Assembly (NCBI GenBank): GCA_951406725.2
Contig: OX597822.1
Coordinates: 24,118,001-24,182,000 of the forward strand
Reading direction: 5' to 3'
Length of the DNA: 64,000 nucleotides
DNA from: Octopus vulgaris
Taxonomy: Eukaryota
Within the stretch, counting starts at the first letter, position 1. The number at the start of each line of letters is the position of its first letter. The notes below the pieces were generated by a model, which saw only the letters and a program-made list of their open reading frames with translations, did no database searches and was not told the origin of the DNA. Of the stretch, positions 1 through 64,000 are shown in pieces. The translations under genes were made by a program, and so were the position numbers.

Positions 1-531
1 AACTTAGTATGGTGTGATTTCGGTCCTTGCGAGGCGCTACCTATATCTATTAAACAAAGGAAGATTTGTCTGCATCCGCACTCCAAGTTGTTGTTGCACT
101 GCTATGTCAACATCATAAGCCTGTAGACTCTCAAACTGCTCTGCAAACAAAGTTACGTCATCGTTCTGCGCAACAGTGAACTCGCAACAAAGCAATAGTT
201 CGAGATATGGCCACTAGGTGACAGCACATACCTTGAGTGAAGAGCAAATCAAGGGTGCTAATTAATTTCTGATGGTAGTGTGTATATATATATATTCTTT
301 TATTCTTTTACTTGTTTCAGTTATTTTGACTGTGGTCATGCATATATATAGTTGAAATTTGCAGAAAAAACAAAAGATGAAGACAGGTGTATAAACAAGC
401 AGATGTATTAGTCTGACCCTCCAGAAAGTGAGAAAGTCTTTTACGTTTCAAGCCAATGCTCTTCAACCGAAAGGAACGCAAGGAAATAAACACAGAGACA
501 AAAAAACCTTGTAGATTTAGCGATCAATCAA

Positions 532-573
<42 letters not shown>

Positions 574-575
<2 letters not shown>

Positions 576-866
576 AGGCACAATGGCCCAGTGGTTAGGG
601 CAGCGGACTCGCGGTCGTAGGATCACGGTTTTGATTTCCAGACCAGGCGTTGTGAGTGTTTATTGAGCTAAAACACCCTAAAGCTCCATGAGGCTCCGGC
701 AGGAGGTGATGATCGCTGCTGTACTCTTTCACCACTCTTTCTCCCACTCTTTTGTTGGCCTGCTCGCTTAGCCAGTGGGGTGGCGTCATTCGAAGGCTAA
801 AACAATGCGAATGCATTGTGACCAGCGATGTGTAACTACATCTGATGGACTGGTCAGTCACGTGAT
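574..866 (+). mobile_element. tRNA(Arg)-like SINE family B
   Basis: Head GGAGGCRCAATGGCCCAGTGGTTAGGGCAGCGGACTCGCGG with a TCG anticodon-like triplet. TA-flanked. Confidence 0.85.
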
Positions 867-881
867 ATATATATATATATA

Positions 882-1118
882 AAGAGTCTGAGGAAGTTGT
901 ACAAAATAGATGTAGGGGTTTTTAAATCAAAGCTGGACCTCTTCCTGTCGAGAGTCCCAGATGAGCCTACCTCATGGCAAGAGGTGCAAATGAGGGTAGC
1001 TATATCAAACTCAGTTCTTCATCAAGTGCCACATATTAGAGGAGGCTCCTAGTAATAACAGTGTAGCACAAAACGGCGGTGCATCAGCATGACCGCAGCT
1101 CTAAGCTGAAACTTTAAA
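882..1118 (+). mobile_element. LINE 3' end carrying the tail shared with SINE A and the 5S-SINE
   Basis: FKSKLDLFLSRVPDEP...SNSVLHQV, then GGCGGTGCATCAGCATGACCGCAGCTCTAAGCTGAAACT. Confidence 0.7.
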
Positions 1119-1625
1119 AAATATATATATATATATAATCATCATCTTTTAATATCTATCTTCCATGCTGGCATGGGTTGGACAGCCAACACACACACAC
1201 ACACATAATCATACATATATGTCCAATCCATACCAGCATGAAAAAAATAGATATAGAATGAACAAGCAAATGCTTGCAACCATGAATGCATACACGTGTT
1301 ATGTGTATTCAAAGCATAAATGCATTCAATTTTCACGATACACATTTTCAAGGTTTCTTTTCATATATTCACACAAGCTCCTTTGCAGTATGTTTGGCAC
1401 CAATCAACTTCTTAGACACCTCATCAAGGTTTCTAAACTTTCTCGATTTCTTCTTCAGGAGATGAAAAATCGCTAGCATGTGCAGCTTTCTCTTTTACAA
1501 ACGGCCAATATGATTTGTACAGACTATCTCCTGAATGTGTTTATATAATTTCATTGCTGGAATTTGAAATTTGATCATTAGATTTATACAGCATTAGTCA
1601 GGCACACACATACACACACACACAC

Positions 1626-1658
<33 letters not shown>

Positions 1659-1813
1659 TATATAGATAGATAGATGTTTTGTTTATGACATGTATATGCT
1701 GTCTGTGTGTTTATTTTTAGCATAGAGCTGTATTACAAGTAATAAGTACATCGTGAATCGTCTGCTTTTGCCAGGAATTGTTCATACTGGTAGAATAATG
1801 GGAAGTTTACAAA

Positions 1814-2182
1814 TACTCTTACTCTTTACTCTTTTACTTGCTTCAGTCATTTGACTGCGGCCAGGCTGGAGCACTGCTTTTAGTCAAGCAAATCTACCCC
1901 AGGACTTATTCTTTGGAAGCCTAATACTTATTCTATCGGTTCTCTTTTGCCGAACAGCTAAGTGACAGGAATATAAACATACCAACATTGGTTGTCAAGC
2001 AATGTTGGAGGGTACAAACATAGATATATGCATATACATATATACAACGGGCTTCTTTCAGTTTCCATCTACCAAATCCACTCACAAGGCTTTGGTCGGC
2101 CTGAGGCTATAGTAGAAGACGACTGAACCCAGAACCATATGGTTGGTATGTAAGCAACTTACCACACAGCCACTCCTACACC
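1814..2182 (-). mobile_element. SINE family A copy
   Basis: Reverse complement of family A with small deletions. Confidence 0.85.
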
Positions 2183-2727
2183 TTGTTGAGGATGGTTTTT
2201 CAGAAATGTATTGTTCCAAACAAACTACAAGAAATTCATTTCAAAACATGAGAGAAGAAACAGAAAGAAAAACCTTAAAAAATAAAACCCAATAAATTTA
2301 GAACATAGTTGTGTTTTCAATATATATCTAAAATAAAAGCTATGTGGTTAAGAAGTTCAATTCCCAACCAAATGGTACTTCTGGCAAATGTCTTTTACCA
2401 CAGCTTCAGGACAACCAAAGTTCTGTGTATGGATTTCATAGACAAAGATTGAAAAGAAACCCATTGTACATACATGTATATATATATGTGTGTATGTGTG
2501 TGTCAGGGGGGATGCCAGCATGGAAGGCAGATGTTAAATGATGATGATGATGATATATATATATATCATCATCATACATACATGCATCTTGTATGGCGTG
2601 GTTTGTGTGTGTGTATGTGTGTGTGTCTTTGTCAACCTTATCCTTGTTAAAATTAATAAAGATTTACTAACACAGTATTAAATAATCTTCCAGTTTACTA
2701 TTAAATTGCTTTTATATGCAACTTGAC

Positions 2728-2804
<77 letters not shown>

Positions 2805-2942
2805 CACTATCATCATTTAATGCTCCTTCACTATACTGGCATGGGTTGGTTTTTATATATATATATAGAGAGAGAGAGAGTGAGAGGGGGGAGATACACA
2901 TTAAATATACACATATATCATATACATATATGTAAATGTTAG

Positions 2943-2985
<43 letters not shown>

Positions 2986-3944
2986 TCTTATATATATTAT
3001 ATATATATATATATATACATATCTTGGTTATATATATTATTAATGATATATATATGTATGTACTCATGTCATCACCAAACATTATACATATGCAAGTGTG
3101 TGTGTACATATATATATAGATATATACACTTATATATATACACACATACATGCATACATACATACATCAGTGTACAAATACACATATACACACACACATT
3201 CACATATATATATATATATATATCAGTTTCACACATTATGTCAGTTTTTAACAATTCCCTTAACCAGGTTACCAAAGGTCAATGAAGCTACATCATTCTC
3301 TCTTTTTTTCAGTGCCTTTTTCTGTCAGTTCCTTTAATAAGATCAGCTCCTGAATGTCTGAGAGTAAGGTTTCATCCCATTCTCAAGGCTTGCCAGCCTT
3401 AACCAGTATCCCTCGCCTGTTACCATCGACTTCCAACTCCAAGACATCTGTTTAAGAGATTCTGTCAGCTAAATAAGTCTGATTACATATTTATAACACC
3501 TAACTTTAATACGATTAGAACAGCATCATTTAGTTTATTAATTTAAAACCCCATCATTATAAGGGCCTGGGGATTTTAAGTGGGGTTTTTTTTTCTTTTA
3601 TTTTTGTGCCTATTTTTCTTCTGGCTTTTATAATTCAGTAAATAAAGAAAGAAACAACAAGGGAACCACACTCTGTGCCTGGATGTTTTACTTGCTAGAA
3701 ATACTAACCAAATCTTAGTCAAATCACACACCCCTTCATGGGTACATTAGAAAAGATGGGGCCTAAATATACTCCTAAAAAGGTGAGGTGGTCATGATCA
3801 TGTTTGGAATGTCTTTGAGCATAGATCTGCTTGATCAGTACGACATTCTTGAAATGTACAGAGACCATCTTGTCTAAGCGAGCATGGCAAAAAAAAAAGA
3901 AAAAAAAAACCGAAACTGTAAAGAGATAAAGAGGGAAGAAAAAG

Positions 3945-3986
<42 letters not shown>

Positions 3987-6886
3987 ATGTGCATGTGTGT
4001 GTATATATATATAGTAGTTTGGCTCTTAACCAGACAGTGCAATATGAAGATGTGAGTAACATTATTTCCTCTCAGTTAGCAGTCATTTGCATTCTGTTAA
4101 CTTACTGCTTTGACACCTTTATATGTGTGGCTGTGTGTGCATACATACATATATATATATACACACACACACACATAAACATGTATACATATATATGTGT
4201 ATATATATATATATACACACACACACATATATATATATATGAATATATATTCTCCTAACAAAAAGCCACCACACTCGCTCAGTTTTTGTAGGTCTTGCAA
4301 GCTGCATTCCAAGCTCAATAGTACAAGTGGCATGGAAAAAGCACAGAGCATGCACACACTGTAAAGTGGTTGGCATTAAGAATGGCATCCAGCCACAAAA
4401 ACCATTCCACAGTAGACATAGGAGCACAGTGCAATCCTTGGACCCATCAAACCCTCTGAAAGTGTTCAACCCATGCCAGCATGGAACATGGATGTTGAAG
4501 GATGATGACATATATATTTGTGTGTGTGTGAAAGAGAGAGATAAATATGTATTTATTTCTTAGTTAAGAGGAAAGCCAATACCAATAACCGTATTTAGGG
4601 TTCCAAGACTGATGGAAGGGAAGGAGGAAGAGGTTGGCTCAAATGCTTGCAGCAGCATGGATGCCACTAATGGCACTCAAAACCAAGGAAACAGAGTTAA
4701 ACCAGTTAAACCAAGTAAACCACCCAAGCAGGTCCGGTTCTGGCAGGATTTGAACTCAGGATACAAAGAACTGAAACAAACATTGCAAGGCATTTCTTCT
4801 GTTGCTCTGCCAATTCAGGCAGTCAATTGCCCTGAACTGATATTTGATTTATCAACTCCTGATGGATGAATTGTCAGGTTGGCTTCAATGGAATTTGAAC
4901 CCAGAATGCAGAGAACATGAATAAAGAAACATTGGAAGACATTTTTTGCTTGTGATACTCTAATCATCATCATCGTCTTCTTCATCATCATTTTAACATT
5001 CACTTTTCCACTCTTGCGTGAGTCAGGTGGAGTTTATTGAGGAACATTTTCTTTGGCTGGATGCCCTTCTTGTTGCCAACTTCATCTTGTATCTGAGCAA
5101 GAGATTATTTCTCTTATGGCCTGACATGTTTTCACAGAAAACTGGAAATGAATGACACTCATTCACAACAGTCACATGATGTGAAGTCAAGGAGACACAA
5201 ACATACACAAAACTTATATTCACACTTACATATAAACCTATATACATATAAATACAATGGGCTTCTTTCAGTTTCCATCTACCACATTCATTGGTTGACC
5301 TGGAGCTAAAGTAGAAAATACTCATCCAAGGTGCAATGCAGTAGGATTGAACCCCAAATCATGTGGCTGGAGAACAATCTTCTTAACTATGTAGCCACAC
5401 CTGCATACCTACCTAATGACACTGTTAATTTAAGTCTCCATAACTGAAGCCATATTTTCAGTTCTTTGTCAAAAATAAGGCCAGTTATAGGGAATTACTT
5501 ACTATAACAAACTACTCTATATTCTACCCCATCCCCACTCCGATTTACCTGTTCTTGCTTTAATACATGTCTAGGATGGGAAGACAGGCATCTGCTTAGA
5601 CTTCATCTGATGAGTACCCCAACAGGATCAAGTGAATCACAGGGCTGTGTTGAGCTCAAATGTTTGCTTTGATTTGGTTTCTATAGCTGGATGCCCTTCC
5701 TGATGCCAACCACTTTACAGAATGTGATGGGTGTCTTTTTTCATATTACTAGCACTAGTGAGCTTGCTAAATAACTTGCAAGACAAGAAAAGAACAGAGA
5801 AAAAGGAAAAGGAAAAAGCACCCTTGACTAAAAGAAAGGGAATATTTGAGATATGGGGTCAGTAGTTTTATTCCCTATATCCATAACCTTATAGTCATAA
5901 CATAAATACCTTATACAACCCTATGTAACATAAGCATTCTATGTCAGTGACGCATACCTGCAGACTCTTTTCTCCGATGATCAGTAATATTTTTCTTATA
6001 CTGTCTGTACGCCACCCAATGGCTACTAAATAAAACTGAAAAATCAATGTTCAATCTCAAATTTAATTCAAACTATAACAAAGATAAATCTAATAATACA
6101 CAATGGCCTCCTTATTTCTGGTGTTTTGTATTTTAACTATCATAATTGATTTTTATAAATATACAAATGTCACCATGACCCACTAAAAACCTGTGGCTCA
6201 CCTTGTACACTGCTATACTCTGTATAATAAGCTGGTTTTAAGTCTTATGTAAAGGCAAGAATTTACCAAACCAAGCCAAGCCAAGCCAAACTGAAAGTAA
6301 TTCTAGAGTACTGAAATTCAACTCAACTCTCCTTTTAGTTATTTTGTCCATATTGTCAACATATGGCCTCTGATAAAGATACAGTAGTTAATTAGTTCTA
6401 TCGGGTATATGTAACTGTAGGAAGTTGTTCAGAAAGAAACTATTCACAACTGAAACATCTTGAACAGTCATCGTGACTTAGTTTAGCTGACAAGATGGAA
6501 TGACGGCAAACTGGAGTAGATTTTCAGCTATAACACTACCAGATGAAGCTAGAATACTGCAAGGTCTACACAACAGCTATCAGAGATACTGAAGCCTACC
6601 AAGGCATGACTGGTTCATATCCCATAATGTGCCACACATCCTGTCTATTTCCCAGCAACTGGTTATTTCTGAATAATTATGTGCATTTCCCAAAGTGATT
6701 TACTGCCTGTCATAATCCCAATGGATATATAGAGGTTGTTGTTGTCATAATTGTTTGGAGCCAATTATTAATACTTTGAAATGTTTATGATTAAAACAGC
6801 CAATACAATAGGAACCATGACCTAAAAATATAGGTTACACACACACATACATTTATATATGTGTATACAGTTATATATGTGTATAG

Positions 6887-6918
<32 letters not shown>

Positions 6919-7148
6919 TTTTTTTAATAATATATTATTATTATTAATATAAGGAAATCAATATCGAACTCATCATAAAGATATACCCATGTGAAAGACC
7001 TTTTTGTATCAAAAATATATATAAAAATATAAATATAATGTATATAAATTTGAAACCGGTCAAGTGAATAAACATCTTTTAAAATTGCATTTTCAAACCT
7101 TCTTTCATATATATTTCCACTCGTGCAGTACCTTACAACTTCACTTTG

Positions 7149-7191
<43 letters not shown>

Positions 7192-7499
7192 CTTTAGGTA
7201 AATATATTCAATATGAATTTTATATACTGAATTTATACTAAGTGCTCCATTGTATAAAAATATTAATACTATTAAAGTATTTATATATTTAATACAAGCG
7301 ATATATACAATATATCTTTTAATAATATATTATTATTATTAATATAATGAAATCAATATCGAACTCATCATAAAGATATACCTGTGTGAAAGACCTTATT
7401 GTATTAAAAATATATATAAAAATAAATAAATATAAAAATATAAATATAATGTATATGATAAATTTGAAAGTTTAAAAGTTTTGAATTAATTTTTTAATC

Positions 7500-7589
7500 A
7501 TCTTACGATCGTTTCGCAGAAAAGTTGTCCTTGTAATGAAATCCTATATTGATAAGCATTTATAGACAACCCTTCTGCTCTTCAGAGAT
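7500..7589 (-). ncRNA. Minimal type I hammerhead ribozyme motif, intact core
   Basis: Minus strand reads AUCU-CUGAAGA-GCAGAAgg GUUGUC...GACAAC uuUUCUGC-GAAA-CGAUCG-UA^AGAU. Stems I and II and a palindromic stem III are present. Confidence 0.85.
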
Positions 7590-7698
7590 ATAAAATGTCT
7601 TTTGAGGCCTCCGTTAGATTTGCAAACCTTCTGGCATGCATTGTATTCAAAGGTGTGCACAGACATATAGGCAGAATATATAAATATATATATATATA

Positions 7699-8866
7699 TC
7701 ATCATCATCATCATCATCATCGTTTAGCGTCCGCTTTCCATGCTAGCATGGGTTGGACGGGTCAACTGGGGTCTGTGAAGCTGGAAGGCTTCGTCAGGCC
7801 CAGTCAGATCTGGCAGTGTTTCTACGGCTGGATGCCCTTCCTAACGCCAACCACTCCGCGAGTGTAGTGGGTGTTTTTTATGTGCCACCTGCACAGGTGC
7901 CAGACAGAGCTGGCGAACGGCCATGAACGGATGGTGCTTTTACGTGTCACCAGCACGGTTGCCAGACAGAGCTGGCAAACGGCCACGAACGGATGGTGCT
8001 TTTACGTGTCACCGGCACGGGGGCCAGCCGAGGCTGGTAATGGACACGAATGGATGGTGCTTTTACGTGCCACTGACACGGGGCCAGACAGAGCTGGCAA
8101 ACGGCCACGAACGGACGGTGCTTTTACGTGTCACCGACATGGGGGCCAGACAGGGCTGGCAACGAACACGAACGGACGGTGCTTTTACGTGTCACCGGCA
8201 CGGGGGCCAGCCGAGTCTGGCAACGGACACGAACGGATGGTGCTTTTACGTGCCACCGACACGGGGCCAGACAGAGCTGGCAAACGGCCACGAACGGACG
8301 GTGCTTTTACGTGTCACCGGCACGGGGCCAGGCGAGGCTGGCAACGAACACGAACGGATGGTGCTTTTACGTGCCACCGACACGGGGCCAGGCAGAGCTG
8401 GCGAATGGTGCTTTTACGTATCACCGGCACGGGTGCCAGACAAGGCTGACAGCGGACACGAACGGATGGGTCACTTAACCCCTGCTTTCTGATATATGAT
8501 TTGATTTTGATTGTTCTCACTGGTCTTGCCGGGTCTTCTCACGCACAGCATACTTCCATAGGTCTCGGTCTCTGGTCATTTCCTTGGTGAGACCTAGAGT
8601 TCGAAGGTCGTGCTTCACCACCTTGACCCAGGTTTTCCTGGGTCTACCTCTTCCACAGGTCCCCTCAACTGCCAGGGTGTGGCACTTTTTCACACACCTA
8701 TCTTCATCCATTCTCACCACATGACCATACCAGCGCAATCGTCTCTCTTGCACACAACATCTGATTCCTCTTAGGTCCAACTTTTCTCTCAAGGTACTTA
8801 CACTCTGTCGACTATGAACACTGACTATGAACCAACGGAGCATACTAGCTTCATTTCTCGCGAGCT
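7699..8866 (-). mobile_element. 5'-truncated RTE-clade LINE: ORF C-terminus plus 3' UTR with minisatellite and (GAT)n tail
   Basis: Peptide RRLRWYGHVVRMDEDRCVKK...GRGRPRKTW...DRDLWK with stop at 8517, then UTR ending in (GAT)n. Confidence 0.9.
7870..8470. repeat. About 61-bp GC-rich minisatellite, about 10 units, inside the RTE 3' UTR
   Basis: Repeated GGATGGTGCTTTTACGTGYCACCGRCACGGGGCCAG...CTGGCAACGRMCACGAAC. Confidence 0.9.
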
Positions 8867-9491
8867 TTATATATATATATTTATATATATACACACACAC
8901 ATATATATATATATATATACATATATATACACACACACATACATTCACGCACACACACATACATACATTATATAATGGGCTTATTTCAGTTTGTCTACCA
9001 AATCCACTCACAATGCTTTGGTCGGCCCGAGGCTATAGGAGAAGACACTTGCCCAAGGTGCCATACAAGCGGGACCGAACCCAGAACCGTGTGGTCAGGA
9101 AGTAAACTTCTTACGATATAGCCATGCCTGTGTGTACAGCTACGTGTGTCTTTGTGTGTGTTTAGTATGTGTGTGTGTGTGTGCACGAACCGTGTGCGTG
9201 TGTGCAATTAGCTAGAAATTCATATAAGCTGTATTATGTAAGGGACATAACTCTCTTTGTTCTGCTTATCAAACGAAACTGACGTTGGAATATTTGACTC
9301 TAGGCACAGCATACAAGTTATATGAAATATATTAATTAAGTAATGGGGCTAACGTAGCATCCTCCACGTGTCCACTCCATCTGCTAAAAATAGTAGCCAA
9401 ATCTCTCTCAATTTACACCCTGCAGATAACCCAAAGCCTTGTAAGAGGATTTGCAAGATGGAAAGTGAAAAAAACCTGTCACACAAACACG

Positions 9492-9892
<401 letters not shown>

Positions 9893-10095
9893 ATGACAGT
9901 CCAACACATCAAGGTAGATGGATGCTAAAATGCTAAATATACAGATAGATAAGGCCAGTCTAAGGGATTAACCTGGGTTTCACATCCATAAAGTGCTTAG
10001 CTAGAGAGGCCCTGGGCCAACAGGTTTATGGTCAAATGATCAGCTGTAAAGCTAAACGTCTTATGGATGTGAAACCCAGAGTAATCCCTTATACT

Positions 10096-10328
10096 TATTT
10101 CTTTACTACCCACAATGGGCTAAACACAGAGAGGACAAACAAGGACAGACAAACGGATTAAGTCGATTATATAAACCCCATTGCGTAACTGTTACTTATG
10201 TAATCGACCCCAAAAGGATGAAAGGCAAAGTCGACCTTGGCGGAATTTGAACCCAGAACGTAGCGGCAGACGAAATACTTCTAAGCATTTCACCCGGTGT
10301 GCTAACAACTCTGCCAGCTTGCCACCTT
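10096..10328 (-). mobile_element. SINE family D copy
   Basis: TSD TAATCCC(T/A)TATACT. Confidence 0.85.
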
Positions 10329-10394
10329 AATCCCATATACTGCTCTATAACTTATAGTGTGATTCTTTTTCGGATTTATGATTACCGACGATAT

Positions 10395-10444
<50 letters not shown>

Positions 10445-10754
10445 GAAAGAATGGAGGTGAACGACGATTTAATAAAATTCCTTTATTCTCGACATATGTT
10501 TCGAAGGCTGCATATAAAGGAATTTTGTCGAGAATAAAGGAATTTTGTTAAATCGTCATTCAACTCCATTCTTTCATTTATTTGTATTAAAAAAACACAC
10601 AAATTTCCACACGAAAGCACATGATCTCTGCCCTTGGCATGTAGCTTCAACCGTGTTTTTCTGACGTGAATTTGCTACCCAGGTATCGGTTAACCGAATT
10701 ATCCATACTAGGATAATTCATTCAACTACTTATATATATATATATATATAAATA

Positions 10755-11327
10755 TCTAATCTATAAAATGAAGAAGGCGAACGTTGATACAAACTAGATT
10801 TTTATGTAAAAAGGGGTCTAAATGGGGCTGGAAGAGGATTGAAATTTACAGGAGTGGGTAATTTGAGGTGAGAAATTGATTGGGAGTCGTTTTGGGGTGC
10901 TGCAGTGGTTGCTTTGGTAAATCTACTAACCTGAGATTCTATCCCTTCAAACTTTGGTTTCCAATATTTTTTAAATTTTTATTCAGCTTGCAAGTTCATC
11001 TGTCCCTTTCAAATGTTAGTGTTTTGCTGTCTGCCTTTCCGTTGTCACTGCCTGATATTTATGATTGATCTTTCGAAATATTTTCTTTCTCGACTTACTC
11101 AAGATCTTTTGCTTCTTATAAATGGGAGAGAGAGAGATAGAGAAAGATAGAGAGTAAGAGAAAGCGAGGGAGAGTCCGAGAGAAAGGAAGAGTAAGAGAG
11201 TGGGAAAGTGAGAGAGAAAAGAGAGAGAAACAAAGAGGGAGAATGTGGCGATAAGAAACAGAAAGGAAGTAAGAGAAAGTAACAACCACACCCTCACCCG
11301 TGCGTAGAGCGGATCACCTTAAGCTAG
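10755..11327 (+). mobile_element. Non-autonomous Helitron-like element
   Basis: 5' A|TCT, 3' ACCCGTGCGTAGAGCGGAT hairpin then CTAG|T. Second copy at 28308-28714 (-). Confidence 0.7.
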
Positions 11328-11689
11328 TTATATATATATATAATTAAGATTCCGTTGAATTAGGTACATAAGTTGAGGCACCTTGCTAGGTCAGTATAAT
11401 CCACACACCCAAACAATATTAATTGAATATTAAATATCAAGACTCCGTGCAGGGATGTTTGTACCTGATATTCCTGGACTCTTCAATCATCCAACCCATA
11501 CCAGCAAGGAATGCAAACATTAAATGTCAATAATGATGATGATGATAACTTTATTTCTTCTTTTCTTTTTTTTTTCATAGACCTCCACAGTTCAATGAGC
11601 TGTTTGATTGTCTAACTCCATTTCCAGTAACATTAAATGGATGAGACAAATTTGATGCCAGTTTCTTTCTCATGGGCACCTTTTTGCCA

Positions 11690-12135
11690 TCATCAACATC
11701 ATAGTTTAACATCTGCTTTCTATGCTAGCATGGGTTGGACGAATGACTGAGGGCTGGCAAACCTGATGGCTGCACCAGGCTTCAATCTTGATCTGGCAGA
11801 GTTTCTACAGCTGGATGCCCTTCCTAACGCCAACCACTCCAAGAGTGTAGTGGGTGCTTTTACGTGCCACCAGCACGGGGCCAGTCAGGCGGTACTGGCA
11901 ACGACCTCGCTTGAATCTTTTAAACATGCCACCGGCACAGGTGCCAGTAGAGTGATGCTGGTAACGATTATGCTCGAATGGTGTCTTTTACATGCCACCG
12001 GCACGGAGGCCAGATAGCCGCTCTGGCAATGATCATGCTCGGATGGTGCTCTTTGCACCGTGCTAGCATGGACACCAGTCATGAATTTGATTTTGATTTG
12101 ATTTTGATTTTGATTTTGATTTCACTTGCCTCAAC
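11690..12135 (-). mobile_element. RTE 3' UTR-only copy (same family as 7699-8866)
   Basis: Shared CTGGATGCCCTTCCTAACGCCAACCACTCC core, minisatellite units and (CAT)n end. Other minus-strand copies at about 12577-13040, 19826-19965, 24030-24348 and 38450-38850. Confidence 0.8.
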
Positions 12136-12345
12136 AAAATCAAAGTGAGGCAATATATATATATATTAGGTGAGTAAGACAAGAAACTAATCATTACCAC
12201 AACACACAACCACCAAACACACCATCTTACATTGGGACTATACACCATTTGAAAAGCAATTTTGTGTTACAATCGGAAATAAAAACATACAATATACCAA
12301 CCAATAATATCTCATTGATAAAACAGCAAAACAGTAAAAGGATAC

Positions 12346-12464
12346 AATGTTTCTAGAAGATCACAGGCATGCTCATAGTTCTGTGTGAGATAACAGAGTG
12401 ATACAGTGGCTACAGGACCATGACACCAGGATTTGTAGAGGCAAGTGAAAAGGGAACAGCTCTC
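12346..12464 (-). CDS. VAC14: VAC14 coding exon 14 ([39 protein letters not shown]); followed by a U12-type donor; last exon found in the window
   Basis: CAG acceptor, 119 nt. Donor GTATCCTTT at 12345-12337. SWCHxPV motif. The expected next exon (GDLEVTV...DKLVQLIE) was not found in 1-12345. Confidence 0.96.
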
Positions 12465-12622
12465 CTGAAACAGAATAACAGAATGCAAACGGAAATATTT
12501 AATTGAATGGAACAAGATTTTCTTTTCATAAATTAGAAAGTATCATATTGTTATAATTATTATTTTCAATGTAGCTTCATCATCATCATCATTGTTGTTT
12601 AATGTCTGCTTTCCATGGTAGC

Positions 12623-12851
12623 TATTTCTTTACTACCCACAAGGGGCTAAACACAGAGGGGACAAACAAGGACAGGCAAACGGATTAAGTCGATTACATC
12701 AACCTCAGTGCGTAACTGGTACTTAATTTATCGACCCCAAAAGGGTGAAAGGCAAAGTTGACCTCGGTGGAATTTGAACTCAGAACGTAATGGCAGACAA
12801 AATACCGCTAAGCATTTTGTCCGGCGTGCTAACGTTTTTGCCAGCTCACTG
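12623..12851 (-). mobile_element. SINE family D copy nested in an RTE 3' UTR copy
   Basis: TSD CTTTCCATGGTAGC. Confidence 0.87.
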
Positions 12852-13079
12852 CTTTCCATGGTAGCATGGGTTGGATGATTTGATTGAGGACTGGCAAGCC
12901 ACAGGAGGCGGCACCAGGCTCAAATCAGATCTGGCAAGGTTTCTACAGCTGGATGCCCTTCCTAATGCCAACTACTCTCAGAGTACAGTGGATGCTTTTT
13001 ACATGCCACCAGCATTGGAGCCAAGCAGGTGGCACTGGTATAAACATCATTTTCTTCTTATGCATTATGATCATAATTG

Positions 13080-13730
13080 CTAGCACACCAGGCGAAATGC
13101 TTAGCGGTATTTTGTCTGAGGTCGACTTTCCCTTTCATCCTTTCAGGGTCAATAAATTAAGAGTCAGTTAACCACTCCCCATCAAATTTCAGGCTTTGTG
13201 CCTATAGTAGAAAGTATTATCATTATTATTATTATTATTGTTATCATTATTATTATTACGGTGGTAAGCACGCCGGGCAAAATTCTTAGTGGTATTTCAT
13301 CTGTCTTCGTGTTCTGAGTTCAAATCCCACCAAGGTCAACTTTGCCTTTTAACTTTTCAGGATCAATAAAGTACCAGTTGAGCACTGGGAGTGATGTAAT
13401 TGACTTAACCCTTCCCTGAAAATTTCAGGGAGGAGTGCCAGTAGTAGAAACGATTATTATTATTATCATTTGAGGTTGATGTAATGGACTCATCCCCAAC
13501 CCCAAAATTGCTGCCCTTGTGGCAAAATTTGAAATCATTATTATCATCATCTGTCTTTTATGTTCTGAGATCAAATTCCACTGAGGTCAACTTTACTTTT
13601 CATCATTTTGGGGTTGATAAAATAAATACCAGCTGAGTACTGGTGTCAATGTAACCAACTATCCCACTCCTCCAAATTCCAGGCCCTGGGCCTATAGTAG
13701 AAAGGAACATTATTATTATTATTATTATTT
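13080..13730 (+). mobile_element. Three tandem degenerate D-related SINE copies with (ATT)n tails
   Basis: Repeated GTCRACTTT.CCTTT.A.C.TTTCAGG.TCAATAAA block at about 13120, 13335 and 13585. Confidence 0.7.
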
Positions 13731-13745
13731 CCTAAATTTCCTATA

Positions 13746-13916
13746 GGCATTGGAGTGGCTGTGAGGTAAGTAGCTTGCTTATCAACCACATAGTTCTGGG
13801 TTCAGTCCCACTGCGTGGCACCTTGCGCAAGTGTCTTCTTCTATAACCTCGGGCCGACCAAAGCCTTGTGAGTGGATTTGGTAGATGGAAACTGAAAGAA
13901 GCCCGTCGTATATATA

Positions 13917-13947
<31 letters not shown>

Positions 13948-14142
13948 TTCTGTGTCTGTGTTTGTTCCCTCAACATTGCTTGACAACCGTAACTTAGCGG
14001 TTCGGCAAAAGAGACCAATAAAATAAGTACTAGGCTTACAAAGAATAAGTTCTGGGGTCGATTTGCTCGACTAAAGGTGGTGCTCCAGCATGGCCACAGT
14101 CAAATGACTGAAACAAGTAAAAGAGTAAAAGAGAGTAAGAGT
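13746..14142 (+). mobile_element. SINE family A copy
   Basis: Same family. Ends about 40 bp from the exon 13 donor. Confidence 0.88.
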
Positions 14143-14180
14143 AAAGAAAAGAAAAGAAATCACAAAGCAAATGGTTATAC

Positions 14181-14355
14181 CGGTGTTTTTAAATCTTTAA
14201 GTTGGTTCCGCAACTCAAAGAGTTCAGTCGATGTGAGTAAAATAGTGTTGAGTGTTTGCACCATGATGCACGCAAAGGATGCATCCTCTTCTTGCATCAG
14301 TATTTCAGAAAGTGTTCTATAGATGTCTTCTGCATTTAGCTGTAACGCCAGTTGT
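14181..14355 (-). CDS. VAC14: VAC14 coding exon 13 ([12 protein letters not shown]...[23 protein letters not shown])
   Basis: CAG acceptor, GTATAA donor, 175 nt. Near-invariant [11 protein letters not shown] of the C-terminal Fig4-binding region. Confidence 0.97.
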
Positions 14356-14619
14356 CTGAAATGGTAAAACAAATTCAAAACTTTATTTACATTTCAATAT
14401 TAAAATTTAATCTTTACTTTTATCTTTGTCAAATACATGCTTTTAAGCTCAGTCTCATAGGTTGGCACCTTGGGCAAGTGTCTTCTTATATAATTTCTGG
14501 GTTGACCAAATCATGGAATTTGGTAGACAGAAACGGGTGTATGTGTGTGTATGTGTGTGTGAGTGTGTAGATATGTGTGTGGAAGTGTTACATTATGTAA
14601 CACTTAAAAATAATAATAA

Positions 14620-15110
14620 TAATGAAATTATTGTATACAGTGCTCAGGTGCACCACAACTTGTCAGAAAGTGCGTATAAAGTATATGCAGTAATGTACAA
14701 ATGTCTGGAAAGTGAAGAGTATACATGCTTGCGTGTGTATGGAGGGGAGAAAATAAGGTGTAGTGTTGGCGAATCTCAGGAAGCATGGAAGTTTTGAAGG
14801 ATGCAGTGCTCCGACAACTAACAACTGATGCCAGCAGTCTGTTCCATGCTTCAGCAACTCTTAGCATGAAAAAATGTTTCCGAAAGTCATGGGAACTTTG
14901 CTGTTTTCTGACTTTGTAAACATGTCCACGGGTGTTAGACAGGTGGAGTTTGAAAAGGTGCTGAGAGTTGTTGTTTGTAAGATGGTTAATAATGTTATGG
15001 GTGTCTGCCAAGTCAGCTGCCAGACGTCAGAGTTTCAATGTGTCCATGCCCAGGGAAGTAAGGCGTTCAGAATAAGGCAAATGCCTGATGGAGGGTATTC
15101 TCTTCTATGC
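14620..15110 (-). mobile_element. CR1-type LINE 3' fragment
   Basis: NTRGHVYKV...FRKHFFMLRVAEAWNRL...ASFK. Related fragment at about 28035-28230 (-). Confidence 0.85.
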
Positions 15111-16255
15111 ATCAATAAAAAAAAACATATCTGAAACAGCCATAGTGAACCACAATCCATCTATTGTTATTTGTTTATCATTCACCTTACTAGGAACCTG
15201 CACTTCATTGGGATCTGGAGTCTATTGTGTGCAGTACAATGGGTGGAGTGTTTGCACCCATGTGTGACTTTGAGGGCTTGTATATTCAGTCAGCCATTTG
15301 TGGTTGTACACACAACTGGAGGTCTTCAAATATTGTTTGTACACGATAGTGATCTGACCTTGGTGCTTTACTATTTAAGGACCTGATTTGCTTCAGTCCT
15401 GACATTTTCATACATATATATACATGTGTGTGTATGGCTCCTGTGCAGGTGGCACATAAAAAGCACCATTTGAGCGTGGCCGTTGCCAGTACCGCCTGAC
15501 TGGCCCCTCATGCCAGTGGCACGTAAAAGCATCCACTACACTCTCGGAGTGGTTGGCGTTAGGAAGAGCATCCAGCTGTAGAAACTCTGCCAGATCAGAT
15601 TGGAGTCTGATGCAGCCATCTGGTTCGCCAGACCTCAGTCAAATCGTCCAACCCATGCTAGCATGGAAAGCGGACGTTAAACGACAACGATGATGATGAT
15701 GGTGTGTGTGTGTGTACATATGCATGTTTACTTGTGTTTGTGTGCATAATGATATCTGTGTATATGAATTTATACTTCTATCTGTGAGTATTCGTTATAG
15801 TAAATGATCTTGTTCTGATGTTTGTAGTCTAGTGGTTTGATGCCAGCAATTATGTCTCCTCTACACAACATTCTGCTGTTCTACACTATAGTATCTCGCC
15901 TCCCTCCGATCCTTCTTTCTCCTTGTCTTCCTCAATAGCTTTATATCTTGCCGTTCCTTTTCTCTCACCATCAATTCAACACAAATAAATTAACGTTGCC
16001 TTCTCTGTAGACAGGTTTATGACATTACCCATATTATATATGGCCACGCTTCTGTACAGTTTCCCTCTCCCACTTGAGGGTCATCACACATTCCATATAT
16101 TGCTATTTTCTCTGAACCAAATTTTTCATTTTTAAGTTTTAATGCACCTGAAAATAACTTAATTTTTCATGATGTTAATTGGTGTATTCTTCAATAAAAA
16201 TGTGTCTGAAACAGCTGTAATGAATTCCAACCCATTTGTGCTTTTTCCTTATGTA

Positions 16256-16712
16256 CAGGGTGTCCCAAAAGTAATGATGGGTTTCAATTTTTAATAACTT
16301 CCTTAACTTACAAATAAATGCATGAAATTTTGATACAGTATAAAGGACATAATAGAAATTAATTTGCACAAGTCAAAATTTGCAACACCACTACATTATA
16401 TATGAAAAATGACATCACTTAAAAGGCAGCCATTTTCGGCTTCGCACCATAACAGCCTCAAGAATTTCAGACCCCATTTCTCTGATTTCTCTATTGATGT
16501 TCCTCTTCAACTGCACCAGGGTCTCTGGTTTGTTGACATAAACCCTCTCTTTCAGGTATCTCCACAAGAAAAAATCCAAGCTAGTCAAGTCTGGGGAACA
16601 TGAAGGCCAGTTGACATTGCCGTAGAGGGAGATGATTCTCTCTCCAAAGCACTGCCGTAGCAACTGCATTGTTTCTCTTGTGGTATGAGCAGTTGCCCCA
16701 TCTTGCTGGCAC
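16256..16712 (-). mobile_element. Tc1/mariner DD41D (rosa-type) transposase 3' remnant with TIR
   Basis: QQDGATAHT...WPSCSPDLTSLDFFLWRYLK with 41 residues between the 2nd and 3rd Asp. TA-CAGGGTGTCCCA terminus. Confidence 0.85.
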
Positions 16713-16741
16713 CCTGTCTGAGGTTCCAGCAGACCTGACTA

Positions 16742-17012
16742 GCCAGGAGGAGGAGGAAGGGGTGGGGGAGGGTGGGGGAAATGGGGGAGGGGGAAGAGGA
16801 GGGAAGAGGCATAGAAGGGGGAGGGAGGGGAGGGAGGGGAGGGAGGGGAGGGAAGAGGACGAGAGGGGGAGGAGGGAAGAGGAGAAGGGGAGGAGGGAAG
16901 AGGAGAAGGGGAGGAGGGAAGATGAGGAGGAGGCGGAAGAGGAGGAGGGAAGATGAGGAGGAGGAGGGGAGGAGGAGGGTGAGGGTGAAGAGGAGGGAAG
17001 AGGAGGAGGAGG
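16742..17012. repeat. Polypurine GA-rich low-complexity tract
   Basis: About 270 bp of almost pure G/A in GGA and GGGA units. Confidence 0.9.
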
Positions 17013-17318
17013 CTGATCATGATGGTGACTTACAAATTTGTCTGTGCTGGTGTTGGTGGTAGTGGTGATGATGACAAAACAGAGGGGTATCGGAAAACTA
17101 TTGGAGATCGGATCAATTAACACAGTTGTCTTTTTATGAAAGACGAAGTGTCAGTGACACAAAAGCTGCCAAAATATGATGGCAATGTCAATGAGAAAAC
17201 ATGTACACAAAGACACATACACACATGTACAAACACACACACACACACACACATATATACAAACGCACATACACACATATGCAAACATTCAGGCATGCAT
17301 ATGTATCAAGACCCTTAC

Positions 17319-17545
17319 CGTAGTATAAAGGTCCCTTTTTCTTCCAGCAGGTTTTGTTCCCGATGAAATAACTGAATGAGTTCTCTCATGAATTTATCAA
17401 AGTAGTGATTAAGACTAGTGAGGACCTTTGTGTTGGCACTCTTGTCTTCATTCCTGGATGTTTCTGTGCTGGAACCTGGTTTTGCTTGTTTGCCAGCTGG
17501 ATTGGACGAAATTTCAGCAAGAGCTTCAAGATCAAGAAGTACAAC
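17319..17545 (-). CDS. VAC14: VAC14 coding exon 12 (VVLLDLEALAEISS...LLEEKGTFILR)
   Basis: GCAG acceptor, GTAAG donor, 227 nt. Lies within ORF 17315-17551. Confidence 0.95.
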
Positions 17546-17785
17546 CTGCAAAAGTAATTCATTACATATATATATATATTGCTACATATGTTTCCACAAA
17601 GACATGACATTTTGTGTGTATGTGTCTTGCTTCATTATGTACGTTATCAAACACACACACATCTACGCATACATATATATATATGTGTGACGACTGAGAT
17701 ACCTGAATGTATGTATGTGAGTTCTAGAGGTGAAATAGTTTTAAAGAAATAAACAAACATTGATGTTTCTAATTTTTTGACCTAC

Positions 17786-17851
17786 CTCATCAGAAGGGTC
17801 TTTCAGGGTTTGAAGGAATAAAGGGAAAAAGTCATCAATGTACTGGAATGT
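17786..17851 (-). CDS. VAC14: VAC14 coding exon 11 (TFQYIDDFFPLFLQTLKDPSDE)
   Basis: CAG acceptor, GTAGG donor, 66 nt. LQTLxDxSDE motif. Confidence 0.94.
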
Positions 17852-17929
17852 CTGAAAGAGAATGGTGACAATAAAAATCAAATAAGTCATGAATATAGAA
17901 ACAGCAAAGATTATAATTTGTCAATCTGA

Positions 17930-18238
17930 CACTCTGTCAATTACGAAGACAAGGGTTCCAGTTGAGTCGGTCAATGGAACAGCCTGCTTATGAAATTAAC
18001 ATGCAAGGGGCTGAGTACTCCACAGGTACATGTACCTTTAATATAGTTCTCAAGAAGATTCAGCATGAATGGACAAGGCTGGCCATTTGAAATACAAGTA
18101 CAACTCCTTTTTGCTAGATGAGTGGATTAGAGCAACATGAAATAAAGTGTCTTGCTCAAGGACACATGTCACTGAGAATCGAACTCACAACCTTATGATC
18201 ATGAGCTGAATACCCTAACCACTAAGCCACATGCTTTC
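17930..18238 (-). mobile_element. tRNA-derived SINE (family E head)
   Basis: TGGCTTAGTGGTTAG...GAGTTCGATTC and GTCCTTGAGCAAGACACTTTATTTCA central block. Confidence 0.75.
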
Positions 18239-18687
18239 ACTAATAGTCAACCTAAGCATTCTATAAAGGGTTAGGGGTGGGCAAAAGTGATGATGTCTGC
18301 TAGAGATTCAGAGTAGTAACAAGGGTCAATTAAACAATCTACAGGGGCTTTCAACTCAGGGCCCATCTTCATCTTTTATCTTTTACTTGTTTCAATCATT
18401 GGACTGTGGCCATGCTGGGGCACTGTCTTGAAAAGTTTTTGTCAAACAGATTGACCCAATACTTATTAAGTCTGGGTTGTTTGTTATTCAATAGACTGGA
18501 AGATTATTATCTCACTTCAAAACAGACAGGGGTTGGCTGCAAAAAGGGTATCCAGCTGCAGAAAACTCTGCTCTAATGTACTCTCATCTGATCCATGTAA
18601 GCATGGAAAAATAAACATTAAAATGAATGACAGATTCAATATTTATGTGACTCTTCAATTTGAAAAAAAAAATGAGTTAGAAATTAC

Positions 18688-18814
18688 CTTTATAGGAATT
18701 TTATTTAAAAGATGACCGAACCATTGTAGAGCAGCAATCCTTGTTTGAATAGAGTTGTGTGTTAACATCTGGCAGAGAACACTAATTACGGAAGCAATAT
18801 CCAACTGTTCATCT
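18688..18814 (-). CDS. VAC14: VAC14 coding exon 10 (DEQLDIASVISVLCQMLTHNSIQTRIAALQWFGHLLNKIPIK)
   Basis: TTCAG acceptor, GTAAT donor, 127 nt. TRIAxLxW motif. Confidence 0.93.
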
Positions 18815-18855
18815 CTGAAAAGAAAAGGAAAGAAAAATGGAATATCTTCTATCTT

Positions 18856-19250
18856 TTCTATCTTTTACTAGTTTCAGTCATTTGACTGTAGCCATACAGG
18901 GGCACCACCTTGAAGGGTTTTTCAGTTAAGCAAATCAACCTCAGGACTTTATTTTTTTTATGCCTAGTACTTGTTCTGTTGGTCACTTTCCCAAACTGCT
19001 AAGTTATGGGGACATAAACACACCAACACCAGCTGTCTAGCAGTGGTGGAGGGACAAACAGACACACATACATATAGATATATACATATATATATACATA
19101 TGATGGGCTTCTATCAGTTTCCATCAACCAAATCCACTCACAAAGCTTTGGTCAGCCCAAGGCTATAGTAGAAGACACTTGTCCAAAGTGCCCTGCAGTG
19201 GGACTGAACCTGGAACCATGTAGTTGGGAAGCAAGCTTCTTACCACACAT
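18856..19250 (-). mobile_element. SINE family A copy (older, diverged)
   Basis: Reverse-complement similarity to family A. Confidence 0.8.
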
Positions 19251-19489
19251 GTGAAGAAAATAAATAAATTAGGGTGTCATTTTTTATCATGGCAGCTCAG
19301 GACCAAAGACAGAATTTTTCAACTGGTAATCAAGTAATCCAGTACTACCTGGTCATGTTGGGGTGGTTGTCGACTAAGGTTGTGCCCTTAATGGGTTTGC
19401 GTAGTGAGGACAGTGTGTAAGCACCCAGCAGGATTTCAAAACGTAACTTGCCAATGGTGGATGAGTTCCATGAGCACAAAGTAACTTAC

Positions 19490-19642
19490 CGAAGATCACC
19501 GGATTCTTTGGATATTTCACCAGATTCTGGACTAGTGGTAACAGAGGCATCAGAACTCTTGCTGCTGACTGGGAGTTGGTCGTCCCTAGAATCTACTATC
19601 TGCATCATTCGTGTATTTAGAAGCTTTGCTGCTTCTTTGACT
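19490..19642 (-). CDS. VAC14: VAC14 coding exon 9 (VKEAAKLLNTRMMQIVDSRDDQLP...SGDL); alternative in-frame start at 19648
   Basis: Preceded by a U12-like branch site TTCCTTAGT and tandem acceptors CAG-AAA-CAG. GTAAGT donor. Aligns with the IKEVA...DD region of VAC14. Confidence 0.85.
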
Positions 19643-19728
19643 CTGTTTCTGGTACTAAGGAACATTTTTCTTTTCTTTTTTTTGCATCATCTTTGACGTA
19701 TACAAATATATACATACACACATATATA

Positions 19729-20410
19729 CTGGGTGAGCCAAAATTAGTGCCCCAACTCTATGTGTCCCAATTAAACATGTCTATTAGTTCTGTAGTTTCT
19801 TTATGCATGCTGTTATTATTTCTATATCATCATCGTTTAGCATCCGCTTTCCATGCTGGCATGGGTTGGACGATTCAACTGGGGTCTGGGAAGCCAGAAG
19901 GCTGCACCAGGCCCAGTCTGATCTGGCAATGTTTCTACGGCTGGATGCCCTTCCTAACGCCAACCATATATGTTGTTGATTAGTCGATGTGTCGAATTTT
20001 GTGTGAGAATGCTGGCAGAAGCCAGAGATTCCAGATTTTGTGATCGACTCATTTCCTCTGATGAAGCAACATCAATCACCATTCCGGTCACATCAATCGC
20101 CATAACTGCATCTATTATTCAGAAGATGACCCTATAGTGGTTTGGGAAAAGCACGTCAATTCACCTTCTCTTGTCATTTGGGCGGCGATATCGTCTTCAG
20201 GAATTGGTGCATTCCATATTCAATGAGAGGCGATGACTGGTGATCGTTATGTGATGTGTGAAAACATCATTTGGACGTATTTTCGATACCATCATTCCGA
20301 AATCTTTGTGCAAGATGTGACAAATGTGTAAGAAACTTCCTTGATCAGCACCTACAAAATCGTTGAATTTTCAAAACCTTGAATTGGGGCACTAATTTTG
20401 GCCCACCCTG
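19729..20410 (+). mobile_element. Internally deleted Tc1/mariner element with both TIRs and TA TSD
   Basis: CTGGGTGAGCCAAAATTAGTGCCCCAA ... TTGGGGCACTAATTTTGGCCCACCCTG. Transposase relics SDEA, GHINRHN and IWAAISS. Confidence 0.85.
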
Positions 20411-20436
20411 TATAAATATCTATATAAATATAGATG

Positions 20437-20467
<31 letters not shown>

Positions 20468-20489
20468 GTATGATTTCATCTCAATCAAA

Positions 20490-20690
20490 GGAGAGGGGCT
20501 TTCTCTGTCCGGGTTGCGGATCCGTGGAATAAGCTGCCGGACGAGATAGTGAAGATGCCGACGACCGCTTGGTTCAAAGTCTCTCTTGACCAGAAATGGC
20601 CTGAACTCTTTGTATGACCACCCTCCCTGTACATAACTCCCTGTCCCCCTACATGGCCTTGCTTTTGCTTTTTGAGCCAATAAAGTGTTA
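20490..20690 (+). mobile_element. CR1-type LINE 3' end
   Basis: AFSVRVADPWNKLPDEIV...FKVSLD followed by a stop. Confidence 0.75.
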
Positions 20691-21319
20691 GGCCACATTC
20701 TTTTTGAGTGTTGGGCCTTCTTCTCAAGTGTTGGGCATCAAAGAAGCAATGACCGAGACCTTTGGCATTATGTTGTGCTTGAGAAGAAGACTAATGAAGC
20801 CGAGCAAAATCACAGCCATGGCAGATACCGGTGTTATACAAATGGCACCCGTGCCAGTGGCACATAAAAGCACCCATTTACACTCTCAGAGTGGTTGGCG
20901 TTAGGAAGGGCATCCGACCATAGAAAACCATCCAACCCATGCCAGCATGGATAACAGACGTTAAATGAGAATACACACACACACACACATGTATGCGTGT
21001 GTGTGTGTATAAAACACCACTGCTTGTATGACAGTGACTCTCATTTACAACTATCAAGACAAAGAGATACAAACTTACACACACACATAATGAACTTCTT
21101 TCAGTTTCTATCAATCATATCCACTCATAAGGTCTTGGTCAGCCCAGGGTTATAGTAGAAGACACTTGCCAAAGCTGCCATGCAGTAACTGAACCTGGAA
21201 CCTTGTGCTTGGGAATTAAACTTCTTAACCATACAGCTGTACCGGCATCTACACAGTGTCAATATCAATACTTGCTTTGATCTATGGATCAAAACTGAAG
21301 TATAGAGTGATCATGATAC

Positions 21320-21359
<40 letters not shown>

Positions 21360-21466
21360 TTCTTTCTCTCTTCTCTCTCTCTCTTTCTCTCTTGTTATCA
21401 ATACTATACAACCATTGTCAAGGTTTCTGCAAGAGATTTAACTGAACCAATTAATTGAAAGGATAC

Positions 21467-21605
21467 TGTCTTTGTGAAGTGTCACTATATGCTAAACATG
21501 GCAAAGTGGCATTGATGATTCCTGATGCAAATGGTAGCATTGTTCTTCCAGACAACATAACGAACTCGTGAAGCCAGGTGAGGGCAATATGTTGAATTAA
21601 ATCCT
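21467..21605 (-). CDS. VAC14: VAC14 coding exon 8 (DLIQHIALTWLHEFVMLSGRTMLPFASGIINATLPCLAYSDTSQR); followed by a U12-type donor
   Basis: CAG acceptor, 139 nt. Donor GTATCCTTT at 21466-21458. Conserved LPCLAY. Confidence 0.93.
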
Positions 21606-21885
21606 CTGAAATCATTAAAAGAAAATCATTGTGACGTTTGCATATTGGTGTATGTATGTATGTCATTATTCAATTTTATTTCAAGATTTCATACCAATAG
21701 AGAAAGAGCTGGTTTCTAACCTAGACCAGTGAAATTTCAACAACATCAACAGGGTATTTTTGCATGTGCATGTACATGTGCAGTGTTTGTAGCCAGTGCA
21801 CATGCAGATTTGTATGTATGTTTTTTTATGTATTCTCAAGCATATAGTTGCATGTGTAGACATGCACATATATACTTAAATAATG

Positions 21886-21918
<33 letters not shown>

Positions 21919-22169
21919 ATCATCATCATCAAAATAGGATAAAGACTCCCTTGGGTCATGAATGACCATGGTCTGCAGAAAATAACCTTCAGAGGCACAA
22001 GTCTGCATGCATGCGTGTATGTGTGCATTATTGCATAGTGCACATGTATCCCACCCCTATCTATTGCCCATTTTACACCCTCACATTCCCCTACCATTTG
22101 GCTCCCTACATTGTTGTACCTATTCTGTACCATTTCATTTCCCCACCATCTCTTCCTTTCACTATACCT

Positions 22170-22400
22170 ATTTCTTTACTACCCACAAGGGGCTAAACAC
22201 AGAGGGGACAAACAAGGACAGGCAAACGGATTAAGTCGATTACATCGACCCCAGTGCGTAACTAGTACTTAATTTATTGACCCCGAAAAGATGAAAGGCA
22301 AAGTTGACCTCGGCGGAATTTGAACTCAGAATGCAGCAGCGGACGAAATACCGCAAAGAATTTCGCATGGTGTGCTAACAATTCTGTCAGCTCACTGCCT
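22170..22400 (-). mobile_element. SINE family D copy
   Basis: TSD TTCACTATACC. Confidence 0.87.
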
Positions 22401-22875
22401 TCACTATACCATGCCACCCAAAAGCCCAGTAATGTTAACATAGAACTAAAGATCAACAAAAAAGAAAATACCTACACTGAAGCTATTGATAAATTTACAA
22501 TTACTCTATCCTGATTACAAATTCAGGTTTATACCTGTAATTATTGGGGCAAACACACTGCCTAAGTACCAATCTTGAGAAATTAAGCTTCTCAAAACCA
22601 AAAAGGAGAAAGCTGATTTAAAGACTGCAGATTCAACTGTAAAACTTTCCAGAGGTTTACCATTTAAGTATATATGAGCATGTCTAGTCATGCAACTAGA
22701 TGCATGAGAATGCATACATAAAACAAAGCATACAAATCTACACATGTACATACATAGAAAAAATACTTGGTTGATGTTGCTGAAATTCCAATGAAGGAGG
22801 CTTGGATCTAGGTTAGAAACCTGCTCTTTATTAGCAAGAAATCTTGAAATAAAACTGAATAATGACATACATATA

Positions 22876-23083
22876 CAGGGTGTCCATAAATTACCTTTAC
22901 AATTTAAAAACTTCAAAACATTTTTTTAAAATTAGGATAACTCAGCAAAATTTATTGGAAAACATAAGCAAACAAATAAAGTTTTATTATTTTATAAGAA
23001 TGCTTCCATGTGGGCTACATTGGTTGCACAACACATCCAAACATTGCTAGTTGAAGTTGTTAAGACAGCTTATGGACACCCTG
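22876..23083. mobile_element. Tc1/mariner-type MITE
   Basis: TIRs CAGGGTGTCCATAA ... TTATGGACACCCTG. Confidence 0.8.
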
Positions 23084-23121
23084 TGTGTATGTGCACACAC
23101 ACACATATATATATATTATTA

Positions 23122-23154
<33 letters not shown>

Positions 23155-23812
23155 AATGTTTATGATAAATTCTGTCACACTTGGAAAAAGTGTTGTGTGA
23201 TATGGAGACAGACAGACAGATTCAAACGAATGCTACAAGCAGATGAACATATGCAAACACACCTATACACACACACTCAGATGACAACTAGCTATGTGTG
23301 TGTGTGTGTATGTGTAAAAGAGAGAGTAGGAGAAGGGGGAGAGAATGTATATATGTGCACATGCCATTAACATCTATATGTATAGGAACTAAAGGTGCAC
23401 TTACTCTGACAAAAAATTGCTTATCCTCAATGAGTATGGTACTCCCTCTTGGTTGTTTCAGCTATTTGTTAGATTCATTAGATTTATTTTGATTCGTGGT
23501 ATATATGCAATTAAGTGCTTCATATATATATATATTGTGTGTGTGTGTGTGTGTGTGCATGAATAAATCATTTAGTATGTCATATTCATACTTAATACCT
23601 GATGGTCGTTTCCACTTAAGCCATGGAATATCTACATGGTTCAGCTATTGTATGTGAGATTGCTAGTTCCATTAGCTTGTATAATATGAACATATCACAT
23701 TATGCACAAATATGCAACAGTAACAGGCGACAGTTAAAAGACAAGTAATGCTTGATAGATACTATGCAACAGAAATGAAGAGCAATAGAAAAGAAAAATG
23801 TCATTATCTCAC

Positions 23813-23919
23813 CTGAACTTTGACTGTGAACTATGAGTATGTTACCCATTCCATGAAAGTTAACACCATTTTTGGACTTCCGTATGCCAGATAAAAATGA
23901 ATTAAACACATTCTCACAA
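23813..23919 (-). CDS. VAC14: VAC14 coding exon 7 (CENVFNSFLSGIRKSKNGVNFHGMGNILIVHSQSS)
   Basis: TAG acceptor, GTGAG donor, 107 nt. Frame is consistent with both neighbours. Confidence 0.92.
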
Positions 23920-24542
23920 CTAGACAAAGAAAAAGAAAAACATAGATATATGTTAAAGCCGTAAGAATTTATAAATGCTCAAGAGAACATGAATTTCTTT
24001 TTATTTTTTAATTGGCTCTCAAAATAAATCATTATCATCGTCATCGTTTAACATCCACTTTCCATGCTGGCAATGGTTGGATGGTTTGACTGAGGACTGG
24101 TAGAGCAGAAGGTGGTACCAAGCTCCAATCTGATCTGGCAAGGTTTCTACAGCTGGATGCCCTTCCTAATGCCAACTGCTCTGAGAGCATAGTGGGTGCT
24201 TTTTACGTGCCATCAGCAGGAGGGCCAGTCAGGTGGTACTGGCATCGACCATGCTTGAATGGTGCTTTTTACGTGCCTCCAGCATGGGAGCCAGTCAGGC
24301 AGCACTGGCAACAACCACACTCAAACTGTACTTTTTACATGCCACCAGCTATAAATAATGTCATGTAAATATTGGGTTGAAAGATTCCAAGTTCAATTCC
24401 AGGCAGTGACCTGAGTAGTAGTGCTGGTGGTGGTGGTGGTGGTGGCAGTGGCGGTGTTGGTGGCAGCAGCAGCGGCAGCAGTAGTAATAGTAATATCAAA
24501 AAATACCTTAGGAATGAGAACCCAGGTTTGAAATTTCCCCAA

Positions 24543-24589
24543 AATACCTGATGAAGGCTGGAGGGGTATATCAGCCGAAACAGTGTGTT
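24543..24589 (+). ncRNA. Hammerhead motif with degenerate cleavage site
   Basis: AAUAC-CUGAUGA-a-GGCUG...CAGCC-GAAA-CAGU-GUGUU. Related decayed copies at about 35225-35268 (+) and 34952-34976 (-). Confidence 0.65.
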
Positions 24590-24849
24590 AACAACAAACA
24601 AAATGAGGACAAATATCTGTCAAATGTAAATAATGTAAATAATGTAAATAATTCCTCATCTCTTAAATATAGAACTGTACAAAACTAGTTGTTACCATCA
24701 GCCCTAAATACTTGACAGAGACTTTATTTTATTGACCTCGGAAAAATGACCACAGTGGGATTTGAACTCAGAAAGTAAAGAACTAGAATGAATGAATGAA
24801 TACTGCCAATTCACTGCCCTTTTAGTGTATAATAACAATAATTGGTCCC

Positions 24850-25490
24850 TCTCTTGTTTCAACTCTGCAACCCTTGTCACATTGATGTGATGTCACCAAT
24901 CTTAAGTCTTTTCTATCGTTACTGCCACAGGAAATGCTCTGATGAACTTTCTCTCTTAGTTCCAGACCATTTAGTGCCATCTCATCTGACTCAAAACTCA
25001 CAGCATCTTCATCCAAATGCCATTGTGCTTCCGTGAATAAGGATGTCTTTCTTATTTCTTTATTGCCCACAAGGGGCTAAACACAGAGGGGACAAACAAG
25101 GACAAACAAATAGATTAAGTCGATTACATCGACCCCAGTGCGAAACTGGTACTTATTTAATCGACTCCGAAAGGATGAAAGGCAAAGTTGACCTTGGCGG
25201 AATTTGAACTCAGAACATATCGGCAGACGAAATACCACCAAGCATATCGCCCGGCGTGCTAACGTCTCTGCCAGCTCGCTGCCTTATAAGGAAGTCTTTC
25301 TATAGTCATAGCTCTTTCCCTTGAACTGCTAGACTTCGAAGCTCCCTCCCATCTCATTGCTTTCCTCCTTCTTATGACCAGAACTCTTTCAAGTCTAAAG
25401 TAAATTCATTTCTTTCATCTTAATTTCTCCTTCTTCATAGTCTCTTATATTAAGGGTCTTCTTGCCTTGTTTGGGGCTTTCTAATATGAA
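24850..25490 (+). mobile_element. CR1/Jockey-group LINE 3' fragment split by SINE D
   Basis: SLFYRYCH..CSDELS.LVP ... TARL..SLPSHCFP.SYD...FKSKVN. Confidence 0.7.
25053..25285 (-). mobile_element. SINE family D copy inserted in a LINE fragment, with about 16-bp TSD
   Basis: TSD ATAAGGA(T/A)GTCTTTCT on both sides. Confidence 0.88.
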
Positions 25491-25690
25491 AACAAAATAA
25501 CAAAAACTCTTCATCTCAGAAATTTATGGGTTCCTTAATTAATGAGTGGAAAAGATGGAGAGAAAAGGGTACATGTCTTAGAACCTTTGTAGACTCAGGA
25601 TTATAATTGATGAAAGGATGTGTGATGCAACCATACAATTTAAACTGTGGATTCTGATTGAAGATATACAAAGACAAACATATAACTTAC

Positions 25691-25800
25691 CTTTTGCTAA
25701 TTTCTGGATTTGAATCTCCCAAAATTCGAAAGAGCCCATCAAGAATATCAGGCAGGAGAAACAACATGTTAATATTTGGGACAGCATCCAGAACAGAAAT
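25691..25800 (-). CDS. VAC14: VAC14 coding exon 6 ([36 protein letters not shown])
   Basis: TAG acceptor, GTAAGT donor, 110 nt. Conserved LPxILDGLF. Confidence 0.95.
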
Positions 25801-25940
25801 CTATGGAAGAGACAAAAAAATTAGAATTAAAGAATAGTTTCCTTGATTAAAAACTAAAAAACTATATTTAAAAAAATCAAATTCTTTAACATTTTGTTTA
25901 AATTCTTTCTGTGTAATGAGAAAATACTTACTGTTTACAT

Positions 25941-26382
25941 ATACTCTTTTCCTCTTTAATTTGTTTCAGTCATTTGACTGTGGCCATCCTGGAGCACCGC
26001 CTTTAGTCGAGCAAATTGGCCCCAGGAATTATTCTTTGGAAACCTAGTACTTATTCTATCGGTCTCTTTTGCCGAACCGCTAAGTTATGAGGACATAAAG
26101 ACACAAGTTATGGGGACATAAAGACACCACCATTGGTTATCGGTTGTCAAGCGATGTTAGAGGGACACACATAAACATATACACACACATACATCTATAT
26201 ATATATATATACATATATACAACAGGCTTCTTTCAGTTTCCGTCTACCAAATCCACTCAGAAGGCTTTGGTCGGCCCAAAGCTATAGTAGAAGACACTTG
26301 CCCAAGGTGCTACGCAGTGGGAATGAACCCAGAACCATGTGGTTGGTAAGCAAGATACTCACCACATAGCCACTCTTGCACC
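25941..26382 (-). mobile_element. SINE family A copy
   Basis: Reverse complement of family A with a short internal duplication (AAGTTATGRGGACATAAAGACAC x2). Confidence 0.87.
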
Positions 26383-27204
26383 TATACAAAAGATTTGGGG
26401 GTTTTCTTCAGAGAATCAAGTGTACACAATATAATCAACTCAGTAAATACTAACAAATACTTATTTTATCACACTGCTTTGTAAGCTACAAGGCAACCCC
26501 AACAGTGCTGGTGCCACTAAAAGCACCCAACACACACTAAGTGTGAAACTTTTCCTCTAGTTCTGTTAGTTACTCAGCTATTAGAGCAAGGCCATCAGCA
26601 TAGAGAAGTTCCCAGGGGCATCCTGTCTTGAATTCCTCTGTTATTGCCTGGAGAACTATGATATAAAACTATAAATAATGTCATGTAAATATTGGGTTGA
26701 AAGATTCTGAGTTCAATTCCAGGCAGTGATAATCAATCTAAAGAGCAACAACACTAGTTTTGCTGATGGTAAAACAACTTCTTTTGTGCTGGTGCTGTGG
26801 AAAATGTACACAGTACACTCTGTAAAATGGTTCGTGTTAGGAAGGGCATCAAGCCTTAGAAACCATACAAAAAAAGGGAAACATTAGAGGCAGACATGGC
26901 CCTCCAATACATTGAAAAATATCAAACCATCCTACCTAGTCCAGCATGGAAAGTACATATGAAATGATGATGATGAGGAGGATGCTAACGATAACAACAA
27001 CGATGACAATGGTGATGAAAACTTGACCCTTGGATGTCTTGTGCAAAATTCACAAGCAAATAAGCCAAAGCTTTGGCTCCCTATTTCATTACATTTGTTC
27101 TTAAAGGCATTGACTGACAGTTGCTCAGACTGAGTATTAACTGCATTAATCATTAATCATTTGGATTATTTGCATAATTATTTAAAAAGAAAAACATTTT
27201 ATAT

Positions 27205-27691
27205 TGAAATTAAATTGAAATCAGATTCGATGACTAGCATCCGTGCTAATGGAGCGCAAAGAGCACCATCCGAGCTTGATCATTGCCAGAGCGGATAACT
27301 GGCTTCCGTGCCGGTGGCACGTAAAAAGGACCATTTGAGCGTGATCATTACCTTACTGGCACTTGTGCAGGTGGCATGTGAAAAAACATTCGAGCAAGGT
27401 CGTTGCCGGTGCCGCTGGACTGGCTCCTGTGCAGGTGGCATGTAAAAAACACCATTTGAGTGTGGCCACTGACAGTACCACCTGACTGGCCCTCGTGCCG
27501 GTGGCACATAAAAGCACCCACTACACTCTCGGAGTGGTTGGCATTAGGAAGGGCATCCAGCTGTAGAAACTCTGCCAGATCTGATTGGAGCCTGGTGCAG
27601 CCATCTGGTTCACCAGTCCTCAGTCAAATCATCCAACCCATGCTAGCATGGAAAGCAGATGTTAAACGATGATGATGATGATGATGATGAT
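27205..27691 (+). mobile_element. RTE 3' UTR-only copy
   Basis: Same core in the opposite orientation with (GAT)n tail. Other plus-strand copies at about 15435-15702, 20730-20966 and 39363-39712. Confidence 0.8.
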
Positions 27692-27797
27692 TAATGTAAT
27701 TATTACTTATTGATTTTGAATTAATAGATTTCATAGATTCTTTTTGTGTGTATATCGTTGTCTTTCAATCAACCTGCAAGAAATAGCAGCCGCACAT

Positions 27798-27989
27798 GGG
27801 TGCTTTTACGCAGCACTACATAGATACTTTTAAGTGGCACTGCATGGGCACTTTTACATGACACCACATGGGCCCTTTTACATGACACCACATGGGCGCT
27901 TTTACATGGCACCACATGAGTGCTTTTACATGGCACCACACGGGCACTTTTATGTGACACGGCATAGACACTTTTACATGAAGCCACAT
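27798..27989. repeat. 24-bp minisatellite, 8 units
   Basis: Consensus GGGCRCTTTTACATGRCACCACAT. Confidence 0.8.
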
Positions 27990-28307
27990 GAAAACACAAA
28001 AGGGTACATAGGCACATCACAAGTACTTTTGACAAACTTCAGGAAGAATGGAATTTTTGAAGGAAGCAGTTCACAACTCTTAAATGCATCCTTTACTTAA
28101 CAACTGATGCCAATAATTTCTTCCATGCTTCCACGAGCACAAAAATATGTTTCTGAAATCATGAGTGTTACTTTGTTTCTATTTTGATTTTAGAAACATG
28201 TCCATGGGTGGTAGAGGTATTAAATTATCAAGATTTAAATCATGATGTTCTGGCTGAAGGAGAATGGAGGATAAAGTATGATAATGCAACGAGCTTTATA
28301 ATCTAGA

Positions 28308-28714
28308 CTAGCTTGAGGTGACCCACTCTACGCACGGGTGAGGGTGTGGTTGTTACATTCTGTTGCTTCCTTTCTGTTCCTTAAATCTTGCCTTAATTTT
28401 CAAAATTTCGAACCCTTTTTCCATGCTTAAATTACAAATCCGCTTCCACTTTACCATGTTGAAAATTTGATTGAAATCGGGCAAAAGGTGTCCAATCTAG
28501 ACCCCCCGCCCCAAGTGTCCCCAAAAATCAATAAAATCCCCGTTTTCACAGCAAAGCAACCACTGTAGTACCCCAAAACGTCTCCCAATTAATTTCTCAC
28601 CTCAACTTACCCCCTCCTGTAAATCTTAATCCCCTTCCAGCCCCATTTAGACTCCTTTTTACATAAAAATCCAATTTGTATCAATATTCACCTTCTTCAT
28701 TTTAAAGATTAAAG
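28308..28714 (-). mobile_element. Helitron-like element, same family as 10755-11327
   Basis: Reverse-complement match at both termini. Confidence 0.7.
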
Positions 28715-30079
28715 ATAACCGCCTCTAGCCCCTGCAGCAAAACGAAAAGCCACCATTATTCAAACAGCGCAACCTGTCTATCCCATAAAACTCAATTTTT
28801 CCCATATTCCTCACCATGGCAACCAAACGGTAGCCCCAAGCAACTTGCAACCCTCCTCAGACCATTGCTCACCCCATTTTACCTCCCAGTGTAAATTTTA
28901 GCACCAATCCAATCCCATCTACCGACCATCAAACCGTTCCCATCTCAAAATAGTTTCTAAAAGATGAAATTACTTTACTTGAGTTCTTATAAATAAAATA
29001 AACTATGAGTGGATGTCTCTGTACGTATTTATTTTTCATAGTTCATGATATTAACTCAAGGGAGAAAATCTTACGAGTGTAATTTTATGCAAGGTTTACA
29101 GATGCAAAAATGTTGGACCGGAAAATCTACACTGCATTGCTAAAAGATAGAGTTACCTCCCTTGACTATGAACTAAAAATGGATAGAAGAACCAAATTCT
29201 GACATTTTCAGGTTAAGATTAGGGTTGACAAATAAACAGTGCTTATTTTATAATTATTACCTCCACTTTAGCGAAGGCGGAGGTATTGTTTTCAGTCATG
29301 TTTGTTTGTTTGTCTAACAAGATATCTCAAGAACCACTGGATGGATTCAGATGAAACTTTCAGGGATGCTTGGCCTCATGACTGGTACGAACTGATTAGA
29401 TTTGGGGATTAATCCAGTACCGGACAAGGATTCTGGATTATTTTTCCGGTATTTTTACTTCATTTTTGACACTAACCCTGTGAAGAATTCTTTCAGTTCC
29501 AAGCAATGCTGATTTTTGCAGGTGTTCTATTTTTACATTTGTACCAATCTTTTTCATCTATGTTGGTAGTTGAGTGCTGATACTTCCAAGTGCTCCAATT
29601 ACTATTGGTACCACTTCTATACAACCTTCGTTAGAATTTTCTTCAGGTCTAGTAGCTCATCCTGCTCAAAAGGTCCCTGAATAAGGTTTGTTTAAGAATG
29701 ATGAATGAAATACCCATGTTTCCAAGGGTGAATTATTCAAACACCAAACAGTTTCTCTCAACATATGGCTATGATGCTACCCAACTACTCCTGCTCATGA
29801 TCAGAGATGCAGATATTGTCAGCCACCAAACACCAGCTTAATGACAAATTTTTTGCAGAGTTCTTGATGCATGAGCAGTAAACAAGTGTCACCTTAGTCT
29901 GCTCGCTGTGAACAGCTGACACTTTCTATCATACCCTGCAAAATAAAATGAGAGTTTTCATCCAATAATAATAATAATAAATATTTCATAGTGTTTGTCT
30001 ACTGCTATCAACTCCAGCATCATGATGAAAATAATATGTTACATAGAAATAATTTCTCATTACTTTCATAGCAAGGATA

Positions 30080-30258
30080 GGTGCAGGAGTGGCTGTGTGG
30101 TAAGTAGCTTGCTTACCAACCACATGGTTCCGGGTTCAGTCCCACTGCTTGGTACCTTGGCCAAGTGTCTTCTACTATAGCCTTGGGCCGACCAAAGCCT
30201 TGTGAGTGGATTTGGTAGATGGAAACTGAAAGATGCCCGTCGTATGTATGTATATATG

Positions 30259-30302
<44 letters not shown>

Positions 30303-30510
30303 TTTGTGTGTCTGTATTTGTTCCCCAACATCGCTTGACAACCAATGCTGGTGTGTTTACGTCCCTGTAACTTAGTGGTTCGGCAAAAAAGAGACCGATA
30401 GAATAAGTACTAGGCTTACAAAGAATAAGTCCTGGTGTCGATTTGCTCAACTAAAAGGCGGTGCTCCAGCATGGCTCCAGTCAAATGACAGAAACAAGTA
30501 AAAGAGAGAG
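30080..30510 (+). mobile_element. SINE family A copy
   Basis: Same head, body and tail as 35945-36372. Confidence 0.9.
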
Positions 30511-30594
30511 TAATGAAAGAGTTTAAATGTAATTTGCAGAACAAATAAGTTAAACAATGTTGTTAAGTCTTATATATATATATATCTTACTTAC

Positions 30595-30702
30595 CCATGA
30601 CACGACAAACTGGCGGGCAAATGTATTTGTTGTATAAATACGTTCTCTCAACAATGGAATAAAAGCAACTAAATCGAACGAAGCACTTTCAGTGACGATA
30701 TC
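30595..30702 (-). CDS. VAC14: VAC14 coding exon 5 ([36 protein letters not shown])
   Basis: TAG acceptor, GTAAGT donor, 108 nt. Conserved [10 protein letters not shown]. Confidence 0.96.
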
Positions 30703-31507
30703 CTAGAAACAAAAACAAACAAAAACAAAGAAAAAAATTCAGTGAGCTTCGAAAATAACACAAAGTAAAATATTATACTGACATTTTTGATACCAACCTG
30801 CTTGGGACTGCCCTATATGTCATAATACAAATTTCTTGTTTAAAGTGGTTAAAATCATAAAGAAAAAGAACTTCAATCAAAACTTCCTTAATAATGTCAA
30901 AATTAGTTTACTAAATTTTTCATTTTTATCAAAATTCATTGTAAACAAAAGCAATGTTTCCAACAGAAATTTGATGACAAAAGGTTATATATACATATAT
31001 ATGTATGTATTGGAGATGTACTTGCATAGCAAGTGACCTGATGTTAGATCGTGTGCTGCAACGAAAACAATTGCAGCATGGAAGGTGCTTATAAGCCATT
31101 TAAGAAATGTACAAAAACCGTTAGATTCACTTCAACATTTAAATTTAATTTGCTAAATTAAATTTAAATATTGAAGTGAATCTAATGGCTTTTGTGCATT
31201 TCTTAAATGGCGTATAAATACCTACGCTGCAATTGTGTGTGTAAACACACACACATATATAAAGAGTGAATATTCAGATGTGAACATTCATAAAGATATT
31301 ATTATTGTTAATATTATCTGCAGTGAATATAAGTGATTGATAATAATAACAGCAATAATATAGGTGGTTATAGGTATCTAATAGCATCAAATAGCTATAA
31401 AATTAGTGCTAATTTTATTATATATATATATATATATATTTCTGAGCAAGATATAAACAGTAGCTGCATGACATTGTGAAGTATATTTGCCACTTAAATG
31501 TGGTTAA

Positions 31508-31862
31508 CCCTTAAGGGTGGATGCTACTGTAGCTTGTAGCCCCAGGAGGACACCTCTTCCAGCTGGCTATTGACACATTATCTGTGCCCTATTAGTATTT
31601 GCAAAGGGAAGCCATCCTTCCCATCTCGAACCTGACATGATACGCACAGACTCAAGTTTCTGGCTATTGACCCGTCATCAGCGTGTGACAGTCACCGGTT
31701 GTCAATGTGAAGTGGCTCCCAATGCAAATATATATACTTTTTCCAGTGGTGAAAAGTCACTGATCTCGAAAAAGTGCTAACAAGCAGGCACAGGTAGTGT
31801 GTCAATAGCCAGCTGGAGGAGGTGTCCTCCTGGGGCTACAAGCTACAGTAGCATCCACCCTT

Positions 31863-31867
<5 letters not shown>
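31508..31867. mobile_element. Element with about 70-bp inverted termini enclosing a hammerhead motif (Penelope-like relic)
   Basis: CCCTTAAGGGTGGATGCTACTGTAGC...GCTATTGACACA and its near-perfect reverse complement. Confidence 0.75.
31645..31685 (-). ncRNA. Slightly decayed minimal hammerhead motif
   Basis: CACG-CUGAUGA-CGG gucaauag CCA-GAAA-CUUGAG-UC^UGUG. Deviations are explicable as CpG decay (CCG>CCA, CTCGAG>CTTGAG). Confidence 0.7.
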
Positions 31868-31907
<40 letters not shown>

Positions 31908-32189
31908 TTGTAAATCATGAATCTGAAAAAGAAACAAATCTCAAGTTATAGAGCAGTAGAGTAATTAGATAAAGATGGCTATTGTCAGTCTGTGAGGTTA
32001 CCCAGGGTTTCATGTCCATAAAGCACTTAGCTTTACTAGAGTCTAACCCAGCCAAAGTCATCTTGTGTTTACTAATTTTACAAATCAAAGCTGGGTACTG
32101 TCACATCAGACAGTATATTTTGCTGGGACAACACAGAACTCTTCAAATCTAACTAACAAGATTTTCCAATCTAATCTAGATAGCAATAG

Positions 32190-32572
32190 GATTTGATAAG
32201 GACTGAGATTTATGGTACATTGCTATACTAAAGACAACTTACCCACGACAACAGAAACCTTACGAAGAAGATGACAGAGGACCAAGATAAGTGGCGCTTT
32301 GCTATACTCAAGAAGACCTGCCAATCACCACAGAATCCTTATGAAGGAGATGACAGAGGACCAAGATATGAGGAACATTGCTATACACAAGAAGAGCCAC
32401 CCATGACAACAGAATCCTTATGAAGGAGATGACAGTGGACCAAGATATGTGACATACTGCTGTACTCAAGAAGACCTGCCCATCACCACAGAATCCTTAT
32501 GAAGGAGATGACAGTGGACCAAGATATGTGGTGCATTGTTGTACTCAAGAAGACCTGCCCACCACAACAGAA
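32190..32572 (+). repeat. 79-bp tandem repeat (4 clear units plus 1 degenerate) derived from the RTE ORF terminus; UTR continues to about 32850
   Basis: Units start at 32251, 32330, 32409 and 32488. They translate as LMKEMTEDQDMW..AILKKT, matching LTKEMTRDRDLWKYAVREKT at about 8600-8530. Confidence 0.85.
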
Positions 32573-34020
32573 TTAAGATCCTAAAACCAAGGTGCCACTT
32601 ATAAAGCACTGATGTGGGTGCTGGTGTCATATAAAAAGCACTGGGCAAACATAAAAGACACAGGTGATGGTGTCACATAAAAAGCACCCAGTATACTCTG
32701 CGGGGTGGTTGGCATTTAGGAAGGGTAACCAGCCATAAAAACCAAGTCAAAACAGACTATGGAACCTGGTTTGGCCCCTGGTCTTGTCAGTGCCTGTCAA
32801 GCTGTCCAACTCATGCCAGCATGGAAAACAGACATTAAATGTTGTTGATGACGGTGGTGGTGGTGGTGGTACAGAGTTTCTGAAACCGCTTACTCAGTAT
32901 GCTCTTTGAAACATCACTGTTATCATCAACTATTACTGCCACCGTGTGCCATTAGTCTGAATAGGTTGAATGAGTCTACACAAATATATTCGTACAGCTT
33001 ATCTCTTGCCAAGGTCAATCCTTATGATAGTTACGATAAACACCTTTTGCAGGCTGCAGTCAGCTTCATGTGATTGCATATCTTACTTCTGTCCAAGCTA
33101 TCACCAATCACATTACAGTGTAAAGAAATGTAATGAAAACTAATTTGAATATTTATCTGAGCAAACATAATTAAGAAACCATTTATGTTTCATTAATTAA
33201 TGACTATGTTTATTATACATTGCATGGCATTAATTGGCAAAAATGAGTTAAGTCTGACAACAGATAGTAATGTTTGTAATAAACGGATTGGCACCTTGGA
33301 TAAGCATCTTCTACCACAGCTTCAGGCACATGATTCCTTCTGAGTAGAATTTGGTAGAACTGAGCAGAAATCTCTCTCTCTTTCTCTCTCTCTCTATCTA
33401 TCTATTTATCTATCTGTGTGTGTGTGTGTCTGAAGGCACATGGCTTTGTAGTTAGAGCAGCGTTTCTCAACTGGGGTTCCCCAGAACCCTAGCGTTCCAC
33501 GAAAAAGAGTGAGATAAGCTAATGCTACTTTCATGATCATAATATCACTATTCATGCACAACATATTATTAGTTATTGTAATACTCTAATATAGACATCT
33601 TCCTATCTAACCTATTATGTTATCGAAAAAATATAACCATATATATATGATATTTATCACATGAACTATGATGAAAAAATGTGTGAGAGATATGGTATAT
33701 AATTTTTTTTGTGCAGGGGTTCCTTGTGACATGTAAAACCCTTAAAATAAATTACATGTCTCAAGGAATCCCTGCACAAAAAAAAAATTATATACCATAT
33801 CTTTCTCACATTTTTCACATTTTTTCATTGTATTTCATGTGGTAAATATATATATATATATATAAATAAATAAATATAAGAGAGTGGTCACTATATGGCC
33901 ACTCTAGCACCAGTTAATCCAAAAGGTTTCAACCACGAAAATACATGTTTCCCATGAAAGTCAGTACGATTGTTAGCTCACACGGACAGGGCAAATAAAA
34001 AATAACAAAAATACAGATTA

Positions 34021-34103
34021 TTTTGGGACAATTGTTTCGCTATTAATGAATTAAATGTAATTTTACTTACAAAAAAAATCCATTTGTAGCTCGTCAGCCA
34101 AAA
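34021..34103 (-). ncRNA. Minimal type I hammerhead ribozyme motif, intact core with GUC site
   Basis: Minus strand reads UUUUGG-CUGACGA-GCUA...UAGC-GAAA-CAAUUG-UC^CCAAAA. Confidence 0.88.
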
Positions 34104-34787
34104 CTATCTGGATGAAATCCACTCAATCACACGCCAGATTTTACCATAACGATAAATACGCGTGTGGTTCAATTGATTACATCCGACGTTGTAATTCAAA
34201 TGCCCCAACTAACAGAATAGATATACTATTAAATTAGTATCTAATTCTCTCACCCTTATTAATTAATTATATATATATATATATATGGTTGTTATATTTT
34301 TTTGATAACAATCTCCATCCCCTGTCATCTTGACCTGTTCTTACCAGTGGATTGAAAATAGTCACAGACAAGAGAGTGTGGTTGATGGTATGCAACTCTT
34401 CTTAACTTTAAGCAAAGTCAGTGCATAAGTCATAAGTCGATCTATATGATGTCTGGATGCTCCTTGTCGCTTCAACGGACAAACATCAAGAGTGGTATAA
34501 AAGGTAAGTTGAGTTGCCTCCCATATGTCAAAAAAGGTGATTTCACTCTTCACTAGACAGATCTTGATAAAATAAGTCCCAGACTGACTGAAAAAAAGCA
34601 TTGGGGTTGACATGGTTGACTAAAAATCTTTGGAAGAGGTGCCCCAGCATGACCACAGTCCAATGACTGAAACCAGTAAGAAATAAGGTTTAAAAGAAAA
34701 CACAGAATTCAAGTTCTAATAGACATGATAAGTGGGAATTTAAGACAATATTATCCAAAATATAAATATGAGGGTATAAATGGTTAC

Positions 34788-34850
34788 CTTTATTAAGCGA
34801 TCGAGTAGTTCTGTGCCATTCTTGACATGCTGGTCAGGATCAGCAGTCAA
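34788..34850 (-). CDS. VAC14: VAC14 coding exon 4 (LTADPDQHVKNGTELLDRLIK)
   Basis: TAG acceptor, GTAAC donor, 63 nt. Conserved ELLDRL. Confidence 0.95.
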
Positions 34851-35876
34851 CTACAAAAAACAAACAAACAAAATGCAGTTCTATATTTAAGAGATGAGGA
34901 ATTATGTACATTATTGACATTTGATGGATATTTGTCCTCATTTTGTTTGTTGATATACCCTCCAGCCTTCATCAGAACTTGGGTTCTCATTCCTAAAGTA
35001 TTTTTCGATGTTACTACTACTACTACTACTACTATTATTATTATTATTCAGATCACTTCCTGGAATCGAACTCGGAATCTTGGGGTTAGTAGCCCACGCT
35101 CTTAACCCCAAGATTTCAAGTTCAATTCCAGGCAGTGATCTAAATAATAATGGTAATAATAATAATAATAATAGTAATCAGAAAATACCTTAGGTATGAG
35201 AACCCAGGTTCAAAATTTCCCCAAGACACTTGATGAAAACTGGAGGGTATAACAGCTGAAACATGTTAACAACAAAAAAGATGAGGACAAATATCCATCA
35301 AATGTAAATAATGTAAATAATGTATAAACGAAATATATTACTATAAACTGAAAATAAAGTAAAAAAGATAATAAAACAAAAATACATTATGCACAATAGA
35401 AGCACTGTTACATTAAAATAGTCATCTATGTATCATATTTAAAGTAAAAAAAAATCATTGAAAAGGAAAATTATTGTGGTATTTGTCCAGAGGAAAACAG
35501 CACATCTATAAGAGATGTTATCTCTGGACAAATACTGCAGTAACTTGCCTTTCAATGATGTACATCAAATTAATGATACTTAGACAGCTACTTTTAATAA
35601 AGCCAAAATGAAAGACTAATGGGTTAGAATTAACAAACAACATTAATGTAGCTGGGAACTCCAATCATAGCAGTAATTAGTGTATTAAATAAAAACCTCA
35701 GTAATTATTTTTATCACGATGCTCCTGTTTCGTGTCCTTCCAAGTGAGACAGCTCCTCCAGTCTACAGTCAGTAATACCAAAGAAGCCTTGTGACTAGAT
35801 GTGGCAGATGTAAACTGAAAAAGATTTTGTTGTGTGTGTGTGTGTGCATGCATATAAATATATATATATATATATA

Positions 35877-35944
<68 letters not shown>

Positions 35945-35946
<2 letters not shown>

Positions 35947-36109
35947 CGCAGGAGTGGCTGTGTGGTAAGTAGCTTGCTAACCAACCACATGGTTCCGGGT
36001 TCAGTCCCACTGCTTGACATCTTGGGCAAGTGTCTTCTGCTATAGCCCTGGGCCAACCAATGCCTTGTGAGTGGATTTGGTAGACAGAAACTGAAAGAAG
36101 CCTGTCGTA

Positions 36110-36159
<50 letters not shown>

Positions 36160-36372
36160 GGCTTGTGTGTCTGTGTTTGTCCCCCTAGCATTGCTTGACA
36201 ACTGATGCTGGTGTGTTTACATCCCCGTCACTTAGCGGTTCGGCAAAAGAGACCGATAGAATAGGTACTGGGCTTACAAAGAATAAGTCCTGGGGTCGAT
36301 TTGCTCGACTAAAGGCGGTGCTCCAGAATTGGCCGCAGTCAAATGACTGAAACAAGTAAAAGAGTAAAGAGT
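35945..36372 (+). mobile_element. tRNA-derived SINE family A, full length, with internal (TA)n(GT)n
   Basis: Head GGCGCAGGAGTGGCTGTGTGGTAAG...GGTTCAGTCCC (A/B boxes) and tail GGCGGTGCTCCAG...GAAACAAGTAAAAGAG. More than 10 copies in the window. Confidence 0.9.
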
Positions 36373-36409
36373 ATATATATATATATATATATATATGATA
36401 TATTATATG

Positions 36410-36451
<42 letters not shown>

Positions 36452-36894
36452 CTGCTTTTTAATAAAGCATATTACTCTACCTCTGGTATTCGAGTACTAT
36501 TTTTTCCACCTTGTTTCAGATTTCTGTGCTTACTCTGTCAAACCATCTAATCCATGCCAGATTCGAAGATGCATGTTAAAAGATGAGGATGTAAAGGGAG
36601 AAAGGATGATGGAGATGAGATGTCCGGATGTACTTTCAAGGTATACGGAGGTGGATATAAGAGAGAATAAGGTCAAAGAAACATGAATGGCTGGATGGGT
36701 AGGTTTGCAAGAATGTGAAAAGAATGTCACAGATGGGTAGAAATGGGGATAGAAGTGAATGCAGTGAATGATACTTCCCCAAAATCCATCCCCTCCTCAC
36801 TGTGGTGGGGACACTGGCAACGGGTAGTGTCAGAGCTATGCCATCGGGAACTTCAGTTCCTGGTAGGGCCACCCAAGGTGGATCAGTCTGACAC

Positions 36895-37280
36895 TGAGTG
36901 GTATTAGGGCCACAACCTGGCAGACGGGGCTCTGGTGAAAATCCTCGGAGTGTCTGCTTCGGTAACCAGTGGCTCCTTGGTCATTCTGTCCCTGAGTCTG
37001 CAGACAATCTGTGGCAAACAGGATGTCTCTACATGTGGGATTGTTGGGGACCTCTTGTGAAATCCATATATTCCCACAAAACTTCTTCCGGAGGACCTCT
37101 CCGTGCTCTCGGGACCGCAGGTGGTTGGCCTGCGCTGATTGAACCGTGACTGGTTCGCTATCTCCAGTGAATTGGCACAGGACCGTCGTGCGTGGGCTGC
37201 CATGGTTCGAGATGCCTCGAGGGTGATAGAAGAAGCCGACTCAACCCGCCTGGTGTGAATGTCGCCACAAGTACAAGTAT
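36895..37280 (+). mobile_element. Degenerate RTE-like LINE 3' end
   Basis: [16 protein letters not shown] peptide and CAAGTACAAGTA tail. Confidence 0.55.
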
Positions 37281-37332
37281 AGTGAATGATGAAAGAAAAC
37301 AAATACTCATCAAACTGAATGAAATGACTCAC

Positions 37333-37500
37333 CTTACTCAATCCATTGAAAATGTCATTGAAGTATGGTAACACAGAACCTCTACAGACTTTGACGATAT
37401 TATACAGAGCCTCACAGGCATAGTAACGGACACCACTGTCTTGATCATGGAAACAAGCCAGCACCGGTTTTACAAGTCCACTGACGTATTTATCAGATTC
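37333..37500 (-). CDS. VAC14: VAC14 coding exon 3 ([38 protein letters not shown]...GLSK)
   Basis: CAG acceptor, GTGAGT donor, 168 nt. Contains the diagnostic [14 protein letters not shown]. Confidence 0.97.
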
Positions 37501-37846
37501 CTGGGAAAAGAAAGCCAAAAAAAGGAATTAATGGAAAAGAATCAGGTAACGCATGAAAATATTTCGAGAATTACCTAAATTATAAAAAGAACAGGTAATG
37601 CAAAATATATGTCGACTAAACATAATCAATGCATGAGCTTCGCTTGTTTGCTGGTAGGCTGCAGTTTAGCACAGTGGGGATGACTCCCTCAAAGTGCCAG
37701 GTGCTGAAACACCTGAAAGTCATAGACTTTGGGGGAGTCATCTCTACCATGCTAAACCGCAGTGAACTGGTGAACAAGCAAAACACATACAATGAGTATG
37801 TGCAGTCAATAATGTTTGTAACACTAGCACTGCTTCTCATTCGTGT

Positions 37847-37894
<48 letters not shown>

Positions 37895-38098
37895 CATATA
37901 TATATTTGATGAACCAACTTAGCGGCAGGAGGTGCAGATGAGGGCAGCTGCATCAAACTCTCTCATGCACCAAATGTCATTTGCTAAAAAGCATTCGTGA
38001 AGTAAAATCATGTAGCAACACCGAATGACGGTGCCCCAGCATGGCCACAGCTCGTGAGCTGAAACTAGATAAAATGAAATGAAAAAAATGAAAATGAA

Positions 38099-38129
<31 letters not shown>

Positions 38130-38138
38130 TATACATGT

Positions 38139-38428
38139 GGAGGCGCAATGGCTCAGTGGTTAGGGCAGTGGACTCGCGGTCATAGGATCGTGGTTTCGAT
38201 TTCCATTTATTGAGCGAAAACACCTAAAAGCACCATGAGGCTCTGGCATGGTGGCGATCCCTGCTGTACTCTTTCGCCACAACTTTCTCTCACTCTTTCT
38301 TCTGATGGTCTGCTCGCTTAGCCAGCGGGGTGGCGTCATTTGAAGGCTAAAACAATGCGATGCACATTGTGACCAGTGATGTGTACAAACATCTAATAGC
38401 CTGGTCAGTCACGGTGACCACGGTGATA
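38139..38428 (+). mobile_element. SINE family B copy
   Basis: Same head and tail as 574-866. Confidence 0.85.
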
Positions 38429-39729
38429 TATATACATACATATATATCCTCAGCATTCAATGTCCATTTTCCATGCTGGCATGGGTTGTATGGTTTGATA
38501 GGAGCTGACCAGCTGAAGCGCTTTTCAGGCTCTGTCTGTTCTGGCATGGTTTCTATGGCTGGATGCCTTCCTAATACGAACCACTTTAGAGAGTGTACTG
38601 GGTGCTTTTACGCAGCACCAGCATGGGTGCATTTTATGTGGCACCAACACCTATGCGTCCATAAGATTAGGGATGCTCTGCTGGAGAGGGTTGCAGGGAG
38701 GAGCCTCTATCAAGGACAACCACGCTTTTACTTAGCTGGACACATCTTTTCAAACGCAGCAAACCGCTAGGACCCTCAGTCCCCTGTCATCCCCTCTGTG
38801 AGTCCCAATGTCCTATGTCTTCCTGGGTCTACCCCTTCCACATGTTCCCTCTACAATACACACATACATACACATGTAAGTGAGTATATATAAGAAATTT
38901 CTAAAAATGGGTCTGTATACATCTGTGAAGGAAGAGAGGGCTGTACTACCTTTAAGTAAAACACACGAGAAGATTGCGATCGTGTTCTGAATACAAAGAA
39001 CAAATTAAATGTATCAGCGTTGCTATCAGTACAATAACCATCATCATCATTACCACCACCTTCATCATCATCAACACCACCACCATTATTACCATTTTAT
39101 GTTTGTCCTCCCGTCCCCCACCACCACCACCAAGCTGGAATGAGCTAAACATGTCTCATAGATTCTTGTCCACTTGTTGTCCACGCATGTCCTGAATCAG
39201 TCAGTACAGATCAGAAAAGAAATAACCAACCAACTCTATTGGTGTGTGTGTTTATTTTGTTATCTTTTATCTTTTATCTTTCACTTGTTTCAGCCATTTG
39301 ACTGCGGCCTTGAAGAGTGCCACTGCCATGCACACACGCACGCATGCATATATATGAGGAGACCTATTGAGTCAAGTACATCAACACCAACATCAAAATA
39401 AAAATCAAATGGACATTGTAGTTCTGATCCCTGTGCCGGTGGCACGTAAAAAGCACCATCCAAACATGGCTGATGTCAGCGCCGCCTGACTGGCGTCCTT
39501 GTCGGTGACATGTAAAAAGCACATACTGGCTCTGTGCCGATGGCACGTAAAAAGCACCCACTACACTCATGGAGTGGTTGGCGTTAGGAAGGGCATCCGG
39601 CTATAGAAACACTGCCAGATTAGACTGGAGCCTGGCGCAGCCTCCTGGCTTCTCAGAACCCGGTCAAACCGTCCAACCCATGCTAGCATGGAAAACAGAC
39701 GTTAAACGATGATAATCCTGTTGATGATG

Positions 39730-39773
<44 letters not shown>

Positions 39774-40147
39774 TTTCTGTCTACCAAATCTACTCACTAG
39801 GCTTTGGTCGGCCCTAAGCCATATCAGAAGACACTTGCCCAAAGAGCCATGGAGTGGGACTGAACCCAGAGCCATGTGGTTGGGAAGCAAACTTCTGCCA
39901 CGAGCATATATGTCATGAACTGATGAGGTAATTCATCACTGATTCTGTCAGGTACATGATGTTGACAAGCCACAAAAATAGTGAAACATTGATGTCCATC
40001 ACTCCTAGACAGGATTGAGGGTGAGTTAACTCACCTGTCCACGACTCTAAGGTGTTTTTTACATGCGACACTTTGAGAAAGTATTCTCCACCATGCCAAC
40101 AGCAGCCTACCAGCAAATACATTTAGCATGTGCATTAAGTTTATGTG

Positions 40148-40189
<42 letters not shown>

Positions 40190-40191
<2 letters not shown>

Positions 40192-40546
40192 CGCATGAGT
40201 GGCTGTGTGGTAAGTAGCCTGCTTACAAACCACATGGTTCCAGGTTCAGTCCCACTGTATGGCACCTTGGGCAAGTGTCTTCTACTACAACCTTGGGCCG
40301 ACCAAAGCCTTGTGAGTGGATTTGGTAGGCGGAAACTAAAAGAAGCCTGTCATATATATGTGTGTGGTGTGTTTGTGTGTCTATGTTTGTCCCCCCAACA
40401 TCGCTTGACAACCGATGCTGGTGTGTTTACGTCCCCGTAACTTAGCAGTTTGGCAAAAGAGACCGATAGAATAAGTACTAGGCTTACAAAGAATTAGTCC
40501 TGGGGTCGCAGTCAAATGACTGAAACAAGTAAAAGAGTAAAAGAGA
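40190..40546 (+). mobile_element. SINE family A copy
   Basis: Same family, with an internal deletion in the tail. Confidence 0.87.
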
Positions 40547-40934
40547 ATATATAATATGTATACATACATTGTGTGTGTGTGTGGTTGTGTGTGGTTGTGT
40601 GTGTGTGTGTGTGTGTGGTTGTGTGTGTGTGTGGATGTATGTGCATGTGTGTTTGTGTCTCCTAATTTTGACATCAGATGAGTGTACAGGCAGTATCCCT
40701 CATTTCCAATCGTTCATGTAAACATTTCTGGCCTTGATTGGAAACAGGTGTGGGTCAGCCACAGGAAGTGCATCCTGCAGCAGAAAATAAGCTTCGACAA
40801 ATTCCGTCTAATCCAAGCAGCCCATGGGAAAGTGGATGTTAAAACAATGATAATGATGATGACAATAATGTGGCAGGCATGAGAATTAATATTATCAGTT
40901 TATGCCTGAAGAAAAGACACAAAGAATATCTTAC

Positions 40935-41085
40935 CTTTCCAAGACCAATGGCAGTAGCTGCCAAGCCCATTAAACCACCTTTCCTCGTATTTAAATTATG
41001 TGAGACAGAAAAATCTTCACCAAGGACACGTAAGAGTTTTCGTATCTGAGCAGTGTTGTTTTGAGCCAAAAATTCTTTGACCATT
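40935..41085 (-). CDS. VAC14: VAC14 coding exon 2 (MVKEFLAQNNTAQIRK...RKGGLMGLAATAIGLGK)
   Basis: TTTAG acceptor, GTAAG donor, 151 nt. Frame joins exon 1. Contains the conserved RKGGLxGLAA motif. Confidence 0.96.
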
Positions 41086-41671
41086 CTAAAGAGGAAGAAG
41101 AAAAACAGAAAAAAAAATTAAGAATTAAAAACAATAATATTTAATAAAGTATTTCGTTTTTGGCTTTGGTTTGCAAGATTCTTTATATGAGTTCGTGTGT
41201 TGAAGCATATTCTGTTGTGTCTGGGGAGAGTCATTTTCTTTTTGTGCCTTACAATGTAACACACTCACTGGTAAAATTTCCAGTTATTTCATATTTTTAT
41301 TCTCCTAAAATTTTCATTGCGTCTTACAACCTTTTCAATAGTCTTAACTCTTAATAAAGTCATTTCTACAAATAAACCTTTATCAAGATGTTTGTAAAAA
41401 GAAAAGAAATTCTGTACTGGATCAGTTTCATTCACAAACATCATGGTTTTGTTTTTATTCGAACCAGAAAACACAATTTTATTAGCAACTTGCTTTTGTT
41501 TTTCAAAACTTAGCTTTATATTCTTTATCTTTATATCTGCACGAGTGTGGGTGTGTAGTAAGAAGCTTGCTTCCCAACCACATGGTTCAGGGTTCAGTCT
41601 CATTGAATGGCACCTTGGTCAAGTGTCTTCAAGTATAGTATTGGACAACCAAAACCTTTTCAGTGGATTTG

Positions 41672-41730
<59 letters not shown>

Positions 41731-43908
41731 GAGTCTCTAAATCAAACCATGGAATCAGCTAGTTAATATGATAGCACATTTTTACCTACCTACCTACCTA
41801 CCTACCTACCTACCTATCTCCCTACCTACCTACCTACCAAGCTACCTTTTCAGTCATGCAAAGGGAAGTAACTCAAAGGAGAAAACCAAAGAAAAGAAAG
41901 CAAGAGTAAAAAGGGAAAGGAAAAGAGATAATTGTAAATGTGGTGGTTTTGTGGTGACAAAGGTGATGATGTGTATTTGCTGTTTGTTTCTTGGTGGCAG
42001 TTGTGGCATAGTTGGTGTTGGTAGCCATGACAGTGATGGCTGTGGTAGCAGTGAAGATAATTGCATGCACTAAGGCACATGTGTTAAATTAAACACAATT
42101 AAATTGTGTGTCGTCAGCTCCCTACAACTTACGAAAACCACCACCACCACCACCACCACCACCACTATCACTACCACTTCCATCAACTAACATTGTTTCA
42201 ACATCTTCATCACAACAAACTAATACAATTCGGGGGGGGGGTATACATATGTTTATATGCTTGTGTCAATTGCATGGTGTTTCAATTGGTTCCTTATTCT
42301 CTCCTGACTTTTACCATCTGTCCTTCGTCATTGTTGTTATTACTTTCATCAACAAATCACTCGCTTTGTTTCATACCTTCAAAGTCATATAGAGTAAGAA
42401 ATCCCTTACATGAAAAACAAATAAAGGTTAGTTGTGAAAAGGGCATTCAACCTTAAATCAATGCTTCAATAATATATTCATCTAATTCATGCGAGCATGG
42501 AAAAATGAACATATTGGCACAGGCCTCACTGTGTGGTTAAGAGGCTTGCTTTGGAACCACATGGTTTGGGGTTCAATCCCACATGTGCTGCAGCTTGGGC
42601 ATGTGTGTTCTACTAACTTCCAGGTTGACCAATGCCATGCAAGTGAATTTGGTAGAGAGAAAGCCTATTGTGTGTGTGTTGCAGTGAAAATGGTACACCC
42701 TTTCCCATGTGACAAAGTGGTATGACACAGTCACTATAAGGTCAAACAGTCAGTCATTGCAGGAGTTTAGTAGTAGCAGAGTCATTGTACAAGTCCTCAG
42801 TTGGAGTCAGTGTCAGTTACACAATATATTCAAGTTTGAGTTACCATCAAGGTAGATGTTTCAAAGTCATTGTCTTGCAGAGCCATCAACGATAGGACGA
42901 TAGACAAGTCAAAGATGATAAGACACAGAATACCGCCACAACATATTAGTGGTGACAAGAACATACAAGTGTACGAGGATCCACATTATAACAGTAGTGA
43001 TGAGGATATAAACAATTTAGGCAAATAATGTTGAAAAAAATCTCTTTTTTTCACAAGAATATAAATGATTCACATGAACAACATACAAAGTAATTAAACA
43101 TAAACAATGAAATGGGTTATTTTCCTTGAGTGTTTAATAAAATATTGTACAGGTGCTATGGGTTATTTCCCTTGGGTGTTTAAAAACAAAATTAGTTATA
43201 TGAGGCAGATATAAAAGACCCGTCCAGGGGTTGTATTATCGATTTTTTTCAACAATCTAAGTATGTCACAAGGTTTCCAGACATGAGTTCTACTTACGTG
43301 TCAAGTTTCATCAAAATCAATAAAACGATGTAGGAGTTAGCTAACAACACCACAAACAAATACACACCAATTTTCCACATATGTAGTAGATATATATATA
43401 TACATGCTAGCATGGAAAGCGGACGTTAAACAATGATGATGATGATATATATATATATATATATAATACCATTGTAGAAGATGCAAATATCAGGAACAAA
43501 TGCCTAACAGAACTAAGAGAATTTTTGCTCAAACAAAAATACCCATCTCTACTTATAGAAAATGGCATACAGCGGGCTATAAAAATACCCATACAACAAC
43601 TTAGGACAACCCAAGGAAGAGGAAAACAAGAACAAGTCATATCATTCATTGTGACACACAACCCATGTCACCAGAATATATTCAACATTGCCAAAGCAAA
43701 CCTACCAATCATTGCTCAAAGTAATGAATTAAAAGATATAATCATGGATCGAGCTATGGTTCTTAGTAAAAGACAGCCTAAAAACTTGAAAAAATTACTA
43801 ACAAAGGCAAAATTTGACCTTAGCAACAAAGGCCAAACATTCACTGTATCTAAATGCAATGATAGCCGGTGTGGCACATGCCATTTCATACATACTGGCC
43901 AATATATA

Positions 43909-44131
43909 CTCTTTCTCTCTCTCTTTTACTCTTTTACTTGTTTCAGTCCTTTGACTGCAGCCATGCTGGAGCACCGCCTTTAGTCGAGCAAATCGACCCT
44001 GGGACTTATTCTTTGTAAGCCCAGTACTTATTCTATCGCTCTCTTTTGCTGAACCGCTAAGTGACGGGGACGTAAACACACCAGCATCGGCTGTCAAGCA
44101 ATGCTAGGGGGACAAACACAGACACACAAAC

Positions 44132-44174
<43 letters not shown>

Positions 44175-44337
44175 CGACAGGCTTCTTTCAGTTTCCGTCT
44201 ACCAAATCCACTCACAAGGAATTAGTCAGCCCGGGGCTATAGCAGAAGACACTTGCCCAAGATGCCACGCAGTGGGACTGAACCCGGAACCATGTAGTTG
44301 GTTAGCAAGCTACTTACCACACAGCCACTCCTGCGCC
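43909..44337 (-). mobile_element. SINE family A copy inserted into the Penelope-like ORF
   Basis: Full length. TATA on both flanks. Confidence 0.9.
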
Positions 44338-45124
44338 TATAAATACAAAAACTGGGAAAATATTCACAAACGCGAATATGAACTGCAAAATTTAGTTTAC
44401 TGCATCAAATGCCCAAATTGTGAAGAAATATATGTAGGTCAGACGAGAAATGCACTATCAGAACGCTCATGTGTACATCGACAACAGATTAGAGACCCAG
44501 AGATCCGTCAGATATCTTTGAGTAACCACCTAGCAACATGTGGTCGGAAAATATATATAATATTTCCATTCTACAAATTACACAGCTCAAGTGAAATTGA
44601 GAGAAAAATCAGAGAAAAGAATTTTATTGATAAATTCGAACCCAAGCTAAATAAACAATAATAATAATACTTAGAGGTACTACTTCTACTGCTACGACCA
44701 TGACCACTAACAACAACAACAATACTAAAGGTGATCAAGATGAAGATAGCAGGAAAATTATCTTATTTAGGGTTCTATTGCCACCACCATCACCACTAGC
44801 AACAATAATTAAGATGCTGACAATGATGATGATGATGACAATTGAAATATAAAAATCCCTGACAAAGGCTATTTACAACATTTCTAAAAATAGCCCAACA
44901 ATTGCTGCCTCAGCCAGGGTTAAGATACAGGACTCTTGACATGTTCAACAAAGCGTGAAACCAACCAATCAGCTTAAGTAATTGAGTGATGCTACACACT
45001 GATTGGTCAGAATACAGTTTGCAAAACCTAGCAATCTGGAGCCCACACAGGTGTATTTAAGGCACAGATTTAACTATCTCCCTACAGTCAAAAATTGTGA
45101 AGCATGACTGTCACCACTACTACA

Positions 45125-45169
45125 TGAACCTGAAGATTGCAGGATTTAATGCATGAAAGTACTAGTTCA
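45125..45169 (+). ncRNA. Minimal hammerhead motif in the 3' region of a Penelope-like element
   Basis: UGAAC-CUGAAGA-uUGCA ggauuuaa UGCAu-GAAA-GUAC-UA^GUUCA. U-U mismatch at the base of stem II. Confidence 0.75.
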
Positions 45170-45846
45170 ATCAGAATGAACATTTAACATTCTACTATTT
45201 TATTTTATTCTATTATATTATATTATCTTATATTATATCATTATAAGATTGTAAATAAAACGTGAAAATCAGACAAGGTTGGAATTCCTTTTATTAATAT
45301 ATATATATATGTATGTATATGTTTGTGTCTGTGTTTGTACCCCCACCATCACTTGACAACTGATGTTGGTGTGTTTACGTCCTCGTAACTTAGTAGTTTG
45401 GCAAAAAAGAGACTGATAGAATAAGTACAAGGCTTACAAAGAATAAGTCCTGGGGTCAATTTGTTTGACTAAAGGCAGTGCTCCAGCAATTGACTGGGAC
45501 AAGTAAAAGAATATATATATATATATATATATTATTCCATTACCACAAGACAGTAAGGGAGGAAAATACACAGTAAGGGTTTATAAAATAATTTGGATAG
45601 TACCATATCTATAGATTATTTTATAAATCTCGCTGTCTATTTTGTTCACAATCTTGTGGTAATGGAGTAAAAATCTAAGTAGTTCCTAGAGCATTTGGAA
45701 TCTACTTCTAGCAGACTGGCATTGTAATTATTCAATGCCTTTATTGTAATTTTAATATAAATTAACCATTATGGTATTCTAGTATGCTGGCCACTAATAA
45801 ATCATTTAATAATGACTTTATCCTAAATACGTGTGTGTGTGTGTGT

Positions 45847-45922
<76 letters not shown>

Positions 45923-45924
<2 letters not shown>

Positions 45925-46287
45925 AGGCATAATGGCCCAGTGGCTAGGACAGCAGACTCCCAGTCATAGGATCACGGTTTCGATTCCCAGACCGGGCGTT
46001 GTGAGTGTTTATTGAGTGAAAACACCTAAAGCGCCACAAGGCTCTGGCAGGGGGGGGGGGCAAACCCTGCTGTACTCTTTCACCTCAGCTTTCTCTCACT
46101 CTTTCTTCCTGTTTCTGTTGTACCTGTATTTCAAAGGGCCAGCCTTGTCACACTCAGTGTCATGCTGAATTTCCCCAAGAACTACGTTAAGGGTACACGT
46201 GTCTGTGGGGTGCTCAGCCACTTGCACGTTAATTTCACGAGCAGACTGTTCTGTTGATTGGATCAATTGGAACTGATGGAGTGCCAC
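45923..46287 (+). mobile_element. Chimeric SINE: family B head with a different tail
   Basis: B head to about 46110. The tail (GTATTTCAAAGGGCCAGCCTTGTC...CACTTGCACGTTAATTTCACGAGCAG) is shared with the SINE at 17930-18238. Confidence 0.8.
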
Positions 46288-46624
46288 AATAATCGTTTAA
46301 TGTCTATTTTTTATGCTGGCATGGGTTGGACAGTTATAAATATTTATATATATAGTGACAAATCTGATGTGAACAATTAATAACTACTTAACAGAGTCAG
46401 GTTCTGTCAATGGTAGAGAAACAAGAATTAAAAACTATACAAACCACAATACATGGAAATTCACAGAGTGAATAAAAATAGTAACAGTTTAAAATTCAGT
46501 AAGAGGATAAAATAAGGTTATGATATACTGTTTAGACAAACTGAAATGATATCTGTTCATGAATAACTTAAGAAAGAAAACGAAAGAATGTAAATTATCT
46601 GGCAATTAATATACATTTCCATAT

Positions 46625-46992
46625 ACTCTTTACTCTTTTACTTGCTTCAGTCATTTGACTGTGGCCATGCTGGAGCACCGCCTTTCAGTCGAGCAAATCG
46701 ACCCCAGGACTTATTCTTTGTCAGCCTAGTACTTATTCTATTGGTCTCTTTTGTCGAATCGCTAAGTTATGGTGACGTATACACACCAACATTGGTTGTC
46801 AAGTGATGTTGGGGGGACAAACACAGACACACAAACATACACATACATACACACACACAGACACACACACACACACATATATATATACATATATACGATG
46901 GGCTTCTTTCAGTTTCCGTCTACCAAATCCACTCACAAGGCTTTGGTTGGCCTGAGGCTATAGTAGAAGACACTTGCCCAAGGTGCCACACA
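46625..46992 (-). mobile_element. SINE family A copy, 5'-truncated
   Basis: Lacks most of the tRNA head. Confidence 0.85.
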
Positions 46993-47104
46993 TGACAAAA
47001 AAAATTAAATGAATAATAACTACTTCAACTAAAAATACTTTAAGATGGTGCCCCAGCATGGTCACAATCTAATGACTGAAACAAGTAAAAGATACATGTG
47101 TATA

Positions 47105-47800
47105 CATGTATATGAATGTGGGACTGAAAATAAATGAGATTAAGACAAAGTATCTGGTAGAGAACATTAAGAAGCCAGAGAAGATTATGGATGTTGACGG
47201 GAAGCCACTAGATTTGGTTGAGGACTTCCTGTATTTGGGAGCAAAGATTGGGAACACAGAGGGTGATGTAGTTGAGAGGAAGAGCAAAGCCTGGGTGGCA
47301 TGCCACAGTTTGAGATCTGTATGGAAGTTAGACCTTCATAAAGACCTGAAGATCCGTCTCTTTGTTGCTGTAGTGGAGTCTGTACGTCTGTGCTGTTGTA
47401 CGGGCCTGAGACTTGGACACTGACCAAGAAACTCACTCAGATGGTGGATGGGTACAACACGAGAATGCCGATGATGGCTCTGAACATATTAATCAGTTTA
47501 CACTGAGAATGAAGAACTCAGAGCTGTACAAGAGCCTCTCAATAGTTAGCTTGAACATAATACAGAGGAGACTGAGATTAGCTGGAAATCCTCACCATCA
47601 TTCAGAGTTGATACTGTACTCAGTGCTCTTGTGGGAGTCCCTACATGGACACACTAGAAGGGGAGACTGAGGATGATGTATGTTGGTGCCCTAAGGACAG
47701 ACACTGGTCTCTGGGAGATACAGGACATGGTACCAATGATGAGGGATAAGGACCACTAGAGAGAACTCATCCATGGATCTCGGGAATTTTACCCACCCTA
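47105..47800 (+). mobile_element. RTE-type LINE 3' fragment (frameshifted RT C-terminus)
   Basis: GLKINEIKTK, VEDFLYLG, LKIRLFVAVVESV, ETWTLT and RRLRLAG. Confidence 0.85.
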
Positions 47801-48617
47801 GATATATATATATTGTATACCATTGGTCGCTCTGTGACTAAATATTAACTTTATTACTTTAATGTGTGTGTTGTTGTTGTTAGAAATTTTAGTACATAGC
47901 AGAATATAAAGAATTTCATTGATACAGATTTTTAAAAATTGGGGGGGGGGGGGCTTTTTATCATTAAAATCCTTAAAAGAGCTCCAAAGTAGCAACGAAT
48001 ATAAGTATAATATATACTTAAATGTAAGTACAAGACAGAAACAGAACAATCAGAATAATGACACCAATCATTTTAAGTAGACTTTAAATGTTTTAAGTAG
48101 AGAGAGAGAGAGAAACAAAGGGAGGATGGAATTGGTTTAACAACATCCTGGATTGAAACTTAAAACTTATCTATAAAATAATTGATAAAATAGATGAACA
48201 TCTACATAAATGTTTGATAACATCAAAATGTAAGTGGGTTTTTTTTCTTTTTTATTATTACAGACAGAATGTATCTTTTGTTTCTGTGGCTGTATTTAAT
48301 GGAATTTCTATAATAACGTTATTGAAATATCAGGGAACTACATCAGAACATTGACCAGAAGGGATCCTGTTAACAACAACGTCATCATCATCATTATTTA
48401 ACGCCTGTTTTTCCAAGTTTGCATGAGTTAGATGAAGTTCACTTAAGACAGATTTTTCTACAGTCAACCCTCAGCTGTTTACAAGCACATTAAAAGTTGT
48501 TTTCTCATGGCCAGACAAATAATGCAAATGAAGACATGGCTTGTGCGACAGTGACACTCATTTACAACTATTACACAATTACAAGACAAGGAGACACAAA
48601 TATACACACTCACACGC

Positions 48618-48661
<44 letters not shown>

Positions 48662-48662
<1 letters not shown>

Positions 48663-49216
48663 ATCATAATTATCATCATCGTTTAATGTCTGTTTTCCAA
48701 GCTGGCATGGGTTGGACAGTTTGACTGACGTCTGGAGAGCCAGTGGCTGCTCCAGGCCCCAAGCTGATTTGGCAATGTTTCTACAGCTAGATGCCCTTTT
48801 TAACGTCAACCACTCCGAGAGTATAGTAGGTGCTTTTTACGTGCCACTGGCACAGGAGCCAGTCAGGCAGGCCTAGCATTGATCACATTCAGATAGTGTT
48901 TTTTATGTGTCACGGGGGCCAGTCAGGGGGTACTGGCATTGGCCACATGTGGATGGTGCTTTTTACATGCCATGGCACAGGAACCAGTCAGGGGGTACTG
49001 GCTTTTTACGTGCCACCAGCACAGGGGCCAGTCAAGCAGTCCTCGTGTCAATCATGTTCAGATAGTGCTTTTTACATGCCACCAGTACAAGAGCCAGTCA
49101 GGAGGTATTGGCATCAGACACTTCAGATGGTGCTTTTTATGTGCCACTGGCATGGGAGCCAGTCAGGGATCACTGGACACAGCTACAATATTGGTTTTAC
49201 TTCACTCAACAGGTCT

Positions 49217-49217
<1 letters not shown>
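48662..49217 (-). mobile_element. RTE 3' UTR-only copy with about 6 diverged minisatellite units
   Basis: Same core and GTGCTTTTTACGTGCCAC units. Confidence 0.8.
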
Positions 49218-49265
<48 letters not shown>

Positions 49266-49759
49266 TGTATAAAGAATTATACAGGACTTCTTACATGTAA
49301 GAAGTCCTGTCAAGGGCCTCCCTCTGTGTATAATTCTTTATACACTCTTATATAAAAATATGTTGTCTTATGACTTTTATGACGCATGCGAACCACTGGT
49401 AATAAATTATTCTAATTTTTTTACTCCCAATGTAACTACATGTGGATTGTTGGCAATTTTTTCCGCCATCTTCCTTTTTTCTTGGACTTTCCTCTGTCTC
49501 CTGTTTCTGAAGAAGAACTTTGTTTGAAACGTAAAACAACCTTTCTTTCCTTCCCTGAGCATCTGTTAATACTTTGTATGTACCACATCTTCACATTGCT
49601 GTTTTTCTTGTGGGCTTTGTTCTTCATTTTTTTATTTAATTTTATATATATATATATACAGTGTATATTTAAACATATAAGAGGTATCCATCATTGGATT
49701 CCTTTCACACTAGAAGGAACAGCTAAAGTCCAAACTACTATTAGGGATAAAAACTCAAA

Positions 49760-50188
49760 GGGAAAGAAAAATAAAAACATTTACCATCTATCTCCTGGAC
49801 CATGATTTCTGACTTTTTTTTAGCAAATAAAATAATTTGCTAGGCAAAGTCGTCATCAACAGGTACACATAGATTAAACATATAAGTACAAAGCAATCCA
49901 GCATGTGCCTCTTGCTTATACACTATAATTTTTCAAATCAATCGCGCAAGTGCAGTTTTTTGTCAGCAGCAAGATAATACTGGCATTTCTTCGAACAATT
50001 TTCCAGAAAAAAATTATCAATAATTAATAATATCAGGGTAATAAAGATTTTAGAAATTTTTATTACCTGTGGCCTAGCGTGTAGAAAACTTTAGTCAATA
50101 GACTATGTATTATTCATATAAATATTTGCTAAAAAAAGTCAGAAACCATGGTCCAGGAGATAGATGGTAAATGTTTTTACTTTTCCTT
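49760..50188. mobile_element. Fold-back element or MITE with about 65-bp terminal inverted repeats
   Basis: TAAAAACATTTACCATCTATCTCCTGGACCATG.TTTCTGACTTTTTTT.GCAAATA and its reverse complement. Confidence 0.75.
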
Positions 50189-50891
50189 CTCTTCGAAGGT
50201 CGTGCTTCACTACGACAGACTTCTTTAAGTTTCTGTTGACAAAATCCACTCACAAGGTTTTGGTCAACTTGGGACAATAGCACAAGACACTTACTAAAGG
50301 TGCCACACAGTGAAATCCAGACTCATATGGTTGAGAAGTGAACATTTTACTACACAGCCATGCTTGTACCTACATCCTCACCTGCTCCTAACACAGTAAT
50401 TATTAATTATTCATTGAATTCTTTAAATTGCTATTCAGTTAGCTATTTTCTATGAAACTTGATAAGAGGCTCATAGGAATGCATGTTGGTTTTCTTTGTA
50501 GTTTATCTAAGTTCTTCTTCATGGAGTTTTAGCTGGTCACAAAGTGACAAGACTTACTCTGTGTTAAGACAATTCCTGGGATTTGTAAAACATGTGATTG
50601 AGTTTGTGTGTGTATATATGTAGCTGTCTACATCTGCACATTTGTTCTGTGTGGATATGCTTCTTCAGTACTTAGGTGTGTGTGTGTGTGTGTGCATGTG
50701 TTTGTGTGTGTGTGTGTATGTGTGTGTGTGTGCATTCTTATTTATTACATATGTATCTTTGAAGATACACACAACTAAGTGTATGCATATACTCATTTAA
50801 AGAATGTCAAGCAGAAAATCTTTGGATTATGTCACAAATTTTTACTGTTTCACAAATAGATTGGATTTAGAGGATGCATGTCATTTTTGGA

Positions 50892-50923
<32 letters not shown>

Positions 50924-51506
50924 CGTGTGTGATAAAACTTCTTTGCTTGGGTCAAGAGAGTTCCCTAGGATACTTGTGAAAATGCGAGGGGATTAACATG
51001 TGTGTGTGTTTATAAGTGTATGCATAGATATACTTGACCTCATGTATTGAGTGCATGTGATTATATACATGCTAAAAGGCACATACATATCATTGTAAGT
51101 ATTCTAGGCAACTCAAACAGAATATTTTGTTATGGTTTTATAAATAGTCTTCACTACATCACCAACTGACAGGATTTGAAGGATATGAGTCAATTTGTTT
51201 CATTCTATTTTGGGAAAACTCAATATATACCTGGAATGGGCAGCGCCCTCTGAATGAAACTAATTGTTCATCAACTGTCATACATGAACTTGGAACATAT
51301 CCATCTTGCAAATTCTGATTCCACATTTCAAATACTTCTCTCATGGACTCCAATTTATCATCACTTCTCTTTTTTCTTCTTGCACGAGCATCATCAAAAC
51401 ACAATACTTGTAAAATTTGTTGAAATCTTCCCCAGCTCATAATTTTGTTGAATATTGGGTGGCCATCTTCTTGACTCCATAATTGTGTGACATTTTCAAG
51501 TTTAGA

Positions 51507-51670
51507 TTTTTTTTTCTCTGTAGTTTCAGCTCAGAGCTGTGGCCATGCTGGAGCACCGCCATTAAAATGTGTGAGGCTTACAGCACCTAGGTTTCCCAAG
51601 TGATCACCCATCTAATTACTACCTAGGCTTGACGTTGCTTAACTTCGGTGATCGAACGAGAACCGGTGCA
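51507..51670 (-). mobile_element. 5S rRNA-derived SINE (SINE3-like), 5'-truncated
   Basis: 51670-51576 reads GCACCGGTTCTCGTTCGATCACCGAAGTTAAGCAACGTC...GGGAAACCTAGGTGCTGTAAGC (5S from about nt 25 to the end). It is followed by the LINE-like tail GGCGGTGCTCCAGCATGGCCACAGCTCTGAGCTGAAACT and an A-tract. Confidence 0.85.
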
Positions 51671-51764
51671 AAAGACCTATAAGAATAATGAGTCCAATAA
51701 AGTTCTTTAGTTCAGAGTGATCAATTTCCTTCCAATTTTTTTTTTTTTTTTTTTTTGTAAACAA

Positions 51765-52162
51765 GGCGCAGGAGTGGCTGTATGGTAAGTAGCTTGCTAA
51801 CCAACCACATGGTTCCGGGTTCAGTCCCACTGCGTGACATCTTGGGCAAGAGTCTTCTGCTATAGCCCCGGGCCGACCAATGCCTTGTGAGTGGATTTGG
51901 TAGACGGAAGCTGAAAGAAGCCTGTCGTATATATGTATATATGTGTGTGTGTGTGTGGGCTTGTGTGTCTGTGTTTGTCCCCCTAGCATTGCTTGACAAC
52001 TGATGCTGGTGTGTTTACATCCCCGTCACATAGCGGTTCGGCAAAAGAGACCGATAGAATAGGTACTGGGCTTACAAAGAATAAGTCCCGGGGTCGATTT
52101 GCTCGACTAAAGACGGTGCTCCAGCATGGCCGCAGTAAAATGACAGAAACAAGTAAAAGAGT
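51765..52162 (+). mobile_element. SINE family A copy inserted into the piggyBac transposase
   Basis: Full length. Interrupts WTNVEGQ / YKK...NWKEID. Confidence 0.9.
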
Positions 52163-54084
52163 AACCTGACCTTCAACATTTGTCCATTTGCGAATTACTT
52201 CAAGAAGATTCTGGCACATAAAGATAGTAAAGCATGTTTCAATGCTATCGCAAGACCTTTCAGCAAAGCAGAATGGTCCACATTCTTGTCACACAGTATT
52301 GCAAGATGAAGTTCTTACTGCTACTTGAATAAGAGGATTAGAATGCCAAACATCTTGTCTGTCTCTAGAAACATATTGCTAATTCATAATTGGGTGTCTT
52401 GCAGATAATTGTTTTTGAGTATCTTCATCATCTGATGACAAAGAACCTAAACTGTCCAGCACACAATCACTTTCACCACCATCTTCAGAGCAATAGAAGG
52501 AATCACTACTATCTTCTTCCCATTCTTCATCTAATTCCAATAAACTTTTTGATATTTGGTCTTCACTCAAGTTTTTACGTCTATGCATTTTGGAAAGCAC
52601 AACTGAACTATATGAAACTTAATAGCAGACTAAAGGCAGATATTGCTCTCTCACATATTTATACTCTCCTGAAAGATGATGCAATATCTTGTAAGAATTG
52701 TGTCATGACAGAAATATTGTGTCACCCTATAACCTAGCAGATTGAAGGTGAAGCAATACCACACAAATTTACAGGAATATTTCCATAATTTTTCCTAATT
52801 TATCTAAAATTTGGCAAATAAATTGAATACTATTTTATCTATTTTATATCTGATAAATATCTAGGAAAATAATATTTGATACGACTTTTATTCTGTTTAG
52901 AATGACAAGAGTATTGTCTGAATTTAATTTGAGGGTCCAATGAACCTATACAGTAATTAATGTATAAAGTGAAATTTTCTAGCTTTTATAAACATAAGGA
53001 AAATTTCCCATTTGACAAATAAAAGAGAATCAAGAAAAAATAAGAGTCACGAGAAATCAGCAGAATCAAATAATATAAATAATAGTAAAAAGCAACTGAA
53101 AAAACTGAATTGGGTCCATTGGACCCATTGGTAGACAAAAGGTTAATAACACCCTTGGGTGTCTTTAGTGAAGTCAATACTGTTGCAAGTATATTAGCCA
53201 GGTGACTGGTCTGAGGATAATTTTCTCCTTTCCTCTCCCAAACCAGTGTATGTGTGAGTGAGAGAGAGAGGGGGAGAGTGTGTATATGCATAAGTGTGCA
53301 TGAATGTGTGTGTATGCCTGTAAGCTTGTATATCTGTATGTATGTATGCATGTATTATGTATGTCTGTATACAAGTATGTATGTATGTATGTATGTATGT
53401 ATCTCTTATTATAAAAGGCAGATTTTATCTGCCTCCCTTTGGGAGTTATACAAATCTACAATATAGGATTTCTTCAATTACAATTTACCTAGCAGTTTTG
53501 AGAGTACAATGCATCGCGTCATGCCAGGTCCAGTTTTTAAAATTTAAACTCCAATTAAGCAAAATTTACAGAAAACTCACATTCTGGTGTGTGTGTCAAA
53601 TGCTTTTCTTAGTCTGGTTTACACCACACGCAAACGCACACACACAGTGGGCAACGAATAAAATGAAAGTAAATAGCGACAGAGAGATTTGAGGAAGACT
53701 AAAGTGAAAGTATTCTGTCCATGACGCTGATAGATACATGAGTAAAATGTATGGGAAGCTAAGAGCTAAGAGTGAGTGAAAATGTTCTTGGAAGAGAGTA
53801 ATTAGTAATAAAGTAAACATACACTCATACATACATACATACATACATACATACATACACACACACACATACACACACACACACATACATACATACACAC
53901 ATACATACATACATACATATACATACATACATACATATACATACATACATACACACACACACATACACACACACACAGTATTGAAGCTTGAGAACAATCA
54001 GATACATTTGCAACACATCTGTTGAAAATATTATTGTTCACACACATACATATACATATATACATACAGACAGACAGACAGATA

Positions 54085-54118
<34 letters not shown>

Positions 54119-54169
54119 ATCCAGCATGGCCACAACCTCAAGGCTGAAACATATAAAAGAATAACAGAA

Positions 54170-54530
54170 TATAAATGTGTGCAAAGTACAAGAAATATTA
54201 ATGCAGTATATGGGGATTGGACAATAAGCGTAAGGCAGTGTCAATGGTGGTTCCAGAAATCCCGAGCCATAAACTACAGCCTAGAAGACGAGCCTCATCC
54301 TGAAAGATCTGTAGAACTCGACAAGGACATCCTGAAAACCCTGGTGGAACAAAATCTCATCGTAACTGTTGAGGAACTAGCAGAGAAGCTTGGATTTGGT
54401 CATTCAACCATTCATTGAGACCTGTGTGCTATCGGAAAAGTCAGCAAATTGGGTCAATGGGTTCCTCACGAACTTTCCGAGTCTAATTGCATGCAGAGAG
54501 TGAATGTATGCTTTTCTTTGCTGTCATATC
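54170..54530 (+). mobile_element. mariner transposase N-terminal remnant
   Basis: WFQK...SLEDEP...EELAEKLG..HSTIH, a stop, then KLGQWVPHELSE (mariner WVPHEL linker). Confidence 0.88.
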
Positions 54531-54553
54531 TCACCACTACTGCGCTATGTATA

Positions 54554-55189
54554 TCTATATATATAAAACTGTAGTTGTGTGAGTGTCTGTCCCCTTCGAT
54601 TTAGATTCCTAACTACTCCCACATTTTGCGGTACAGTTTAACCAAATTCGGGTAGCTTATAGTCGTGATTCATATCGAGCCCGTCTGAATATTAGCGCGC
54701 GTCTACGATGAGTCTACGATTTTAAAAATAATTTAACATCATTTTTTATTCCATTTTAATGCATAATTTTTCGTGTGTCGATGGCCGCGGAGTTGGCGTC
54801 CACGCTCACACCTGCACCTGTGGGGAAGGGAGTTTAAGGAAATCAACGTCGTAATGCGTTGTCAAGGAGACCAGTGTTCTTTTAGAACAACGACTTCATG
54901 GCTTGAAGACACCAAAACAGAAATGGCTAAGAAAGCGTCTACATGAGTCTACGATTTAAAAAAAAATTTACCATCGTTTTTTTTCCATTTTAATGCATTT
55001 TTTCGCTATTATATAAGGGAAGTAACTCTCTAAAAATGTCTACGATGAGTCAACGATTTTAAAAAAATTTACCATCATATTTTTTCCATTTTTAATGCAT
55101 TTTTTGCTATTTTTTGGCTATAACTCTCTAATAATGCTTATATAGTTATTTCCCTTACAAACCCGAGCAACGCCGGGCGATACTGCTAG
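54554..55189 (+). mobile_element. Non-autonomous Helitron-like element
   Basis: 5' A|TCTATAT, 3' hairpin CCCG.GCAACGCCGGG then CTAG|T. Three to four internal repeats of GTCTACGATGAGTCTACGATTTTAAAA. Confidence 0.8.
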
Positions 55190-55756
55190 TACAAGTATGT
55201 ATGTATGTATGCATGTATTATGTATGTCTGTATACAAGTATGTATGTATGTATGTATGTGTGTGTGTGTGTATGTATGTATGTATATATGTCTGTATACA
55301 AGTATGTATGTATGTATGTTGTATGTATGTATGTATGTATGTATGTATGTGAGTGTGTGTGTGTGTGTGTTTTGTATGCATGTGTCATATCAAGATACAA
55401 TGATTGAAACAAGTAAAAGACAAAAGATTCTATCTTTTACTTGTTTCCGGCATTAGATCGTGGCCATGCTGGGACACTGCCTTGAAGAAGATTTTAGTCA
55501 AATGAGTCAATGCCAGTACTTATGTCTTTTTTAAGCCTTGTACTTATTCTATCAAACCCTTTTTGTTGAACCGCTAAGTTGCAGGAATGTAAACAAACTA
55601 ACACCAGTTGCCAAGTGGTATTTAGGGACAAACATAAATACAAACACATACATACAATGAGCTTTTTCAGATTTCATCTACATGTATGCATGCATGGATG
55701 TACACATATTTCATTATGTATGTATAGTCTGTATGCATGTACTCTATGTGTGTATT

Positions 55757-56092
55757 GAAGGTGCATGGCTCAGTGGTTAGAGCATTGAGCTTACAATCGT
55801 GAGGTTGTGAGTTCGAATCCCGGACTGGGCTGCATATTGTGTTCTTGAGCAAGACACTTTATTTCACATTGCTCCAGTTCACTCAGCTGTAGAAATGAGT
55901 TGCGACGTCACAGGTGCCAAGCTGTATCGGCCCCTTTGCCTTTCCCTTGGATAACACTGGTGGCATGGAGAGGGGAAGCTGGTATGTGTGAGCAACTGCT
56001 GGTCTTCCATAAACAACCTTGCCCGGACTTGTGCCTGGGAGGGTAACTTTCTAGGTACAATCCCACAGTCAGTTATGACCGAATGGGGGTCT
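55757..56092 (+). mobile_element. tRNA-derived SINE (family E head, third tail type)
   Basis: TGGCTCAGTGGTTAGAGC...GAGTTCGAATCCC and TTCTTGAGCAAGACACTTTATTTCAC. Confidence 0.8.
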
Positions 56093-56878
56093 CAGGTCTC
56101 ATGTATATATCTATATACAAGTGGGTATGTGTGTGGGTATGTATGAATGTATGTATATACATATGTATATCTGCCTGTAACAGGACTTATACATCATCAG
56201 AAGATATCATCTACTCTCAACAGGTGGGATACCTTGGATCGCCATCTCAGTCTATCATGCGCTACCATTTACTACATGAAATACCATTAGAAGCATGAAA
56301 AAACATCAGACACCCACAACTTAAAATTTAATAACAGACTTCTGTAATGTAGTATATGATAGAGCCCACATTATCAACTGAGATGAAACAATGTATCTTT
56401 GTTCCATTACTAAAAAAATAATAAATAAAGCTTTTGACTACACAGGGGTTACTTCATATATTCAATTCTTTTTGTTATATTTCTGTTGAAATGGTCTGCA
56501 TTCATTTCAATTAATTTGGGAAACAATGCAGAGTTTAGTAAAATAGCTCTATCCTTATTAAGTGTGTGTTTGGGACATAATATAACATGACAGTTTGATG
56601 GAAGGTTTTCATTTAAATCACTTTAACCTTTTTGTTATGATATTTCTGTTGAAATACACCATGATTGTTCCAATAAATCTTGAAAATAGTGGAAAATCTA
56701 GTAAAGAAACATCATCATACTTAAACAGGTGTTTGGAACATAAATCAACGCATGAAATATTTGGTAGAAGAAGGCTTTGATTTAAATCACTTTAGCACTT
56801 TCTATGTTTCAATTGATCTTGAAAATAATGAAGAATTTAACATAACTTTGTAGTATATATATATATGTGTGTGTGTGT

Positions 56879-57179
56879 GGAGGCGCAATGGCCCAGTGGT
56901 TAGGGCAGCGGACTCATGGTCGTAGGATCGTGATTTCAATTCCCAGACTGGGTGTTGTGAGTGTTTATTGAGCGAAAACATCTAAAGCTCCACGAAGCTC
57001 CGGCAGGGGCTGGTGGTGATCCCTGCTGTACTCTTTCGCCACAACTTTCTATCATTCTTTCTTCTGTTGGCCTGCTTGCTTAGCCAGCGAGATGGCATCA
57101 TTCGAAGGCTAAAACAAGCGAAGCGCATTGTGACCAACGATGTGTAGCAACATCTGATAGCCTGGTTGGTCACGGTGAT
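56879..57179 (+). mobile_element. SINE family B copy
   Basis: Same head and tail as 574-866. Confidence 0.85.
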
Positions 57180-57759
57180 ATATATATATATATAAAACTG
57201 AGAATGTATCTGTCTGTCTGTATGTGCGCATCACTAAAACTCAAGAACTACCCAACAGATTTGATTCAAATTTTACACATGCCTGACTTAGGGTCTATGC
57301 AGTGTCATGGGTCCAAAAATATTTTCGACTTCTTGCTTAATGCGAGCACAGAGCAATCTCTTATCTCTTACACTGTTTCCGTATTATGTATTGTGTCAAA
57401 AGTGAAACAATGACATCTCTATCAATGCTTTCACTATTATACGGTTTCAATTTCAATCACTTTCATTATGTATCTATATATATATATATATGTAATACTT
57501 TCATTTCTATTACTTTCAATATGTGTTCATATAATATGTATTTGTATATGTATGCATGTATATATGTGTGTGTGTGTATGTATGTATATGTATGTATACA
57601 TATGTATGTATATATATGCGTATATATATATGTATATATTTATGTATGTATATTCATGTGTATATATATATATATGTATATATATATCTATGTATATTTA
57701 TGTATATATATGTATGAGTATGTATATATATGTATGAGTATATATGTATGTATGTGTTA

Positions 57760-58260
57760 TATCATCATCATCATCATCATCATCGTTTAACGTCCGTTTT
57801 CCGCGCTGGCACAGGTTGGACGGTTCAACCGGGGTCTGGGAAGCCAGGGGCTGCACCAGGCTCCAGTCTGATCTGGCAGTGTTTCTAAAGCTGGATGCCC
57901 TTCCTAACGCCAACCACTTCACGAGTGTAGTGGGTGCTTTTTACGTGCCACCGGCACAGGTGCCAGGGGAGTCTGGCATCGGCTACAATCGGTTGGTGCT
58001 TTTAACGTGCCACCGGCACGGAAGCCAGTCGAGGCAGCGCTGGCATCGGCCACGTTCGGATGGTGCTTTTTATGTGCCACCGGCACAGAAGCCAGTCGAG
58101 GCGGTGCTGGCATCGGCCACATTCGGATGGTGCTTTTTATGTGCCATCGGCACAGGTATCACAACTACAATTTCCATTTGATTTTTATTTTGATGTTCAT
58201 GTACTTGACTCAATAGGTCTCCTCAAGCACATCGGGATGTTCTGGAATCCAAGGTACTTT
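57760..58260 (-). mobile_element. RTE 3' UTR copy
   Basis: (CAT)n end, core and 4 minisatellite units. Confidence 0.8.
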
Positions 58261-58804
58261 GAATGGGCAGGGGCTATGCGGGACTGGTGCAGATGTATAT
58301 ATGTGAATATATATGTATATATTCATATATATATGTGCGTAGAAAGAAGACTGTCATACATATGTGCATATTTGCGTGTGTGTGTTTCTACCCCCACCAT
58401 TGCTTGACAACCGATGTTGCTGTGTTTACATTCCTATAACTTAGCAGTTCACACTGATAGCATAAGTACTAGGCTTACAAAGAATAAATCTTGTGGTCGG
58501 TTTTTCAACCAAAGGCAGTGCTCCAGTATGGCCGCAGTCACATGACTGAAACAAGTAGAACAATAAAAAAACCATACCTATTGAGGCAAGTGAAATCAAA
58601 ATCACAGATAAGGAAAGGATGAGTAGACAACGGTCAAAGAATTTTTACCTCTAAATGCAACAAAGAGTGTATCACTCTCTTCCTTTCACCAGATAAAGGG
58701 CAAACCATATGATGCTTATGGGTAAAGTACAATATTATAGTAGCAACCCTCAAGCCCTGAATGTGGAGCATATGTGGGCAATGGAAAGAAATAAATCAAG
58801 TAAA

Positions 58805-59219
58805 GGATCTTTTCGGTTTGAACGGCAGTTTTTAAAAATAATTTCCACGTAACTAAACATTTTTAAACTTCGTATACTGGTAGAATGTGTTTATAAAACA
58901 TCTTTTTCTCTTGGTTTTATTGAGAAAATTCTATAGTTTGTAAGATATTTGTTGTTTTTTATTTCTGCAATTTCAACCAATCAATGACGTCAATTGAGGT
59001 AAAAAAAAAACATTCTGTGCCGTATGAATATGTCTCTCGTTTAAGAAACAGATTGGGTTTATTTACATTTCTCAAGAAAAAAAAGATACCCTTCCCCCCA
59101 CCGCTAACCCTAACCCTAAAACAGATTGAAATGCAATAGATCGATACTAGGGTTATAATTATGGGTGACAATTTCATATGACACCGCTAGAAAAACTGCC
59201 GTTCAAACCGAAAATATCC
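58805..59219. mobile_element. MITE with about 29-bp TIRs and 8-bp TSD (Merlin- or hAT-like)
   Basis: TIR GGAT(C/A)TTTTCGGTTTGAACGGCAGTTTTT. TSD CAAGTAAA at 58797-58804 and 59220-59227. Confidence 0.88.
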
Positions 59220-61275
59220 CAAGTAAACTCTGATGAATGACAGTGTGAATGACAGAGTACAGATATGTTAAGCCAAACCCTGGGCATAAGAGATAGCATC
59301 GTGTGCTAGATACAAGAGTGCACTGATAATCACATGTGATGTGCTTAAAGGATGATGGTTGGGTGAAAAAAAATGTGTGAACCTATGCAAATAGAAGGTA
59401 CTTGGGGACGGGAAAGACAAAAGATGTCGATATGTAAGGATGTGGGGGCTCTGAAAAAGGGAAGATGAAGGGGCGTGACAAATGGTGAGAGGGTGTGTTA
59501 AAATAGATTCATTCAACATAAGCAAGCATGATAAAACAGGACATAAAAAGTGATGCTAAAAATAACACGAATGTTTGTGTGTGTCTACGTTTGTATACAA
59601 AGAGACAGACAGATATGTATGTACACATACACACATAGACAGATAGATAGATATCCATACGTACAGAAATAGATACAGGCCATGTGTATAATATAAACAC
59701 ACAAATCAAGTTTTTAACGTATTCAAAAACAAAAATACCGAAGGACGTTTACGAGAAATATTGATATAAATACTTGAGCATACTCGTTTTGTTTTTATTA
59801 ATTTGTTTTATGTTTTCCGTTTTCTTGTTTTAGATTTTTATTTTCGCACACGAAACTCCATAATTCCGGCCCGCCCATAATTCTAGCAAACTTTGGCTTG
59901 ATCAGCTGGCAACGTTTACAAAGACGATATAGAATAGGAATATGTGTACATTGATAAAAGTTGAATTAAAAGTGTGCCATGTTTGTATTTGTTTACGCAA
60001 TCAATACACTCAACACAATGACACACAATGGTAGCGATCTGGCTTTTATTTCTCTTGATGTTTTCCTTGTGTGTGTGCGTGTGTGTGTTTTTGCCATACA
60101 ATATACATAAATATAACCGCACGAGTGCTAACCAAAAACTTCTTGACGGATGTACGCAACCCGGTTACTATTCCTCGTCGTAAGCTTTCGCTTAGTTTAT
60201 GCCGTTCTTCTCCCTCAAAAAATGAAAGTTTTTTTTTGTGTGTGTGTATATATATAGAGAGAGAGAGAAAGAGAGAGAGAGAGATGATGATGATGATATC
60301 AACTGTTGAATAATTTTGTTAATTTTGTCTGCTTGTCTAATCTTACTATTACATCATTATATGCCGTTATGAAATATATTAATACAAAAGTTATGTAACT
60401 AACAGCATGTTAGTTACTAAATGTATTTCATATTGCACAGAGATCGATTTAAAACTTATATTTCTCGGTTAAGTGTCGTCAAAAATATGTAACACTAATA
60501 TATTAAGCACCGTATTAAGGAATGGACACGTTGGGTAAATTGATAGAACCCACGAGTGCCAATTAATCTATTTATGCCGCGGCTTGTTGTCAATAAATAA
60601 ATGCTATTGGCCCCAATACATTGCTTCTCCCGGGAGCCTATAATAGTGTTAAGACGGACCCAGAATATATTGCAGCGATTAATTAACTTCCCTATGAAAA
60701 TTGATCACCTTGAGGAAATTGAGCCAACGAGGGGAGACCAGCTAAAAGTAGCAGCTAACTCTCACTTAAATCATATCCTACTGGAAAAAAATAATGACAC
60801 ATTAGATAATGTAATCTTAGATATAGTATGCCTGAAAATAAAACGGATGGTCACAGATGGAAAGTCTCTGGTTATAGTTTTGCAAGATAAGGGCTGGTTC
60901 GGTGCTAACAAGCAATCAACTATATATCACAAGGTCTGGGAATTGACAAACTGTTCTCATATATTTATGTTTTGTTTTCATATTGCCGGTCCTCTTAGTT
61001 ACCTTTATTCCATTCATGATTAATTAAATATGTAATACAATAGCGCTGATTCAATCGAACATCCCTTTTTAAAAATACTCGGAAGAAACCGATATTAGAA
61101 GGGGGATCTTTAAGGAAACAATAACTCGCAACTCATTATCAGTTTCGTTATCTAAATGTTAACAAGGGAGAGAGGTAACTCAAATGCAATAAAAGTAAAA
61201 GTACGAATTAAAAATAAAAGAAAACACCAAAGAAATTAAAGGGGCAATTATTGTTGTTGTTATTTTGATACTTAC

Positions 61276-61376
61276 TTATCAATTTCTTGTGCGGCAATTT
61301 TCCTTTTTTCGTACAATTTGTCGTTTAGGGCTCGCACGCAAGACACAGAGAGCGGAGAATGAGGTCTGTCTCCCAT
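61276..61376 (-). CDS. VAC14: VAC14 coding exon 1 ([34 protein letters not shown])
   Basis: Manual translation matches the conserved VAC14 N-terminus [15 protein letters not shown] at 61376-61374, GTAAGT donor, 101 nt, phase 2. Not in the ORF track. Confidence 0.95.
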
Positions 61377-62000
61377 ATTTCACTTTGTATAACTTATTCA
61401 CTGGTTATAATTCGATCTTTACCGCTTTCTGTTCCGTAAAATAAATCCGTTCATTCAGTCAAGAGGATCATTCTTCCATGTTGACGAAATATAAACTCAA
61501 CCGCTTACGCTATACATAAACAGACAGCTTTTTTTTTTTTTATTCCAGGAAATTGTTTCAGATTTGACTTTTCATTAAAATCTAAAATGAATGTAATTTA
61601 TTTGTTGTTGATACTGTTGCTGTCTTTTCCCCAAATACTTTCTTTCTTTTGGTGTGTTATCTTATATACTATTTTTATTCTTCCAAGTTGTAAGCGATCT
61701 CTAGATATTTTGTATCGTCTACAGTTTCACTTTTTTTTTTTAATCTTATGACTGACTGACAACTCTATAAACTAATGTAAATTATTCAAAGCGTTGGATC
61801 CTGTTTCATTTCCTGGTTTTAACTATTTCTCTTCACTTGAATTTCTTAGAATGTTAACACGATCTCATATCCACCGTCTCCTTCTGCGAAGAAAACTATC
61901 GTTCTGACAAAAACAACATCCAACGCGGTAGCCTCACAGCGGTTGACGTCGTTTAACCCTAGGTCAATCCTGATTGAACAAACCTATGACAACCCCTCCT
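61377..62000 (-). promoter_or_regulatory. Probable VAC14 5' UTR and proximal promoter
   Basis: Repeat-free DNA immediately upstream of the ATG, with visibly more CpG than the introns and a CRE-like TGACGTC near 61945. TSS not determinable. Confidence 0.4.
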
Positions 62001-62041
62001 CCCTCCTTTTTTTTGTTTTTTTGTTTTTTGACAATATACCC

Positions 62042-62273
62042 ATTTCTTTACTACCCACAAGGTGGCTAAACACAGAGAGGACAAACAAGGACAGACAAAC
62101 GGATTGAGTCGATTACATCGACCCCAGTGTGTAACTGGTATTTAATTCATCGATTCCGAAAGGATGAAAGGCAAATTCGACCTCGGCGGAATTTGAACTC
62201 AGAACGTAGCGGCAGACGAAATACGGCTACGCATTTCGCCCAGCGTGCTAACGCTTCTGCCAGCTGGCCGCCT
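62042..62273 (-). mobile_element. tRNA-derived SINE family D
   Basis: Head GGCGG..AGCTGGCAGAA...GAGTTCAAATTCCGCC and central GCCTTTCATCCTTTCGG block. Flanking repeat GACAATATA. Confidence 0.85.
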
Positions 62274-62872
62274 TATTATTTTTTTTAGACAATATATGGA
62301 GGATTACAATATTCAATGTGTGCGGGGGCTTTTTTTAACTGTAGGGTACAATCTGGGAGCGATTTGGTGACTCTTTTTAACAGATCGGAGAACCACGTAG
62401 AGGCTACTTCGGTCGTTCAACTTGTTAGAAATAGTCTCCCACTCCCCCAAAATACATTCCGCAAACCATTTTTTTTTACCTATGGACCCCTTTTTGGTAA
62501 ATCTTTATATTAACACCCGCACGATTTTCAATAAGGTAATAAAAAAGAAAAGCTTGGATTTTTTGCGTGGAATCAAGTACCCTGACCTCCTAATATGCTG
62601 TAAATCCCTTATTTTGTTTCGGAAAAAAGTGCGTTGGGGGCAGGTAATAACGAACCATGTAATTCACACTCTGGAAAATTTATTTCTGTAAATTTTTTCT
62701 CTTAAACACACAAGATATAGTCTATAAATTTAGGATGTTTTTTGAAAGATACAATATACTTCCTCTCACAACAATTAAGATATATTTATTTTAAAGCGTT
62801 CAGCTTTCTCACCCCCTCCCCAACAAAAAAAATTAGTTTCGGCGCGATTTTTATTTTTATTTTTTTCCTTAT

Positions 62873-63270
62873 AGACGTAGGAGTAGCTGTGTGCTAAGTA
62901 GCTTGCTAACCAACCACATGGTTCCGGGTTCAGTCCCTCTGCGTAGTACCGTGGGCAAGTGTCGTCTACTATAGCCTCGGGCGGACCAGAGCCTAGTGAG
63001 TGGATTTGGTAGGCGGAAACTGAAAGAAGCCCGTCATATGTATGTGTGTGTTTGTGTGTCTGTGTTTGACTCCCACCCACCCCAACATCGCTTGACAACC
63101 GGTGATGGTGTGTTTACGTCCTCGTAACTTAGCGGTTCGGCAAAGGAGACCGATAGAATAAGTACTAGGCTTACAAAGAATAAGTCCTGGGGTCGATTTG
63201 CTCGACTAAAAGCGGTGCTCCAGCATGGCCACAGTCAAATGACTGAAACAAGTAAACGAGTAAAAGAGTA
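62873..63270 (+). mobile_element. SINE family A copy
   Basis: Same family. Confidence 0.88.
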
Positions 63271-63486
63271 GTGAAAATCGTGCGGGTGAAAAAGATCAAT
63301 GGGGGTGGTGGTGAAATTTCCGAGGCTTCCACCTCACCCCAACCCGTTTTTCGGATCCATAAAAGAGTTTTGTAGCATATTAGGGGGTCACAGGAATTCT
63401 TCAACGAAAAAACAAAAAACAACTTTCAATGATTCTGGGATGAGGGGGTCCCCCTTTCCCCTCTCTTTCGAACCAAAATAAGGGAT

Positions 63487-63640
63487 TTGCAGCATATTCT
63501 TGCCTTCCCTATCTCATACCTGGTTGAATCTGGTTTTAAACATGTTGGAACTTTATTTTCCCTCAAAAGAATTGAACGAGGAAACTTGCGGCTAAAGTTG
63601 ACAAGTTTGAAACCAAATGTATCTGCACTTAACTGCATCG
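63487..63640 (+). mobile_element. hAT transposase C-terminal dimerisation-domain remnant
   Basis: AFPISYLVESGF...ERGNLRLKLTSLKPNV. Confidence 0.65.
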
Positions 63641-64000
63641 CACTAGACACATGGTTCTCATTAAAAAGTTTTATTCTTTTCCTTTGTAATACAATCATTA
63701 ATTATTTTTGCATTGGTAATTCTGATCAATGGTTCATTTGGGGAAAATGAAAATCAGTGTAAAAGAAAGCGCAAGTTTCTAGAAGTTAATCTGTCTGCAT
63801 AAAATAGAGTTAACGCTAGAATATTATTTGCACTAATGGCAAAACTAAACCCATAATAAGGGATTTGTAAACAACCGCATATTTAGTACAAACGGCACTA
63901 ACAGGGCAACGAGTCTACGATATAGTGTCAAATGATACGGTGGGGGGCTAGGGGATTTTGTGTTGGCGCCGTTATGTAAGGGGGTTTTTTTTTACACACG

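What the first reader, a model, noticed from the sequence alone, without database searches (positions are those of the whole stretch)
34021..34103. Textbook GUC hammerhead sense to VAC14 in intron 4
Seen: 6-bp stem I (UUUUGG/CCAAAA), CUGACGA, stem II closed by G-C (GCUA/UAGC, extendable), GAAA, palindromic ACAAUUGU and GUC. The predicted cut is between 34027 and 34026. It lies in a TA-flanked insert of about 390 bp (33880-34270) with no ORF. This is the best candidate for real activity in the window.
Basis: partly seen in the sequence, partly recalled or inferred. Interest (0 to 1): 0.72.

Follow-up and report, generated by a model that had tools for sequence, protein, structure and literature searches.

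The report
Solo retrozyme hammerhead in VAC14 intron
This intron holds one young, cut-short copy of a non-coding repeat, present as over two thousand units in this genome, that carries a hammerhead (self-cutting RNA) motif; alone it is predicted to cut poorly because it likely needs a partner copy, so it is likely a passenger in VAC14 rather than a regulator.

Summary
The motif is real: a type I hammerhead on the minus strand (34103-34021), sense to VAC14, in coding intron 4, predicted cut 34027/34026. It is not host-specific. It is a 99%-identical piece of a 536-bp non-coding unit with 2,220 ribozyme cores genome-wide, in arrays of up to 18 units. Subfamilies keep stem I by compensatory changes. 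Insertions sit in (TA)n; two-armed ones join head to head, and 39 of 39 resolved cases end one arm at site A and the other at site B, 130 nt apart, as an intact Penelope-like family here also does. This is a non-LTR retrozyme, a known kind; no sequence-matched Penelope partner was found. The window copy is under one unit long, has one core and no partner within 114 kb. Its stem III is two pairs; the active monomer fold costs 5.6 kcal/mol, while a tandem pair forms a double hammerhead for 1 kcal/mol. So arrays, not this solo, are the better activity candidates. Public contigs suggest the family is transcribed and A-to-G edited (unmatched samples). The scan already reported two-ended retrozymes on other DNA of this and other genomes.

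The parts
34021..34103 (-). Type I hammerhead: stem I (34103-34098 / 34026-34021), CUGACGA (34097-34091), 52-nt stem II arm (34090-34039), GAA (34038-34036), palindrome ACAAUUGU (34035-34028), C17 (34027)
   Evidence: Sequence; folds; identical to the commonest variant, 42 of 171 cores examined
34026..34027 (-). Predicted self-cleavage site after GUC, 761 nt past the exon 4 donor
   Evidence: Position by hammerhead consensus (established knowledge); cleavage not measured; exon end
34014..34110 (-). Extended stem I (12 pairs with one A-A mismatch); U at position 1.7 kept in 16 of 16 aligned variants
33868..34215 (-). Long arm: monomer positions 532-536 and 1-344, ending at fixed site A; under one 536-nt unit; 2 differences from the youngest arrays
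34215..34271 (+). Short inverted arm: monomer positions 419-475, ending at fixed site B; shares one base (34215) with the long arm
   Evidence: loose ends at 34215
33846..33867 (.). (TA)n-rich target flank at end A
34272..34287 (.). (TA)n target flank at end B
34788..34850 (-). VAC14 coding exon 4 (host gene; intron 4 runs 34787-30703)
   Evidence: exon-only contig in run X16

Best explanation
This is a solo, sub-unit-length copy of a 536-bp tandem hammerhead repeat (a non-LTR retrozyme) that was likely pasted into a TA microsatellite of VAC14 intron 4 by a Penelope-type reverse transcriptase, and that is predicted to be largely silent as a ribozyme on its own. Shown: the unit, its arrays, the two fixed ends, the TA targets, the covarying stem I, and the single core in this gene. 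Inferred: arrays are transcribed as multimers; neighbouring cores pair through the ACAAUUGU palindrome into a double hammerhead that cuts out 536-nt monomers, which may be circularised; a Penelope-like protein nicks both strands of (TA)n and starts reverse transcription at site A on one strand and site B on the other, running round the unit a variable number of times; the two cDNAs are joined at their truncated 5' ends. Here the runs were short (348 and 57 nt), leaving one core that cannot release a monomer and lacks a cis partner. Odds: identity as retrozyme copy about 0.9; Penelope-type mobilisation about 0.8; solo copy too slow to affect VAC14 splicing about 0.7.
For: Unit of 536 bp in head-to-tail arrays, up to 18 units on C18; 2,220 cores, at least 785 exact end-B/(TA)n junctions and 1,547 internal junctions. 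Of 66 sampled insertions 40 are two-armed: 39 of 39 resolved are A+B, none A+A or B+B, 1 interrupted; 28 of these 39 were not selected by an end. Opposite arms of one insertion differ by 0.4% (median 0) against 2.4% between insertions. An intact 775-aa RT/GIY-YIG family in the same genome inserts in (TA)n with the same rule, 6 of 6 two-armed loci short+long. Stem I: 3 pairs change on both sides, 95.8% of cells paired, 0 of 500 shuffles as high; N7 varies C/A/G. Monomer active fold -21.9 against -27.5 kcal/mol; natural tandem pair -182.3 as double hammerhead against -183.3 free and -173.6 as two single hammerheads. One core in C9:24068001-24182000. Literature: short palindromic helix III impedes monomer cleavage (PMC4209133); tail at one end and inverted copies (PMC8557442); two RT start sites, both strands nicked and extended (PMC11167929).
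Against: No cleavage was measured. Coral and mussel retrozyme hammerheads cleaved as single copies in vitro (0.8 and 0.1 per min; PMC7229834), and this one keeps U1.7, so a tertiary contact could rescue the monomer; nearest-neighbour energies ignore such contacts. 8 of 9 Xenopus dimers did not cleave at all (bioRxiv 2026.07.22.740005). No autonomous partner shares sequence with the unit: two intact families (775 and 781 aa) and 30 GIY-YIG loci gave only AT-rich matches. The tail is 130 nt, not the 30-40 nt described for Penelope elements. Core invariance in 51 of 51 insertions is partly built in, since 30 were picked by the core pattern and the rest by near identity. Covariation rests on about three events in two subfamilies. 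Circular and linear multimer templates were not told apart.
Confidence: 0.78

Rival explanations
1. Same origin, but the solo hammerhead is active as a monomer and cuts VAC14 pre-mRNA in intron 4, lowering output from this allele.
For: Intact core, G10.1-C11.1, GUC, stems I and II formed with probability 0.95 or more in intron context; U1.7 and the AA next to stem II are kept in 16 of 16 variants, the contact described in PMC11875169; mussel and coral monomers cleave (PMC7229834); 3.3 kb of intron remain after the cut.
Against: Stem III probability 0.0 and GAC:GUC trap 0.98-0.99; U1.7 is predicted paired to G; a spliced contig through exon 4 exists in run X16, though that animal may not carry the insertion.
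Confidence: 0.2
2. The unit is a satellite that grew by unequal crossover or slippage after single Penelope terminal repeats landed (the route discussed in bioRxiv 2026.07.22.740005); the hammerhead is a hitch-hiker.
For: Units within an arm are near-identical (0.25% mean difference), which crossover also gives; long arrays exist.
Against: Hundreds of dispersed insertions with fixed 3' ends, variable 5' ends and two multi-unit arms of matching sequence; stem I compensation between subfamilies; no parent element with this terminal repeat found.
Confidence: 0.07
3. A DNA-transposon-derived element (MITE or Helitron-type) that inserts at TA and carries internal tandem repeats.
For: TA flanks and small hairpins near both ends.
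Against: Ends A and B are two internal points of one unit in opposite orientation, not terminal inverted repeats; 26 of 66 insertions have one fixed end and a random 5' end; conserved ribozyme.
Confidence: 0.03
4. A host-domesticated intronic ribozyme, like the conserved amniote intronic hammerheads.
For: Sense orientation in an intron of a conserved gene.
Against: Two differences from the youngest arrays over 336 nt; sequence shared with hundreds of insertions.
Confidence: 0.02

Closest known systems
Metazoan non-LTR retrozymes (Cervera and de la Pena 2020, PMC7229834; seen: passages, sections 14 and 17; supplements not seen)
   Same: Non-coding tandem units, one type I hammerhead per unit, low GC (172 of 536, 32%), thousands of cores, coexistence with Penelope-like elements, mollusc example with cores lacking typical loop contacts.
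   Different: Unit 536 nt against about 170-400 nt; 52-nt stem II arm; two-armed insertions with two fixed ends are not described in the parts read; circles and cleavage were shown there, not here.
Non-LTR retrozymes as non-autonomous Penelope-like elements (Li, Clavereau, Pollet, bioRxiv 10.64898/2026.07.22.740005; seen: parts 1-3 of 5; supplements closed)
   Same: Unit length within their 51-972 bp range; solo, dimer and multimer forms; about 43% of Xenopus copies are intronic, so an intronic solo is ordinary.
   Different: No mollusc sampled; they link by pLTR homology, which failed here for the two intact families tested; they discuss array growth by unequal crossover, whereas the ends here point to growth at insertion. 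By their rule (two or more consecutive units) the window copy is not an active retrozyme.
Penelope-like element insertion anatomy and RT start sites (Craig et al. 2021, PMC8557442, passages; Frangieh et al. 2024, PMC11167929, parts 1-2 of 4)
   Same: Partial tandems, inverted 5'-truncated copy, tail at one end, AT-rich or (TA)n targets, two internal RT start sites, both target strands extended, hammerhead near the ends.
   Different: No ORF; tail 130 nt rather than 30-40; strict one-A-one-B pairing is not quantified in the parts read.
Dimer-requiring hammerheads with palindromic helix III (Cervera and de la Pena 2014, PMC4209133, passages; newt and axolotl repeats, PMC7229834)
   Same: Helix I 6 bp, helix II 4 bp, helix III 1-2 bp with palindromic loop.
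   Different: Longer helix I and II extensions; a C at position 7 that allows a GAC:GUC trap in the model.

Membership tests
Type I hammerhead ribozyme | Conserved core CUGANGA, GAA, A15.1-U16.1, H17 with G10.1-C11.1 | tested here: met
Type I hammerhead ribozyme | Helices I and II supported by folding and covariation | tested here: met
   helix I has 3 compensated pairs, helix II's four pairs never vary (and were partly fixed by the search pattern)
Type I hammerhead ribozyme | Helix III stable in a monomer | tested here: not met
   Two pairs, probability 0.0; 8 pairs only between two copies
Type I hammerhead ribozyme | Loop 1-loop 2 tertiary contact | tested here: inconclusive
   U1.7 and adjacent AA kept in 16 of 16, but U1.7 predicted G-U paired and loop 2 is an internal loop
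Type I hammerhead ribozyme | Site-specific self-cleavage | not testable with these tools
   Needs a bench assay; only contigs were available for RNA
Non-LTR retrozyme | Tandem non-coding units, each with a type I hammerhead (family level) | tested here: met
Non-LTR retrozyme | Two or more consecutive units at this locus (needed to release a monomer) | tested here: not met
   348-nt arm, one core: this copy is a solo derivative of the family
Non-LTR retrozyme | Low GC, short unit | tested here: met
   32% GC; 536 nt is above 170-400 (PMC7229834) and inside 51-972 (bioRxiv 2026.07.22.740005)
Non-LTR retrozyme | Expressed as linear and circular monomer RNA | tested here: inconclusive
   Self-closing contigs of 566 nt (X16) and 565 nt (X11), one unit plus 30, fit a circle or a linear multimer alike; X11 is not shown to be RNA
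Non-autonomous Penelope-like element | Partial tandem and inverted arms, tail at one end, microsatellite target | tested here: met
   39 of 39 resolved two-armed insertions A+B in (TA)n
Non-autonomous Penelope-like element | Sequence shared with the pLTR or 3' end of an autonomous family | tested here: inconclusive
   None with the 775-aa and 781-aa families or 30 GIY-YIG loci; 20 B-ended insertions had no RT ORF upstream; other families in the genome were not sampled
Host-conserved intronic ribozyme | Single-copy and conserved at the orthologous site | tested here: not met
   Multi-copy and young; orthologous sites in other species not tested

The most novel reading that the evidence does not exclude
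Solo sense copies like this one are half-ribozymes that abundant array-born RNA of the same family can complete in trans through the ACAAUUGU palindrome, cutting host pre-mRNAs such as VAC14; A-to-I editing of the family RNA, including the stem I strand, would tune that activity. The family would then be a genome-wide, editing-modulated trans-cleavage system, copied by a Penelope dimer that starts at two sites 130 nt apart, one per target strand.
Probability: 0.08. Interest if true: 0.8.

Novelty: new member of a known kind. Interest (0 to 1): 0.37.

Why it matters
For VAC14 it probably does not matter: a recent passenger insertion. For retroelement biology the family is a clean, young, high-copy test case of an open question, how animal retrozyme arrays are made: the strict one-A-one-B rule and matching arms point to Penelope-type priming from both target strands and array formation at insertion, and give exact RNA start sites to test with purified protein. 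The likely A-to-G edited sites speak to the suggestion in PMC7229834 that editing explains retrozyme RNA heterogeneity. I found no paper describing hammerhead retrozymes in octopus (searches; the O. vulgaris repeat paper PMC13282606 has no occurrence of hammerhead, ribozyme or retrozyme in its main text), but the scan itself has recorded this architecture several times.

Tried and rejected
Rfam: no hammerhead family hit. PDB sequence searches gave no VAC14 chain. Partner hunt: 775-aa family, 781-aa family and other GIY-YIG loci, 20 B-ended insertions, cores with a shorter stem II (2 matches, not inspected beyond the cores, which look like deletion variants) and an odd core at L094 (no long ORF, poor stem I) gave no partner. 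Edited RNA copied back into DNA: 1 of 8 array-shared private changes is A>G, 4 of 103 unit-private changes; subfamily-level 14 A>G against 8 T>C, unpolarised: not supported. Run search: no RNA holder listed on record. Empty-site test: no contig joins across the insert, but TA repeats were skipped, so polymorphism is open. One search used a structure string two columns out of register and is void; one search replaces it. crashed; one search replaces it. The regex end classifier gave one false B+B (L099, a flank match) and missed variant ends in L093, L107, L115, L129, L131; these were read by eye, and L106 was left unresolved because another element interrupts one arm. Five loci picked for resembling the window copy (all A+B) were left out of the 39. 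Sequence look-up in earlier findings returned nothing. The search for retrozyme plus editing listed nothing relevant among 10 shown.

Full report
Observation. The minus strand at 34103-34021 reads UUUUGG, CUGACGA, a 52-nt arm closed by GCUA/UAGC, GAA, ACAAUUGU, C, CCAAAA. That is a type I hammerhead with the cut at 34027/34026. It folds well above shuffles (z -3.65; -5.02 with the stem I extension), and a strict descriptor finds 1 in the window and none in 200 of 200 simulations. Rfam has no matching model. VAC14 runs on the minus strand. Its coding exons 1-6 were located by translation; exon 4 is 34850-34788 and exon 5 starts at 30702. The motif is therefore sense, in coding intron 4, 761 nt after the donor.

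The insert. The 391-bp query hit 75 places among 40 scored candidates of 1,326, most of them 99% identical and 536 bp apart. L017 shows a head-to-tail array of a 536-bp unit; the C18 array has about 18 units. The core pattern has 2,220 matches, control 0. End B followed by (TA)n occurs 785 times exactly and the internal junction 1,547 times, so there are at least several hundred independent insertions. The genome is 2.8 Gb in 227 contigs; an octopus is my inference from size, TA content and earlier scan notes, not a tool result. The window copy is unit positions 532-344 on the minus strand (33868-34215) joined, over one shared base, to positions 419-475 on the plus strand (34215-34271), with 2 differences from the youngest arrays.

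Architecture. I examined 66 insertions not chosen for resembling the window copy: 16 from the top-identity list, 30 from the first 100 core matches on C1 (one further locus, L094, was unrelated), and 20 chosen for having end B. Fixed 3' ends fall at site A (unit position about 345) or site B (475) and run into (TA)n; 5' ends vary. 26 are single-armed. 40 have two arms joined head to head; 39 of 39 resolved have one A and one B, and one is interrupted. 28 of the 39 were not selected by an end. Opposite arms differ by 0.4% on average (median 0), different insertions by 2.4%, so both arms come from one template lineage. A decayed Penelope-like element in the window (43411-45302) led to an intact family with a 775-aa RT/GIY-YIG frame and a 4,271-bp unit. 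It inserts in (TA)n with two ends about 30-40 nt apart, 6 of 6 two-armed loci short+long. This matches the published tail at one end and inverted copy (PMC8557442, passages) and the in vitro finding of two internal RT start sites with both strands nicked and extended (PMC11167929, parts 1-2 of 4). Against a named partner: neither this family nor a second intact one (781 aa) nor 30 GIY-YIG loci share sequence with the unit beyond AT-rich matches. The only resemblance is a CACCC just before the TA at the long end of both, which is anecdotal.

Selection on the ribozyme. Position 7 varies among C, A and G. In 16 variants, 95.8% of pair cells are standard, three stem I pairs change on both sides, and 0 of 500 shuffles reach the score. 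Stem I was outside the search pattern, so this is independent of it, but it rests on about three events in two subfamilies. Core invariance in 51 of 51 insertions is partly by selection and is not counted as a test.

Is this copy active? Monomer stem III is two pairs. The model's lowest fold pairs the core's GAC with GUC (probability 0.98-0.99 in 600 nt of intron context, stem III 0.0); the active monomer costs 5.6 kcal/mol, against 1.3-2.7 for the A7 and G7 variants tested. A natural tandem pair reaches the double hammerhead at -182.3 against -183.3 free and -173.6 for two single hammerheads. The same trap is predicted in the closed circle, which would protect it. No second copy lies in C9:24068001-24182000, which covers all VAC14 exons found. 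PMC4209133 (passages) reports that such helix III forms impede monomer cleavage. Against this, coral and mussel monomers cleaved (PMC7229834, passages and sections 14, 17), U1.7 is kept (contact described in PMC11875169, passages), and 8 of 9 Xenopus dimers were inactive (bioRxiv 2026.07.22.740005, parts 1-3 of 5). I put meaningful solo activity at about 0.2.

RNA. All runs are coded contigs from other samples, and RNA status is mostly a guess. X16 holds a 2,126-nt contig that matches only exon 4, as spliced mRNA would, and a 566-nt contig that is one unit plus a 30-nt overlap; X11 has a 565-nt one. These fit a circle or a linear multimer. At unit position 238 (window 33973) G makes up 57% (X3) and 45% (X16) of summed contig depth, and 57%, 48% and 39% in X1, X2 and X7, against 0.06% and 0.02% in X15 and X17, which cover single-copy intron and behave as DNA; 181 of 181 main-family genomic units have A. 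X11 shows no change there. X1 alone shows 12-18% A>G at positions 189-193 in the stem I strand; X3 alone shows antisense A>G at 34059-34060. Positions 241, 250 and 128 vary in DNA too and are subfamily variants. This looks like A-to-I editing of family transcripts but lacks a matched DNA control, and says nothing about the window copy itself. Edited bases are not evidently copied back: 1 of 8 array-shared private changes is A>G.

Verdict. A real hammerhead of a known kind of element: a solo derivative of a young non-LTR retrozyme family, likely mobilised by a Penelope-type enzyme from two start sites. Earlier scan notes already describe two-armed, two-ended hammerhead repeats in this and other genomes; I reached the A/B rule before reading them and treat them as agreement, not support. 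Supplements of the bioRxiv preprint and of PMC7229834 were not seen and could list cephalopod families.

Noticed in passing
window 7591 to about 7505, minus strand: A second type I hammerhead of another family (CUGAAGA, long stem II, palindrome ACGAUCGU, UA cut triplet end), also sense to VAC14; stem I is weaker.
   Followed up: no
window 43411-45302, plus strand: Decayed copy (89% in its 3' part) of an intact, very young Penelope-like family with a 775-aa RT/GIY-YIG frame, an upstream ORF and a CCGAAGA hammerhead variant in its terminal repeat.
   Followed up: partly
L166-L173: A second intact Penelope-like family with a 781-aa frame, 46% identical to the first; no canonical hammerhead found by my scan.
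   Followed up: partly
L165 about 3100-3700 on its minus strand; L040, L046, L099, L106, L117: Further hammerhead families with palindromic stem III; the L165 one is also two-armed and sits in the TA run at a Penelope-like end; one interrupts an arm of this family in L106.
   Followed up: no
window 33973, 34059-34060 and L041:1636-1640: A>G differences seen in likely RNA runs and nearly absent from likely DNA runs: candidate A-to-I editing on both strands of the family.
   Followed up: partly
window 51575-51693, minus strand: 5S rRNA-like sequence with many broken pairs, 62.6 bits; probably a pseudogene or SINE head.
   Followed up: no
window 51159-51530, minus strand: piggyBac-type transposase fragment, Pfam DDE_Tnp_1_7.
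   Followed up: no
window 33674-33814 and 34901-35321: Long inverted repeats that look like MITEs on either side of the insert; the first region is repeated in DNA runs.
   Followed up: no
window 32199-32593: Tandem repeat with 79-bp period.
   Followed up: no
L082 1584-2293: Two insertions of this family side by side in one TA run: a single A-ended arm next to an A+B insertion.
   Followed up: yes
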